Shown: piece after piece, positions 1-64,000 of the stretch
How positions within the stretch are numbered: position 1 is the first letter of the stretch
Layout of the letters: each line of letters begins with the position of its first letter
Sequence record: OP870145.1
Length of the DNA: 64,000 bases
Reading direction: 5' to 3' (one strand)
From: Escherichia phage vB_Eco_F26
Program-made: the position numbers and the translations under genes
Notes under the pieces: model-generated
Seen by the model: the letters and a program-made list of their open reading frames with translations, nothing else
Told to the model about the DNA's origin: nothing
Databases searched by the model: none

Positions 1-2
1 GC

Positions 3-1955
<1,953 letters not shown>

Positions 1956-1996
1956 TAAATATTATAAACTAATTAAAGCCCAGATTAGGAGAAATC

Positions 1997-5137
<3,141 letters not shown>

Positions 5138-5165
5138 TATTAAAGCATATTAAAGAGGATTAAAA

Positions 5166-7145
5166 ATGACTTTATTATCTCCGGGCATTGAGCTCAAAGA
5201 AACTACGGTTCAAAGCGCCGTGGTTAATAACTCTACTGGTACAGCAGCTTTGGCCGGTAAATTCCAGTGGGGTCCTGCTTTTCAGATTAAACAGGTTACA
5301 AATGAAGTAGATTTAGTTAATACTTTTGGTCAACCAACCGCTGAAACTGCTGACTATTTTATGTCTGCGATGAATTTCTTGCAGTACGGAAATGACTTAC
5401 GAGTAGTTCGTGCTGTTGATAGAGATACCGCTAAAAACTCATCACCAATTGCTGGTAATATTGAATACACAATTTCTACCCCAGGTAGTAACTACGCGGT
5501 TGGAGATAAAATCACGGTCAAATATGTTTCAGACGATATTGAAACTGAAGGTAAAATTACTGAAGTAGACGCAGATGGAAAAATTAAGAAAATTAATATT
5601 CCTACTGCAAAAATTATCGCTAAAGCAAAAGAAGTCGGTGAATATCCAACATTAGGTTCTAACTGGACTGCGGAAATTTCTTCATCTTCCTCTGGTTTAG
5701 CTGCAGTAATAACTCTTGGAAAAATTATTACTGATTCTGGTATTTTATTAGCTGAAATTGAAAATGCTGAAGCTGCTATGACAGCGGTTGACTTTCAAGC
5801 AAATCTTAAAAAATACGGAATTCCAGGAGTAGTAGCGCTTTATCCAGGCGAATTAGGCGATAAAATTGAAATTGAAATCGTATCTAAAGCTGACTATGCA
5901 AAAGGAGCTTCTGCATTACTCCCAATTTATCCAGGTGGTGGTACTCGTGCATCTACTGCCAAAGCAGTGTTTGGATATGGACCACAAACTGATTCACAAT
6001 ACGCTATTATAGTTCGTCGCAATGATGCTATTGTTCAAAGCATTGTTCTTTCAACTAAGCGCGGTGAAAAAGATATTTACGATAGTAACATCTATATCGA
6101 TGACTTTTTCGCAAAAGGTGGTTCAGAATATATTTTTGCAACTGCACAAAACTGGCCAGAAGGCTTCTCTGGAATTTTAACTCTGTCTGGTGGATTATCA
6201 TCAAATGCTGAAGTATCAGCAGGAGATTTGATGGAAGCTTGGGACTTCTTTGCTGACCGTGAATCCGTTGATGTTCAACTGTTTATTGCGGGTTCTTGTG
6301 CCGGTGAATCTTTAGAAACAGCATCTACTGTCCAAAAACACGTCGTTTCAATTGGGGATGCTCGCCAAGATTGCTTAGTATTGTGCTCTCCTCCGCGTGA
6401 AACTGTAGTTGGAATTCCTGTAACTCGTGCTGTTGATAACTTAGTCAATTGGAGAACCGCAACAGGTTCATACACTGATAATAACTTTAATATCAGTTCA
6501 ACCTACGCAGCAATTGATGGTAACTACAAGTATCAGTATGACAAATATAATGATGTGAATCGTTGGGTTCCATTAGCAGCTGATATTGCTGGTTTATGCG
6601 CAAGAACTGATAACGTATCTCAGACTTGGATGTCTCCAGCTGGTTATAATCGTGGTCAGATTCTTAACGTTATTAAACTGGCTATTGAAACTCGCCAGGC
6701 TCAGCGCGACCGTTTATACCAAGAAGCTATCAACCCAGTAACTGGTACAGGTGGCGATGGTTACGTATTGTATGGTGATAAAACAGCTACTTCTGTTCCT
6801 TCTCCATTTGATCGTATTAACGTTCGTCGTCTGTTTAATATGTTGAAAACGAATATCGGACGTAGTTCAAAATATCGTTTGTTCGAATTAAACAACGCGT
6901 TTACTCGTTCATCATTCCGCACAGAAACTGCCCAATACTTGCAGGGAATTAAAGCTCTCGGTGGAATTTATGAATATCGTGTAGTTTGCGATACAACAAA
7001 TAATACTCCGTCAGTAATTGATAGAAATGAGTTTGTTGCAACATTCTACATCCAACCGGCTAGAAGCATTAACTACATTACCTTAAACTTCGTAGCAACT
7101 GCTACTGGTGCAGATTTCGATGAGTTAACTGGTCTTGCTGGTTAA
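5166..7145 (+). CDS. 18: tail sheath protein gp18
   Basis: 659 aa as T4 gp18; late promoter and SD upstream. Confidence 0.9.
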   Translation: MTLLSPGIELKETTVQSAVVNNSTGTAALAGKFQWGPAFQIKQVTNEVDLVNTFGQPTAETADYFMSAMNFLQYGNDLRVVRAVDRDTAKNSSPIAGNIEYTISTPGSNYAVGDKITVKYVSDDIETEGKITEVDADGKIKKINIPTAKIIAKAKEVGEYPTLGSNWTAEISSSSSGLAAVITLGKIITDSGILLAEIENAEAAMTAVDFQANLKKYGIPGVVALYPGELGDKIEIEIVSKADYAKGASALLPIYPGGGTRASTAKAVFGYGPQTDSQYAIIVRRNDAIVQSIVLSTKRGEKDIYDSNIYIDDFFAKGGSEYIFATAQNWPEGFSGILTLSGGLSSNAEVSAGDLMEAWDFFADRESVDVQLFIAGSCAGESLETASTVQKHVVSIGDARQDCLVLCSPPRETVVGIPVTRAVDNLVNWRTATGSYTDNNFNISSTYAAIDGNYKYQYDKYNDVNRWVPLAADIAGLCARTDNVSQTWMSPAGYNRGQILNVIKLAIETRQAQRDRLYQEAINPVTGTGGDGYVLYGDKTATSVPSPFDRINVRRLFNMLKTNIGRSSKYRLFELNNAFTRSSFRTETAQYLQGIKALGGIYEYRVVCDTTNNTPSVIDRNEFVATFYIQPARSINYITLNFVATATGADFDELTGLAG

Positions 7146-7180
7146 TACGGTGCATTCTAAAGGCCTGTTTCGGCAGGCCA

Positions 7181-7188
7181 TATAAATA
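7181..7188 (+). promoter_or_regulatory. late promoter (TATAAATA) upstream of gene 19
   Basis: Exact TATAAATA in the 18-19 intergenic region. Confidence 0.6.
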
Positions 7189-7239
7189 CACTATATCCTT
7201 AATTTTTTAATTCTATATGCCCTAGGTTAAACATAGGGA

Positions 7240-7247
7240 TATAAATA
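7240..7247 (+). promoter_or_regulatory. late promoter (TATAAATA) for gene 19
   Basis: Exact TATAAATA 15 nt upstream of gene 19 ATG. Confidence 0.7.
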
Positions 7248-7261
7248 CTACAGAGGCTAAT

Positions 7262-7753
7262 ATGTTTGTAGATGATGTAACACGAGCGTTTGAATCTGGT
7301 GATTTTGCTCGACCTAACTTATTCCAAGTAGAAATTTCTTATCTTGGACAAAATTTTACGTTTCAATGTAAAGCCACTGCTTTACCAGCTGGTATTGTAG
7401 AAAAAATTCCAGTCGGATTTATGAACCGTAAAATTAACGTAGCAGGCGATCGTACATTTGATGACTGGACTGTTACAGTAATGAACGATGAAGCTCATGA
7501 TGCTCGTCAGAAGTTCGTTGATTGGCAAAGCATTGCTGCGGGACAAGGAAACGAAATTACTGGTGGAAAACCTGCAGAGTATAAAAAGAGCGCTATCGTT
7601 CGTCAATATGCTCGTGACGCTAAAACAGTAACAAAAGAAATTGAAATTAAAGGTCTGTGGCCTACTAACGTGGGTGAACTTCAATTAGATTGGGATTCAA
7701 ACAATGAAATCCAAACCTTTGAAGTAACTCTTGCTCTCGATTATTGGGAATAA
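7262..7753 (+). CDS. 19: tail tube protein gp19
   Basis: 163 aa as T4 gp19; two late promoters upstream. Confidence 0.85.
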   Translation: MFVDDVTRAFESGDFARPNLFQVEISYLGQNFTFQCKATALPAGIVEKIPVGFMNRKINVAGDRTFDDWTVTVMNDEAHDARQKFVDWQSIAAGQGNEITGGKPAEYKKSAIVRQYARDAKTVTKEIEIKGLWPTNVGELQLDWDSNNEIQTFEVTLALDYWE

Positions 7754-7785
7754 AATGAATGGGGAGAAATCCCCATCCTGCTTAA

Positions 7786-9410
<1,625 letters not shown>

Positions 9411-9411
<1 letters not shown>

Positions 9412-9650
9412 TGGAAGGTTTAATTGAAGCTATTAAATCAAACGACCTCGTAGCCGCTCGTAAATTATTTGCTGAAGCCATGGCTGCAAGAACGATTGAT
9501 TTAATTAAAGAAGAAAAAATCGCTATCGCTCGTAATTTCTTAATCGAAGGTGAAGAACCTGAAGACGAGGATGAAGATGATGACGAAGATAGTGATGATA
9601 AAGACGACAAAAAAGACAAAGACTCTGACGAAGACGAGGATGATGAATAA
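9411..9650 (+). CDS. 67: prohead core protein gp67 (acidic C-terminal tail)
   Basis: 79 aa, poly-Asp/Glu tail; position after gene 20. Confidence 0.7.
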
Positions 9651-10075
9651 TGCTTCTGATCCCTGAAACTCATGAATTAGTTCTCGAGAATGTCGAAGCA
9701 CTTATTCCTGAAGCACAGGGTCGCTTTGACGAATTGTCTTCCGCTTTAAATAAAGACGATATAAATACAATTGTCGAGAATATGCTTGATGATGAAACTG
9801 ATTTAGCGGTTGCATTAGCTTCTATTAATGAAAATATGCCGTTAAATGAATTTATCGTTAAACATGTTTCTGCCCGTGGTGAAATTACTCGCACTAAAGA
9901 TCGCAAAACCCGCGAACGTAATGCATTTCAAACTACCGGGTTGTCTAAAGCAAAACGTAGACAAATTGCTCGTAAAGCTACCAAAACGAAGATTGCCAAT
10001 CCAGCAGGTCAATCTCGTGCTCAGCGTAAGCGTAAAAAAGCTCTTAAACGCCGTAAAGCATTAGGATTAAGCTAA
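9650..10075 (+). CDS. 68: prohead core protein gp68
   Basis: 141 aa as T4 gp68; basic C-terminus; synteny. Confidence 0.7.
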
Positions 10076-10713
10076 TGAATGAACCCCAATTACTAATTGA
10101 AACTTGGGGTCAACCTGGCGAAATTATTGATGGCGTACCAATGCTTGAATCTCATGATGGAAAAGACTTAGGTTTAAAACCGGGTTTATACATCGAAGGA
10201 ATATTCATGCAAGCGGAAGTCGTCAATAGAAATAAACGTCTTTATCCAAAACGTATATTAGAAAAAGCGGTAAAAGACTATATTAATGAGCAAGTTTTAA
10301 CTAAACAAGCTCTCGGAGAATTAAATCATCCTCCACGCGCTAATGTTGACCCGATGCAAGCCGCTATCATTATAGAAGATATGTGGTGGAAAGGAAATGA
10401 CGTATACGGACGAGCTCGTGTTATTGAAGGTGACCACGGTCCTGGAGATAAATTAGCAGCTAATATTCGTGCCGGATGGATTCCAGGAGTTTCTTCTCGT
10501 GGATTAGGTTCATTGACTGACACAAATAAAGGTTATCGTATCGTAAACGAAGGATTCAAATTAACTGTAGGTGTTGATGCAGTATGGGGTCCAAGTGCTC
10601 CAGATGCATGGGTAACTCCTAAGGAAATTACCGAATCACAGACGGCGGAAGCCGATACAAGTGCCGATGACGCCTATATGGCTCTCGCAGAGGCCATGAA
10701 AAAAGCGTTATAA
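10075..10713 (+). CDS. 21: prohead core protease gp21
   Basis: 212 aa as T4 gp21; synteny. Confidence 0.85.
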   Translation: MNEPQLLIETWGQPGEIIDGVPMLESHDGKDLGLKPGLYIEGIFMQAEVVNRNKRLYPKRILEKAVKDYINEQVLTKQALGELNHPPRANVDPMQAAIIIEDMWWKGNDVYGRARVIEGDHGPGDKLAANIRAGWIPGVSSRGLGSLTDTNKGYRIVNEGFKLTVGVDAVWGPSAPDAWVTPKEITESQTAEADTSADDAYMALAEAMKKAL

Positions 10714-10716
10714 ATA
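10709..10716 (+). promoter_or_regulatory. late promoter (TATAAATA) for gene 22
   Basis: Exact TATAAATA overlapping gene 21 stop, ~28 nt before gene 22 ATG. Confidence 0.65.
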
Positions 10717-10743
10717 TTATTATCTAAACAACAGGACTACAAA

Positions 10744-11553
10744 ATGCTTAAAGAACAACTGATTGCCGAAGCGCAGAAAATTGATGCTTCCGTTGCTCTT
10801 GATAGTATTTTCGAATCAGTTAATATTTCTCCGGAAGCAAAAGAAACTTTCGGCACTGTATTCGAAGCTACCGTCAAGCAGCACGCCGTTAAATTAGCTG
10901 AATCTCATATCGCTAAAATTGCTGAAAAAGCAGAAGAAGAAGTAGAAAAAAATAAAGAAGAAGCAGAAGAAAAAGCTGAGAAGAAAATCGCTGAGCAAGC
11001 TTCTAAATTCATTGACCATCTTGCAAAAGAATGGCTCGCTGAAAATAAATTAGCAGTTGATAAAGGCATCAAAGCCGAACTGTTTGAATCCATGCTTGGT
11101 GGATTAAAAGAGCTCTTTGTTGAACACAACGTTGTTGTTCCAGAAGAATCAGTTGATATTGTAGCTGAAATGGAAGAAGAGCTGCAAGAACATAAAGAAG
11201 AATCAGCTCGTCTGTTCGAAGAACTCAATAAGCGTGACGCATATATCAATTATGTGCAGCGTGAAGTGGCATTGAGCGAAAGTACTAAAGATCTGACTGA
11301 GTCTCAAAAAGAAAAAGTCTCTGCTCTGGTCGAAGGTATGGGTTATTCAGATGCATTCTCAAGTAAATTGAGTGCAATCGTAGAAATGGTGAAGAAATCT
11401 AATAAAGATGAAAGCACTATTACTGAGAGTATAAATACTCCTGATACTGAAGCAGCCGGACTGAATTTCGTCACTGAAGCTGTAGAAGATAAAGCTGCAC
11501 AGGGTGCAGAAGATATTGTAAGTGTATATGCGAAAGTCGCATCTCGTTTCTAA
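10744..11553 (+). CDS. 22: prohead core scaffold protein gp22
   Basis: 269 aa, coiled-coil, Glu/Lys rich; T4 gp22 length. Confidence 0.85.
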   Translation: MLKEQLIAEAQKIDASVALDSIFESVNISPEAKETFGTVFEATVKQHAVKLAESHIAKIAEKAEEEVEKNKEEAEEKAEKKIAEQASKFIDHLAKEWLAENKLAVDKGIKAELFESMLGGLKELFVEHNVVVPEESVDIVAEMEEELQEHKEESARLFEELNKRDAYINYVQREVALSESTKDLTESQKEKVSALVEGMGYSDAFSSKLSAIVEMVKKSNKDESTITESINTPDTEAAGLNFVTEAVEDKAAQGAEDIVSVYAKVASRF

Positions 11554-11571
11554 TTTTAAAGGTTAACACAA

Positions 11572-13137
11572 ATGACTATCAAAACTAAAGCTGAACTTTT
11601 GAACAAATGGAAGCCATTACTGGAAGGTGAAGGTTTACCGGAAATTGCTAATAGCAAACAAGCGATTATCGCTAAAATCTTTGAAAACCAGGAAAAAGAT
11701 TTCCAGACAGCTCCAGAGTACAAAGACGAAAAAATCGCTCAGGCGTTCGGTTCTTTCTTAACAGAAGCTGAAATTGGTGGTGACCACGGTTACAATGCTA
11801 CCAACATCGCTGCAGGTCAGACTTCTGGCGCAGTAACCCAGATTGGCCCGGCTGTTATGGGTATGGTACGTCGTGCTATTCCTAACCTGATTGCTTTCGA
11901 TATTTGCGGTGTTCAGCCGATGAACAGCCCGACTGGTCAGGTATTCGCACTGCGCGCAGTATATGGTAAAGACCCAATCGCTTCCGGCGCTAAAGAAGCA
12001 TTCCACCCAATGTATGGTCCAGATGCAATGTTCTCTGGTCAGGGTGCTGCTAAGAAATTCGCTGCTTTGAAAGCAAATGATACTCTTGAAGTCGGAACTA
12101 TTTACACCCACTTCTTCCAGGACACTGGTACTGTGTATCTGCAAGCTACAGAAGTTAAGCAAATTGACACTAGTGCAACTGACGCAGCTAAATTAGATGC
12201 TGAAATTAAGAAACAAATGGAAGCTGGTGTACTGGTAGAAATCGCTGAAGGTATGGCTACTTCTATCGCTGAACTCCAGGAAGGTTTCAATGGTTCTACC
12301 GATAACTCATGGAATGAAATGGGCTTCCGTATCGATAAACAAGTTATCGAAGCTAAATCTCGTCAGCTGAAAGCTGCTTACTCTATTGAATTAGCACAAG
12401 ACCTTCGCGCTGTTCACGGTATGGATGCTGATGCTGAACTGTCCGGTATTCTGGCTACCGAAATTATGCTGGAAATCAACCGCGAAGTTGTTGATTGGAT
12501 TAACTACTCAGCTCAGGTTGGTAAATCTGGTATGACCCTGACTCCGGGTTCTAAAGCTGGTGTATTTGACTTCCAGGATCCGATTGATATTCGTGGTGCT
12601 CGCTGGGCGGGTGAATCCTTTAAAGCTCTGTTGTTCCAGATTGACAAAGAAGCAGTTGAAATTGCTCGTCAGACCGGTCGTGGTGAAGGTAACTTCATTA
12701 TCGCTTCCCGTAACGTAGTTAACGTTCTGGCTTCAGTTGATACCGGCATTTCTTATGCTGCACAAGGTCTGGCTACCGGCTTTAACACTGATACTACCAA
12801 GTCAGTATTTGCTGGTGTTCTGGGTGGTAAATACCGTGTATATATCGACCAGTATGCTAAACAGGATTATTTCACTGTAGGTTATAAAGGTCCGAACGAA
12901 ATGGATGCTGGTATTTACTATGCTCCATATGTAGCTCTGACTCCGCTGCGTGGTTCCGATCCGAAGAACTTCCAACCAGTAATGGGATTCAAAACTCGTT
13001 ACGGTATCGGTATCAACCCATTTGCAGAATCCGCTGCTCAGGCTCCGGCTTCTCGCATTCAGAGCGGTATGCCTTCTATTCTGAATAGCCTTGGTAAAAA
13101 CGCTTACTTTAGACGTGTATATGTTAAAGGTATCTAA
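11572..13137 (+). CDS. 23: major capsid protein gp23
   Basis: 521 aa; sequence recognisable as T4 gp23 (MTIKTKAELLNKWKPLLEGEG...). Confidence 0.95.
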   Translation: MTIKTKAELLNKWKPLLEGEGLPEIANSKQAIIAKIFENQEKDFQTAPEYKDEKIAQAFGSFLTEAEIGGDHGYNATNIAAGQTSGAVTQIGPAVMGMVRRAIPNLIAFDICGVQPMNSPTGQVFALRAVYGKDPIASGAKEAFHPMYGPDAMFSGQGAAKKFAALKANDTLEVGTIYTHFFQDTGTVYLQATEVKQIDTSATDAAKLDAEIKKQMEAGVLVEIAEGMATSIAELQEGFNGSTDNSWNEMGFRIDKQVIEAKSRQLKAAYSIELAQDLRAVHGMDADAELSGILATEIMLEINREVVDWINYSAQVGKSGMTLTPGSKAGVFDFQDPIDIRGARWAGESFKALLFQIDKEAVEIARQTGRGEGNFIIASRNVVNVLASVDTGISYAAQGLATGFNTDTTKSVFAGVLGGKYRVYIDQYAKQDYFTVGYKGPNEMDAGIYYAPYVALTPLRGSDPKNFQPVMGFKTRYGIGINPFAESAAQAPASRIQSGMPSILNSLGKNAYFRRVYVKGI

Positions 13138-13150
13138 TCTTTGACGATTT

Positions 13151-13183
13151 AAGGGACCTTCGGGTCCCTTTAGTTGTTTTTAT
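13151..13183 (+). terminator. rho-independent terminator after gene 23
   Basis: Hairpin AAGGGACC-TTCG-GGTCCCTT followed by T-run. Confidence 0.75.
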
Positions 13184-13185
13184 GG

Positions 13186-13193
13186 TATAAATA
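13186..13193 (+). promoter_or_regulatory. late promoter (TATAAATA) for gene 24
   Basis: Exact TATAAATA ~28 nt upstream of ATG 13221. Confidence 0.7.
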
Positions 13194-13220
13194 AATCATA
13201 TAAACCAAAAGGAAAGCGCA

Positions 13221-14504
13221 ATGGCTAAAATCAACGAACTTCTGCGCGAATCAACCACAACGAATAGCAACTCAATCGGTCGCCCAAATCTCGTTGCTTT
13301 GACTCGCGCTACCACTAAATTAATATATTCTGACATTGTAGCAACGCAGAGAACTAATCAACCTGTTGCTGCTTTTTATGGTATCAAATACCTTAACCCA
13401 GACAATGAATTTACATTTAAAACTGGTGCTACTTATGCTGGCGAAGCTGGATATGTAGACCGAGAACAAATCACAGAATTAACAGAAGAGTCTAAATTAA
13501 CTCTCAATAAAGGCGATTTATTCAAATATAATAATATCGTTTATAAAGTATTAGAAGATACACCATTTGCTGATATTGAAGAAAGTGATTTAGAATTAGC
13601 TCTTCAGATTGCAATTGTTCTTTTAAAGGTTCGTCTATTTTCTGATGCTGCAGTAACAAGCAAATTTGAAAGCTCTGATAGTGAAATTGCGGATGCTAGA
13701 TTCCAGATTAATAAATGGCAAACCGCAGTTAAATCTCGCAAACTTAAAACTGGTATCACAGTTGAATTAGCACAAGATTTAGAAGCAAATGGATTCGATG
13801 CTCCTAATTTCTTGGAAGATTTGCTTGCAACTGAAATGGCAGATGAAATCAATAAAGATATTCTGCAATCTTTGATCACAGTGTCAAAACGCTATAAAGT
13901 TACAGGAATTACTGATAGTGGATTCATCGATTTGAGTTATGCATCTGCACCTGAAGCTGGTCGTTCATTATACCGAATGGTATGTGAAATGGTTTCACAT
14001 ATCCAAAAAGAATCAACTTATACAGCAACGTTCTGTGTTGCTTCAGCTCGTGCTGCTGCGATTCTTGCTGCATCAGGTTGGTTAAAACATAAACCGGAAG
14101 ATGATAAATATCTTTCACAAAATGCCTACGGGTTCTTAGCTAATGGTTTACCGCTTTATTGCGATACTAACAGCCCATTAGATTATGTAATCGTTGGTGT
14201 AGTAGAAAATATCGGTGAAAAAGAAATTGTTGGATCAATTTTCTATGCTCCGTATACAGAAGGTCTCGACTTAGATGACCCTGAACATGTAGGTGCGTTT
14301 AAAGTTGTTGTTGATCCAGAAAGCTTACAGCCGTCTATCGGTTTATTAGTTAGATATGCTTTATCAGCAAATCCTTATACCGTAGCAAAAGATGAAAAAG
14401 AAGCAAGAGTAATTGATGGTGGAGACATGGATAAAATGGCGGGTCGTTCAGATTTGTCTGTTTTATTAGGTGTTAAGCTACCAAAAATTATCATTGATGA
14501 ATAA
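13221..14504 (+). CDS. 24: capsid vertex protein gp24
   Basis: 427 aa as T4 gp24; late promoter upstream. Confidence 0.9.
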   Translation: MAKINELLRESTTTNSNSIGRPNLVALTRATTKLIYSDIVATQRTNQPVAAFYGIKYLNPDNEFTFKTGATYAGEAGYVDREQITELTEESKLTLNKGDLFKYNNIVYKVLEDTPFADIEESDLELALQIAIVLLKVRLFSDAAVTSKFESSDSEIADARFQINKWQTAVKSRKLKTGITVELAQDLEANGFDAPNFLEDLLATEMADEINKDILQSLITVSKRYKVTGITDSGFIDLSYASAPEAGRSLYRMVCEMVSHIQKESTYTATFCVASARAAAILAASGWLKHKPEDDKYLSQNAYGFLANGLPLYCDTNSPLDYVIVGVVENIGEKEIVGSIFYAPYTEGLDLDDPEHVGAFKVVVDPESLQPSIGLLVRYALSANPYTVAKDEKEARVIDGGDMDKMAGRSDLSVLLGVKLPKIIIDE

Positions 14505-14507
14505 AAC

Positions 14508-14533
14508 AAAGGGACCTTTCGGTCCCTTTTTAT
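14508..14533. terminator. bidirectional hairpin terminator between convergent genes 24 and rnlB
   Basis: AAAGGGACC-TTTC-GGTCCCTTT palindrome flanked by A/T runs. Confidence 0.7.
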
Positions 14534-15538
14534 TTAACTTACCAATTCAATCCAAGCCGGACGAAGTACATCTTGTACCATTTTAACTAATTCCTTTTTA
14601 ATCAAAGAAGGATTATCCGCTTGAGTTAGAGTAATACCTTCACGAGAAGTTTCTTCCAAAATATCTTGAACAGTTAGCCCCATCACCTTTCCAAAATCCT
14701 TTGGACCAATTTCGCCAATTTTAGAAATAACGTTATTTACTCGGTTCAGTGTAACGTAACAAGCTAAAATCCCCACCAATTTGTTATCAGCTTCTGACAG
14801 TTCAACTTTAGCTTTAATAGGCTTATCAGACTTTTTCTTTTCACTAAATTTGGAATTCTTGCATTTAATCGCTACACGATTGCGATTAGGCAGCCAAGAA
14901 GGATAACAAGGTTTCAATACATATCCTTCAGCAGTAAATACTTCGCCTTTTGCTTCGGCATTCCAGACGCATTTATTTGCATCAACTAACCCAGCATGGT
15001 CTACTGTAAAATTATAATCTTGGACGACAGAATCTAAATCATTTGGCAATTTAATAAGATCTTCAAATTTACCACGACCCAAAAGTGGAGCGATTTTAAA
15101 CCCAAATGAATTACAAAACGATTCCATCATGTAATCATCAACATAAGTTACATCACCACTTTCTGTAGTGACAATAATGTCAAATACATAAAAATCTTTA
15201 TCGCCATAATCGACATTCTTCTGAATGCCAGGTCCAGCGAATTCGCCAAAGACTTGATAAGATACAACCGCTGAGGTTTCCATAATATCTTGTACTGCTT
15301 TAATAGAATCTTCGTAATTCTTTAGAATAATTTCATACCCAAAGAAATCTTCAGCAGGAAGAATTGGTCCAGTACGTTTAGCGCAAGTTACTTTATCACG
15401 CTCAATAATCAATGAGAAATTTGTGCCGTGAATCTTTTCACGAGCTACCCACTCCCCACCAGTCAATCCCAAGCTATAAAGTTTTTCAATAAATTTAGAG
15501 TTGTAATGATTTTCAAGACTGCTATACTTTTTAAACAT
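14534..15538 (-). CDS. rnlB: RNA ligase 2
   Basis: 334 aa; nucleotidyltransferase KxHG motif (REKIHGTNF); T4 position after gene 24. Confidence 0.8.
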
Positions 15539-15547
15539 AATTAATCC

Positions 15548-15826
15548 TCAAAATGTAATTTCTAACCAATCACCATCACGCTGATCACTATTGACTTTAA
15601 AGCTGAATCCTTCTTTTCTCAGCCAATCACCAATTTCTTCAGTAATCAATTTATCACGAGCAATACAATAATAATTAAAATGTGTTTTACCTTGTTCAGC
15701 TGCTTTATTAGCAAGTTCCGAAAAATCTTTAATAAAACACTCTAGCTTAAACTGTTTACTTTTTAATGCTTTTTCGCGCAATTGATTAGCAAAAGATTCA
15801 TTTTCATAAAGATCATACTGTTCCAT
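15548..15826 (-). CDS. hypothetical protein (24.2-like)
   Basis: 92 aa ORF, compact spacing; synteny. Confidence 0.45.
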   Translation of the reverse strand: MEQYDLYENESFANQLREKALKSKQFKLECFIKDFSELANKAAEQGKTHFNYYCIARDKLITEEIGDWLRKEGFSFKVNSDQRDGDWLEITF

Positions 15827-16028
15827 TTTTCACCTTTTTATTGATATGTCTTTTTCTATAGACAACTTTTTCTCGAGTCTCAAATTTATTCTTAGCAGTC
15901 ATAGCTCGAGCCCATAATACAGCCACTTCTTTTGCCTGTAAGTTCAATTCACGAGCAATTTCAATGAATGACTTTCCAGACTCATGAAGCGTAAACACCA
16001 CAACCTCAGTTCTCATAATTAATCTCAT
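15813..16028 (-). CDS. hypothetical protein (24.3-like)
   Basis: 71 aa ORF overlapping downstream ORF start. Confidence 0.4.
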   Translation of the reverse strand: MRLIMRTEVVVFTLHESGKSFIEIARELNLQAKEVAVLWARAMTAKNKFETREKVVYRKRHINKKVKNGTV

Positions 16029-16093
16029 GTTATCGAGTTGGTGCCATTATATACATCATTTTCTGATTGTGTTTTGCGTGCTTTCAAAATGAA

Positions 16094-16113
16094 GAAAGGG
16101 GCCGAAGCCCCTT
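16094..16113 (-). terminator. rho-independent terminator after hoc
   Basis: GGGGC-CGAA-GCCCC hairpin with T-run in - strand direction. Confidence 0.6.
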
Positions 16114-16117
16114 ATGA

Positions 16118-17533
16118 TTATGGATAGGTATAGATGATACCAGTTTCTAAAGCAGTTTTATGAATGATGTATCCATTACGCGATTCTTGGACATCAACTT
16201 CTGGATAGTCTTTAATCATCTTCTGAAGAGTGTAACGATGCAGGTAGTATTTACTATCTGGGTCGTCAGTTTTCCAATCTTTACCTTCTTCGGTCATTTT
16301 TTGGATTTCATCCATAACCCACCAACCGCACCAGATATAAGCTGAAGTACGATGTGGAAGAGGATGAACATAAGGTAGTTCACCTTCTGGTTCAATTGGA
16401 GTCCGTTCAGCAATAACAACTTCAGCTGTTGAACTAATTGTCTTTGAAGTGTAATTATCTTTAGTTAATACTGCTTCAACTTTAATTGTATGAGTACCCG
16501 CTGAGGAGGTATCAATACTATAAGTATTAGTAGAATTACTTTCTGCTACGTTGTCTTTCTTCCAAGAGTACACAATATTAGTATCACCAGGAGCACCAGT
16601 AACAGATGCTGTTAAAGTTGCAGTTCCACCAACAGTAGTATTAACTGATGGCGGAGATAAAGAAATGGTGGCACTATTAAATGTCGCATTATTAGTTACT
16701 ACTGTTGCTTCTGCTGAAATTTCTTTTGTAACATAATTTGTTGCAGAAACAGATGCGGTGCATTTAAGAGTTTTACTTCCGACTTCGGTCGGAGTGAATT
16801 TATACGTAGCAGAAGTTGCATCCGGAATATTACTGTCATCCATTGACCATTGGAATGTTATAGTAGCACCTGAAGGTGCACTAGAGACATTTGCAGTTAA
16901 AGTAATAGGAACACCAAAGACTGTAGTCGGAGACTCGGGTGTAATTTTTAGCGTCGAAGAATTAGCCTTTTTATTTACAGTCAAAGAAACCGCTGATGAT
17001 TCTACTGTTTTATCAACGTAATCAGTTGCAGTCACTGTGACAGAGCAAGTTATAGACTTAGTTCCTTCAGTTGTTGGTGTATATTCAAAGGTTGATTGCT
17101 TTTGACCGTCAACATCGACCCCGTCAACTTTCCATGTATAATCAATAGCAGCACCAATAGGTTGATTGCTTACATTAGCAGTGAATGTTGTTGCTGTTCC
17201 AATTTCTACTGCCGCAGGAGAAGCCGGAGTAACAGTGATAGTGGAATTATTTTCTTTCTTATTAACAGTGATAGTTGTTGATGCTTCAGCTATTTCCGGA
17301 TCTCCTGCGGAAAGTGTATTAGTTGCAACCACTTTAATTTTTTTTGTTCCTGCTGGAGAAGCAAGAGTATAATCCATTGTAGCAGCCGTAGAGCCCTGTG
17401 TTATATCATCTACAGTCCAGACGTATGTAATAGTACCGTCTGGGGTTTCACCTGCAGGTGTAGCAGTGAATGTTTGTGAACCTCCAATAACCCCTGTAGG
17501 AGTTAGAGGAGATAACGTGACAGTGAATGCCAT
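16118..17533 (-). CDS. hoc: highly immunogenic outer capsid protein Hoc with four Ig-like repeats
   Basis: 471 aa; four ~90-aa Thr/Ser-rich Ig-like modules then a distinct C-terminal domain (YVHPLP...WCGWWVMDE); position between 24.3 and inh. Confidence 0.8.
   Translation of the reverse strand: MAFTVTLSPLTPTGVIGGSQTFTATPAGETPDGTITYVWTVDDITQGSTAATMDYTLASPAGTKKIKVVATNTLSAGDPEIAEASTTITVNKKENNSTITVTPASPAAVEIGTATTFTANVSNQPIGAAIDYTWKVDGVDVDGQKQSTFEYTPTTEGTKSITCSVTVTATDYVDKTVESSAVSLTVNKKANSSTLKITPESPTTVFGVPITLTANVSSAPSGATITFQWSMDDSNIPDATSATYKFTPTEVGSKTLKCTASVSATNYVTKEISAEATVVTNNATFNSATISLSPPSVNTTVGGTATLTASVTGAPGDTNIVYSWKKDNVAESNSTNTYSIDTSSAGTHTIKVEAVLTKDNYTSKTISSTAEVVIAERTPIEPEGELPYVHPLPHRTSAYIWCGWWVMDEIQKMTEEGKDWKTDDPDSKYYLHRYTLQKMIKDYPEVDVQESRNGYIIHKTALETGIIYTYP
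16400..17500 (-). repeat. tandem Ig-like domain-coding repeats within hoc (four units, approximate extent)
   Basis: Recurring ~90-aa protein modules (...TFTA.../...YTWKVDG.../...ITFQWSMDD.../...IVYSWKKDN...). Confidence 0.6.
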
Positions 17534-17542
17534 AAGTTATCC

Positions 17543-18223
17543 TTATTTTAATGTTATGAAAGAAGAATTACGAGTTTCGCGAATTAGAACTGATCCATCG
17601 CGATTAATATAATAAATTAAGCTAAATAATGTTTGGTGTGCTGACGCATGTTCAAAACTAGTTGGGTGAGATTTCCAATCCGGAGTTTCAGCAATCCATT
17701 GATAAATCCACCAAGGAACAGTGCAGAATCCTGGATTTTTTCCAATCAGTTGAAGATTCGGACTAAAGTTTTCCGGAAGAGTAAATACAGACGGCTTTTC
17801 AGATTCAATAATCTCAGCTACAGCTTGTTCAAACTTTTCTTCAACAAACGGAGTGTCTTCAATCAAAACTGAGGTATTTTCAGGAATTTTATCCGTTTCT
17901 ACTACTTCAATTTTAATGTCAGATTTAACCGGAGAATCAATCAAAAGTGCTGCTTCTGGATTGACTTCTTCATCGTCATATTTTAATCCCTCTGCGGCAT
18001 CAGCAGCATCAATTAAGTCTTTAATAGATAACCCATCAGTCTCCGGCATAGGTTCACTAGCGAGCTTCTGGAGGGCTTCTTCAATATCAACAACGATATT
18101 ATCAAAAGATTTATTCTTTTTGACTTTTATACCAAACTGTTCAGCATATTCAGCTAATTTAGCTTTAGCTTCTTTATTATCATCAAGAGCCTTCAGCTCT
18201 GCAATATAATCTTTATCTATCAT
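17543..18223 (-). CDS. inh: inhibitor of prohead protease Inh
   Basis: 226 aa as T4 Inh; synteny. Confidence 0.7.
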   Translation of the reverse strand: MIDKDYIAELKALDDNKEAKAKLAEYAEQFGIKVKKNKSFDNIVVDIEEALQKLASEPMPETDGLSIKDLIDAADAAEGLKYDDEEVNPEAALLIDSPVKSDIKIEVVETDKIPENTSVLIEDTPFVEEKFEQAVAEIIESEKPSVFTLPENFSPNLQLIGKNPGFCTVPWWIYQWIAETPDWKSHPTSFEHASAHQTLFSLIYYINRDGSVLIRETRNSSFITLK

Positions 18224-18236
18224 AATATTTCCTCAG

Positions 18237-18244
18237 TATAAATA
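18237..18244 (+). promoter_or_regulatory. late promoter (TATAAATA) for uvsW
   Basis: Exact TATAAATA ~30 nt upstream of uvsW ATG. Confidence 0.65.
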
Positions 18245-18273
18245 TAGATATATTTATTACATGGTATTTAGAC

Positions 18274-19785
18274 ATGACTGACATTAAAGTACATTTTTAT
18301 GATTTTAGTCACGTGAGAATTGATTGTGAAGAAAGCACATTTCATGAACTCCGTGATTTCTTTAGCTTTGAAGCTGATGGGTATCGTTTTAACCCTCGCT
18401 TCAGATATGGCAACTGGGATGGACGAATCCGTCTTTTAGATTATAATCGTCTTCTTCCATTCGGTTTAGTCGGGCAAATTAAAAAGTTCTGTGATAACTT
18501 TGGCTATAAAGCCTGGATTGACCCACAGATTAACGAAAAAGAAGAATTATCAAGAAAAGATTTTGATGAATGGCTTTCTAAATTAGAAATCTATTCAGGA
18601 AATAAAAGAATTGAACCACACTGGTATCAAAAAGATGCAGTGTTCGAAGGATTAGTTAATCGTCGTAGAATTCTTAATCTTCCAACATCTGCAGGTAAAT
18701 CGTTAATTCAAGCTCTGCTTGCTCGGTATTATTTGGAAAATTATGAAGGTAAAATTCTTATCATTGTTCCAACAACTGCTCTAACAACTCAGATGGCTGA
18801 TGACTTCGTTGACTATCGTTTATTCAGTCATGCAATGATAAAGAAAATTGGTGGCGGAGCATCAAAAGATGATAAATATAAAAATGATGCACCAGTCGTT
18901 GTTGGTACATGGCAAACTGTAGTAAAACAACCGAAAGAATGGTTCTCACAGTTTGGAATGATGATGAATGATGAATGCCATCTTGCTACAGGAAAAAGTA
19001 TTTCATCTATCATATCAGGTTTAAATAACTGCATGTTTAAATTTGGTCTATCAGGTTCATTACGTGACGGCAAAGCCAATATCATGCAGTATGTTGGAAT
19101 GTTTGGTGAAATATTTAAGCCAGTAACGACCTCTAAATTAATGGAAGATGGACAAGTAACTGAGTTAAAAATTAATAGTATTTTTCTTCGCTATCCCGAT
19201 GAGTTCACTACTAAATTAAAGGGAAAAACTTACCAAGAAGAAATAAAAATTATTACTGGGCTCAGTAAAAGAAATAAATGGATCGCTAAATTAGCTATTA
19301 AGCTTGCACAAAAAGATGAAAACGCTTTTGTCATGTTTAAACATGTATCGCATGGTAAAGCTATTTTCGATTTAATTAAAAATGAATACGATAAAGTTTA
19401 TTACGTATCAGGGGAAGTTGATACCGAAACCCGCAACGTAATGAAAACCTTAGCTGAAAATGGTAAAGGAATAATTATAGTAGCTAGTTATGGTGTATTT
19501 TCTACTGGTATTTCAGTTAAAAATCTGCATCATGTTGTTTTAGCGCACGGCGTTAAATCAAAAATCATTGTATTACAAACAATCGGTCGTGTATTACGTA
19601 AGCATGGTTCTAAGACAATCGCAACTGTCTGGGACCTCATAGATGACGCGGGCGTGGTTTCTAAATCAAAAACATCTTCTAAAAAATACTCGCATTTAAA
19701 CTATCTTTTAAAACATGGACTTGATCGTATTCAGCGTTATGCTGATGAAAAGTTTAATTATGTGATGAAAGAGGTTAAACTTTGA
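18274..19785 (+). CDS. uvsW: UvsW DNA/RNA helicase (SF2)
   Basis: 503 aa; helicase motifs PTSAGKS and DECH; late promoter upstream. Confidence 0.85.
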   Translation: MTDIKVHFYDFSHVRIDCEESTFHELRDFFSFEADGYRFNPRFRYGNWDGRIRLLDYNRLLPFGLVGQIKKFCDNFGYKAWIDPQINEKEELSRKDFDEWLSKLEIYSGNKRIEPHWYQKDAVFEGLVNRRRILNLPTSAGKSLIQALLARYYLENYEGKILIIVPTTALTTQMADDFVDYRLFSHAMIKKIGGGASKDDKYKNDAPVVVGTWQTVVKQPKEWFSQFGMMMNDECHLATGKSISSIISGLNNCMFKFGLSGSLRDGKANIMQYVGMFGEIFKPVTTSKLMEDGQVTELKINSIFLRYPDEFTTKLKGKTYQEEIKIITGLSKRNKWIAKLAIKLAQKDENAFVMFKHVSHGKAIFDLIKNEYDKVYYVSGEVDTETRNVMKTLAENGKGIIIVASYGVFSTGISVKNLHHVVLAHGVKSKIIVLQTIGRVLRKHGSKTIATVWDLIDDAGVVSKSKTSSKKYSHLNYLLKHGLDRIQRYADEKFNYVMKEVKL

Positions 19786-20474
19786 ATTATAAATTAATAT
19801 ATGATAATTTAATTAATAGAGCCCAGAATCGGGCTCGCCTTAATGGATACACTGAAACACATCATATAATTCCTAGATGTATGGGTGGTACAAATGATAA
19901 GTGTAATTTAGTAGAACTAACGGCTGAAGAACATTTTATAGCCCATAAACTTTTAGCTAAAATTCATCCAAATCATTACGGTATAATTAAAGCCGTTATA
20001 TGTATGGGAATGAACTCAAAGACTCATGAAAGACACGTTAATAAATCTTACGCGTGGGAACGTCGTAAAATGGCAGAACTTCAATCCGGCGAAGGTAATC
20101 CATTTTACGGAAAACACCATACGGAAGAACATAAACAATATATGTCAAAACTCATGAAAAGTCGTCCAATTACATGGGGAAATAAAATTAGTAAAACTAA
20201 AAGAATGAACCCAACGAAATGGACTGAAGAAGCTAAAAGATTACATTCAATCAATCAATCGGGTAAAAATAACGGCATGTATGGAAGGAAACATTCCGCT
20301 AAATCTATTCAGAAAATTAAAGATAACATGCCAGATAATTCAGGAGCTAATAACCCAGCTGCTAAACCTATAGAAGTAAATGGTGTTAAATATAAATGTA
20401 TGAAAGATGCTTCTAAAGCTACTGGATTATCAATGTACAAACTAAGAATACTTAGAAAAACAGTTAATTTATAA
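19782..20474 (+). CDS. free-standing HNH homing endonuclease (Mob-like)
   Basis: TTG start overlapping uvsW stop (TTGA) with AGAGG SD; motif YTETHHIIPRCMGG..N..EHFIAH; paralog of ORFs 371..1183 and 47929..48639. Confidence 0.8.
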   Translation: MNYKLIYDNLINRAQNRARLNGYTETHHIIPRCMGGTNDKCNLVELTAEEHFIAHKLLAKIHPNHYGIIKAVICMGMNSKTHERHVNKSYAWERRKMAELQSGEGNPFYGKHHTEEHKQYMSKLMKSRPITWGNKISKTKRMNPTKWTEEAKRLHSINQSGKNNGMYGRKHSAKSIQKIKDNMPDNSGANNPAAKPIEVNGVKYKCMKDASKATGLSMYKLRILRKTVNL

Positions 20475-20499
20475 GGGCTTCGGCCCTTTGGAGAAAAAG

Positions 20500-20730
20500 A
20501 TGTTACTAGGATTTAAACAATTTCTTTATGAAGCTTCTATTGATGAATTTATGGGTAAAATTGCCTCTTGTCAAACATTAGAAGGTTTAGAAGAACTTGA
20601 AGCTTATTATAAGAAAAGAGTCAAAGAAACTGAATTAAAAGATACTGATGACATCTCTGTAAGAGATGCTTTGGCAGGAAAAAGAGCTGAATTAGAAGAT
20701 TCAGACGATGAAGTAGAAGAAAGCTTTTAA
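20500..20730 (+). CDS. uvsW.1: UvsW.1
   Basis: 76 aa from ATG 20500 with GGAG SD; acidic C-terminus; T4 UvsW.1 length. Confidence 0.7.
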   Translation: MLLGFKQFLYEASIDEFMGKIASCQTLEGLEELEAYYKKRVKETELKDTDDISVRDALAGKRAELEDSDDEVEESF

Positions 20731-20760
20731 ATTAAAAAAGGCCCAACCAAAAAGGAAGGG
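20730..20760. terminator. hairpin between convergent uvsW.1 and uvsY.-2
   Basis: GGCCC...13-nt loop...GGGCC with flanking A-runs. Confidence 0.4.
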
Positions 20761-20785
20761 CCAAAACTATAGACTAAAGGTCACA

Positions 20786-20953
20786 CTATAGCAAAAGTTG
20801 TGTTTCATTTAATTGTTCTTCCGAACTTTCTGAAACTGGTAGTTCTTTAATGTAATTATAGCAAGGCCCAGGATGTACAGGACCTTTGTCTGTTTCAACA
20901 ACCAATGCAGAATCGATTGGAGTTTTACAGACAACACAAATCTTATCTGACAT
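20786..20953 (-). CDS. small Cys-rich protein (uvsY.-2-like)
   Basis: CxxC...C motif; start placed at internal Met MSDKICVVCK. Confidence 0.45.
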   Translation of the reverse strand: MSDKICVVCKTPIDSALVVETDKGPVHPGPCYNYIKELPVSESSEEQLNETQLLL

Positions 20954-21076
20954 GATTGTCTCCTTTTGAATATAGTAATATTTATAAACCCATTTTAATC
21001 CGCATTTCTTGTACACGGATTAAGCAGGCTTCCATCTCTGCTAATAGTCGAAATACTTCTTTATAATCTGTCATAT

Positions 21077-21304
21077 TTACCCCATATCTCTCATATGCAT
21101 ATCAATGCCCATATCTTTAGAATAAAAATATTCATCAAGATATCCGGCAAATTTTCCTTTAATATAAAGGACATCTTCACCACATGGGTGGTCGGCCAGG
21201 ATACGAATATCCTGACGCTTAAGATTATGCTTTTTCATTAAGAATTGAATTTCCGTTTCAAATTCTTCTTCATAATTAAAAGCATCATCAATGTTATATC
21301 TCAT
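21077..21304 (-). CDS. hypothetical protein (uvsY.-1-like)
   Basis: 75 aa ORF immediately downstream of uvsY. Confidence 0.5.
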   Translation of the reverse strand: MRYNIDDAFNYEEEFETEIQFLMKKHNLKRQDIRILADHPCGEDVLYIKGKFAGYLDEYFYSKDMGIDMHMRDMG

Positions 21305-21717
21305 TATTTTCCAGCCTCAAATGCTCGCATGTCTTGAATATGCTTAATAGCAAATCCACGCGATTTAATAGCATCAAGAGCTCCGCTACAGAAATCTAAT
21401 AAAATTCCCCAATATTGTAATGAAGTATCAACCTTTAAAACATCCTTATCAGCTGATAGAACTGTTTTCATTTCTGATTTCTCGTAACGATCCATACTAA
21501 ATTCATCACCATCTCCTCGTCCCGAGTAGTAGTCTAATTTAGCTTTAAGAGCAACTTTTTTCTGTGCATCAATTCTAAGCATTTCCTTTTTAATACTTGA
21601 ATGCTTATTGAGCCATTTACTATATAACATCACATTATTAGCTGCTTCATACTGTAATTTAGTCGAATCTATAAACACATCTTTCTTCAATTCTTCTTGA
21701 AGATCTTCTAATCTCAT
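21304..21717 (-). CDS. uvsY: recombination mediator UvsY
   Basis: 137 aa, exactly T4 UvsY length; synteny. Confidence 0.85.
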   Translation of the reverse strand: MRLEDLQEELKKDVFIDSTKLQYEAANNVMLYSKWLNKHSSIKKEMLRIDAQKKVALKAKLDYYSGRGDGDEFSMDRYEKSEMKTVLSADKDVLKVDTSLQYWGILLDFCSGALDAIKSRGFAIKHIQDMRAFEAGK

Positions 21718-21783
21718 ATTGTTCTCTATTCAATTGTTATTGGATGGACTTAGATTCATTATACCACGTTTTAACGTGAAGCA

Positions 21784-22182
21784 TTATACTCTATTACTGG
21801 AAGCCAGCTGCAGTTTTATCTGCTCAATATCATCAGGGTTATCGATGACCGAAAAGCGTATTTCTACTATCAGAGTATAATCATCATAAACTGGTATCAC
21901 ATTAACTGATAATTTATCAATACGTGGCTCATAGTTTCTTACTGCGCTTTCAATATTGCGCTCAACTGTGTCAGCAGTAAGAGGAGTCATATTTTCAAAA
22001 AGCTGGTCTGATAAATCACATCCAAATTCAGGGTCAAACGGTCTTGAACCTTTTCTTGTTGTAATAATTCCCAAAAGACTGTTTTTAATTGACCTTAATC
22101 CAAGTGATCTGGAAACATCTTTGTTCCAATCCATTTTCATTTCCGGGTCAATATCAGAATAAAGCTTATTAATATTTGCCAT
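21784..22182 (-). CDS. 25: baseplate wedge protein gp25
   Basis: 132 aa as T4 gp25; synteny. Confidence 0.85.
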   Translation of the reverse strand: MANINKLYSDIDPEMKMDWNKDVSRSLGLRSIKNSLLGIITTRKGSRPFDPEFGCDLSDQLFENMTPLTADTVERNIESAVRNYEPRIDKLSVNVIPVYDDYTLIVEIRFSVIDNPDDIEQIKLQLASSNRV

Positions 22183-22808
22183 TATAGTAACTCAAAGAAC
22201 TCTTTGAGGCCTCTTATTACGTGAGCATGGGTTTTTCCACACTCTGGACACTTAATTGGAACAGCCAAATAAACGGTAGGTTTTAAAAGCATATCTTTTA
22301 TAGCTACAATATCTGACTCTGTGATGATAGAATATAAATCTTCTAGTTCCTTTTCATTTAAGTCTTCAACTGGAATGCTTTCCCCGTTAGCATGAATCGT
22401 TTCTATACATGATACTATCATGTGGGCTATATTTTTATCATCAAAAATTTTAGGGTAATGGAATTTAATTTTAATGTCACCCAGTGTATACCAGAGGTCT
22501 TCTGGTGCATCTATTTGTGTATGTAATAGATTTATATGGGTTGGTATTTCAGTTCCACAGGTGCACTTCCAGGAGTTTTCGTGATTAACTTCACCAAGAG
22601 AATGTGCCCATAAATGAATCAACAATAGTTCTGATTCTTGGCGGTTTAAATCTTTTGCATTTGTGCAGTCTTTGATTAGCTTTTTAACAATTACTTCTAC
22701 AGAACCATTATTTTTGGCAGTAATAAGTTCTAGATATTCTTTAAGCGTGAATGCGCGACAATTGATTATTTTAGAACCAACTCTCACATCAAATTTGTAT
22801 TCATACAT
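22182..22808 (-). CDS. 26: baseplate hub protein gp26
   Basis: 208 aa as T4 gp26; synteny. Confidence 0.8.
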
Positions 22809-22829
22809 ATTTAGCTCCTTTATTTATCA

Positions 22830-22837
22830 TATTTATA
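22830..22837 (-). promoter_or_regulatory. late promoter (TATAAATA on - strand) for gene 26/25
   Basis: TATTTATA on + strand ~22 nt upstream of gene 26 start. Confidence 0.6.
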
Positions 22838-22841
22838 AATA
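22834..22841 (+). promoter_or_regulatory. late promoter (TATAAATA) for gene 51
   Basis: Exact TATAAATA 18 nt upstream of gene 51 ATG; overlaps the divergent - strand late promoter. Confidence 0.65.
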
Positions 22842-22858
22842 GAATAAAAGGAGCATCT

Positions 22859-23608
22859 ATGGCAAACATTATTCGTTGTAAATTACCAGATGGTGTTCAT
22901 CGTTTTAAACCATTTACGGTAGAAGATTATCGAGATTTTTTGTTAGTTCGAAACGATATAGAACATCGGTCACCACAAGAACAAAAAGAAATAATTACTG
23001 ATTTAATTGATGATTATTTTGGAGACTATCCGAAGACTTGGCAACCATTTATATTTTTGCAGGTATTTGTAGGGTCAATAGGTAAAACAAAAGTACCAGT
23101 CACATTCGTATGTCCAAAATGTAAAAAAGAAAAGACAGTTCCATTTGAAATATATCAAAAAGAATTAAAGGAACCTGTTTTTGATGTAGCTAATGTTAAA
23201 ATTAAATTAAAGTTTCCTTCTGAGTTTTATGAAAATAAAGCAAAGATGATTACTGAAAATATTCATTCTGTTCAAGTAGATGAAATATGGTATGATTGGA
23301 AGGAAATTAGCGAATCAAGTCAAATAGAACTTGTTGATGCCATCGAGATAGAAACATTAGAAAAAATTCTCGATGCAATGAATCCTATTAATTTAACTCT
23401 ACATATGTCATGCTGTAATAAGTACATTAAAAAATACACTGATATAGTAGACGTGTTTAAGCTATTAGTTAACCCAGATGAAATATTTACTTTTTATCAA
23501 ATTAATCACACACTCGTAAAAAGTAATTATAGCTTAAATTCAATAATGAAAATGATTCCTGCTGAGCGCGGATTCGTATTAAAACTGATTGAGAAGGATA
23601 AACAATAA
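22859..23608 (+). CDS. 51: baseplate hub assembly catalyst gp51
   Basis: 249 aa as T4 gp51; divergent from gene 26. Confidence 0.8.
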
Positions 23609-24783
23609 TGAGTATGTTGCAACGCCCAGGATATCCAAATCTCAGCGTTAAATTATTTGATAGCTACGACGCTTGGAGTAATAATAGATTTGTTGAATTA
23701 GCTGCTACTATTACAACATTAACTATGCGGGATTCTCTTTATGGCCGAAATGAAGGAATGCTGCAGTTTTATGATTCTAAAAACATCCATACAAAAATGG
23801 ATGGAAATGAAATAATTCAGATTTCTGTAGCTAATGCAAATGATATTAATAATGTTAAAACACGAATTTATGGATGTAAGCATTTTTCCGTGTCAGTAGA
23901 TTCAAAAGGTGATAACATCATTGCTATTGAATTGGGAACTATTCATTCTATAGAAAATCTTAAATTTGGTAGACCATTTTTCCCTGATGCAGGTGAATCT
24001 ATAAAAGAAATGCTTGGCGTCATTTATCAAGACCGTACATTATTAACTCCAGCGATAAATGCTATAAATGCTTATGTTCCTGATATTCCATGGACTAGCA
24101 CATTTGAAAACTATTTGTCATATGTAAGAGAAGTTGCTCTAGCTGTAGGAAGCGACAAATTTGTATTTGTGTGGCAAGACATCATGGGAGTTAACATGAT
24201 GGACTATGATATGATGATAAATCAAGAACCATATCCAATGATTGTCGGTGAGCCATCTTTAATAGGTCAATTCATCCAAGAATTAAAATATCCATTAGCA
24301 TATGATTTCGTTTGGTTGACTAAATCGAATCCTCATAAACGCGACCCAATGAAAAACGCTACTATCTATGCTCATTCATTTTTAGATTCTTCATTGCCAA
24401 TGATTACTACAGGAAAGGGAGAAAACTCTATTGTAGTGTCAAGGTCAGGTGCTTATTCTGAAATGACTTATAGGAATGGATATGAAGAAGCTATTCGTCT
24501 TCAAACTATGGCACAATATGACGGCTATGCTAAATGTTCTACTGTCGGTAATTTTAACTTGACTCCTGGTGTTAAAATTATATTTAATGATAGTAAAAAC
24601 CAATTTAAAACAGAATTTTACGTTGATGAAGTTATCCATGAATTATCCAATAATAATTCAGTAACTCATCTATATATGTTCACTAATGCAACGAAACTGG
24701 AAACAATAGACCCAGTTAAGGTTAAAAATGAATTTAAATCTGATACTACCACTGAAGAAAGTAGTTCTTCCAATAAGCAATAA
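23608..24783 (+). CDS. 27: baseplate hub protein gp27
   Basis: 391 aa as T4 gp27. Confidence 0.85.
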
Positions 24784-25261
24784 AGAAGTTTCTATTCCTA
24801 AAATGGGTCTTAAACATTATAACATTTTAAAGGATGTTAAAGGTCCTGATGAAAATTTAAAACTTCTTATTGATTCTATTTGTCCGAATTTATCACCGGC
24901 AGAAGTTGATTTCGTTTCTATTCATTTATTAGAATTTAATGGAAAGATTAAATCTCGTAAAGAAATAGATGGCTATACTTATGACATTAATGATGTCTAT
25001 GTATGCCAAAGATTAGAATTTCAATACCAAGGAAATACATTTTATTTTAGACCTCCTGGAAAATTTGAACAATTTTTAACGGTGAGCGATATGTTATCTA
25101 AATGCTTGCTTAAGGTCAATGATGAAGTTAAAGAAATTAATTTTCTTGAGATGCCAGCATTCGTTTTAAAATGGGCAAATGATATTTTTACAACTTTAGC
25201 AATTCCTGGCCCTAATGGTCCAATAACTGGAATTGGCAATATTATTGGATTATTTGAATGA
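24728..25261 (+). CDS. 28: baseplate hub distal protein gp28
   Basis: 177 aa as T4 gp28; overlaps gene 27 end. Confidence 0.7.
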
Positions 25262-27030
25262 AAAAGCCACAAGAAATGCAAACGATGCGTAGAAAAGTTA
25301 TTTCAGATAATAAACCAACACAGGAAGCGGCTAAATCCGCTTCTAATACTTTATCTGGACTTAATGATATATCTACGAAATTGGATGATGCTCAAGCTGC
25401 CTCTGAATTAATAGCTCAAACTGTCGAAGAAAAATCGAATGAAATAATTGGAGCAATTGATAACGTAGAAAGCGCAGTGAGTGATACTACTGCCGGTTCT
25501 GAGTTAATTGCTGAAACTGTCGAAATTGGCAACAATATTAATAAAGAAATTGGTGAATCACTCGGAAGCAAATTAGATAAATTAACGAGTTTATTAGAAC
25601 AAAAAATTCAGACAGCTGGAATTCAACAGACTGGGACTAGTTTAGCCACAGTTGAAAGCGCTATTCCTGTTAAAGTCGTTGAGGATGATACTGCTGAATC
25701 TGTGGGTCCTTTATTACCAGCTCCCGAAGCAGTTAATAATGATCCTGACGCTGATTTTTTCCCTGCCCCTCAACCAGTTGAACCCAAACAAGAATCACCA
25801 GAAGAAAAACAGAAAAAAGAAGCATTTAACTTAAAATTATCTCAAGCTTTAGATAAATTAACAAAGACAGTTGATTTTGGATTTAAGAAATCCATTTCAA
25901 TTACTGATAAAATATCAAGCATGCTATTTAAGTACACCGTCAGTGCTGCTATTGAAGCTGCTAAAATGACTGCAATGATATTGGCTGTTGTTGTTGGAAT
26001 AGACCTTTTGATGGTTCACTTTAAATATTGGTCAGATAAATTTTCGCAGGCTTGGGATTTGTTTAGTACAGACTTTACTAAATTCTCTAGCGAAACCGGA
26101 ACATGGGGTCCTTTATTACAGAGCATCTTTAGTTCTATTGATGAAATTAAAAAGTTCTGGGAAGCGGGAGATTGGGGTGGATTAACAGTAGCTATTGTTG
26201 AAGGGCTTGGAAAGGTTCTTTTTAATTTAGGTGAACTTATTCAGCTTGGAATGGCTAAATTATCTGCTGCAATTCTTCGAGTCATTCCTGGCATGAAGGA
26301 TACTGCTGATGAAGTAGAAGGAAGAGCACTAGAAAATTTCCAAAATTCTACTGGAGCATCTCTCAATAAAGAAGACCAGGAAAAAGTTGCAAATTATCAA
26401 GATAAACGAATGAATGGAGACCTTGGTCCGATAGCAAAAGGATTAGATAAAATTGCTAATTGGAAAACTCGTGCATCTAATTGGATTCGTGGGGTTGATA
26501 ATAAAGAAGCACTGACTACCGACGAAGAACGTGCAGCAGAAGAAGAAAAATTAAAGCAACTTTCACCTGAAGAAAGAAAAAATGCTTTAATGAAGGCTAA
26601 TGAAGCCCGTGCCGCAATGATTCGCTTTGAAAAATATGCTGATTCAGCTGATATGAGTAAAGACTCAACGGTTAAATCAGTTGAATCTGCCTATGAAGAC
26701 CTTAAAAAACGGATGGATGACCCGGATTTAAACAATTCACCGGCAGTTAAAAAAGAACTTGCTGCTCGATTTTCTAAAATTGATGCTACTTATCAAGAGC
26801 TCAAGAAAAATCAGCCTAATGCCAAACCTGAAACTTCTGCTAAATCGCCAGAAGCGAAACAGGTCCAGGTTATTGAAAAGAACAAAGCACAGCAAGCTCC
26901 CGTTCAGCAAGCATCTCCTTCAATCAATAATACTAATAATGTTATTAAGAAAAATACTGTCGTTCATAATATGACACCCGTAACGAGCACAACTGCTCCT
27001 GGTGTATTTGATGCGACTGGAGTTAATTAA
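25258..27030 (+). CDS. 29: tail length tape-measure/baseplate hub protein gp29
   Basis: 590 aa as T4 gp29. Confidence 0.8.
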   Translation: MKKPQEMQTMRRKVISDNKPTQEAAKSASNTLSGLNDISTKLDDAQAASELIAQTVEEKSNEIIGAIDNVESAVSDTTAGSELIAETVEIGNNINKEIGESLGSKLDKLTSLLEQKIQTAGIQQTGTSLATVESAIPVKVVEDDTAESVGPLLPAPEAVNNDPDADFFPAPQPVEPKQESPEEKQKKEAFNLKLSQALDKLTKTVDFGFKKSISITDKISSMLFKYTVSAAIEAAKMTAMILAVVVGIDLLMVHFKYWSDKFSQAWDLFSTDFTKFSSETGTWGPLLQSIFSSIDEIKKFWEAGDWGGLTVAIVEGLGKVLFNLGELIQLGMAKLSAAILRVIPGMKDTADEVEGRALENFQNSTGASLNKEDQEKVANYQDKRMNGDLGPIAKGLDKIANWKTRASNWIRGVDNKEALTTDEERAAEEEKLKQLSPEERKNALMKANEARAAMIRFEKYADSADMSKDSTVKSVESAYEDLKKRMDDPDLNNSPAVKKELAARFSKIDATYQELKKNQPNAKPETSAKSPEAKQVQVIEKNKAQQAPVQQASPSINNTNNVIKKNTVVHNMTPVTSTTAPGVFDATGVN

Positions 27031-27038
27031 GGAATAAT

Positions 27039-28133
27039 ATGGCAATTGTTAAAGAAATAACTACTGATTTAATTAAAAAGTCCGGTGAGAAAATTTCAGC
27101 CGGACAGAGCACTAAATCAGAAGTAGTAACTAAAACATATACTGCCCAGTTTCCAACTGGGCGTGCTAGTGGTAATGACACTACAGGGGACTTCCAGGTA
27201 ACAGATCTATATAAGAATGGATTATTATTTACTGCATACAATATGTCATCTAGGGATTCTGGAAGTCTTAGATCGATGAGATCTAACTACTCTTCTTCAT
27301 CTTCGAGTATTTTACGTACAGCTAAAAACACTATTAGTAGTACAGTATCAAAACTATCAAATGGATTAATATCAAATAATAATTCAGGAACAATAAGTAA
27401 AGCTCCTGTCGCAAATATTCTTTTACCGAGATCTAAATCTGATGTTGATACATCATCACATAGATTTAATGATGTTCAAGAAAGTCTTATCAGTAGAGGT
27501 GGAGGCACTGCTACCGGTGTGCTAAGTAATGTTGCTTCAACTGCAGTATTTGGGGCGCTGGAAAGTATAACACAAGGTATAATGGCTGATAATAATGAAC
27601 AGATTTATACGACAGCCAGAAGTATGTATGGTGGTGCTGAAAATAGAACTAAAGTGTTTACATGGGATTTGACTCCGCGTTCAACAGAAGATTTAATGGC
27701 TATTATTAATATCTATCAATATTTTAACTATTTTTCTTATGGTGAAACGGGTAAATCTCAATATGCTGCTGAAATAAAGGGGTATTTAGATGATTGGTAT
27801 CGTTCTACGTTAATTGAACCTTTATCTCCGGAAGACGCAGCTAAAAATAAAACACTATTTGAGAAAATGACAGCAAGTTTAACGAACGTTCTAGTAGTTT
27901 CAAACCCGACAGTTTGGATGGTGAAAAACTTTGGCGCAACATCTAAGTTTGATGGAAAAACGGAAATATTTGGTCCATGCCAAATACAGAGCATTAGATT
28001 TGATAAAACACCTAATGGTAACTTTAACGGATTAGCTATTGCTCCAAACCTCCCTAGTACATTTACTCTCGAGATTACTATGAGAGAAATTATCACGTTA
28101 AACCGTGCTTCTTTATATGCGGGGACTTTTTAA
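27039..28133 (+). CDS. 48: baseplate tail-tube cap gp48
   Basis: 364 aa as T4 gp48. Confidence 0.8.
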   Translation: MAIVKEITTDLIKKSGEKISAGQSTKSEVVTKTYTAQFPTGRASGNDTTGDFQVTDLYKNGLLFTAYNMSSRDSGSLRSMRSNYSSSSSSILRTAKNTISSTVSKLSNGLISNNNSGTISKAPVANILLPRSKSDVDTSSHRFNDVQESLISRGGGTATGVLSNVASTAVFGALESITQGIMADNNEQIYTTARSMYGGAENRTKVFTWDLTPRSTEDLMAIINIYQYFNYFSYGETGKSQYAAEIKGYLDDWYRSTLIEPLSPEDAAKNKTLFEKMTASLTNVLVVSNPTVWMVKNFGATSKFDGKTEIFGPCQIQSIRFDKTPNGNFNGLAIAPNLPSTFTLEITMREIITLNRASLYAGTF

Positions 28134-29056
28134 TGTATTCTTTAGAGGAATTTAATAATCAAGCAATAAACGCAGATTTCCAACGTAATAATATGTTTAG
28201 CTGCGTTTTTGCAACAACTCCATCAACTAAAAGCTCTTCGTTGATAAGTTCAATTAGCAACTTTTCTTATAATAACTTGGGCCTAAATTCAAATTGGTTA
28301 GGATTAACTCAAGGTGATATTAATCAGGGAATTACCACGCTAATTACAGCTGGCACACAAAAACTGATAAGAAAATCAGGGGTTAGTAAATATCTTATTG
28401 GTGCCATGAGTCAACGTACAGTTCAAAGTTTATTAGGCTCATTTACAGTTGGTACATATTTAATTGACTTCTTTAACATGGCATATAACTCATCTGGATT
28501 GATGATATATTCTGTAAAAATGCCAGAGAATAGATTATCCTATGAAACTGACTGGAACTATAATTCTCCTAATATTCGTATAACTGGAAGAGAATTAGAC
28601 CCTTTGGTTATTTCATTTAGAATGGATTCAGAAGCTTGTAACTATCGTGCAATGCAAGACTGGGTTAACGCTGTTCAAGACCCAGTAACTGGACTGCGTG
28701 CTTTGCCACAAGATGTCGAGGCAGATATTCAGGTTAATCTTCATTCTCGTAATGGATTGCCTCATACTGCGGTGATGTTCACCGGATGCATTCCAATATC
28801 AGTGAGCGGTCCTGAGTTATCATATGATGGAGATAACCAAATAACTACATTTGATGTTACTTTTGCGTATAGAGTGATGCAGGCTGGAGCGGTTGATAGA
28901 CAAGCTGCGCTTGAATGGCTTGAATCTGCTGCTATAAATGGTATTCAAAGCGTTCTCGGAAATAGTGGAGGTGTTACTGGACTATCTAATTCGCTTTCAC
29001 GACTCAGTAGATTAGGGGGAACCTCAGGAAGCATTTCAAATATTAGTATACTATGA
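28133..29056 (+). CDS. 54: baseplate tail-tube initiator gp54
   Basis: 307 aa; position after gene 48. Confidence 0.75.
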   Translation: MYSLEEFNNQAINADFQRNNMFSCVFATTPSTKSSSLISSISNFSYNNLGLNSNWLGLTQGDINQGITTLITAGTQKLIRKSGVSKYLIGAMSQRTVQSLLGSFTVGTYLIDFFNMAYNSSGLMIYSVKMPENRLSYETDWNYNSPNIRITGRELDPLVISFRMDSEACNYRAMQDWVNAVQDPVTGLRALPQDVEADIQVNLHSRNGLPHTAVMFTGCIPISVSGPELSYDGDNQITTFDVTFAYRVMQAGAVDRQAALEWLESAAINGIQSVLGNSGGVTGLSNSLSRLSRLGGTSGSISNISIL

Positions 29057-29104
29057 CAGGGATTGTCAATTCGCAGAGTAAAATATTAGGAGCAATATAA
29101 CAAT

Positions 29105-29135
29105 GGGGACCTTTCGGTCCCCATATTTTTATTTA
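29105..29135 (+). terminator. rho-independent terminator after gene 54
   Basis: GGGGACC-TTTC-GGTCCCC hairpin followed by ATATTTTTATTT. Confidence 0.7.
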
Positions 29136-29419
29136 CGGAATGAAATGAAAGCAGAAACTGAAGCAACTAAACTGTCTTCAATATAAACTTCAATTTTTAC
29201 CGGAGCTTCTGACTCAAATTTACCTGTTACTACACCCTGAAAAATACTTTCAGTCTGTTCTGGCTTTGAAAAATTTTCAGAAGGAAAAATTCCAAACTTT
29301 TTATCTGTTCCGAAAATTTTGATAAATTCATCATAAACTGCTTCATTAAAAGCATTATCAGCAGGAATAACGCCTTCAACTACAAGTTCTTGACCTAAAA
29401 AGCGTAAAGAAGATTTCAT
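29129..29419 (-). CDS. hypothetical protein downstream of alt
   Basis: 96 aa ORF on alt strand. Confidence 0.45.
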   Translation of the reverse strand: MKSSLRFLGQELVVEGVIPADNAFNEAVYDEFIKIFGTDKKFGIFPSENFSKPEQTESIFQGVVTGKFESEAPVKIEVYIEDSLVASVSAFISFRK

Positions 29420-29451
29420 TTTGTGTTCCTCATGTTATGTCAGTAAGAATA

Positions 29452-29838
29452 CTATAACACAACATGAGGGACTTGTAAACTACATTTTGAACTTTTTAGT
29501 ACGCGTAATAGGCATGCGTCGATTTTATACTGTTTCATTGTTTGAAGAGCAGTATCAAAAACAGCATTAATGACACCAATTGGATTTCCACCCAAGTTTT
29601 TAAGCTTAACTAATGATAGTTTCTCATTAACACCTATCATTACGATATGCATCATTTTGTCGCCTGGTTTAACGTTTTATCTGTATCACCGCCAGAGGTG
29701 TATGTACAAAATCTAAATCCAGGAAGCACGCTTTCTTCGCCGGTTTGAATAGCAAAAATTTGTGGTATTTTATGCTTAGGATTTAAGTTAACAACCGGCG
29801 CCGAAGCGCCGTCAAATAATTATGTAATAAGTTCCATG
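29452..29838 (-). pseudogene. degenerate partial duplicate of the alt 5' region (frame-disrupted)
   Basis: Begins MELIT then stop, exactly as alt begins; a second frame continues with VNLNPKHKIPQIF...GFRFCTYTSGGDT...KMMHIV...QTMKQYKIDACLLRVLKS, closely paralleling Alt residues 1-105. Confidence 0.65.
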
Positions 29839-29840
29839 AT

Positions 29841-31937
29841 TTATCCTTGAACGAACTTGTAAGGCATGTTTGCAATATCTATGCAAGACGCAATAATTCC
29901 AAGAGATGATTCTACTTTCTGTTTAACATTTGATGAAACAAATGATGCAAAGTCAACTCTGTCTTCTATTTCAATATCACCTGTCATTGCAACTACTTCG
30001 CCAGTTTCCATTAGACGGTCACCGTCATAAATTACTGATTCGGTGAGTTCTTCCGTAGTCATAACTTCAGCTTGAATGAGTTTTGTATTATTAGATGTTG
30101 TTCCGTCATTATTAGAAGCATCAGTTATTTTATTAACTTTGACCATCAATCCGCGCGGTAGAATAACTTCAGCTTCTGTTGCTATTCCGAGACTTCCTGG
30201 ATATACAACATTAACTTTATGAGCTCCATCAATTGCCCATCCTATTTGAACTTTAACGTATTCAGGATTTTCTTTATACGCTCTTATTTCGTTTGGATTA
30301 ATAGTTATTCCTTCTTCATTTTTATCAACTGTTAATTCATTGCGAGCTTCTGGTTCTAAAAGACCGATACCAGCATGTGTAATTCCAAAACGTCCAAAAA
30401 TGATAGGAGTTAAAGAAGTAGATACAAAATTTCTGAAATAGAACACTTTATTTTTAACTAGTGCTTCGTATATAGGAGCAGTCATGCTTTGAGCACGATA
30501 AACTGTAATGCCTTCTGGTATACGGTCACCATTTTCAAAAGCTGAATCTAAATTATTTATCGCAGATTCAATTTCTTTTTCACTCATTACATCATATCGT
30601 TCTGGATTGTAGCGGCCTAAAAGAAGATTATTGATGTCAGTATATCCTGATCCACAATATTCTCTAATGCCGCGCTTTTGTGATGGAGTATATTTAGAAC
30701 CATCACGGGCAATAGTAATATCAATCATTGGACCTGCACCAATTCCAGAAAAACTATAAATCATTCGTTTGAGGAATTTAGTTTTTGCTGCGTTCCAGGA
30801 ATTTTTAGTTATTTCTTCCCAGACTTCATCTGGCTGTCCTTTACGGGTTTTATTATGTTTATCAAGCCAATTATCTTTATATTCTTCAAAGAATTTATTA
30901 ACAGCTGCTGCGTATTTCTCTAAACATTTTATTGAAGTAGTTGGTTCATTTTTAATCGCATTAAGAATTACATCTTTAATTTTTTCAGAAACTTCATCAA
31001 CCTCACTTTTTGAAAAGAATTTATAGTCATAGTGAAGTTCATTTGCAGTTCCTTCAGCAATAATTTTTGCTGCCTTAGTTTTAGAAGCTAATGAATTAAT
31101 TCCAAGCTTCATTTCTTCTGCTTCGGGAATTAAAGGAGCGGTAGCAGGTTTATTAAAATTAGCTGCGGTAGATTCATACTTCTGGAATAATTCACTTTCA
31201 AATCTAGAAGATTCTAATGATTGACTTTGCGCAATTGCTCTACGGGAAATTTTAACTTTAACAATAACAGCTTGGTCAGAACGTTTATCATTTTCTTGTG
31301 CAATAGATGCTGCAATTGCCTCATTTTTAGTTACTTGAGCTCCGGTATCTTTATTGATATAAACATCGCCGACCTTCGATTCAACTTTAGTAAAGAGCTC
31401 GGTACTAATTTCCGGAACTCCTGGAATGTCTTCTAGTGATACATTTTTGCGATGTATAAGAATATATGCATACTTTTTATCATAATCCCAGAGTTCCTTA
31501 AGAAGGACGTATCTGCCGCCTGAACGACTACGGATAAGTCTATCAGCAATAACTTGAATTTGTCGAGCTTGACCAGCAGTTTTAGACTTAAGAATACGAA
31601 GCATACAGGCATCAATTTTATACTGACGCATTGTTTGCATTGCAACAGTAAAAACTGAATTGATGTAATTAATTGGGCTTGGACCGAGACCTTTTAATTT
31701 AGCAATTGAACCTTTAGCAGTTAGTGTAAAAGGAACAATGTGCATCATTTTATCGCCCATCTTTAAATCACGGTTAGTATCACCTCCAGATGTATAGGTA
31801 CATAAACGAAAGCCTGGTTGTTCAATTGCGTCATCAACATGAACTGAAAAAATTTGCGGTATTTTCTTCTTTGGATTTAAGTTTGTAATCGGAAGAGTAG
31901 TATCTTCGTCAAATAATTCTGTAATTAGTTCCATCAT
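29841..31937 (-). CDS. alt: ADP-ribosyltransferase Alt (packaged, modifies host RNA polymerase)
   Basis: 698 aa; T4 Alt position; late promoter just upstream. Confidence 0.8.
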   Translation of the reverse strand: MMELITELFDEDTTLPITNLNPKKKIPQIFSVHVDDAIEQPGFRLCTYTSGGDTNRDLKMGDKMMHIVPFTLTAKGSIAKLKGLGPSPINYINSVFTVAMQTMRQYKIDACMLRILKSKTAGQARQIQVIADRLIRSRSGGRYVLLKELWDYDKKYAYILIHRKNVSLEDIPGVPEISTELFTKVESKVGDVYINKDTGAQVTKNEAIAASIAQENDKRSDQAVIVKVKISRRAIAQSQSLESSRFESELFQKYESTAANFNKPATAPLIPEAEEMKLGINSLASKTKAAKIIAEGTANELHYDYKFFSKSEVDEVSEKIKDVILNAIKNEPTTSIKCLEKYAAAVNKFFEEYKDNWLDKHNKTRKGQPDEVWEEITKNSWNAAKTKFLKRMIYSFSGIGAGPMIDITIARDGSKYTPSQKRGIREYCGSGYTDINNLLLGRYNPERYDVMSEKEIESAINNLDSAFENGDRIPEGITVYRAQSMTAPIYEALVKNKVFYFRNFVSTSLTPIIFGRFGITHAGIGLLEPEARNELTVDKNEEGITINPNEIRAYKENPEYVKVQIGWAIDGAHKVNVVYPGSLGIATEAEVILPRGLMVKVNKITDASNNDGTTSNNTKLIQAEVMTTEELTESVIYDGDRLMETGEVVAMTGDIEIEDRVDFASFVSSNVKQKVESSLGIIASCIDIANMPYKFVQG

Positions 31938-31958
31938 ATCCTCTCTAGTGTTTATTCT

Positions 31959-31966
31959 ATTTATAA
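31959..31966 (-). promoter_or_regulatory. late promoter (TATAAATA on - strand) for alt
   Basis: TATTTATA on + strand ~22 nt upstream of alt start, just after a hairpin. Confidence 0.6.
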
Positions 31967-31971
31967 AATTA

Positions 31972-31989
31972 AAGGCCCGAAGGCCTTTA
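31972..31989 (-). terminator. hairpin terminator downstream of the gene 30 operon, before alt
   Basis: AAAGGCC-CGAA-GGCCTTT palindrome followed in - direction by T-rich tract. Confidence 0.55.
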
Positions 31990-32175
31990 GTAATCTAGTG
32001 GTAAGAGAGTACGATATATTTCAAACTTTGGTCCTTTTTCATAGGCATCAAATGCTTCTGTGAATTTATTATAAGCGTATGCATCTACAAATTCGAGAAT
32101 GACTTGTGATACAGAAGTAGAAACATCTCCACCTTCTTTTTGAGCAATGACAATTGTTTCTAAGTAAGCTTTCAT
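31987..32175 (-). CDS. hypothetical protein
   Basis: 62 aa ORF whose start overlaps gene 30 stop. Confidence 0.4.
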   Translation of the reverse strand: MKAYLETIVIAQKEGGDVSTSVSQVILEFVDAYAYNKFTEAFDAYEKGPKFEIYRTLLPLDY

Positions 32176-33635
32176 AGACCAGTTACCTCATGAAAATCAC
32201 CAAATACATCCTCGAATGTATTAGCTTTAGTTTTATCTTCGCGTAAACGAATCGCAATCGGAAGAAATAATTTAACGTAATCAGTGCGGCCATCAGATTT
32301 TAACCAACCATTGCATTCGCACTCTAGAATTTTTCCAATATAATAATTTTGGTTTTCCATAATGCGAGTACGGTCAAGTTCATGTGATTTTACGCCGGCT
32401 TTATCTTTTAAGCCTGAACCAGCATTTACCTTAATTTTTCCACACTCTGACTCAAGAATAAATCCACCTGCTTTAGTAGGGTCTTTACGGTGAGGATAAA
32501 TTCCTACAATTTTTAAATCAACATCAATTACTTCTTTAAATTTATAGAGATTTTTTGAACGAGCATTTTCCCATAATCCATCGATATTTTTGAGAATAAT
32601 ACCTTCAAGACCTTGGTCAATATACTTTTTATAAATTACCTTAGCTTCATCTAGGTTATTTACTACCTGGTTTTCAATTAAAATTACTTTATCATAGCCT
32701 GATGTCATTTGTTCTAGTTTAGAAAAACGTACATCATATTTCAAACGAAATGCAGGAAGACCGTATATTTCTACCAACGGGACATAATCCCAAACCTGAA
32801 ACTTCATGCATTGAGCTTCTTTTTCAGAAATGGTTCCCTTTAAAGATTTATTAGCGATTCCATTAGAAGTAGTACGTGATTCAGCTACTTCTGTGAAGTC
32901 TTTAACTTTACTGTTTTCAGGATGAGCATCAAAAAGAAAATCTAGGCCTTCTGACTCCTTTTTAACTTGCTCATGGTATACCAATTCGCCATCAATTAAC
33001 ACGCCTTCTGGATGAATCTGGCGGGCTTCAGCGGTCATTTTGATTAATTCTTCCTTAAGAAGATCTAATCCTAGATATTCATTACCGGCTCGTGATAAAA
33101 GACGAACATCATCTAATTCATCACCTCTGACTTCGGCAAAGCACCGAGCCCCATCAGCTTTTAACTGGGCAAAGGCTGGAAATTTGATATTCTTATTAAT
33201 GCCTTTTTCATCATAAGAACTTGCAAGCATTTGAGGTTGTTCAGGAATTAAACCTGGCCAAACTTTGTTTGCAATAGATACTGAAGCACCACATTCAAGG
33301 TCTCGCATCATCACTCGACGCAAAACTTCAACATCATCTTTTTTACCATCGGTGATATATCCAGTTAATTCCTCAATTGCTGCATTTCCAGTCAATTTCC
33401 GAGTAGCTAATGTGAATTCAATGAAGTCAAGCATATCGGTAAGAGTCAACATTCCAAAACTCTGGGTAGCAATACCAGGTTTAGGCCATTTCTTGATATA
33501 ATACTGCAACCCACGAGAATAAGTCAGACGATATACTCGTTTAAGCAATTCATTATCTTTATTCTTTTCAAGAATTGCTTGCTTCTGCTTAGTTGAACCA
33601 ATAGATGCTATTTCGTTCAGAATTTTAAGAATCAT
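32172..33635 (-). CDS. 30: ATP-dependent DNA ligase gp30
   Basis: 487 aa, exactly T4 DNA ligase length; adenylation motif LKADGAR. Confidence 0.9.
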   Translation of the reverse strand: MILKILNEIASIGSTKQKQAILEKNKDNELLKRVYRLTYSRGLQYYIKKWPKPGIATQSFGMLTLTDMLDFIEFTLATRKLTGNAAIEELTGYITDGKKDDVEVLRRVMMRDLECGASVSIANKVWPGLIPEQPQMLASSYDEKGINKNIKFPAFAQLKADGARCFAEVRGDELDDVRLLSRAGNEYLGLDLLKEELIKMTAEARQIHPEGVLIDGELVYHEQVKKESEGLDFLFDAHPENSKVKDFTEVAESRTTSNGIANKSLKGTISEKEAQCMKFQVWDYVPLVEIYGLPAFRLKYDVRFSKLEQMTSGYDKVILIENQVVNNLDEAKVIYKKYIDQGLEGIILKNIDGLWENARSKNLYKFKEVIDVDLKIVGIYPHRKDPTKAGGFILESECGKIKVNAGSGLKDKAGVKSHELDRTRIMENQNYYIGKILECECNGWLKSDGRTDYVKLFLPIAIRLREDKTKANTFEDVFGDFHEVTGL

Positions 33636-33901
33636 TGTTCATCCTTTAGAGTTTGGTTTACAGCTCTATTATAAATCAATTCATCATTAAGCTCAGTCAA
33701 AGACCTGTGGTACGTGGTTCTAACTTTATTTCCTTGCATCCAGTGCTTGATATAAATGAAACCTTGCTCTACGCATTTTTTAAAAATTCGTTCGTCTTTT
33801 TGAGCTCGGAATTCTGGATTGCATCTAAAAAATTGATTTACGTGACCGTAATCACGTGTAGTATTACCTTCATTTTCATAAATAGTATGAACAACAAACA
33901 T
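33632..33901 (-). CDS. hypothetical protein (30.1-like)
   Basis: 89 aa ORF overlapping gene 30 start. Confidence 0.5.
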   Translation of the reverse strand: MFVVHTIYENEGNTTRDYGHVNQFFRCNPEFRAQKDERIFKKCVEQGFIYIKHWMQGNKVRTTYHRSLTELNDELIYNRAVNQTLKDEQ

Positions 33902-34740
33902 TAGAACGCTCCTTGAAAAATATTATCACCACTAGCAGGTCTATTATACAAATACTCTATGCCACCAGGTTTAATATAGTTCCATGTCTGAAACGGATGC
34001 GTCTGATATGGATGATATAGATGATTATAAGGATTAAATCCAGGAGTTCTCCAGGTAGTGTTCCAACGAAAAGAATCGTTTTTAATCATCTTTTCAATTA
34101 CATCTTTTATAGCTTTTTCACTATCAAAACTTTCTTTATTTTCCTTTGGTGAAAAAAGCTTATTCTCTACATCGTTCCATGTATAAACTCGCTGAGCAGT
34201 TTTTGGAATATTGTCACGCTCCCCTCGAGCCATCCAATAAACAGGAACATTTAATATTTCACTCGCGTGATCGCAGTGGTGAGCGAGATCGTCAATATAA
34301 CAAATTACGTTATATTTCTCTTTTGCCTTTTTGAACAACTCTTCTTTTGAAGAATCATGACCACACATCAATACTTCTGAGAAGGCACCAGGAAAAAGAG
34401 CATTCAAATTAAATTGACGATTCAGCAGAGCGTCAATAGAATCACCCAATGCTGTAACAGCTACAAAATTATAATCTTCTTTTAATTTGTTAATTACACA
34501 CAGGGCATCTTTATATGGAGACAAGTAACGAATAAAATCTGAACGATTGTATTTTTCAATTAACTTGACGCCAAGTTCTTCATCACAATTAAAGAGTTTA
34601 CCAGGAGAAATAAATTTCTCATCTTGGATCATTTTTAAAATATGTTCTAACGGAAGATTATATTTCTGAGCAAAATAAGGAAGGCCTGATTGCCAGCTTA
34701 AACATACTCCATCAATATCAGTCAAAATAGTAGGCTTCAT
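33901..34740 (-). CDS. HAD-family hydrolase-like protein (30.2-like)
   Basis: 279 aa; N-terminal DxDGV motif (LTDIDGVCL). Confidence 0.55.
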   Translation of the reverse strand: MKPTILTDIDGVCLSWQSGLPYFAQKYNLPLEHILKMIQDEKFISPGKLFNCDEELGVKLIEKYNRSDFIRYLSPYKDALCVINKLKEDYNFVAVTALGDSIDALLNRQFNLNALFPGAFSEVLMCGHDSSKEELFKKAKEKYNVICYIDDLAHHCDHASEILNVPVYWMARGERDNIPKTAQRVYTWNDVENKLFSPKENKESFDSEKAIKDVIEKMIKNDSFRWNTTWRTPGFNPYNHLYHPYQTHPFQTWNYIKPGGIEYLYNRPASGDNIFQGAF

Positions 34741-35201
34741 AGAGAGTCTCTTAATAGGTTTAACACATCAATAAATTCAGCTTCGGTTAGTATTGTATCA
34801 TCTTTTGTTAGACCACTAGCCATGCTGTGCTTCAAAACTTTTCCTTTCGAGGCTTGTAATGCATCACGAAAGCCCTTGTTTTGGATCGCTGCTTCAAAAT
34901 ATGCATTTGTGTATAATTCTTTCCACGCCGGGGAGTATCTTGAAAACGGAACTCCAAGCCAGAAGAGGGTCCCACGGTCCTGAGCTCTAGCATAAGACCT
35001 TCCAGCTTGTTGAGCGGAAAGCCCGGATAACCCAAATATACGACGTTGTTGTTCAACGTTTTTCACCTTGCATCCTTGGAGGAATCCTTCAAGACCTCCA
35101 AATTGAATACCATCCATAACGAAAGGCCATTGGGCGAAATTACTTAATGCACATGATGGCCACCTAAAATTACTTCTAATCTCTAACTCAGACATTTTCA
35201 A
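34737..35201 (-). CDS. hypothetical protein (30.3-like)
   Basis: 154 aa ORF, overlapping neighbours. Confidence 0.5.
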   Translation of the reverse strand: MKMSELEIRSNFRWPSCALSNFAQWPFVMDGIQFGGLEGFLQGCKVKNVEQQRRIFGLSGLSAQQAGRSYARAQDRGTLFWLGVPFSRYSPAWKELYTNAYFEAAIQNKGFRDALQASKGKVLKHSMASGLTKDDTILTEAEFIDVLNLLRDSL

Positions 35202-35394
35202 TGCTTATAATTTCAACATCAGCCCAATGACCATAGTTTGGTAGACGAAATTCAACTGGCCAGTTAGGGTCCTTTTCTAATATAATAGACTCAACTCGTG
35301 GTTCTTCATGTTCATCAGTATATGGATTTTTATCTGTTACTTTATATGTGACCTTAATGTACTGAATTCCAAAAATCTTATTAATTATATTCAT
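35188..35394 (-). CDS. hypothetical protein
   Basis: 68 aa ORF in operon-like array. Confidence 0.4.
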   Translation of the reverse strand: MNIINKIFGIQYIKVTYKVTDKNPYTDEHEEPRVESIILEKDPNWPVEFRLPNYGHWADVEIISIENV

Positions 35395-35588
35395 ACTAAT
35401 TCCTTTAATCCGTAAATAGGAGATAATTCATCACCCATACGAAGGTCTTCATTTCCATCTACCCAGGAAACAATATAAGCCTCTTTTATTTGAACACCAC
35501 TCCATTTAAATGGAGGTAGAACCTTAGAAATTAATCCAGGTATACCAACTCCCTTTAATTCAACAGTTTGACCTAAAAAGAATTTCAT
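35391..35588 (-). CDS. hypothetical protein
   Basis: 65 aa ORF in operon-like array. Confidence 0.4.
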   Translation of the reverse strand: MKFFLGQTVELKGVGIPGLISKVLPPFKWSGVQIKEAYIVSWVDGNEDLRMGDELSPIYGLKELV

Positions 35589-35875
35589 TAGAACCTCATC
35601 TGAAAACCGTGCGATTTAACATTACCGCCGCCAATATCAGAAATGTTAATTTCACGCGCAATTGAAGGGTCAATGTCAATTTCACGATTGAGTTTAGTGA
35701 TAGCTAAAGTATCGCACCCATTTACAATACGGAACTCTAAAGGACAAACCACATCAACGTAGTTTTTAATCGATTCGCTCGTAGGTTGCAAATGTGCAGG
35801 AAGGTCTTTAGGTGCCTTTGAGAAAACAACTTCACAGAAATTTTTGCGGGTATCAAAATAAGTAGTCATAAACAT
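35588..35875 (-). CDS. hypothetical protein
   Basis: ORF trimmed to internal Met (MFMTTYF) downstream of a hairpin. Confidence 0.4.
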   Translation of the reverse strand: MFMTTYFDTRKNFCEVVFSKAPKDLPAHLQPTSESIKNYVDVVCPLEFRIVNGCDTLAITKLNREIDIDPSIAREINISDIGGGNVKSHGFQMRF

Positions 35876-35984
35876 AACATTTTCCTCAATAGGGGCCAAA
35901 GCCCTTTTCTTTTGTTTGTATAAAATAATACTATCACAAAGGAACCGTACTGTAAACAACTTTATGCAATCTTTGGAAAATAAA

Positions 35985-36007
35985 AAAGGACTCCCGAAGG
36001 AGTCCTC
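35985..36007 (-). terminator. rho-independent terminator after 30.9-like gene
   Basis: AGGACTCC-CGAA-GGAGTCCT hairpin followed by TTTTTTATTTT on - strand. Confidence 0.6.
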
Positions 36008-36010
36008 AAC

Positions 36011-36187
36011 TTATGCTTTCTGCTTACCAAAACGAGAAGCATCATCTCGAAGAACCGCCCGTGCTCGGCGCATGATCTTCTCAACAGTTTGATTGATACG
36101 AGAGTTCGACCCACGCTTGTAACCAGCGCGTTTAGAATCACCAACTTTCTTTTCAACTGCTTTCTTTGCTTTAGCTTGTTTTGCCAT
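36011..36187 (-). CDS. small basic protein (30.9-like)
   Basis: 58 aa from ATG 36187 with AAGAGA SD; Lys/Arg rich. Confidence 0.45.
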   Translation of the reverse strand: MAKQAKAKKAVEKKVGDSKRAGYKRGSNSRINQTVEKIMRRARAVLRDDASRFGKQKA

Positions 36188-36432
36188 TATAAATTCTCTT
36201 TTAAATGAAAATGCAGGACTTATTGGCATTGCCTGCGCAAGCCCTCAAGGGGAACATAGGTTTTTGGATATTTAACGACCAGGATAACCATAAACCCGTC
36301 ATCATTCACATTCAAGAGGTACACCATAAAACTGCCGGGGTCTTAAAACTATAATGATTCGCAAATCATTAATCAGACAGTTCGATGGCTCCTCGATTTT
36401 AGCTCACACTAAGGCAGTGAATCTCCAATAAA

Positions 36433-36681
36433 TTACTTCAGTGTTACCACAAAGTGACGAACTGCTTTTCGTGCAGCAGAAGCCAAAGGCTTAGCATATT
36501 TAAGTTCATCTTTTTCCTGAAGCTCAGCAGCTAATGCAGTTTGAGCAGGATTCAGATGTTTGAAATAACGCAGGATTTCAAGAGCTTCGGCTTCAACATC
36601 AATAGATGCGCCATAGTTTTCGTGACCATTATTCCATGCGTTTCGTTGCAGTTCAAGAGCGTGTTGTAATTGTTTAATCAT
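36433..36681 (-). CDS. rIII: lysis inhibition accessory protein RIII
   Basis: 82 aa as T4 RIII; position between 30.x and 31. Confidence 0.75.
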   Translation of the reverse strand: MIKQLQHALELQRNAWNNGHENYGASIDVEAEALEILRYFKHLNPAQTALAAELQEKDELKYAKPLASAARKAVRHFVVTLK

Positions 36682-36828
36682 TTAAAAATTCTCGTTAGAG
36701 ATTAAAACTCGGTAGTCACGTTCTTCTGAATTTCATCTTCTTTCGACAGATCTCTCAGTTGTAGACTACCACATAGAATTGTTCGGTTAACTTATTATTC
36801 CGACACCCAATTCATATTATTATTTATA

Positions 36829-37164
36829 TCACTTATAAAGACACGGAATAGCTTTATAATGACAGGTAACAAATTTTTGTTTAATTTCTTTTGGCTGCTT
36901 AAGACCCAGAGCTACAAAAGGATGCGGAACATTTCGAATTTGACCAACTGGAAGAGAAGTCAAATCACCAACTTCGCAGAAACCTTTAGGAACATCAGGA
37001 CCAACAGAGTGAACTACACACAATTCAGGAACTTCACCTTGAACACGTTTACCGATAATAAGTCCTGATTCTGTAACTTCTTCATCACCGGCTTGTGCAG
37101 GTTCAGAAACTAAAATAACATATTCACCGACAGCACGAATTGGTAGCTGTTGTACTTCAGACAT
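36829..37164 (-). CDS. 31: co-chaperonin gp31 (GroES-like)
   Basis: 111 aa; sequence recognisable as T4 gp31. Confidence 0.85.
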
Positions 37165-37220
37165 CGTTTTTCCTTTTTGCTAACAGATGAATTAATAATA
37201 ACAAATAATTCTTAAAGCAT

Positions 37221-37529
37221 TTATTTACCAATAAATTGAAGCAAATGCTCAACTTTCATACCATTAACAGAAATCAATTTGTCAATAGAAAAACCTCGCC
37301 AAGCGCCAAGTTCAACATCAAATACTGGAATCATGTCAGTAGATTCTTTCCGAGTAGATTCAGTCAATTTACCAGTTTGCATGGTTGGCATAAAGTCTGC
37401 ATCACGAGTACCTTTCATAGTACGAATAGTACCATCAGACTTTTCAAAAACTATGTTTGAAACACCCATGGACAATTTAGTTTTCAAAATTTCACGAATT
37501 GCTACTTTCTGCTCAGTTGTCAGTTTCAT
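37221..37529 (-). CDS. hypothetical protein (31.1-like)
   Basis: 102 aa ORF. Confidence 0.5.
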   Translation of the reverse strand: MKLTTEQKVAIREILKTKLSMGVSNIVFEKSDGTIRTMKGTRDADFMPTMQTGKLTESTRKESTDMIPVFDVELGAWRGFSIDKLISVNGMKVEHLLQFIGK

Positions 37530-37766
37530 TTATTTACCTATTACAGTTTTAATATGAGTTGTTCCACGTTCTTTAAGGGTGGAAAGTAATTTTTGGCATT
37601 TTTCTAAATCAGATTTCCAACTATATGGTCTATCATTACAAACCCAATTTGTCTTATAATACTGTTTCCATTTAGAGAAAAAATATTTCTTATACTCTAC
37701 AGCAAATGAGATGTTCTCGTTAGAATAAGAACTAATTGCTGTGAGTTGTACCAAACGAAATTTCAT
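37530..37766 (-). CDS. hypothetical protein (31.2-like)
   Basis: 78 aa ORF abutting cd. Confidence 0.45.
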   Translation of the reverse strand: MKFRLVQLTAISSYSNENISFAVEYKKYFFSKWKQYYKTNWVCNDRPYSWKSDLEKCQKLLSTLKERGTTHIKTVIGK

Positions 37767-38347
37767 TATTCACCACAGAATTCGTTGATATTTTCCCAGT
37801 TTAACTTATTCAAGTTTTTCTTAGGAACATTAAACACTTCAATACCTGCATTTCGCAGAATATCATCCCAGCCAGGTTTATTTTTATCGTATGTTTCGCA
37901 ATAAACCAGTTTTTTAATTCCAGATTGAGCTATCGCTTTTGCACAATCTGGACAAGGAGAAAGTGTTACATACATAGTAGCACCTTCAATAGAAGAACCA
38001 TTTCGTGCAGCAAACAAAATTGCGTTTAGTTCAGCATGAATTTCATTTTTAGATGACCATTCCGAGTGAGCACTACGATGTTCTTTCGCCAAGACAAAAC
38101 GATCAGTTGAACCAAATGATACGCATTCAGGCTTATGGCCTTGAATGATAGTATGTTTAGGCTTATTCAACAACCATCCTTGCTCAGCAGCATAATCACA
38201 ACAGTTCACACCACCTGCAGGTGAACCATTATATCCGGTAGAAATAATACGTCCATTCTTTTCAATTACTGCTCCTACCTTCCAGGAGCAACATTTTGAT
38301 TCTTGTGATACTAAATATGCAATTTGAAGTACTGTACTCGCTTTCAT
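37766..38347 (-). CDS. cd: dCMP deaminase
   Basis: 193 aa; zinc-binding HAELNAI and SPCPDCAKAI motifs. Confidence 0.85.
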   Translation of the reverse strand: MKASTVLQIAYLVSQESKCCSWKVGAVIEKNGRIISTGYNGSPAGGVNCCDYAAEQGWLLNKPKHTIIQGHKPECVSFGSTDRFVLAKEHRSAHSEWSSKNEIHAELNAILFAARNGSSIEGATMYVTLSPCPDCAKAIAQSGIKKLVYCETYDKNKPGWDDILRNAGIEVFNVPKKNLNKLNWENINEFCGE

Positions 38348-38682
38348 TTCATAATCACCAGATAAGCAGATTTAGCAGTTTCAACACGATAAATTTCATG
38401 ACGAAGTTTAGTTATACTTTTAATAACAGAACTAATTATATTCTGCCCATCTTTAAAGCGGTTTTTCTTATCAATAAAAACTGCGCCAGTCATCTTTTTA
38501 TGAAGCTCAACTGGATACTTCGTCACAATAATAGCATCATACACAGAAGGATGAATACTATTCACCAGAGTATCATTCATTAAAGTTATTCTAATGAACT
38601 TTGCTGTTTCAGAGTCAAGCGCTCTATGATCGCCAGTATCATTTTCAAGACAATTATCAATTATATCAGTTAAATTCATCAT
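38344..38682 (-). CDS. hypothetical protein (cd.x)
   Basis: 112 aa ORF overlapping cd start. Confidence 0.45.
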   Translation of the reverse strand: MMNLTDIIDNCLENDTGDHRALDSETAKFIRITLMNDTLVNSIHPSVYDAIIVTKYPVELHKKMTGAVFIDKKNRFKDGQNIISSVIKSITKLRHEIYRVETAKSAYLVIMK

Positions 38683-38918
38683 AGTACGCCATACACCCTT
38701 TGTGCTTCAACTAATCCATCAAAATCCAGTTTAAGATGCGATATTTGATCGCCATCACCTGGATTCACAATTACTAATACTGAACGAGGAGTTTCGGTAA
38801 TAACACGAACCGATGTTTCAGGAAATCGTTCAGAAACCTTATTTACCAATTCCTGCGCAAATAGTTTAACTTTTTCTTGGAATTCTTTAGCAGTAATTGG
38901 TTTTTCACTTAGCAGCAT
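38679..38918 (-). CDS. hypothetical protein (cd.x)
   Basis: 79 aa ORF. Confidence 0.45.
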   Translation of the reverse strand: MLLSEKPITAKEFQEKVKLFAQELVNKVSERFPETSVRVITETPRSVLVIVNPGDGDQISHLKLDFDGLVEAQRVYGVL

Positions 38919-38979
38919 TTTGTTTTCCTCATTTGTTTGGTAGAGCTATAATATCACAACTCTACCGTAAAGTAAACTA

Positions 38980-39255
38980 TTAAATTGCTTTGAATTCTGC
39001 TGTCTGCGATTCAAAACGAATATCGCCTTTGATGACTAGCTCAGCATCAAGACCGAATACAACAATGATATGCGCGGAATCTGGATACAGCGTAATGGCA
39101 ACAGAATCCACCTGGTCTGGAAGCAAAGTGTTCAATACATGAGTCACTTGAGCATGGATTCGAAGCTCAGCTGCATTATCAAGTTTTTCAAACATATTAT
39201 TAGCGATAATTTGGCTAAACACTACTTCTACGATTTTAGAGTAAGTCGGAAACAT
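38980..39255 (-). CDS. hypothetical protein (cd.x)
   Basis: ORF trimmed to internal Met MFPTYSK. Confidence 0.4.
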   Translation of the reverse strand: MFPTYSKIVEVVFSQIIANNMFEKLDNAAELRIHAQVTHVLNTLLPDQVDSVAITLYPDSAHIIVVFGLDAELVIKGDIRFESQTAEFKAI

Positions 39256-39319
39256 ATTTACCTCACATAATTTTCTTCGAGCCAATTAATAATAGTCCAA
39301 GTTTCATGGTGCCAAGCCA

Positions 39320-40520
<1,201 letters not shown>

Positions 40521-40524
<4 letters not shown>

Positions 40525-40751
40525 TTATTTTTCTCAACTAATGATTGAATATAATCATGTAGGTCTTTAGATGCTTTGCCCCACTTATTTTGATATTCAT
40601 TTTTGAGATTAGCACGTGATTGAGCTAATAAAACATCATTAGTTGGAGGTAAAGATTCTAACCGCTGAATCTGGCGTCCATAAATCATTGCAGCCATCTC
40701 GGATTCATAAATCAATCCTTTGAGATGTTCAAATTGATGCCATGAAATCAT
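40521..40751 (-). CDS. hypothetical protein (pseT.x)
   Basis: 76 aa ORF. Confidence 0.45.
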
Positions 40752-41047
40752 TTACATTTATCCTCTTTTAGCTCTTGACGATAATAACATATCATAGTTT
40801 TCTGGTCATGTACATATCGTTTTACATCATTAAGCCAAATACGAAATTCCTGGGAATCTTCAAATGGCATACCGACCCAAGCTTTACCATCGATAACTTT
40901 AACTTGCCAAGATAGTTTAGCTTCATCATATGACTTTATTTGTACAGGCCAATTAGGATGAACTGTTTCTTTCTTTACTTCTAGAGGCTTTGTCGAACAA
41001 CCAACTAGAAGACCAATAGATAATATTACTGCTGATAGTTTAATCAT
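40748..41047 (-). CDS. putative o-spanin (outer-membrane lipoprotein)
   Basis: Signal peptide with lipobox LLVGC; 99 aa; directly downstream of a TM/coiled-coil ORF. Confidence 0.55.
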   Translation of the reverse strand: MIKLSAVILSIGLLVGCSTKPLEVKKETVHPNWPVQIKSYDEAKLSWQVKVIDGKAWVGMPFEDSQEFRIWLNDVKRYVHDQKTMICYYRQELKEDKCK

Positions 41048-41397
41048 TTAGAAAGGTCCTGGATGTCTTCTGCGAACTTGTTGAAGGAGTTGTTGATTTG
41101 TTTTTCAACCAATCCTGGCTTATGAGCCACCACATCCGCCTTCTTTGCGTCTTTGCGCAGTTTTTCATTTTCACGCTCAATAGCAGCAATTGCCTCACGA
41201 TTTTTATTATTCATCGCATCAATATAATTATACTGAATTCGCAAATTATTTAATGCTAAGGCGTTTTCATTGGCCGTTTTTGTAATTTCAGTAACTGATG
41301 TTTCTAATCTTTCTACCTTATTTTTTAAAATAATAGATGTTCCGCCAAATGCTATTACAAGTAATAGCAATCCAGCTGTAAAATTACTTACATGCAT
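41044..41397 (-). CDS. putative i-spanin (N-terminal TM helix plus coiled coil)
   Basis: Hydrophobic N-terminus GLLLLVIAFGGTSIIL then charged helical region; paired with lipoprotein ORF. Confidence 0.5.
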   Translation of the reverse strand: MHVSNFTAGLLLLVIAFGGTSIILKNKVERLETSVTEITKTANENALALNNLRIQYNYIDAMNNKNREAIAAIERENEKLRKDAKKADVVAHKPGLVEKQINNSFNKFAEDIQDLSK

Positions 41398-41894
41398 AAA
41401 GTTTTAATAACCTCTATAATATCGTCTTGAGAAAGACCGTTAATTAAAATATGATGTTCAGCTGGAGATTTAGAAATTTTAAAGCATGCCTCAACATCTT
41501 CTGCCATATCCGATGCACTACGGTTTGGATTACTAATACCAAGGCGGTGTTTTCCCGTCAAAGGATTAACGATGATATAGCATTTGCAGTTATTGATATG
41601 AACATTAGGTTGAGTCTGATTAATGAACACTTCACAATCATACTTAGCGAGTTGATTTTCTAAAAAGACTTTCATCTCTTCAACCGCATCAGGAAGCATA
41701 TCACGGGCTTGCTCAAGACGACGATTTCGATATTCTTTAATGGTCGTTTTCCGCTTGACTTGCTTAGCTAAATCTTTCTTAAGATCAGTGATATATCCAA
41801 CTCGACGATTTCCTTTGAATACAGAAATCCCATCTGTAGTATCACCGTATGCTTCAACGACCATTTCAGTAGTAATAAGTTGTAAATCCATCAT
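41388..41894 (-). CDS. alc: Alc, host transcription unfolding/termination protein
   Basis: 168 aa; position between pseT.x and rnlA. Confidence 0.65.
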   Translation of the reverse strand: MMDLQLITTEMVVEAYGDTTDGISVFKGNRRVGYITDLKKDLAKQVKRKTTIKEYRNRRLEQARDMLPDAVEEMKVFLENQLAKYDCEVFINQTQPNVHINNCKCYIIVNPLTGKHRLGISNPNRSASDMAEDVEACFKISKSPAEHHILINGLSQDDIIEVIKTLCM

Positions 41895-41955
41895 AAAGTC
41901 CTCATGTTATGTCAGTAAGACTACTGTAACACAACACGAGGGACTTGTAAACAGC

Positions 41956-43543
<1,588 letters not shown>

Positions 43544-43547
43544 AATA

Positions 43548-43568
43548 AAATGGGCCTTGCGGCCCACT
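43548..43568 (-). terminator. rho-independent terminator after nrdB
   Basis: TGGGCC-TTGC-GGCCCA hairpin followed by TTTTATTAT on - strand. Confidence 0.55.
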
Positions 43569-43570
43569 CC

Positions 43571-44072
43571 TTAAAAGTATTTTTTAAAACTCATCATAAC
43601 TTTATCATCAACATCATTATCAATCTGTGCAACAAGGTAAGATGACAGTTCTACTTCTTGTGGCGCGGATTGAACATTATCAGAATTAAGATATTCACGA
43701 ATCCAAGGATATGGGTGTTTAACCGGAGCATCGGTAATTGGGCATGGAAGACCACACTGTTTCATACGAGATACAGTTAAGTAATCAATAAAGCTCCACA
43801 TGCTATTTGTATTTAATCCAGGAACATCGCCATCTTTAAATAAATGAACTGCCCAATCTTTTTCTTGGCGGTTAACTTCCATGAAAATATCAACTGCTTC
43901 TTGTTCACACTCTTGAGCAATTTTAACCCATTCATCACCATCAGTACCGGATTGAAGCTGACGAATAATATATTGAGTGCCTTTAAGGTGAAGCTGCTCA
44001 TCACGTGCAATGAACTTCATAATCTTGGCATTACCTTCCATGATTTCCATGTTCTTATGGAAGTTAAAGGTA
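43571..44072 (-). CDS. nrdB: ribonucleotide reductase small subunit NrdB, exon 2 (boundary approximate)
   Basis: In-frame continuation ...FNFHKNMEIMEGNAKI matching R2 proteins; joins exon 1 across a ~598-nt intron. Confidence 0.8.
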
Positions 44073-44670
44073 CCGTTATGTTCGATTGAGCTCGCTAATT
44101 CTCAACCCGTTCTCTTATGAACTGCTACATATTACTATGCAGACCAGACTATATCACAATCCCAGAGGGATTCTCCCCATTTCGAGTCGCTTGACCCTAC
44201 GTCCGAAGACTAGTCGTTGAACCTTGCTTTGCAATTGTCGCCGTGCCATCGTTTATATGTTGATGGTGATAAATCTTTCTTATCACAATATGGACAATTC
44301 AATTGAATTCTATTTGGATTTAATTTACATCTGTCATTATGTTTTAGATAAAATCCAGGACCTTTACCAATGTGACCACAGAAATCACATGTGATTTCTT
44401 TTTGTGCAGGATGGGTCCCGTTCTTAACCATTTCTAATGTTTTTGCTGATGTTCTTTTCTTATGGTCTTCCATCAGAATCTTTAGGTAGGTCCGTTAGCA
44501 TCTATCCAAATTTTTCTATAGTTCAATTGTGCATCCTCTTAAAAGTATAATCATATTATACTAATTAAAGGTGCAAGCAAAACCTTGGCTGCTAGTTTTC
44601 CTATAAAGGACTTTCTAGCAATTAAAGGAGTTTTCGATAAACGTTACCGTTTAAAGGCGCATTTTACGCA
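44073..44670 (-). mobile_element. group I self-splicing intron in nrdB (boundaries approximate)
   Basis: In-frame stop right after FYVSFA; conserved group I elements (GACUAUA / UAGUC); contains I-TevIII remnant ORF; ~598 nt. Confidence 0.7.
44210..44473 (-). CDS. I-TevIII homing endonuclease remnant (zinc-finger domain only)
   Basis: 87 aa with two Cx2C..H..C zinc fingers and no HNH catalytic region; intron-encoded. Confidence 0.7.
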   Translation of the reverse strand: MEDHKKRTSAKTLEMVKNGTHPAQKEITCDFCGHIGKGPGFYLKHNDRCKLNPNRIQLNCPYCDKKDLSPSTYKRWHGDNCKARFND

Positions 44671-45341
44671 AAAGATACATAAAAACGAATAGCTTCTAAG
44701 GCATTAATAACGTGCAAACAGAGGTAAAGAGATTTCATTAAAGCACGTTTAGCTTCGGCTTCTTGTTTAATAGCTCGGTTTAAACGAAAGTCGGCATCAG
44801 GAGATTCTTTAGCTAGTTCTACAAATTCTTTAGCATTTTCCCATTCACGGGTTTTAGTCAGAACATCATCATAATAACGACCGATAGATTCAGCACGTTT
44901 CATAATAGCTTCATCTAATACAATCTCATCAAATACCTTTGACGGATCAGTATAAAGATTTCGCATGATATGAGTATATGACCGACTGTGAATAGTTTCA
45001 CTAAAAGTCCATGTAGCAACCCATGTATCAAGGCTTGGGTCTGAAAGCAATGGCATAAGTACAGCAGACGGCGCACGACCTTGAATACTATCAAGTAATG
45101 ATTGATACTTCAGATTATTAGTAAAAATATTTTGTTGATACTGAGGAAGCTTATTAAACTGTGCAGCATCCATCATTAAGTTAACTTCTTCGGGACGCCA
45201 GAAAAACGAGAGCGAACGTTCAATAAGTTCTTCAAATACTCGATGTCGTTGAATATCATAACGCGCAATTCCAAGACCAGACCCAAAAAACATAGGTTCT
45301 TTTAAAACATCGACCTGTTTAGTATTAAAAACTGTACTCAT
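44671..45341 (-). CDS. nrdB: ribonucleotide reductase small subunit NrdB, exon 1
   Basis: N-terminal R2 sequence ending ...ALEAIRFYVSF(A) followed by in-frame TAA at intron start. Confidence 0.8.
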
Positions 45342-46933
45342 TATTTTGTCCTGTAAACTAAATTTCCACAGTCCCAGATTCTTCTAAGACCATTTGCATA
45401 ACAATTTTCTACTTCAGTTATTGTATCATCATAATTTTTAAGCTTGTTTTTAAGCTTATGTTTCATATAGCTTGAGCGGTGAAATACCTCTCCTTTATCG
45501 ACGTACCAATAACATGGCTCAGAGATATGACTAAATTCCATGACAGAGTCATAAACATTTGATAATGTACTGCACCATCTTCGATTGCCATAAGATAGAC
45601 AATTAATTCCTTTTAATAATTTTGAGGCTCCTCCTACAACACAAATCCCTAATTTTGAACACATCCTTAAAAGTTCATCACCTGAGCTATATCTAGATTT
45701 ACCGATAGAAATAATTTGAACTAACTCATTATTGTAATAAAGTCCTTTATACGTATGAGCTCCTGAGCAAAATCCTTGAAGATGATTCTTATTAATAAAT
45801 TCTTTTGCCTCATCCTTATTAACAAAACGCGCTTTGCATTTTCGGGCTGGTATTCTTTCTGATAATCCTAATTTATGCTTTATAATGGATTTCCAGATCT
45901 CTCTTTTTGTATCATCAATCCATTCATTTTCGAAGATGTGAAGTAATTGAATTCCTTGTGCTTCACACATCTCTGTCTTCATCAAATGATAAGTTTCTTT
46001 AATTTTATCTGTTTCCTTTGACCCGCTAGAATGCCAATAAATTCCATCGTATTCTATAGCCAATTTTTTCTCAGGAATGTAAATATCTAATTCATACGGA
46101 GGAATAATTTTTCTAGTTTCTACGCAATCAAATCCTAGATCTAAAATGAATTGCTCTATAGAACTTTGAGTATAATGAACGTCAATTAGTCCTTTGGATG
46201 AAAGAGCTCTATAAGCCGTCATCCGAGAACAATTTGCTAATTGTTGTAGTTCTTCTATAGAAATTTTGTAATTGATTTTATCTAGTATATCATGATTAAT
46301 ATGACCGTTATTTTTAATAGATTTTCCTATAGATGAATATAACGATGCCTTATATTCTTCAGTCCAATTTAATTTAGTCTTCTTAGATTTTTCGCGAGAT
46401 TTTCGAGAATTCAGAATATCAACTGATTTACCGTTTTCTATAACTTTTCTCGCTTCTTTCACACTTTCTAATTGTGAATTATGCGTTACCCCATATCGTT
46501 TAATTAAAGTTTTTCTATTTTTATTTCTTGAAATTTTTTGATGAGTTGTTCCATATTTTTCTAAAGAATTTTTGCGTTGAAGTTCAGACAAATATTTTTT
46601 ATATTTTTCTTTTCCGCCAAAATTTGTATCACGGCTTTGAATTCTCTTATCCGCGAAAAATATCCCTGAGCAGGATTTACTACATGTTGCTGGAAATACA
46701 CGTTTCTTTGCTGTTTTCAGAGAAATGAAATTTCCACAAACTGCACATTTTAGATCGTTAATGTCAATGCCTTCCATAATTTGGAACACATTGAGCTTAA
46801 AATCTATTCCATCAGTTAGAAGAGCTTTATCTTCTTCTGTTAGTCTAGATTTAAGTTTTTCTTCTCCAAATGGAAGAAACTTTCCGTTTTTGTATATATT
46901 ATCAAACATAGCGTTATTCTTAGTTAACCACAT
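45341..46933 (-). CDS. large free-standing endonuclease-like protein (Zn ribbon + PD-(D/E)xK / Vsr-like core), possible Hef-type homing endonuclease
   Basis: 530 aa; N-terminal CAVCGN...CSKSC; repeated KYG(T/V)TH modules; HTH-like LANCSRMTAYRAL; core ELDIYIPEKKLAIEYDGIYWHSS; Cys-rich C-terminus; sits at the nrdA/nrdB intergenic locus. Confidence 0.55.
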   Translation of the reverse strand: MWLTKNNAMFDNIYKNGKFLPFGEEKLKSRLTEEDKALLTDGIDFKLNVFQIMEGIDINDLKCAVCGNFISLKTAKKRVFPATCSKSCSGIFFADKRIQSRDTNFGGKEKYKKYLSELQRKNSLEKYGTTHQKISRNKNRKTLIKRYGVTHNSQLESVKEARKVIENGKSVDILNSRKSREKSKKTKLNWTEEYKASLYSSIGKSIKNNGHINHDILDKINYKISIEELQQLANCSRMTAYRALSSKGLIDVHYTQSSIEQFILDLGFDCVETRKIIPPYELDIYIPEKKLAIEYDGIYWHSSGSKETDKIKETYHLMKTEMCEAQGIQLLHIFENEWIDDTKREIWKSIIKHKLGLSERIPARKCKARFVNKDEAKEFINKNHLQGFCSGAHTYKGLYYNNELVQIISIGKSRYSSGDELLRMCSKLGICVVGGASKLLKGINCLSYGNRRWCSTLSNVYDSVMEFSHISEPCYWYVDKGEVFHRSSYMKHKLKNKLKNYDDTITEVENCYANGLRRIWDCGNLVYRTK

Positions 46934-46949
46934 CCTTGTGGTAATTATA

Positions 46950-47939
46950 TCATAATTTACAGGATGAACAATCTTCAGCTTTTGGAGTTTCTATTTCATA
47001 ATCATCAGTGCCAGAACCATCGCGGGTATTATGATAATAGAAATTTTTTCCGCCAAAATACCAAAAATACAAAAGGTCATCAATCATTATTGACATTGGA
47101 ACCTTTCCTTTTGGAAAAATCTGCGGGTCATAGTATGTATTCGCTGAAGCTGATTGACATACCCATTTCAGCATAATAGCTACCTGCGTAAGATAAGGTT
47201 TATTACCTTTCTTAGCTAATTTCCATGTATAATCATAGAGGTCTATGTTATGCTCAATATTGGGCACGACTTGATTAAAGGAGCCCTCTTTTGATTCTTT
47301 AACAGAGACTGGTCCACGTGGAGGCTCGATACCGTTTGTACTGTTAGAAACTTGGGAAGATGACTCACATGGCATAAGTGCTGATAATGTGCTATTACGG
47401 ATGCCAAAGAGCTTAAGGTCTTCCCGCAGCGCCGACCAGTCACAAACGTATTTTGGAGCTGCGATTTGGTCAATCTTTTTATTGTACCAGTCGATAGGTA
47501 ATTCGCCTCGAGACCAACGAGTGTCTGAATAATATTCGCAAGGTCCTTTTTCTTTGGCGAGCTTAATGGATGCTTTAATGAGTCCATACTGTAATCTCTC
47601 AAATAGTTCATGTGTTAAATCGTTAGCATCTTCATAAGAAGCAAAGTTGCTTGCCAGCCAAGCTGCATAGTTAGTAACACCTACACCGAGGTTACGACGC
47701 TTTTTAGCTTTTTCTGCTTCAGGAACTGGATATCCTTGATAATCCAAAAGATTATCAAGAGCGCGAACTTGAACTTCTGCCAATTCATTAATTTTATCTT
47801 GGTCTTGCCAATCGAAGTTATCCAGTACGAAGGCAGAGAGAGTACAAAGCCCCACTTCTCCCTTGTTTTCAATAACTTTTATTGTAGTATACTCATCATC
47901 TTCGTAAAATTCATCTACAAATTCATAATCAATATTCAT
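46950..47939 (-). CDS. nrdA: ribonucleotide reductase large subunit NrdA, C-terminal piece
   Basis: 329 aa; aligns to class Ia R1 from ...GEVGLCTLSAF to C-terminal CxxC tail; own ATG overlapping the HNH stop. Confidence 0.8.
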   Translation of the reverse strand: MNIDYEFVDEFYEDDEYTTIKVIENKGEVGLCTLSAFVLDNFDWQDQDKINELAEVQVRALDNLLDYQGYPVPEAEKAKKRRNLGVGVTNYAAWLASNFASYEDANDLTHELFERLQYGLIKASIKLAKEKGPCEYYSDTRWSRGELPIDWYNKKIDQIAAPKYVCDWSALREDLKLFGIRNSTLSALMPCESSSQVSNSTNGIEPPRGPVSVKESKEGSFNQVVPNIEHNIDLYDYTWKLAKKGNKPYLTQVAIMLKWVCQSASANTYYDPQIFPKGKVPMSIMIDDLLYFWYFGGKNFYYHNTRDGSGTDDYEIETPKAEDCSSCKL

Positions 47940-48639
47940 TTAATTCTTCTACCTTTTTTCTAGTAATTCCTAAAGCTTTAGATGCTCGATGTATTGATTG
48001 ATATTCTATACCGTTTATTTTTACAGCAATTAAGTTATGGGGTTTTAATCCCTTTGGATGAGGTTTACTGACGAAAACTAAATTATCAAGCTCTGAAATC
48101 TTATCCAATTTCTTACACTTAAATCCTTTGTGATGCGCCCGTTTACCTTTACAAACGGCTGACATTGCAGATGAATTTAAATTATGCTCTTTACAAAATT
48201 CGTTAAGACCTCGATGAATTTCCTCATGACCATCCGGAAATGTAAACACCCAAGATGTTTGAAGTCGAGATTTAACTTCTGGAGACATAGGAATACCTTT
48301 GTTCCAAGCTGGTTTGCCTTTATTATTTTCAGATACAGAAATAGCCAATTTTCTTCTAAGCCACCCATGGCGTTTATTGGTGTTCTTTCGTTCAATATTA
48401 TCTTCAGAATAAACACACATCATATTAGCGGCAAATATCAATTTATGATTATCTGGATATATCTTTACTAATAATTGATGAGCTATGTAATGCTCTTCTG
48501 GCGTCAAATCTACCAGGTTTTCCTTTGTATCAGAACCACCAATACACAGAGGTATAATATGGTGTGATTCGGTATAGCAATCTAATTTTCTGTTCTTAGC
48601 TTTAGAAATAAGGTTATTGTAAATTTTAGAATAATCCAT
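47929..48639 (-). CDS. free-standing HNH homing endonuclease inserted within nrdA
   Basis: 236 aa; motif YTESHHIIPLCIGG..N..EHYIAH; own SD (GAGGAAAA); paralog of the two + strand HNH genes. Confidence 0.8.
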   Translation of the reverse strand: MDYSKIYNNLISKAKNRKLDCYTESHHIIPLCIGGSDTKENLVDLTPEEHYIAHQLLVKIYPDNHKLIFAANMMCVYSEDNIERKNTNKRHGWLRRKLAISVSENNKGKPAWNKGIPMSPEVKSRLQTSWVFTFPDGHEEIHRGLNEFCKEHNLNSSAMSAVCKGKRAHHKGFKCKKLDKISELDNLVFVSKPHPKGLKPHNLIAVKINGIEYQSIHRASKALGITRKKVEELNEY

Positions 48640-48684
48640 AACTTTTCCTCTTGTTATGGATTATTTATTAACGGTCTGTGTACT

Positions 48685-50118
48685 TTATTTGCTTTGAATT
48701 ATACCGCCAGGATTAGCTTCATAAAACTTAGCTACATCCGACTTCTTAATTTTGATTAAACGGGTTTGTTGGCTATTCACATCATTTGTTGGAATAGCAA
48801 TTTCACAGCACAAGTTACTCTGACGAATAGGTGCCTTTTCACGAATAAACGGAGTATAGTTATTCGTATTATCAATGAACTGCACATAAATCCTTGCTGT
48901 TCCTGATCGTTCAGTCATGAGCAATTCAAACAGTTCACGGGCTTTAATACGCTTTTTACGAATATTAGGGTCTTTTTCTGCGGCTTCGTATAATTCACGG
49001 AAACGGTCTTGGTCTTTAAAATAAGAATAATAAAGTTCGCCACCCATTTCATGCGGACTGAACAAAGTAATGTAATCGTTCTTTCCGAATCGTTCCATCA
49101 TCAAATCATTCAGCTGAACACCATAATCCATGTGACGAATGCGGTTTTCTTCTACGCCTTTGTTATTTTTCAAAACGAGAAGATTTTCAACTTCCAAATG
49201 CCAAATAGGATAATAAGCAGTAGCAGCGCCGCCACGAATTCCACCCTGTGAACATGATTTAACAGCAGTCTGAAAATGTTTCCAAAAAGGAATAACACCA
49301 GTATGGCGTACTTCACCCATGCCAATCTTAGAACCTTCGGCACGAATCATACCAACGTTAATACCAATTCCAGCGCGTTTAGAGATATATTCAACAATTG
49401 AAGCGGAAGCCTTATTGATAGACTTTAATGAATCACCTGCCTCAATAACAACACATGAACTAAACTGTCGAGTCGGAGTACGACAACCAGCCATAATAGG
49501 AGTTGGCAATGAAATCTGTCGAGTAGATACTGCTTCATAAAAACGAATAACATGTTTTAGTCTATCAACAGGTTCATCTTGATGCAATGCCATTCCAATA
49601 GTCATAAATGCAAACTGTGGGGTTTCATAAATTTGACCGGTGGTTTTATCTTTAACTAGATATTTTTCTTTTAATTGCATCGCCCCGGAATAAGTAAATT
49701 CCATATCCCGTTCGTGCTTAATTTTTGATTCTAAAAATGTAATTTCTTCTGCTGAATATTTTGACAATAATTCAGGGTCATATTTACCTTCATTTACACA
49801 GTAAGAAATATGGTCAATAAATGAACGCGGTTCATACTGCCCATAAACATGCTTACGAAGAGCGAACATTAAACAGCGTGCAGCTACATATTGATAATCA
49901 GGTTCTTCAACCGAAATAGAATTCGCAGCAGCCTTAATGACAATAGTCTGAATATCATCAGTTGTCATTCCATCACGGAGATAAGATTTAATATTTTCAT
50001 ATAATTCATAAGGATCTACTGATGTTCCCTCAGCTGCCCAAGATAAAACTTTAATAATTTTTTGTGGGTCAAAGCTCTGAGAAACACCACTACTTTTGAT
50101 AACATTAATTAATTGCAT
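48685..50118 (-). CDS. nrdA: ribonucleotide reductase large subunit NrdA, N-terminal piece
   Basis: 477 aa; class Ia R1 through active-site SNLCCEIAIPTNDVNS, then 28 non-homologous residues and a stop. Confidence 0.85.
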   Translation of the reverse strand: MQLINVIKSSGVSQSFDPQKIIKVLSWAAEGTSVDPYELYENIKSYLRDGMTTDDIQTIVIKAAANSISVEEPDYQYVAARCLMFALRKHVYGQYEPRSFIDHISYCVNEGKYDPELLSKYSAEEITFLESKIKHERDMEFTYSGAMQLKEKYLVKDKTTGQIYETPQFAFMTIGMALHQDEPVDRLKHVIRFYEAVSTRQISLPTPIMAGCRTPTRQFSSCVVIEAGDSLKSINKASASIVEYISKRAGIGINVGMIRAEGSKIGMGEVRHTGVIPFWKHFQTAVKSCSQGGIRGGAATAYYPIWHLEVENLLVLKNNKGVEENRIRHMDYGVQLNDLMMERFGKNDYITLFSPHEMGGELYYSYFKDQDRFRELYEAAEKDPNIRKKRIKARELFELLMTERSGTARIYVQFIDNTNNYTPFIREKAPIRQSNLCCEIAIPTNDVNSQQTRLIKIKKSDVAKFYEANPGGIIQSK

Positions 50119-50435
50119 AAGTCCTCAACTTGAAAATCGTCTTTAAACAATCGGTTAACTATATGAGCTATTATATCACCATGACACGGCTTTGGTTTAC
50201 ATGTGCATCCTAGCCTCATTCCACGTAAAGGCTCTAAATGTGCTTTAGTTATTTCTCCAGATTTAATTCGACGTATAAAATCTTTTTTGAATAATTCAAT
50301 GGCAGCCTCCCGGCTGCCAGCATCTTTACCGACGTAATTTCCCCAAAATGTACCGCGGTGAATATTAACATCAAAGTCGGATTTATATTTATTCACTACC
50401 CGGCATAGACGGCCCACGCTGGAATAATTCTTCAT
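50109..50435 (-). CDS. hypothetical protein (nrdA.1-like, Cys/His motif)
   Basis: 108 aa; [11 protein letters not shown] motif; between td and nrdA. Confidence 0.5.
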
Positions 50436-50652
50436 ATTGTTTTTCCGTTAAAACAGTAATATCGTAGTAACAGTCAGAAGAAGTTTTAACTGTGGAAATT
50501 TTATTATCAAAATACTCACGAGTCATTTTATGAGTATAGTATTTTTTACCATAAATGGTAATAGGCTGTTCTGGTCCTGGAACTTCTAACTCACTTGGGT
50601 TAGGAAGTGTAAAAAGAACAACGCCAGAAGTATCTTTAAATCGTAAAATCAT
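50389..50652 (-). CDS. hypothetical protein (nrdA.2-like)
   Basis: 87 aa ORF between td exon 2 and nrdA.1. Confidence 0.45.
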
Positions 50653-50960
50653 ATTGCCATTTTCCCTTTAATTGCTGGATGCGATTCATAATTTTCAAGG
50701 ATAAAATCTTTCGGTTTCATGTATTCAGTTAACCAGTAAAGCTGTGTTTCGGTGTCACAATTTCCAAACTCTATAGGCCAATCAATTTTAAGTTCACACA
50801 GTTCTTTAGGCTCACGACGTAAAATTTCTTTACATTGCTCAGTATGATTCATATAGATGTGAGTATTACCACCAGAAAATATCAAATCTCCTGGGATAAG
50901 ATTACACATCTTAGCTACAATATGAACTAGTGCAGCATATGATGCAATATTAAACGGTAG
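50649..50960 (-). CDS. td: thymidylate synthase, exon 2
   Basis: Begins [11 protein letters not shown]... immediately after intron 3'-terminal G; 103 aa + stop. Confidence 0.9.
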
Positions 50961-51976
50961 CATTATGTTCAGATAAGGTCGTTAATCTTACCCCGGAATT
51001 ATATCCAGCTACATGTCACCATGCAGAGCAGACTATATCTCCAACTTGTTAAAGCAAGTTGTCTATCGTTTCGAGTCACTTGACCCTACTCCCCAAAGGG
51101 ATAGTCGTTAGGCATTTATGTAGAACCAATTCCATTTATCAGATTTTACACGATAAGTAACTAATCCAGACGAAATTTTAAAATGTCTAGCTGCATCTGC
51201 TGCACAATCAAAAATAACCCCATCACATGAAATCTTTTTAATATTACTAGGCTTTTTACCTTTCATCTTTTCTGATATTTTAGATTTAGTTATGTCTGAA
51301 TGCTTATGATTAAAGAATGAATTATTTTCACCTGAACGATTTCTGCATTTACTGCAAGTATAAGCAGAAGTTTGTATGCGAACACCGCACTTACAAAACT
51401 TATGGGTTTCTGGATTCCAACGCCCGTTTTTACTTCCGGGTTTACTGTAAAGAGCTTTCCGACCATCAGGTCCAAGTTTAAGCATCTTAGCTTTAACAGT
51501 TTCAGAACGTTTCTTAATAATTTCTTCTTTTAATGGATGCGTAGAACATGTATCACCAAACGTTGCATCAGCAATATTGTATCCATTAATTTTAGAATTA
51601 AGCTCTTTAATCCAAAAATTTTCTCGTTCAATAATCAAATCTTTCTCATATGGAATTTCTTCCAAAATAGAACATTCAAACACATTACCATGTTTGTTAA
51701 AAGACCTCTGAAGTTTTATAGAAGAATGGCATCCTTTTTCTAAATCTTTAAAATGCCTCTTCCATCTCTTTTCAAAATCTTTAGCACTTCCTACATATAC
51801 TTTATTGTTTAAAGTATTTTTAATCTGATAAATTCCGCTTTTCATAAATACCTCTTTAAATATAGAAGTATTTATTAAAGGGCAGTCCTACAATTTAGCA
51901 CGGGATTGTCTACTAGAGAGGTTCCCCGTTTAGATAGATTACAAGTATAAGTCACCTTATACTCAGGCCTCAATTA
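50961..51976 (-). mobile_element. td group I self-splicing intron (1016 nt)
   Basis: 5' end UAAUUGAGGCCUGAGUAUAAGGUGACUUAUACUUG..., 3' end ...ACAUAAUG, recognisable as the T4 td intron; contains I-TevI ORF. Confidence 0.9.
51108..51845 (-). CDS. I-TevI GIY-YIG homing endonuclease (intron-encoded)
   Basis: 245 aa; GIY-YIG motif (SGIYQIKN...VYVGSAKDFEKRWKRH); zinc finger CKCG..CSKC; inside td intron. Confidence 0.9.
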   Translation of the reverse strand: MKSGIYQIKNTLNNKVYVGSAKDFEKRWKRHFKDLEKGCHSSIKLQRSFNKHGNVFECSILEEIPYEKDLIIERENFWIKELNSKINGYNIADATFGDTCSTHPLKEEIIKKRSETVKAKMLKLGPDGRKALYSKPGSKNGRWNPETHKFCKCGVRIQTSAYTCSKCRNRSGENNSFFNHKHSDITKSKISEKMKGKKPSNIKKISCDGVIFDCAADAARHFKISSGLVTYRVKSDKWNWFYINA

Positions 51977-52525
51977 ACCCAAGAAAACATCTACTGATCG
52001 TTGATACCACTGAAGGTCAAGGTATCCATTACGAACATTAAATTGATAAAACATATGACAAGGCGGTAATGCCATCTGCTTGAGTTCAGCTGGATTCCAT
52101 GCTGAAACGATTTGACGTCGATCAGTTGGTAATTTTTTAATACGATCAATAGTTTCAACTAATTGATCCACACCACCGAAATCACGCCATTGTTTACCGT
52201 ATATAGGACCAAGTTCACCACTATGGTATCCTAAATCTTTTGCTTGATTTTCGTAATTTTCATCCCAGACTGTTTTGCCTTGGATTAACGAATCATGCTG
52301 AATTAATCGTAAATCATTGACATTTGTGCTTCCTGATAAAAACCATATTAACTCAGAAATGCAAGCTTTCCAGGCGAGCTTTTTAGTTGTTACTGCAGGA
52401 AAACCTTTGGTTAAATCCCAACGCAATTTAGTACCGAACAAAGCAATTGTTCCTGTGCCTGTTCGGTCATCAGTTTCATAGCCATTTTCAAAAATGTCTT
52501 TAATTAAATCTTGGTATTGTTTCAT
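51977..52525 (-). CDS. td: thymidylate synthase, exon 1
   Basis: 183 aa N-terminal TS ending ...VDVFLG before intron; exon1+exon2 = 286 aa as T4 TS. Confidence 0.9.
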
Positions 52526-52566
52526 TTAGTACCTTATATAAATTATAATACATTTTATGAAGCTAA

Positions 52567-52914
52567 TTAATATGGTTTAGCATCAAATTTTCTCTCAATT
52601 TCAGGCGTGAAATATAATTCTTTACCGCGTTTGGAAAAACGACCAATAATATGATAATTATTCTCATCAAACGTGATATTACCAATATCCATAGCTTTCA
52701 ACCAAATATCGATATTTCTATCCAGCTTTATGTCAAAATTCCAATACGGAGAACTATTACCGAAAATACTGCAAGCGGATTCAGTGAAACAACTGCTATA
52801 AATCTTATCTTTGGGAACTACTAATTGATAGACGCCTTTAATAAACTGAGGACCCTGCCATTTTGGTTGTTTCGCGTCTTTTTCTAATAGAATAGGGTAA
52901 TAATTAAAATTCAT
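52567..52914 (-). CDS. hypothetical protein inserted between frd and td
   Basis: 115 aa ORF with no recognisable motifs; fills a 408-bp gap where T4 frd and td overlap. Confidence 0.5.
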   Translation of the reverse strand: MNFNYYPILLEKDAKQPKWQGPQFIKGVYQLVVPKDKIYSSCFTESACSIFGNSSPYWNFDIKLDRNIDIWLKAMDIGNITFDENNYHIIGRFSKRGKELYFTPEIERKFDAKPY

Positions 52915-52933
52915 ATTTCCGCCACGCGTTATT

Positions 52934-53760
<827 letters not shown>

Positions 53761-53770
53761 ATTATTTTCC

Positions 53771-54013
53771 TTAAACAGACTTTTTCACAATTTTCCAATC
53801 AGCTTTAAACTGTTCAACGTCAGAATGGTAAATCCAGAATCCTGCGCTTTCTCCGTCTTCATAAAGAGGGCATCCATCGCATTCATCTTCCCATCCCATA
53901 TCACGTAAAAGATGTTCAGCTTTTTCAACAAGTTCAGAATCTTTACCGATGATATTAAAATACCATTTACCTCTAACTTCTGAATCTTTGATGCTTTGGC
54001 GTTGTAATCTCAT
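53771..54013 (-). CDS. hypothetical protein (frd.2-like)
   Basis: 80 aa ORF. Confidence 0.5.
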   Translation of the reverse strand: MRLQRQSIKDSEVRGKWYFNIIGKDSELVEKAEHLLRDMGWEDECDGCPLYEDGESAGFWIYHSDVEQFKADWKIVKKSV

Positions 54014-54070
54014 TTTATTCTCCTTAGTTGATAGGGTAATAGTATCACACTACTACCCTGATGTAAACAA

Positions 54071-54373
54071 TTATTTTTGAATTTTATCGAGCCACTTACC
54101 AAGCTTAATCATTTCTTTAGTAGCCTTTTCCATACTTCTGAACTTAACCAATAGAGGATAGGTATCAACACCCATAACTAAACTGGTTACAAGACTGTGT
54201 TCACCCACAAGCCATAACGAATACGTTTGAATATCGAGCCCGTAATTTCTGTCTTTATGGACCCGTACACCCATCACTTCAAATTTCTCACTAGCTTTTT
54301 CTACCGCATCCAGGAAATCATCTTTAGTCATATTAGGCCTTAAAAGTTTTTCGCAAAAGTTCAATGATTTCAT
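54071..54373 (-). CDS. hypothetical protein
   Basis: 100 aa ORF. Confidence 0.45.
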   Translation of the reverse strand: MKSLNFCEKLLRPNMTKDDFLDAVEKASEKFEVMGVRVHKDRNYGLDIQTYSLWLVGEHSLVTSLVMGVDTYPLLVKFRSMEKATKEMIKLGKWLDKIQK

Positions 54374-54719
54374 CTACATTGTTTTCGTCAACAATGCAGT
54401 GAATTTTTGTTACGCCAGAAACTATACCTTCATTAGCGGATTGAGGCTTTTCTAAAGTTACCTCAGTAAAGTATTTGAATTCTTCAGAGTAAATCTCAAA
54501 ATACGTCTCAAGTGGGCCACCCGCCATGTATTCAGTGCCATCTTCCATAGTTACACGTACCACGCATTCACCAGCACAATCATCACTTTCCATTTCATCT
54601 ACAACAAAACTAGGTCCGTGCTTCTCTATTAAATTTAGCATCATTACATTGCAACGACACTCGTTAGCAAAGTCATTTTTAAATAAAGGGTTAATGATAT
54701 AAGTTTTTCCAACTTCCAT
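54333..54719 (-). CDS. hypothetical protein
   Basis: 128 aa ORF. Confidence 0.45.
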   Translation of the reverse strand: MEVGKTYIINPLFKNDFANECRCNVMMLNLIEKHGPSFVVDEMESDDCAGECVVRVTMEDGTEYMAGGPLETYFEIYSEEFKYFTEVTLEKPQSANEGIVSGVTKIHCIVDENNVDEIIELLRKTFKA

Positions 54720-54765
54720 TTTGATTTCCTCATTTTAACGGGGCTATCAAATAGCCCCTTGATAA

Positions 54766-54993
54766 TTATTGTTCAATCAGTCCCATGTAAAATTCTGCGT
54801 CTTCAGAATCCATGCCATCACAATATTCATTAGCCATAAAACGGGTGAGGTCTTCAAGAGGACCTTCAATAACGATTTGAATACTCCAAAACTTAGAATC
54901 TTGCACGCTTGTGATACTAAGTTCAGGATAACGATTACGAATAATTTCTTCAATATATTCAAAATCAACGATGTCAATATCAACTTTAGCCAT
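54766..54993 (-). CDS. hypothetical protein
   Basis: 75 aa from ATG 54993 with AAGAGGA SD. Confidence 0.45.
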
Positions 54994-55089
54994 ATTATTT
55001 TCCTCTTTAACTATCAGCAGTATTGCCGATAGTTGTATAGTACCATGGAAGGACAAGGATGTAAACCGTTTTGTGAAAAAATTTTTGAA

Positions 55090-55118
55090 ATAAAAAAGGG
55101 GACCTCTAGGGTCCCCAA
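55090..55118 (-). terminator. rho-independent terminator after gene 32
   Basis: GGGGACC-CTAGA-GGTCCCC hairpin followed by TTTTTATTTC on - strand. Confidence 0.7.
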
Positions 55119-55138
55119 TTAATTAGTAATATAATCTA

Positions 55139-56047
55139 TTAAAGGTCATTCAAAAGGTCATCCAGGTCCGTGTCATCAGCACTAGATGAACTGCCAGAGC
55201 TTGAGCTCATAAAATCATCTTCAGTTTTTGTATTGAAGTCATCAACATTGAATGCATCCAAATCATCAGCAACTTTATCAGCTTTCTTAGCAGCAGTCGC
55301 TGCGGCACCACCCATAGCAGCAGTTCCCATAACTTGACTGAACTTAGTGCTCAGTTCTTCAAACGATTTGAATTTATCTTTAGAAGTCATTTCAGAAAGG
55401 TCAACCATTTGTTCGAACAGTTCTTTCTGGAAAGATTCATCATCAATGTTTGGAATCGCAGATTGATTCAGGAATTTAGATTCATCGTAGTTACTAAATC
55501 CAGAAACTTGTTTAACTTTCAGTACAAAGTTAGCACCTTCCCACGGACAAGTTACATCAACCGGAGTTTCACCCATTTCAACATCAACCGCAATCATTGC
55601 ATTGATTTTATCCCAGATTTTCTTACCGAAACGGTATTTAAATACTTTACCTTCGTTTTCTGGAGCAGCCGGGTCTTTTACTACAAGAATGTTAGCCCAG
55701 TAAGAAGTTTTACGTTTAACAAGACTGTACTCTTTATTGTCAGTGTTGTACAGATCATTTTTACTGATGTATTGACATACTGGGCAAGAATCGTAATCAC
55801 CGTGGGTAGATGAACATGTTTCAATATACCATTTACCATTTTTCTTGAAACCGTGATTTACAAGAATTGCGAATGGTGCTTGTTCATCATTTTTAGACGG
55901 AAGAAAACGAATTACTGCTTGACCGTTACCCGCATTGTCGAGTTTCAGTTTCCACTCGCCTTTATCTTCAGAAGAAAAACCACCTTTATTTCCAGCCAGT
56001 TTAGCCATTTGTGCAGCGAGTTCAGCAGTAGATTTACGTTTAAACAT
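55139..56047 (-). CDS. 32: single-stranded DNA-binding protein gp32
   Basis: 302 aa; recognisable as T4 gp32 ([24 protein letters not shown]...), acidic Ser-rich C-terminus. Confidence 0.95.
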
Positions 56048-56146
56048 TTTTATTTCCTTTTTAATTTAATTAACAGTTGGTGCTATGACGATGTATGACC
56101 TCATAGCTGGTCAGTGAGATAATTATAATCTATTTATAATAAGCAA

Positions 56147-56800
56147 TTAATACTTGCAGGATTTCACAGTTTCAATGAAAACATTTTTAGCTTTCTGTGA
56201 ATCAATATTTAAAATTTTTCTATAAGCCTTTAACTTTATAGAATAATTATTCCAGACTAAATTATCAGTCTGTTCATCATGTTTATCAATTATATTTAAA
56301 AATGAATCAAGCAAGATAAACGTTTCAAACGAAATTATGTTCGATTGCAGAAGTTTAAAAATATAACTTGACTGAACTTTTGGATTATACTCAAAAATTT
56401 CTTTAAAAGCAGAAACTTCAACTTTTTTACTAAAATAATAAATGTTGCGAATATCTTCTTCAAACTTAAATTTAATTTGCTTTAAGCGTCCGATATATTC
56501 ACGATAAAACACAAGTGCATCAGCGTCAGAGATGTCACCAATCCAAGCATCTTGGTTAGCAACCAAATTGCTTATAAAGATTAAAGCAAGTTCCTTTAAT
56601 TTATATTTTTCTGATAACTTCTGGAAAAAATACTTATCCCTTCGCTTTTGATAAGCGGCATCAGACACCCGCATGCACCAATTATACTTAATTACATCAT
56701 ACTTTCCATTCATATGTTGTTTTATCATTAAGTATAATTTATAAACTGACTTACCATCAATGTATCTTTCACCACCAGCAGGCATGCGGAGTTTAATCAT
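56147..56800 (-). CDS. 59: helicase loader gp59
   Basis: 217 aa as T4 gp59; adjacent to gene 32. Confidence 0.8.
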   Translation of the reverse strand: MIKLRMPAGGERYIDGKSVYKLYLMIKQHMNGKYDVIKYNWCMRVSDAAYQKRRDKYFFQKLSEKYKLKELALIFISNLVANQDAWIGDISDADALVFYREYIGRLKQIKFKFEEDIRNIYYFSKKVEVSAFKEIFEYNPKVQSSYIFKLLQSNIISFETFILLDSFLNIIDKHDEQTDNLVWNNYSIKLKAYRKILNIDSQKAKNVFIETVKSCKY

Positions 56801-57135
56801 AGTAGAAAATCTAATGTATTAGTTTTTTCACAACGAACAACAGAAGGACGCAAAAGATTTTCGTCAATAGCTTCTGATTGAATTTTTTCAATTATACCCG
56901 AAGGAATAAATTTAGCAAATTGAGTTTCAGGAATAGAATTTTCTTCTAAGAACGCTGTTGTAGCTTCAAGATAACTCATTCCAAACTCTTCTACCATTTT
57001 TTCAATGATAAATCCATTTTCTTGTCGATCAAGAAGCTTTGCTATTTCATCCTTTTCTTTCTTAATTGAAAGTTCTTTTTCTGAAAGACCGGTCTCATCG
57101 ACCGGACGAATATCATTTAGAGAAAACTGTGTCAT
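56797..57135 (-). CDS. 33: late transcription co-activator gp33
   Basis: 112 aa from Met MTQFSLNDIRPV...; synteny. Confidence 0.7.
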   Translation of the reverse strand: MTQFSLNDIRPVDETGLSEKELSIKKEKDEIAKLLDRQENGFIIEKMVEEFGMSYLEATTAFLEENSIPETQFAKFIPSGIIEKIQSEAIDENLLRPSVVRCEKTNTLDFLL

Positions 57136-57382
57136 AAAGTTCAACTACCTCTTCAGTTTCAGCTTCAAACACATCACGATTATCTTTATGATACAAAGCT
57201 AATAGACGATTAAACATCTTACCATCAACACCAAGTTCATCTTTGGCACGAATTCGAATATCTTTAATCAGTTCATTATAACCGGAAATTTTCAGTTTAT
57301 GATCAGATGCTTCTTTAATAAATTTAGCCAAGTCTTCGCCATGGATAGCTTCATCAAATTCAACCATTTCTTTTTTAGCCAT
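57113..57382 (-). CDS. dsbA: dsDNA-binding protein DsbA
   Basis: 89 aa as T4 DsbA; synteny. Confidence 0.7.
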   Translation of the reverse strand: MAKKEMVEFDEAIHGEDLAKFIKEASDHKLKISGYNELIKDIRIRAKDELGVDGKMFNRLLALYHKDNRDVFEAETEEVVELYDTVFSK

Positions 57383-57390
57383 TATTCACC

Positions 57391-58308
57391 TCAAAATTCA
57401 TTAATGCTATTAGTTAATTTAGAAAGACCCGCTTTTACAAAATATGAATAAATTTTGCCACGCGGTGGTAATTTATATGAATTATAGTAATTCACAATGT
57501 TTGAAGCAATATTATCAGGAATATAATCAAAATCAATTAGAACTAAATTTTCTTTATAACGATTATATTCATATTCTGTGAGAAGCACCTTAGCTTGCTC
57601 ACGGTCATTAGCAATAGCTTCAACGATTGAAGTTTTCATTGAAGGAGTTCGTTCACCTTCAACTCTGGTAAACCAAAAGTCAGATCGTACTTTAACTGAA
57701 GCAACGTTATCCTTTTTGTCACCTTTAAGGATTTTAGTCATACAGTCAATTTCAGCAGAACCGCTTTTAATTTTAACCCATTTCTTGTGCATCGGTGACC
57801 ATTGCTTAACATTTGGATATTTGTGAAGCTGTGTAAAGTCACCATCCGATGAAATGATTAAAATCTTGTGTCCTTCTAAAGAGAACTTTTTAACAAGAAC
57901 AGCAATGTGGTCATCTGCTTCATACTTATCAATATCCATAACAATGTATGGCATATAAGCTTTCAATTCATCTATAACTTTATGGCTAGATTCAAAATAA
58001 CCTTCCCAGTCCCAAGTAGATTCTTCTCGTGCTTTTCCACGGTTTTTCTTATAATAATAAGCGAAATCACGACGCCAGTATCCAGATTTCGCGTTATCAA
58101 TACACAGTACAATTTTAGTGTATCCAAGCGTTTTTGCTTTTTTGACATTAAACTTAATTGAGTTCAATATCAAATGACGAACCATTGATAAATTAATTTT
58201 TTCTTTATCTGGGAAGTTTACTAAAGCAGTTGAAAGCGCGATTTGACTAAAGTCAATAAAGCAAATTCCTTCTTTGTAATCTTCATCCAGCATCATTTCT
58301 AAATCCAT
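57391..58308 (-). CDS. rnh: RNase H (5'-3' exonuclease/flap endonuclease)
   Basis: 305 aa from Met MDLEMMLDE...; synteny with dsbA and gene 34. Confidence 0.8.
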   Translation of the reverse strand: MDLEMMLDEDYKEGICFIDFSQIALSTALVNFPDKEKINLSMVRHLILNSIKFNVKKAKTLGYTKIVLCIDNAKSGYWRRDFAYYYKKNRGKAREESTWDWEGYFESSHKVIDELKAYMPYIVMDIDKYEADDHIAVLVKKFSLEGHKILIISSDGDFTQLHKYPNVKQWSPMHKKWVKIKSGSAEIDCMTKILKGDKKDNVASVKVRSDFWFTRVEGERTPSMKTSIVEAIANDREQAKVLLTEYEYNRYKENLVLIDFDYIPDNIASNIVNYYNSYKLPPRGKIYSYFVKAGLSKLTNSINEF

Positions 58309-58370
58309 ATGAACCTCGTTCAATTAGTGAGATTTCTATTATATACCATCCGAATCTTAAAGTAAACAAG

Positions 58371-58378
58371 TATAAATA
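58371..58378 (+). promoter_or_regulatory. late promoter (TATAAATA) for gene 34
   Basis: Exact TATAAATA ~35 nt upstream of gene 34 ATG. Confidence 0.7.
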
Positions 58379-58412
58379 CTTATTATTGAAAACACAATAG
58401 GAGCCCGGGAGA

Positions 58413-61400
58413 ATGGCCGAGATTAAAAGAAAGTTCAGAGCAGAAGATGGTCTGGACGCAGGTGGTGATAAAATAATCAACGTAGCTTTAGCTGATCGTA
58501 CCGTAGGAACTGACGGTGTTAACGTTGATTACTTAATTCAAGAAAACACAGTTCAACAATATGATCCAACTCGTGGATATTTAAAAGATTTTGTAATCAT
58601 TTATGATAACCGCTTTTGGGCTGCTATAAATGATATTCCAAAACCAGCAGGAGCTTTTAATAGCGGACGCTGGAGAGCATTACGTACCGATGCTAACTGG
58701 ATTACAGTCTCATCTGGTTCATATCAATTAAAATCTGGTGAAGCTATTTCGGTTAACACTGCAGCTGGTAATGATATTACATTTACTTTACCATCTACCC
58801 CAATTGATGGTGATACTATCGTTCTCCAAGACATTGGAGGAAAACCTGGAGTTAACCAAGTTTTAATTGTAGCTCCAGTGCAAAGTATTGTAAACTTCAG
58901 AGGTGAACAAGTACGTTCAGTACTAATGACTCATCCAAAGTCACAGCTAGTTTTAATTTTTAGTAATCGTCTGTGGCAAATGTATGTTGCTGATTATAGT
59001 AGAGAAGCTATAGTTGTAACGCCTGCGAGTCTCTATCAGGCGCAATCAAACGATTTTATCGTACGTAGATTTACTTCTGCTGCACCAATTAATGTCAAAC
59101 TTCCAAGATTTGCTAATCATGGCGATATTATTAATTTCGTCGATTTAGATAAACTAAATCCACTTTATCATACAATTGTTACTACATACGATGAAACGAC
59201 TTCAATACAAGAAGTTGGAACTCATTCTATTGAAGGCCGTACATCAATCGACGGTTTCTTGATGTTTGATGATAATGAGAAATTGTGGAGATTGTTTGAC
59301 GGGGATAGTAAAGCGCGTTTACGTATTATAACAACTAATTCTAATATTCGTCCAAATGAAGAAGTTATGGTATTTGGTGCGAATAACGGAACAGCTCAGA
59401 CAATTGAGCTTCAGCTTCCGACTGATATTTCTGTTGGTGATACTGTTAAAATTTCCATGAATTACATGAGAAAAGGACAAACAGTTAAAATCAAAGCTGC
59501 CGGTGAAGATAAAATTGCTTCTTCAGTTCAATTACTGCAATTCCCAAAACGCTCAGAATATCCGCCTGAAACTAAATGGGTAACTGTCCAAGAATTAGTT
59601 TTTAATGGTGAAACTAATTATGTTCCAGTTTTGGAGCTTGCTTATATAGAAGATTCTGATGGAAAATACTGGGTTGTACAACAAAACGTTCCAACTGTAG
59701 AAAGAGTAGATTCTTTAAATGATTCTACTAGAGCAAGATTAGGCGTAATTGCTTTAGCTACACAAGCTCAAGCTAACGTCGATTTAGAAAATTCTCCACA
59801 AAAAGAATTAGCAATTACTCCAGAAACATTAGCTAACCGTACTGCTACTGAAACTCGTAGAGGTATTGCAAGAATAGCAACTACTGCTCAAGTGAACCAG
59901 GATACTACATTCTCTTTTGCTGATGATATTATCATCACTCCTAAAAAGCTGAATGAAAGAACTGCTACAGAAACTCGTAGAGGTGTCGCAGAAATTGCTA
60001 CGCAGCAAGAAACAAACGCAGGTACTGATGATACTACAATCATCACTCCTAAAAAGCTTCAAGCTCGTCAAGGTTCTGAATCATTATCTGGTATTGTAAC
60101 TTTTGTATCTACTGCAGGTGCTACTCCGGCTTCTAGCCGTGAATTAAATGGTACGAATGTTTATAATAAAAACACTAATAATTTAGTTGTTTCACCTAAA
60201 GCTTTGGATCAGTATAAAGCTACGCCTACTCAACAGGGTGCAGTAATTTTAGCAGTTGAAAGTGAAGTAATTGCTGGACAAAGTCAGCAAGGATGGGCAA
60301 ATGCTGTTGTAACGCCAGAAACGTTACATAAAAAGACATCAACTGATGGAAGAATTGGTTTAATTGAAATTGCTACGCAAAGTGAAGTTAATACAGGAAC
60401 TGATTATACTCGTGCAGTCACTCCTAAAACTTTAAATGACCGTAAAGCAACTGAAAGTTTAAGTGGTATAGCTGAAATTGCTACACAAGTTGAATTCGAC
60501 GCAGGCGTCGACGATACTCGTATCTCTACACCATTAAAAATTAAAACCAGATTTAATAGTACTGATCGTACTTCTGTTGTTGCTCTATCTGGATTAGTTG
60601 AATCAGGAACTCTCTGGGACCATTATACCCTTAATATTCTTGAAGCAAATGAGACACAGCGTGGTACACTTCGTGTAGCTACACAAGTTGAAGCTGCTGC
60701 AGGAACATTAGATAATGTTTTAATAACTCCTAAAAAGCTTTTAGGTACTAAATCTACCGAATCGCAGGAAGGTGTTATTAAAGTTGCAACTCAGTCTGAA
60801 ACTGTAACTGGAACGTCAGCAAATACTGCTGTATCTCCAAAAAATTTAAAATGGATTGTGCAGAGTGAACCTACTTGGGCAGCTACTACTGCGATAAGAG
60901 GTTTTGTTAAAACTTCATCCGGTTCAATTACATTCGTTGGTAATGATACAGTTGGTTCTACACAGAGCTTAGAGCTATACGAGAAAAATAGCTATGCAGT
61001 ATCACCGTACGAATTAAACCGTGTATTAGCAAATTATTTGCCGTTAAAAGCAAAAGCCGCTGACGCGAATTTATTAGATGGTCTAGATTCATCCCAGTTC
61101 ATTCGTAGGGATATTGCACAGACGGTTAATGGTTCACTAACCTTAACCCAACAAACGAATCTAAGTGCCCCTCTTGTATCATCTAGTACTGCTACGTTTG
61201 GTGGATCAGTTTCGGCAAATAGTACATTAACTATTTCTAATACTGGAACGGCAACTCGTCTGATTTTTGAGAAAGGACCTCAAACTGGAACTAACCCAGT
61301 ACAGACGATGACTATCAGAGTTTGGGGAAATCAGTTTGGTGGCGGTTCAGATACAACACGTTCTACTGTATTTGAAGTTGGTGATGAAACGTCTAATCAC

Positions 61401-62282
61401 TTTTATTCTCAACGTAATAAAGCTGGGAATATAACGTTTAGTATCAATGGTACTGTAATGCCGATAAATGTTAACGCTTCAGGTTCTTTGAATGCGAATG
61501 GCGTTGCAACATTCGGTCGTTCAGTTACTGCTAATGGTGAATTCATCAGCAAGTCTGCAAATGCTTTTAGAGCAATAAGTGGTAATTATGGATTCTTTAT
61601 TCGCAATGATGCTGCTAACACCTATTTTATGCTCACTGCATCGGGTGATCAGACTGGCGGATTTAATGGATTACGTCCTTTAGCTATTAATAATGCATCT
61701 GGTCAAGTAACGATTGGTGAAAGCTTAATCATTGCCAAAGGTGCTACTATAAATTCAGGTGGTTTAACTGTTAACTCGAGAATTCGTTCTCAGGGCACTA
61801 AAACATCTGACTTATATACCCGTGCGCCAACATCTGATACCGTAGGATTCTGGTCAATTGACATTAATGATTCAGCTACTTATAATCAGTTCCCAGGTTA
61901 TTTTAAAATGGTTGAAAAAACTAATGAAGTGACTGGACTTCCATACTTAGAACGTGGTGAAGAAGTTAAATCTCCTGGTACATTGACTCAGTTTGGTAAC
62001 ACACTTGATTCGCTTTACCAAGATTGGATTACTTATCCAACGACTCCAGAAGCGCGTACCACTCGCTGGACACGCACATGGCAGAAAACCAAAAACTCCT
62101 GGTCAAGTTTTGTTCAGGTATTTGATGGAGGTAACCCTCCTCAACCGTCTGATATCGGTGCTTTACCATCTGATAATGCTACAATGGGGAATCTTACTAT
62201 TCGTGATTTCTTACGAATTGGTAATGTTCGCATTATTCCTGACCCAGTGAATAAAACGGTTAAATTTGAATGGGTTGAATAA
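58413..62282 (+). CDS. 34: long tail fibre proximal subunit gp34
   Basis: 1289 aa as T4 gp34; late promoter upstream; internal repeat motifs. Confidence 0.9.
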   Translation: MAEIKRKFRAEDGLDAGGDKIINVALADRTVGTDGVNVDYLIQENTVQQYDPTRGYLKDFVIIYDNRFWAAINDIPKPAGAFNSGRWRALRTDANWITVSSGSYQLKSGEAISVNTAAGNDITFTLPSTPIDGDTIVLQDIGGKPGVNQVLIVAPVQSIVNFRGEQVRSVLMTHPKSQLVLIFSNRLWQMYVADYSREAIVVTPASLYQAQSNDFIVRRFTSAAPINVKLPRFANHGDIINFVDLDKLNPLYHTIVTTYDETTSIQEVGTHSIEGRTSIDGFLMFDDNEKLWRLFDGDSKARLRIITTNSNIRPNEEVMVFGANNGTAQTIELQLPTDISVGDTVKISMNYMRKGQTVKIKAAGEDKIASSVQLLQFPKRSEYPPETKWVTVQELVFNGETNYVPVLELAYIEDSDGKYWVVQQNVPTVERVDSLNDSTRARLGVIALATQAQANVDLENSPQKELAITPETLANRTATETRRGIARIATTAQVNQDTTFSFADDIIITPKKLNERTATETRRGVAEIATQQETNAGTDDTTIITPKKLQARQGSESLSGIVTFVSTAGATPASSRELNGTNVYNKNTNNLVVSPKALDQYKATPTQQGAVILAVESEVIAGQSQQGWANAVVTPETLHKKTSTDGRIGLIEIATQSEVNTGTDYTRAVTPKTLNDRKATESLSGIAEIATQVEFDAGVDDTRISTPLKIKTRFNSTDRTSVVALSGLVESGTLWDHYTLNILEANETQRGTLRVATQVEAAAGTLDNVLITPKKLLGTKSTESQEGVIKVATQSETVTGTSANTAVSPKNLKWIVQSEPTWAATTAIRGFVKTSSGSITFVGNDTVGSTQSLELYEKNSYAVSPYELNRVLANYLPLKAKAADANLLDGLDSSQFIRRDIAQTVNGSLTLTQQTNLSAPLVSSSTATFGGSVSANSTLTISNTGTATRLIFEKGPQTGTNPVQTMTIRVWGNQFGGGSDTTRSTVFEVGDETSNHFYSQRNKAGNITFSINGTVMPINVNASGSLNANGVATFGRSVTANGEFISKSANAFRAISGNYGFFIRNDAANTYFMLTASGDQTGGFNGLRPLAINNASGQVTIGESLIIAKGATINSGGLTVNSRIRSQGTKTSDLYTRAPTSDTVGFWSIDINDSATYNQFPGYFKMVEKTNEVTGLPYLERGEEVKSPGTLTQFGNTLDSLYQDWITYPTTPEARTTRWTRTWQKTKNSWSSFVQVFDGGNPPQPSDIGALPSDNATMGNLTIRDFLRIGNVRIIPDPVNKTVKFEWVE

Positions 62283-62290
62283 GAGGTATT

Positions 62291-63406
62291 ATGGAAAAAT
62301 TTATGGCAGAGTTTGGACAAGGATACGTCCAAACGCCATTTTTATCGGAAAGTAATTCAGTAAGATATAAAATAAGTATAGCGGGTTCTTGCCCGCTTTC
62401 TACTGCAGGACCATACGTTAAATTTCAGGATAATCCTGTCGGAAATCAAACATTTAACGCAGGTCTTCATTTAAGAGTTTTTGACCCTTCCACAGGAGCA
62501 TTAGTTGATAGTAAGTCATATGCTTTTTCGACTTCAAATGATACTACATCAGCTGCTTTTGTTAGTTTCATGAATTCTTTGGCGAATAATAGACTTGTTG
62601 CTATATTAACTAACGGAAAGGTTAATTTTCCTCCTGAAGTAGTATCTTGGCTAAGAACCGCCGGAACGTCTGCCTTTCCATCTGATTCTGTATTGTCAAG
62701 ATTCGACGTATCATATGCTGCTTTTTATACTTCTTCTAAAAGAGCTATTGCATTAGAGCATGTTAAACTAAGTAATAGAAAAAGCACAGATGATTATCAA
62801 ACTATTTTAGATGTTGTATTTGACAGTTTAGAAGATATTGGAGCTACCGGGTTTCCAAGAAGAACGTATGAAAGCGTTGAGCAATTTATGTCAGCGGTTG
62901 GTGGAACTAATAACGAAATTGCGCGTCTACCAACTTCAGCTGCTATAAGTAAATTATCTGATTATAATTTAATTCCTGGTGATGTTCTTTATCTTAAAGC
63001 TCAGTTATATGCTGATGCCGATTTACTTGCTCTTGGAACTACGAATATATCCATTCGATTTTATAATGCATCAAATGGATATATTTCCTCGACACAAGCT
63101 GAATTTACTGGGCAAGCTGGGTCATGGGAATTAAAGGAAGATTATGTAGTTGTTCCAGAAAACGCAGTAGGATTTACGATATATGCACAGAGAACTGCAC
63201 AAGCTGGCCAAGGTGGCATGAGAAATTTAAGCTTTTCTGAAGTATCAAGAAACGGCGGTATTTCAAAACCTGCTGAATTTGGCGTCAACGGTATTCGTGT
63301 TAATTATATCTGTGAATCTGCTTCACCTCCGGATATAATGGTACTTCCTACGCAAGCATCGTCTAAAACTGGTAAAGTGTTTGGGCAAGAATTTAGAGAA
63401 GTATAA
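62291..63406 (+). CDS. 35: long tail fibre hinge protein gp35
   Basis: 371 aa; AAGAGG SD; between 34 and 36. Confidence 0.8.
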   Translation: MEKFMAEFGQGYVQTPFLSESNSVRYKISIAGSCPLSTAGPYVKFQDNPVGNQTFNAGLHLRVFDPSTGALVDSKSYAFSTSNDTTSAAFVSFMNSLANNRLVAILTNGKVNFPPEVVSWLRTAGTSAFPSDSVLSRFDVSYAAFYTSSKRAIALEHVKLSNRKSTDDYQTILDVVFDSLEDIGATGFPRRTYESVEQFMSAVGGTNNEIARLPTSAAISKLSDYNLIPGDVLYLKAQLYADADLLALGTTNISIRFYNASNGYISSTQAEFTGQAGSWELKEDYVVVPENAVGFTIYAQRTAQAGQGGMRNLSFSEVSRNGGISKPAEFGVNGIRVNYICESASPPDIMVLPTQASSKTGKVFGQEFREV

Positions 63407-63410
63407 ATTG

Positions 63411-63438
63411 AGGGAGCCTTCGGGTTTCCCTTTTTCTT
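63411..63438 (+). terminator. rho-independent terminator after gene 35
   Basis: GGGAGCC-TTCG-GGTTTCCC hairpin followed by TTTTTCTTT. Confidence 0.6.
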
Positions 63439-63446
63439 TATAAATA
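63439..63446 (+). promoter_or_regulatory. late promoter (TATAAATA) for gene 36
   Basis: Exact TATAAATA ~24 nt upstream of gene 36 ATG. Confidence 0.7.
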
Positions 63447-63469
63447 CTATTAAAATAAAGGGGCATACA

Positions 63470-64000
63470 ATGGCTGATTTAAAAGTAGGTTCAACAACTG
63501 GAGGCTCTGTCATTTGGCATCAAGGAAATTTTCCATTGAATCCGGCAGGTGACGATGTACTCTATAAATCATATAAAATATATTCAGAATATAATAAACC
63601 GCAGGCAGCTGATAACGATTTCGTTTCTAAAGCAAACGGTGGCACAGATTCTCGAGGTTTCCAAAAAGAAGTAGAATTTAAAGAAGGCGTTAAGATTTCT
63701 GCAACGTTTCCTCGCGGTTCAAACCTGAATGGGTTATATTCTGGCAATGGAGATGGAGCTTCAAGAGAAAAAGCTAACATGGATTTACGTTCATGGTACG
63801 GCATTGGTATTTGGAACTCATGCACAGGTAGTGGGATCCAGGGACGCACAATCTGGTTTAATGCCAGGCGTGGTACAGTTGAAACAGTTGGCGATATTGT
63901 TTCAGGCAAACAAGTTATTTCTAATGCTTCAGGACCGACCGGCCCAGCACACTTAACTCGCAAAGATTATGTTGATGGAGCAATAAATACTGTTACGGCA
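63470..64000 (+). CDS. 36: long tail fibre distal connector gp36, N-terminal part (runs off window end)
   Basis: ATG at 63470 after late promoter; MADLKVGSTTGGSVIWHQGNF... open to window end. Confidence 0.7.
   Translation, partial: MADLKVGSTTGGSVIWHQGNFPLNPAGDDVLYKSYKIYSEYNKPQAADNDFVSKANGGTDSRGFQKEVEFKEGVKISATFPRGSNLNGLYSGNGDGASREKANMDLRSWYGIGIWNSCTGSGIQGRTIWFNARRGTVETVGDIVSGKQVISNASGPTGPAHLTRKDYVDGAINTVTA

Follow-up and report, generated by a model that had tools for sequence, protein, structure and literature searches.

Organization of the nrdA locus

[quoted passage not shown] Three genes follow one another at this locus, all on the minus strand. The first, nrdA-a (48685..50118), encodes 477 amino acids comprising the ATP-cone, the all-alpha domain and the first half of the barrel. 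After a spacer of 45 nt between its stop codon and the next ATG comes a MobE-type HNH homing endonuclease gene (47929..48639, 236 amino acids), which has its own Shine-Dalgarno sequence (GAGG, 8 nt 5' of the ATG). The third, nrdA-b (46950..47939), encodes 329 amino acids with the second half of the barrel. Its ATG still lies within the HNH gene, with 11 nt at the 3' end of the latter common to both. An initial annotation of this DNA had proposed three minus-strand open reading frames at these coordinates, as well as the 45-bp gap and the separate Shine-Dalgarno sequence, and both the ORF list and the sequence agree with it.

Pfam assigned the ATP-cone, Ribonuc_red_lgN and barrel positions 1-221 to NrdA-a, and barrel positions 219-523 to NrdA-b. 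In phmmer searches against the PDB, residues 5-450 of NrdA-a aligned with residues 6-455 of Escherichia coli R1 (E 1e-159) and residues 24-323 of NrdA-b with residues 454-751 (E 3e-92), so that no NrdA residue is lost, as had also been claimed. The catalytic and radical-transfer residues are all retained across the two pieces: C222, N435, C437 and E439 of NrdA-a correspond to C225, N437, C439 and E441 of E. coli, and C32, Y301 and Y302 of NrdA-b to C462, Y730 and Y731, the C-terminal pair being C324/C327. The break is located in the loop between C437/E439 of the finger loop (NrdA-a) and the redox residue C32 (NrdA-b). This anatomy bears out the reading that a free-standing HNH gene splits nrdA in its active-site region. 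The foreign start of NrdA-b was likewise correctly recognized, but it extends over about 23 and not 26 residues, homology beginning at residue 24 (ENKGEV aligned with DENGEI).

Borders of the inserted cassette

The insertion was defined against intact nrdA genes in two backgrounds, Tequatrovirus G8 on the one hand and Mosigvirus 308Ecol101PP and SSE1 on the other. Alignment to the intact nrdA of phage G8, together with segment identities, delimited a complete cassette of 950 nt (47823..48772, minus strand) that replaces 46 nt of the intact T-even nrdA and makes the locus 904 nt longer on balance. On the left side, the junction falls between AATAG and CCAACAA, and on the right side identity to the intact gene picks up again at GATAAC. 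The right-hand crossover back to host-type sequence varies, being different in IME537, the window and e11/2.

At its downstream end the cassette carries a recoded homologous region (47823..47870, minus strand), which corresponds to NrdA-b residues 24-39 (ENKGEVGLCTLSAFVL) and re-encodes the displaced NrdA residues. Synonymous changes are found in 9 of the 10 codons from G30 to L39 relative to the intact gene, where the non-recoded counterpart reads AATAGTCCTGATGCGGAAATTGGCTTGTGCACGTTATCTGCATTTGTG. Judged from the anatomy, recoding probably abolishes the target of the endonuclease itself and thereby confers self-immunity.

The same cassette was found in approximately 32 of 826 related phage records, in Tequatrovirus and Mosigvirus alike. 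Compared with PTE-Eco05, the cassette is 99-100% identical, whereas the flanking nrdA sequence is only 77-79% identical. A near-identical cassette in diverged nrdA genes and a variable right-hand crossover both point, indirectly, to recent homing, as does the recoded target. On these genome comparisons, the cassette appears to be currently spreading between phage genera. A continuous tail-to-tail fusion was not found in phage isolates, the single apparent match being UFV-AREG1. In that record an intact-type junction is joined via an N to a repeated split-type end, which looks like an assembly chimera. The arrangement adds one more case to a known kind. About 30 GenBank records already annotate it, and a preprint mentions it in passing, as unpublished (bioRxiv 10.1101/2022.08.31.505936).

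The HNH endonuclease and its start-site hairpin

The endonuclease combines an N-terminal HNH motif with a C-terminal I-HmuI NUMOD-like DNA-binding domain. The latter matched PF22083 above the Pfam cutoff (9e-10, 38.4 bits); the Pfam HNH match (0.0026, 18.3 bits) was under its cutoff of 21.4, and residues H26, H27, N41, H50 and H54 are invariant across the endonuclease alleles and Aeromonas phage Aeh1. The protein also resembles PHROG 655 'homing endonuclease' (1e-58). Its identity to MobE of Aeh1 is 44-48% (44% over 233 aligned residues), and a tblastn search of 50,697 phage records with Aeh1 MobE returned the T-even genes internal to nrdA as the closest full-length relatives (E 1e-45 to 1e-50). 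In an IMG/VR scan with a MobE alignment, Aeh1 was the only case of a gene inside nrdA, the other relatives lying 3' of an intact nrdA; most IMG/VR relatives of the window endonuclease occupy a T4 mobE-like intergenic position, right after intact nrdA. With a pN/pS of 0.17-0.24 between alleles, every one of which is intact, the endonuclease is by this measure under purifying selection.

The start of the gene lies within a predicted RNA hairpin of 13 bp (48630..48665, minus strand; AAUAAUCCAUAAC-(AAGAGGAAAA)-GUUAUGGAUUAUU), which holds the HNH Shine-Dalgarno sequence in its loop and the AUG in its 3' arm. The fold has a dG of -14.9 kcal/mol (z -3.4) and was matched by 1 of 200 shuffles; the analogous hairpin of Aeh1 has a dG of -25.9 (z -4.6). 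In the nine other split genomes the spacer is 98-100% conserved, too alike for covariation in the hairpin to be assessed. Its position suggests that the hairpin probably holds translation of the endonuclease low. An exact T4 late promoter (TATAAATA) does not occur in the cassette, which contains only AATAAATA, so that the regulatory parallel with Aeh1 hinges solely on the hairpin. Scans for sigma-70 promoters and terminators gave background levels.

The tails of the two NrdA halves

Each half of NrdA carries a tail that is absent from the intact sister nrdA genes. The basic C-terminal tail of NrdA-a occupies, with its stop codon, positions 48685..48771 (minus strand; 28 codons, QQTRLIKIKKSDVAKFYEANPGGIIQSK, pI 10.0). 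The acidic N-terminal tail of NrdA-b (47871..47939, minus strand) consists of residues 1-23 (MNIDYEFVDEFYEDDEYTTIKVI, pI 4.05), its first 11 nt overlapping the HNH gene. When compared with their Aeh1 counterparts, the NrdA-a tail shares 8 of 17 residues, 5 of these 8 with different codons, and the NrdA-b tail 15 of 32, 6 of them with different codons. The local alignment score to the Aeh1 tails has a z of 10 and was reached by none of 500 shuffles. These alignments show that conservation of the tails concerns their amino acid sequence. The tails are an inherited and conserved part of the mobile cassette and not a chance pickup of DNA in Aeh1.

The opposite charges of the tails are a feature of both the window and Aeh1, for which we computed pI values of 9.9 and 4.05; those given by Crona et al. 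are 10.4 and 3.8 (PMC3045599). As a general rule, charge complementarity fails for the other metagenomic nrdA splits compared. In an AlphaFold2 model of NrdA-b alone the tail is disordered (pLDDT < 50), which is uninformative as to its packing. A search for homologous proteins with the first 72 residues of NrdA-b yielded one fragment only (P0001).

It is conceivable, albeit rather doubtful, that the tails, instead of being arbitrary charged peptides, each represent one half of a small, folded domain of this NrdA loop, which would occur in continuous or split form whichever nuclease does the splitting. About 10 of some 110 distant NrdA representatives have an in-frame insertion of 61-95 amino acids in exactly this loop, the standard length of which is 20 amino acids, and for one of them (P0034) AlphaFold2 predicts a confident strand-helix-strand-helix-strand mini-domain (pLDDT ~87-95). 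The same loop is also split in three metagenomic sequences: in L097 with a NUMOD3-type ORF and an a-tail, YTVAVKKERTREF, that resembles RLIKIKKSDVAKF, in L096 with an unknown ORF of 146 amino acids, and in L100 with no intervening gene. Among pairwise tests of tails against loop insertions, one pair gave a z of 4 (1 of 500 shuffles) and the others were at chance. An HMM profile test with shuffles gave p values of ~0.05-0.09 for the tails of the window and L097 and no signal for those of Aeh1, L096 or L100. Homology of the tails to the continuous loop insertions was thus not established by either type of test. If the tails were such halves, the cassette would bring along its own portable clasp to rescue the split, and the continuous forms would be either the ancestor or scars of endonuclease loss.

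Comparison with known systems

A genes-in-pieces reductase of Aeromonas phage Aeh1, organized as nrdA-a / mobE / nrdA-b, was reportedly described by Friedrich et al. in PNAS in 2007. The initial annotation had named Aeh1 as a comparable case, and the likeness proved to go as far as homology of the whole cassette to the Aeh1 mobE cassette, both tails included. In Aeh1 (NC_005260) the insertion lies in the same loop, between the positions of E. coli C439/E441 and C462. The pieces measure 473/237/323 amino acids in Aeh1 and 477/236/329 in the window, with spacers of 46 and 45 nt and overlaps of 14 and 11 nt, respectively. The two systems have in common a homologous HNH endonuclease, a basic NrdA-a tail, an acidic NrdA-b tail and a hairpin over the start of the endonuclease gene. 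They differ in the distal parts of the tails and in the sequence of the hairpin, which buries the AUG in the window and the Shine-Dalgarno sequence in Aeh1. Furthermore, Aeh1 belongs to the Cinqassovirus lineage, whereas the window cassette occurs in Tequatrovirus and Mosigvirus coliphages, where, unlike in Aeh1, it is polymorphic in the population. Intact sister genomes therefore define its borders, its recoded target region and its co-conversion tracts, which was not feasible for Aeh1. Biochemical work on Aeh1 has established that its nrdA pieces are translated separately, that the tails are essential to (aa/ab)2 assembly (PMC3045599; PMC2988022), and that the split reductase is active with normal specific activity, the holoenzyme containing two separate chains (PMC3045599).

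Two T4 systems offer further parallels. T4 mobE (Wilson & Edgell 2009, PMC2790892) shares the broad HNH family and the neighbourhood of the reductase operon with the window enzyme, but it lies between nrdA and nrdB, targets nrdB and interrupts no gene, and only its N-terminal HNH part is similar. The position of T4 mobE is occupied in the window by a different, endonuclease-like ORF of 530 amino acids. In the T4 topoisomerase locus gene 39 / mobA / gene 60, a cassette of the HNH Mob family splits the gene of an essential enzyme (bioRxiv 10.1101/2022.08.31.505936). As in the window, the mobA cassette provides C- and N-terminal extensions and replaces a few tens of target nucleotides by a recoded homologous region. 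It differs in its target gene, in the addition of a translational bypass element of 50 nt and in its tails, which have no sequence similarity to those of the window.

Proposed explanation and alternatives

We consider it very probable that the segment 47823..48772 represents a mobile cassette with a free-standing MobE-type HNH gene as its core, that it entered nrdA of a T4-like coliphage by homing, and that the reductase is now made of two polypeptides without splicing. Directly observed are the anatomy of the cassette, its homology to that of Aeh1 and the signatures of its horizontal spread. The cassette provides, in this order, an in-frame basic tail of 28 codons and a stop for the upstream half, a 45-nt spacer with a hairpin burying the endonuclease start codon, the endonuclease gene, a new ATG with an acidic tail of 23 codons and, for the downstream half, a copy of the displaced NrdA residues in synonymous codons. 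By analogy with Aeh1, NrdA-a and NrdA-b would form an aa/ab heterodimer in which the active site is composite, the heterodimers would dimerise via their oppositely charged tails, and binding of NrdB2 would yield an active class Ia reductase, with neither RNA nor protein splicing involved. Activity is here extrapolated from the Aeh1 homologue, with which NrdA is only 50-59% identical. The earlier suggestion that the enzyme could be rebuilt from two polypeptides gains support from the homology to the Aeh1 cassette including both tails.

On normal hosts T4 can do without nrdA, mutants in this gene being viable, and selection for function could therefore be weak. The insertion might have killed the gene, the halves being decaying fragments of a pseudogene in a phage that uses the NrdAB of its host or its own anaerobic NrdDG; recent spread of the cassette would also have left little time for decay to appear. 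We nevertheless regard this as unlikely. Neither half is truncated or frameshifted in any of the ten split genomes that were compared (the window plus nine more, from two genera), every catalytic and radical-transfer residue has been kept, and the resemblance of the tails to those of Aeh1 has persisted over deep divergence. The split enzyme of Aeh1, moreover, has normal specific activity (PMC3045599).

Splicing at the RNA level would make the insert a group I intron with an HNH ORF, its removal restoring the nrdA mRNA and the two reading frames being artefacts of unspliced DNA. The td and nrdB genes of T-even phages do contain group I introns, both of which are present within the window, and some such introns encode HNH enzymes. 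Like the cassette, td/I-TevI and nrdB/I-TevIII place homing endonuclease genes in genes of nucleotide metabolism and use start-site hairpins for translational control (PMC2988022), but they depend on RNA self-splicing, whereas the flanks of the window gene are translated tails that need none. Rfam detected no group I intron at E <= 1 in 44000..56000, or at the gathering score in the whole window, but it also missed the known td and nrdB introns, so the scans cannot speak against an intron. What makes an intron very unlikely is the insert itself. Besides the HNH gene it has only about 130 nt and 60 nt, all of it tails in the exon frames, with amino acids and not nucleotides conserved with Aeh1; and a dedicated stop, a new ATG and recoded displaced residues would be needless. 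In Aeh1, the homologous locus contains no self-splicing intron, and each piece is translated on its own (PMC3045599; PMC3653736).

Splicing at the protein level, with the tails as a very short or degenerate split intein joining NrdA-a to NrdA-b in trans, is still less probable. A split intein was raised by Crona et al. as a possible origin of the tails (PMC3045599), and the opposite tail charges recall split-intein halves. There are indeed nrdA genes that a true split intein has divided in two close to the active site, in many cases with an endonuclease gene separating the halves (Dassa et al. 2009, PMC2677866). These breaks lie at C439, 14-16 residues upstream of the break in the window, and many metagenomic representatives, which served as a positive control, begin at a junction of ...ILVHN with C; such halves are trans-spliced at canonical junctions of ...HN with C (P0002, P0010, P0016 and others), and none of these motifs is found in the window. 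The NrdA-a tail runs from Q to K and does not start with C, S or A, the NrdA-b tail begins with M and ends in ...ENK and not in HN, and the residue that follows is G and not C, S or T. With 28 and 23 residues, the tails fall far short of the size of a HINT fold, Pfam found no intein domain in the window pieces, and the two chains of the Aeh1 holoenzyme remain separate (PMC3045599). The undetected splicing event that the initial annotation had offered as the alternative to two polypeptides is thus disfavoured by the protein-level conservation of the tails, by the lack of intein junction residues and by the separate translation of the Aeh1 pieces (PMC3045599).

Even with the apparent chimera UFV-AREG1 at the same locus of a related record, an assembly or sequencing artefact, be it a chimera of two phages or the false stop codon considered earlier, can practically be dismissed, because the clean three-gene arrangement recurs, annotated alike, in ~32 records that many laboratories in many countries sequenced independently, and because nrdA is interrupted not by a point mutation but by 950 nt that include a complete ORF under selection.

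With the homed cassette and its two-polypeptide enzyme as the preferred reading, a genes-in-pieces reductase of the Aeh1 type would now be found, beyond a single Aeromonas phage, in ordinary T4-like coliphages, which lend themselves readily to genetics, to biochemistry and to homing assays by co-infection. Near-identical sister phages with an intact nrdA provide natural before-and-after controls. Annotators of these phages should expect two nrdA genes flanking a homing endonuclease gene, and not pseudogenes.

Organization of the split nrdA locus

[quoted passage not shown] The first piece, nrdA-a (50118..48685, -; 477 aa), is followed after a 45-nt spacer by the HNH gene (48639..47929, -; 236 aa), which has a GAGG Shine-Dalgarno sequence and whose end is overlapped over 11 nt by the ATG of nrdA-b (47939..46950, -; 329 aa). 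By Pfam, the nrdA-a product contains the ATP-cone, the all-alpha domain and barrel positions 1-221, and the nrdA-b product barrel positions 219-523. Against solved structures, NrdA-a residues 5-450 match residues 6-455 of Escherichia coli R1 (E 1e-159) and NrdA-b residues 24-323 match residues 454-751 (E 3e-92). Together, the two pieces thus cover the full length of the protein, and no NrdA residues are missing, as had been stated. The active-site residues are shared out between them: C222, N435, C437 and E439 (E. coli C225, N437, C439 and E441) are in NrdA-a, and C32 (C462), Y301/Y302 (Y730/Y731) and the C-terminal cysteine pair in NrdA-b. A 108-aa DUF4326 ORF (50109..50435, -; PF14216, 5.5e-22), annotated as NrdA.1 in related records, overlaps the nrdA-a start by 10 nt.

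Cassette borders and recoded target

The borders were set by aligning the window with the intact nrdA of phage G8, and Mosigvirus carriers with intact Mosigvirus genes. These alignments, of a kind proposed earlier for defining the insertion, delimit a 950-nt cassette (47823..48772, -) that has displaced 46 nt of host nrdA and leaves the locus 904 nt longer. It comprises the foreign C-terminal end of NrdA-a (a-tail), the spacer, the endonuclease gene, the foreign N-terminal end of NrdA-b (b-tail) and a recoded segment. Its left border is abrupt, at AATAG|CCAACAA. At the right end, the displaced residues are re-encoded by the cassette, with ENKGEVGLCTLSAFVL instead of SPDAEIGLCTLSAFVL; synonymous changes affect 9 of the 10 codons of G-L-C-T-L-S-A-F-V-L, after which identity to the intact gene resumes. 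The return to host-type sequence varies by carrier, occurring directly after TGC in IME537, after CTG in the window and further downstream in e11/2, as would be expected if repair of a double-strand break had left co-conversion tracts that vary. The recoded segment (47823..47870, -) is unusually polymorphic at synonymous sites among the cassette carriers (window and related loci L002 and L005-L012), where a serine codon switches between TCT and AGC; the tails beside it hardly vary. The same recoded-target design is found in the related MobA cassette splitting the T4 topoisomerase gene, where the recoded region lies inside the element (bioRxiv 10.1101/2022.08.31.505936). We interpret the recoded target of the window as a putative self-immunity to the endonuclease.

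In the HNH gene product, Pfam detects an I-HmuI NUMOD-like domain and, below threshold, HNH. The two alleles of the gene, of about 89% nucleotide identity, differ mainly in residues 117-190, with a pN/pS of 0.17-0.24; the protein is therefore under purifying selection. Compared with L006, L009 and L011, the gene is a mosaic in which the first ~300 nt and the last ~60 nt are nearly identical and 7-21 nt per 60 differ in codons ~117-190 (linker and DNA-binding part), which suggests recombination between two variants.

Comparison with Aeromonas phage Aeh1

In the Aeh1 genome, a 46-nt spacer separates nrdA-A (473 aa) from mobE (237 aa), which nrdA-B (323 aa) overlaps by 14 nt. The citation of Aeh1 as a comparable case proved well founded, as the endonucleases are homologous (44% identity) and the tails align, RLIKIKKSDVAKF with MLFKVKKSEVDKF and YEDDEYTTIKV with YEDEEYTTVEI (z = 10; 0 of 500 shuffles match). 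Many of the identical tail residues use different codons, indicating constraint on the protein. In both phages the a-tails are basic (pI ~10), the b-tails are acidic (pI ~4), and a stable hairpin covers the site where translation of the endonuclease starts (z -3.4 in the window, where the AUG is buried, versus -4.6 in Aeh1). With Aeh1 MobE as query against all phage records, the only close full-length relatives were these T-even nrdA-internal genes.

In Aeh1, the mobE insertion divides nrdA at a point between neighbouring strands of the active-site barrel, and mobE expression is kept low by RNA structure (PMC3045599; PMC2988022). The holoenzyme, (aa/ab)2b2, has normal specific activity, and the tails are essential, acting at dimerisation of aa/ab heterodimers (PMC3045599). 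By homology, the NrdA pieces of the window would share this assembly and tail role, and the endonuclease gene between them the same control.

Distribution and mobility of the cassette

Many Tequatrovirus (T4-like) phages match the region at 95-99% identity. The same three-gene arrangement occurs in 32 of 826 matching phage records, counted as those covering at least 80% of the query, and the others have a continuous nrdA. Depositors annotated two nrdA genes around a homing endonuclease, e.g. in e11/2, HY01, fPS-90, FL12 and Manna, and the carriers include the Mosigvirus phages AV111 and ZQ3. When the window and phage PTE-Eco05 are compared segment by segment, identity is 99-100% across the tails, spacer and endonuclease gene but only 77-79% in the flanking nrdA halves, showing a recent transfer of the cassette between diverged nrdA backgrounds and across genera. 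In Escherichia phage UFV-AREG1 (L015, NC_031030.2), a junction of the intact nrdA type (…NSPDAEIGLC…LDYQG) is linked, by a 223-nt block with an N in it (2588..2810), to a repeated copy of the nrdA-a end of the split type. The block has the look of an assembly chimera, and intact and split alleles may both have been present in the sequenced stock.

Neighbouring endonuclease insertions

Between nrdA-b and nrdB, at the position of mobE in T4, lies a 530-aa ORF (45341..46933, -) matching PHROG 3339 'homing endonuclease' (6e-152) and, weakly and below the cutoff, Vsr/REase_MTES_1575 (2e-4). It is probably the Hef-type endonuclease that is reported to take the place of mobE in some T-even phages, and brings the endonuclease-related insertions in the RNR operon to four within ~9 kb. 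The T4-type introns attributed to td and nrdB are recovered as two exons around an ORF-bearing gap in each gene. In td (50649..52525, -; exons 51974..52525 and 50649..50963), the ~1-kb gap holds an I-TevI-like GIY-YIG ORF (51108..51845, -; 245 aa; PHROG 314, 6e-51). In nrdB (43571..45341, -; exons 44664..45341 and 43571..44050), all that the 613-nt gap retains of an ORF is a short zinc-finger-like remnant, which fits the T4 nrdB intron with a defunct I-TevIII.

Alternative explanations

If the insert were a group I intron, splicing would restore nrdA. Rfam gave no match at the insert, yet the same scan missed the td group I intron and the nrdB intron at any threshold used and is therefore uninformative. 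The case against an intron is indirect: little sequence lies outside the HNH ORF, and it encodes in-frame tails that are conserved as protein; the stop codon, restart and recoded segment would serve no purpose; and Aeh1 does without splicing. That the halves are remnants of a killed nrdA is unlikely, as the ORFs are intact in the window and in each of the nine other split genomes compared with it (10 in total), the catalytic residues are kept and the tails are deeply conserved. A split intein at this site was ruled out by the junction residues and tail size, with genuine split-intein halves, which other nrdA genes carry at C439, as positive control, and an assembly or sequencing artefact is excluded by ~32 independent records.

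Other states of the NrdA loop

A full phmmer scan of 1.84 billion representatives with NrdA-b as query was followed by extraction of the loop that runs from NLCxE(I/V) to the C462-equivalent cysteine. In most NrdAs this loop is 20 residues long. In about ten representatives it holds in-frame insertions of 61-95 aa; others are C-terminal halves starting with a split-intein C-half at C439 or with their own tails at the loop. The intein half (…VYDITV…NFFANxILVHN|C), at the catalytic C439 and only 14-16 residues upstream of the MobE site, starts many metagenomic C-terminal halves (P0002, P0010, P0016, P0058, P0070, P0104, P0109, P0120 and P0136); P0005 and P0013 combine it with a long insertion in the downstream loop. 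By contig look-up, nrdA is split at the loop by a 281-aa NUMOD3-repeat ORF in L097 (420..3762), by a 146-aa ORF of unassigned kind in L096 (1905..4853), and with no intervening gene (TAA-G-ATG) in L100-L103 (L100, 2..1361). The L097, L096 and L100 splits each have their own tails.

AlphaFold2 confidently predicts the P0034 insertion as a strand-helix-strand-helix-strand mini-domain, which the strand-helix pattern of the a-tail and the last b-tail strand appear to resemble. In pairwise tests of tails against insertions, z = 4 is reached by the window-P0038 pair alone; with HMM tests, the tails of the window and of L097 gave p ~0.05-0.09, and those of Aeh1, L096 and L100 gave no signal. Charge complementarity of the tails is not general across the other splits examined. 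These sequence tests hint weakly at homology of the tails with the loop mini-domain, and we draw no conclusion from them.

Split nrdA genes of this kind are already known from Aeh1 (2007, 2011), and T-even instances are already annotated in GenBank; we found no paper describing the cassette in coliphages or the borders, recoded target and cross-genus spread that it shows there. While no surprise to the specialist, the coliphage cassette is solidly supported and provides a useful, tractable model.
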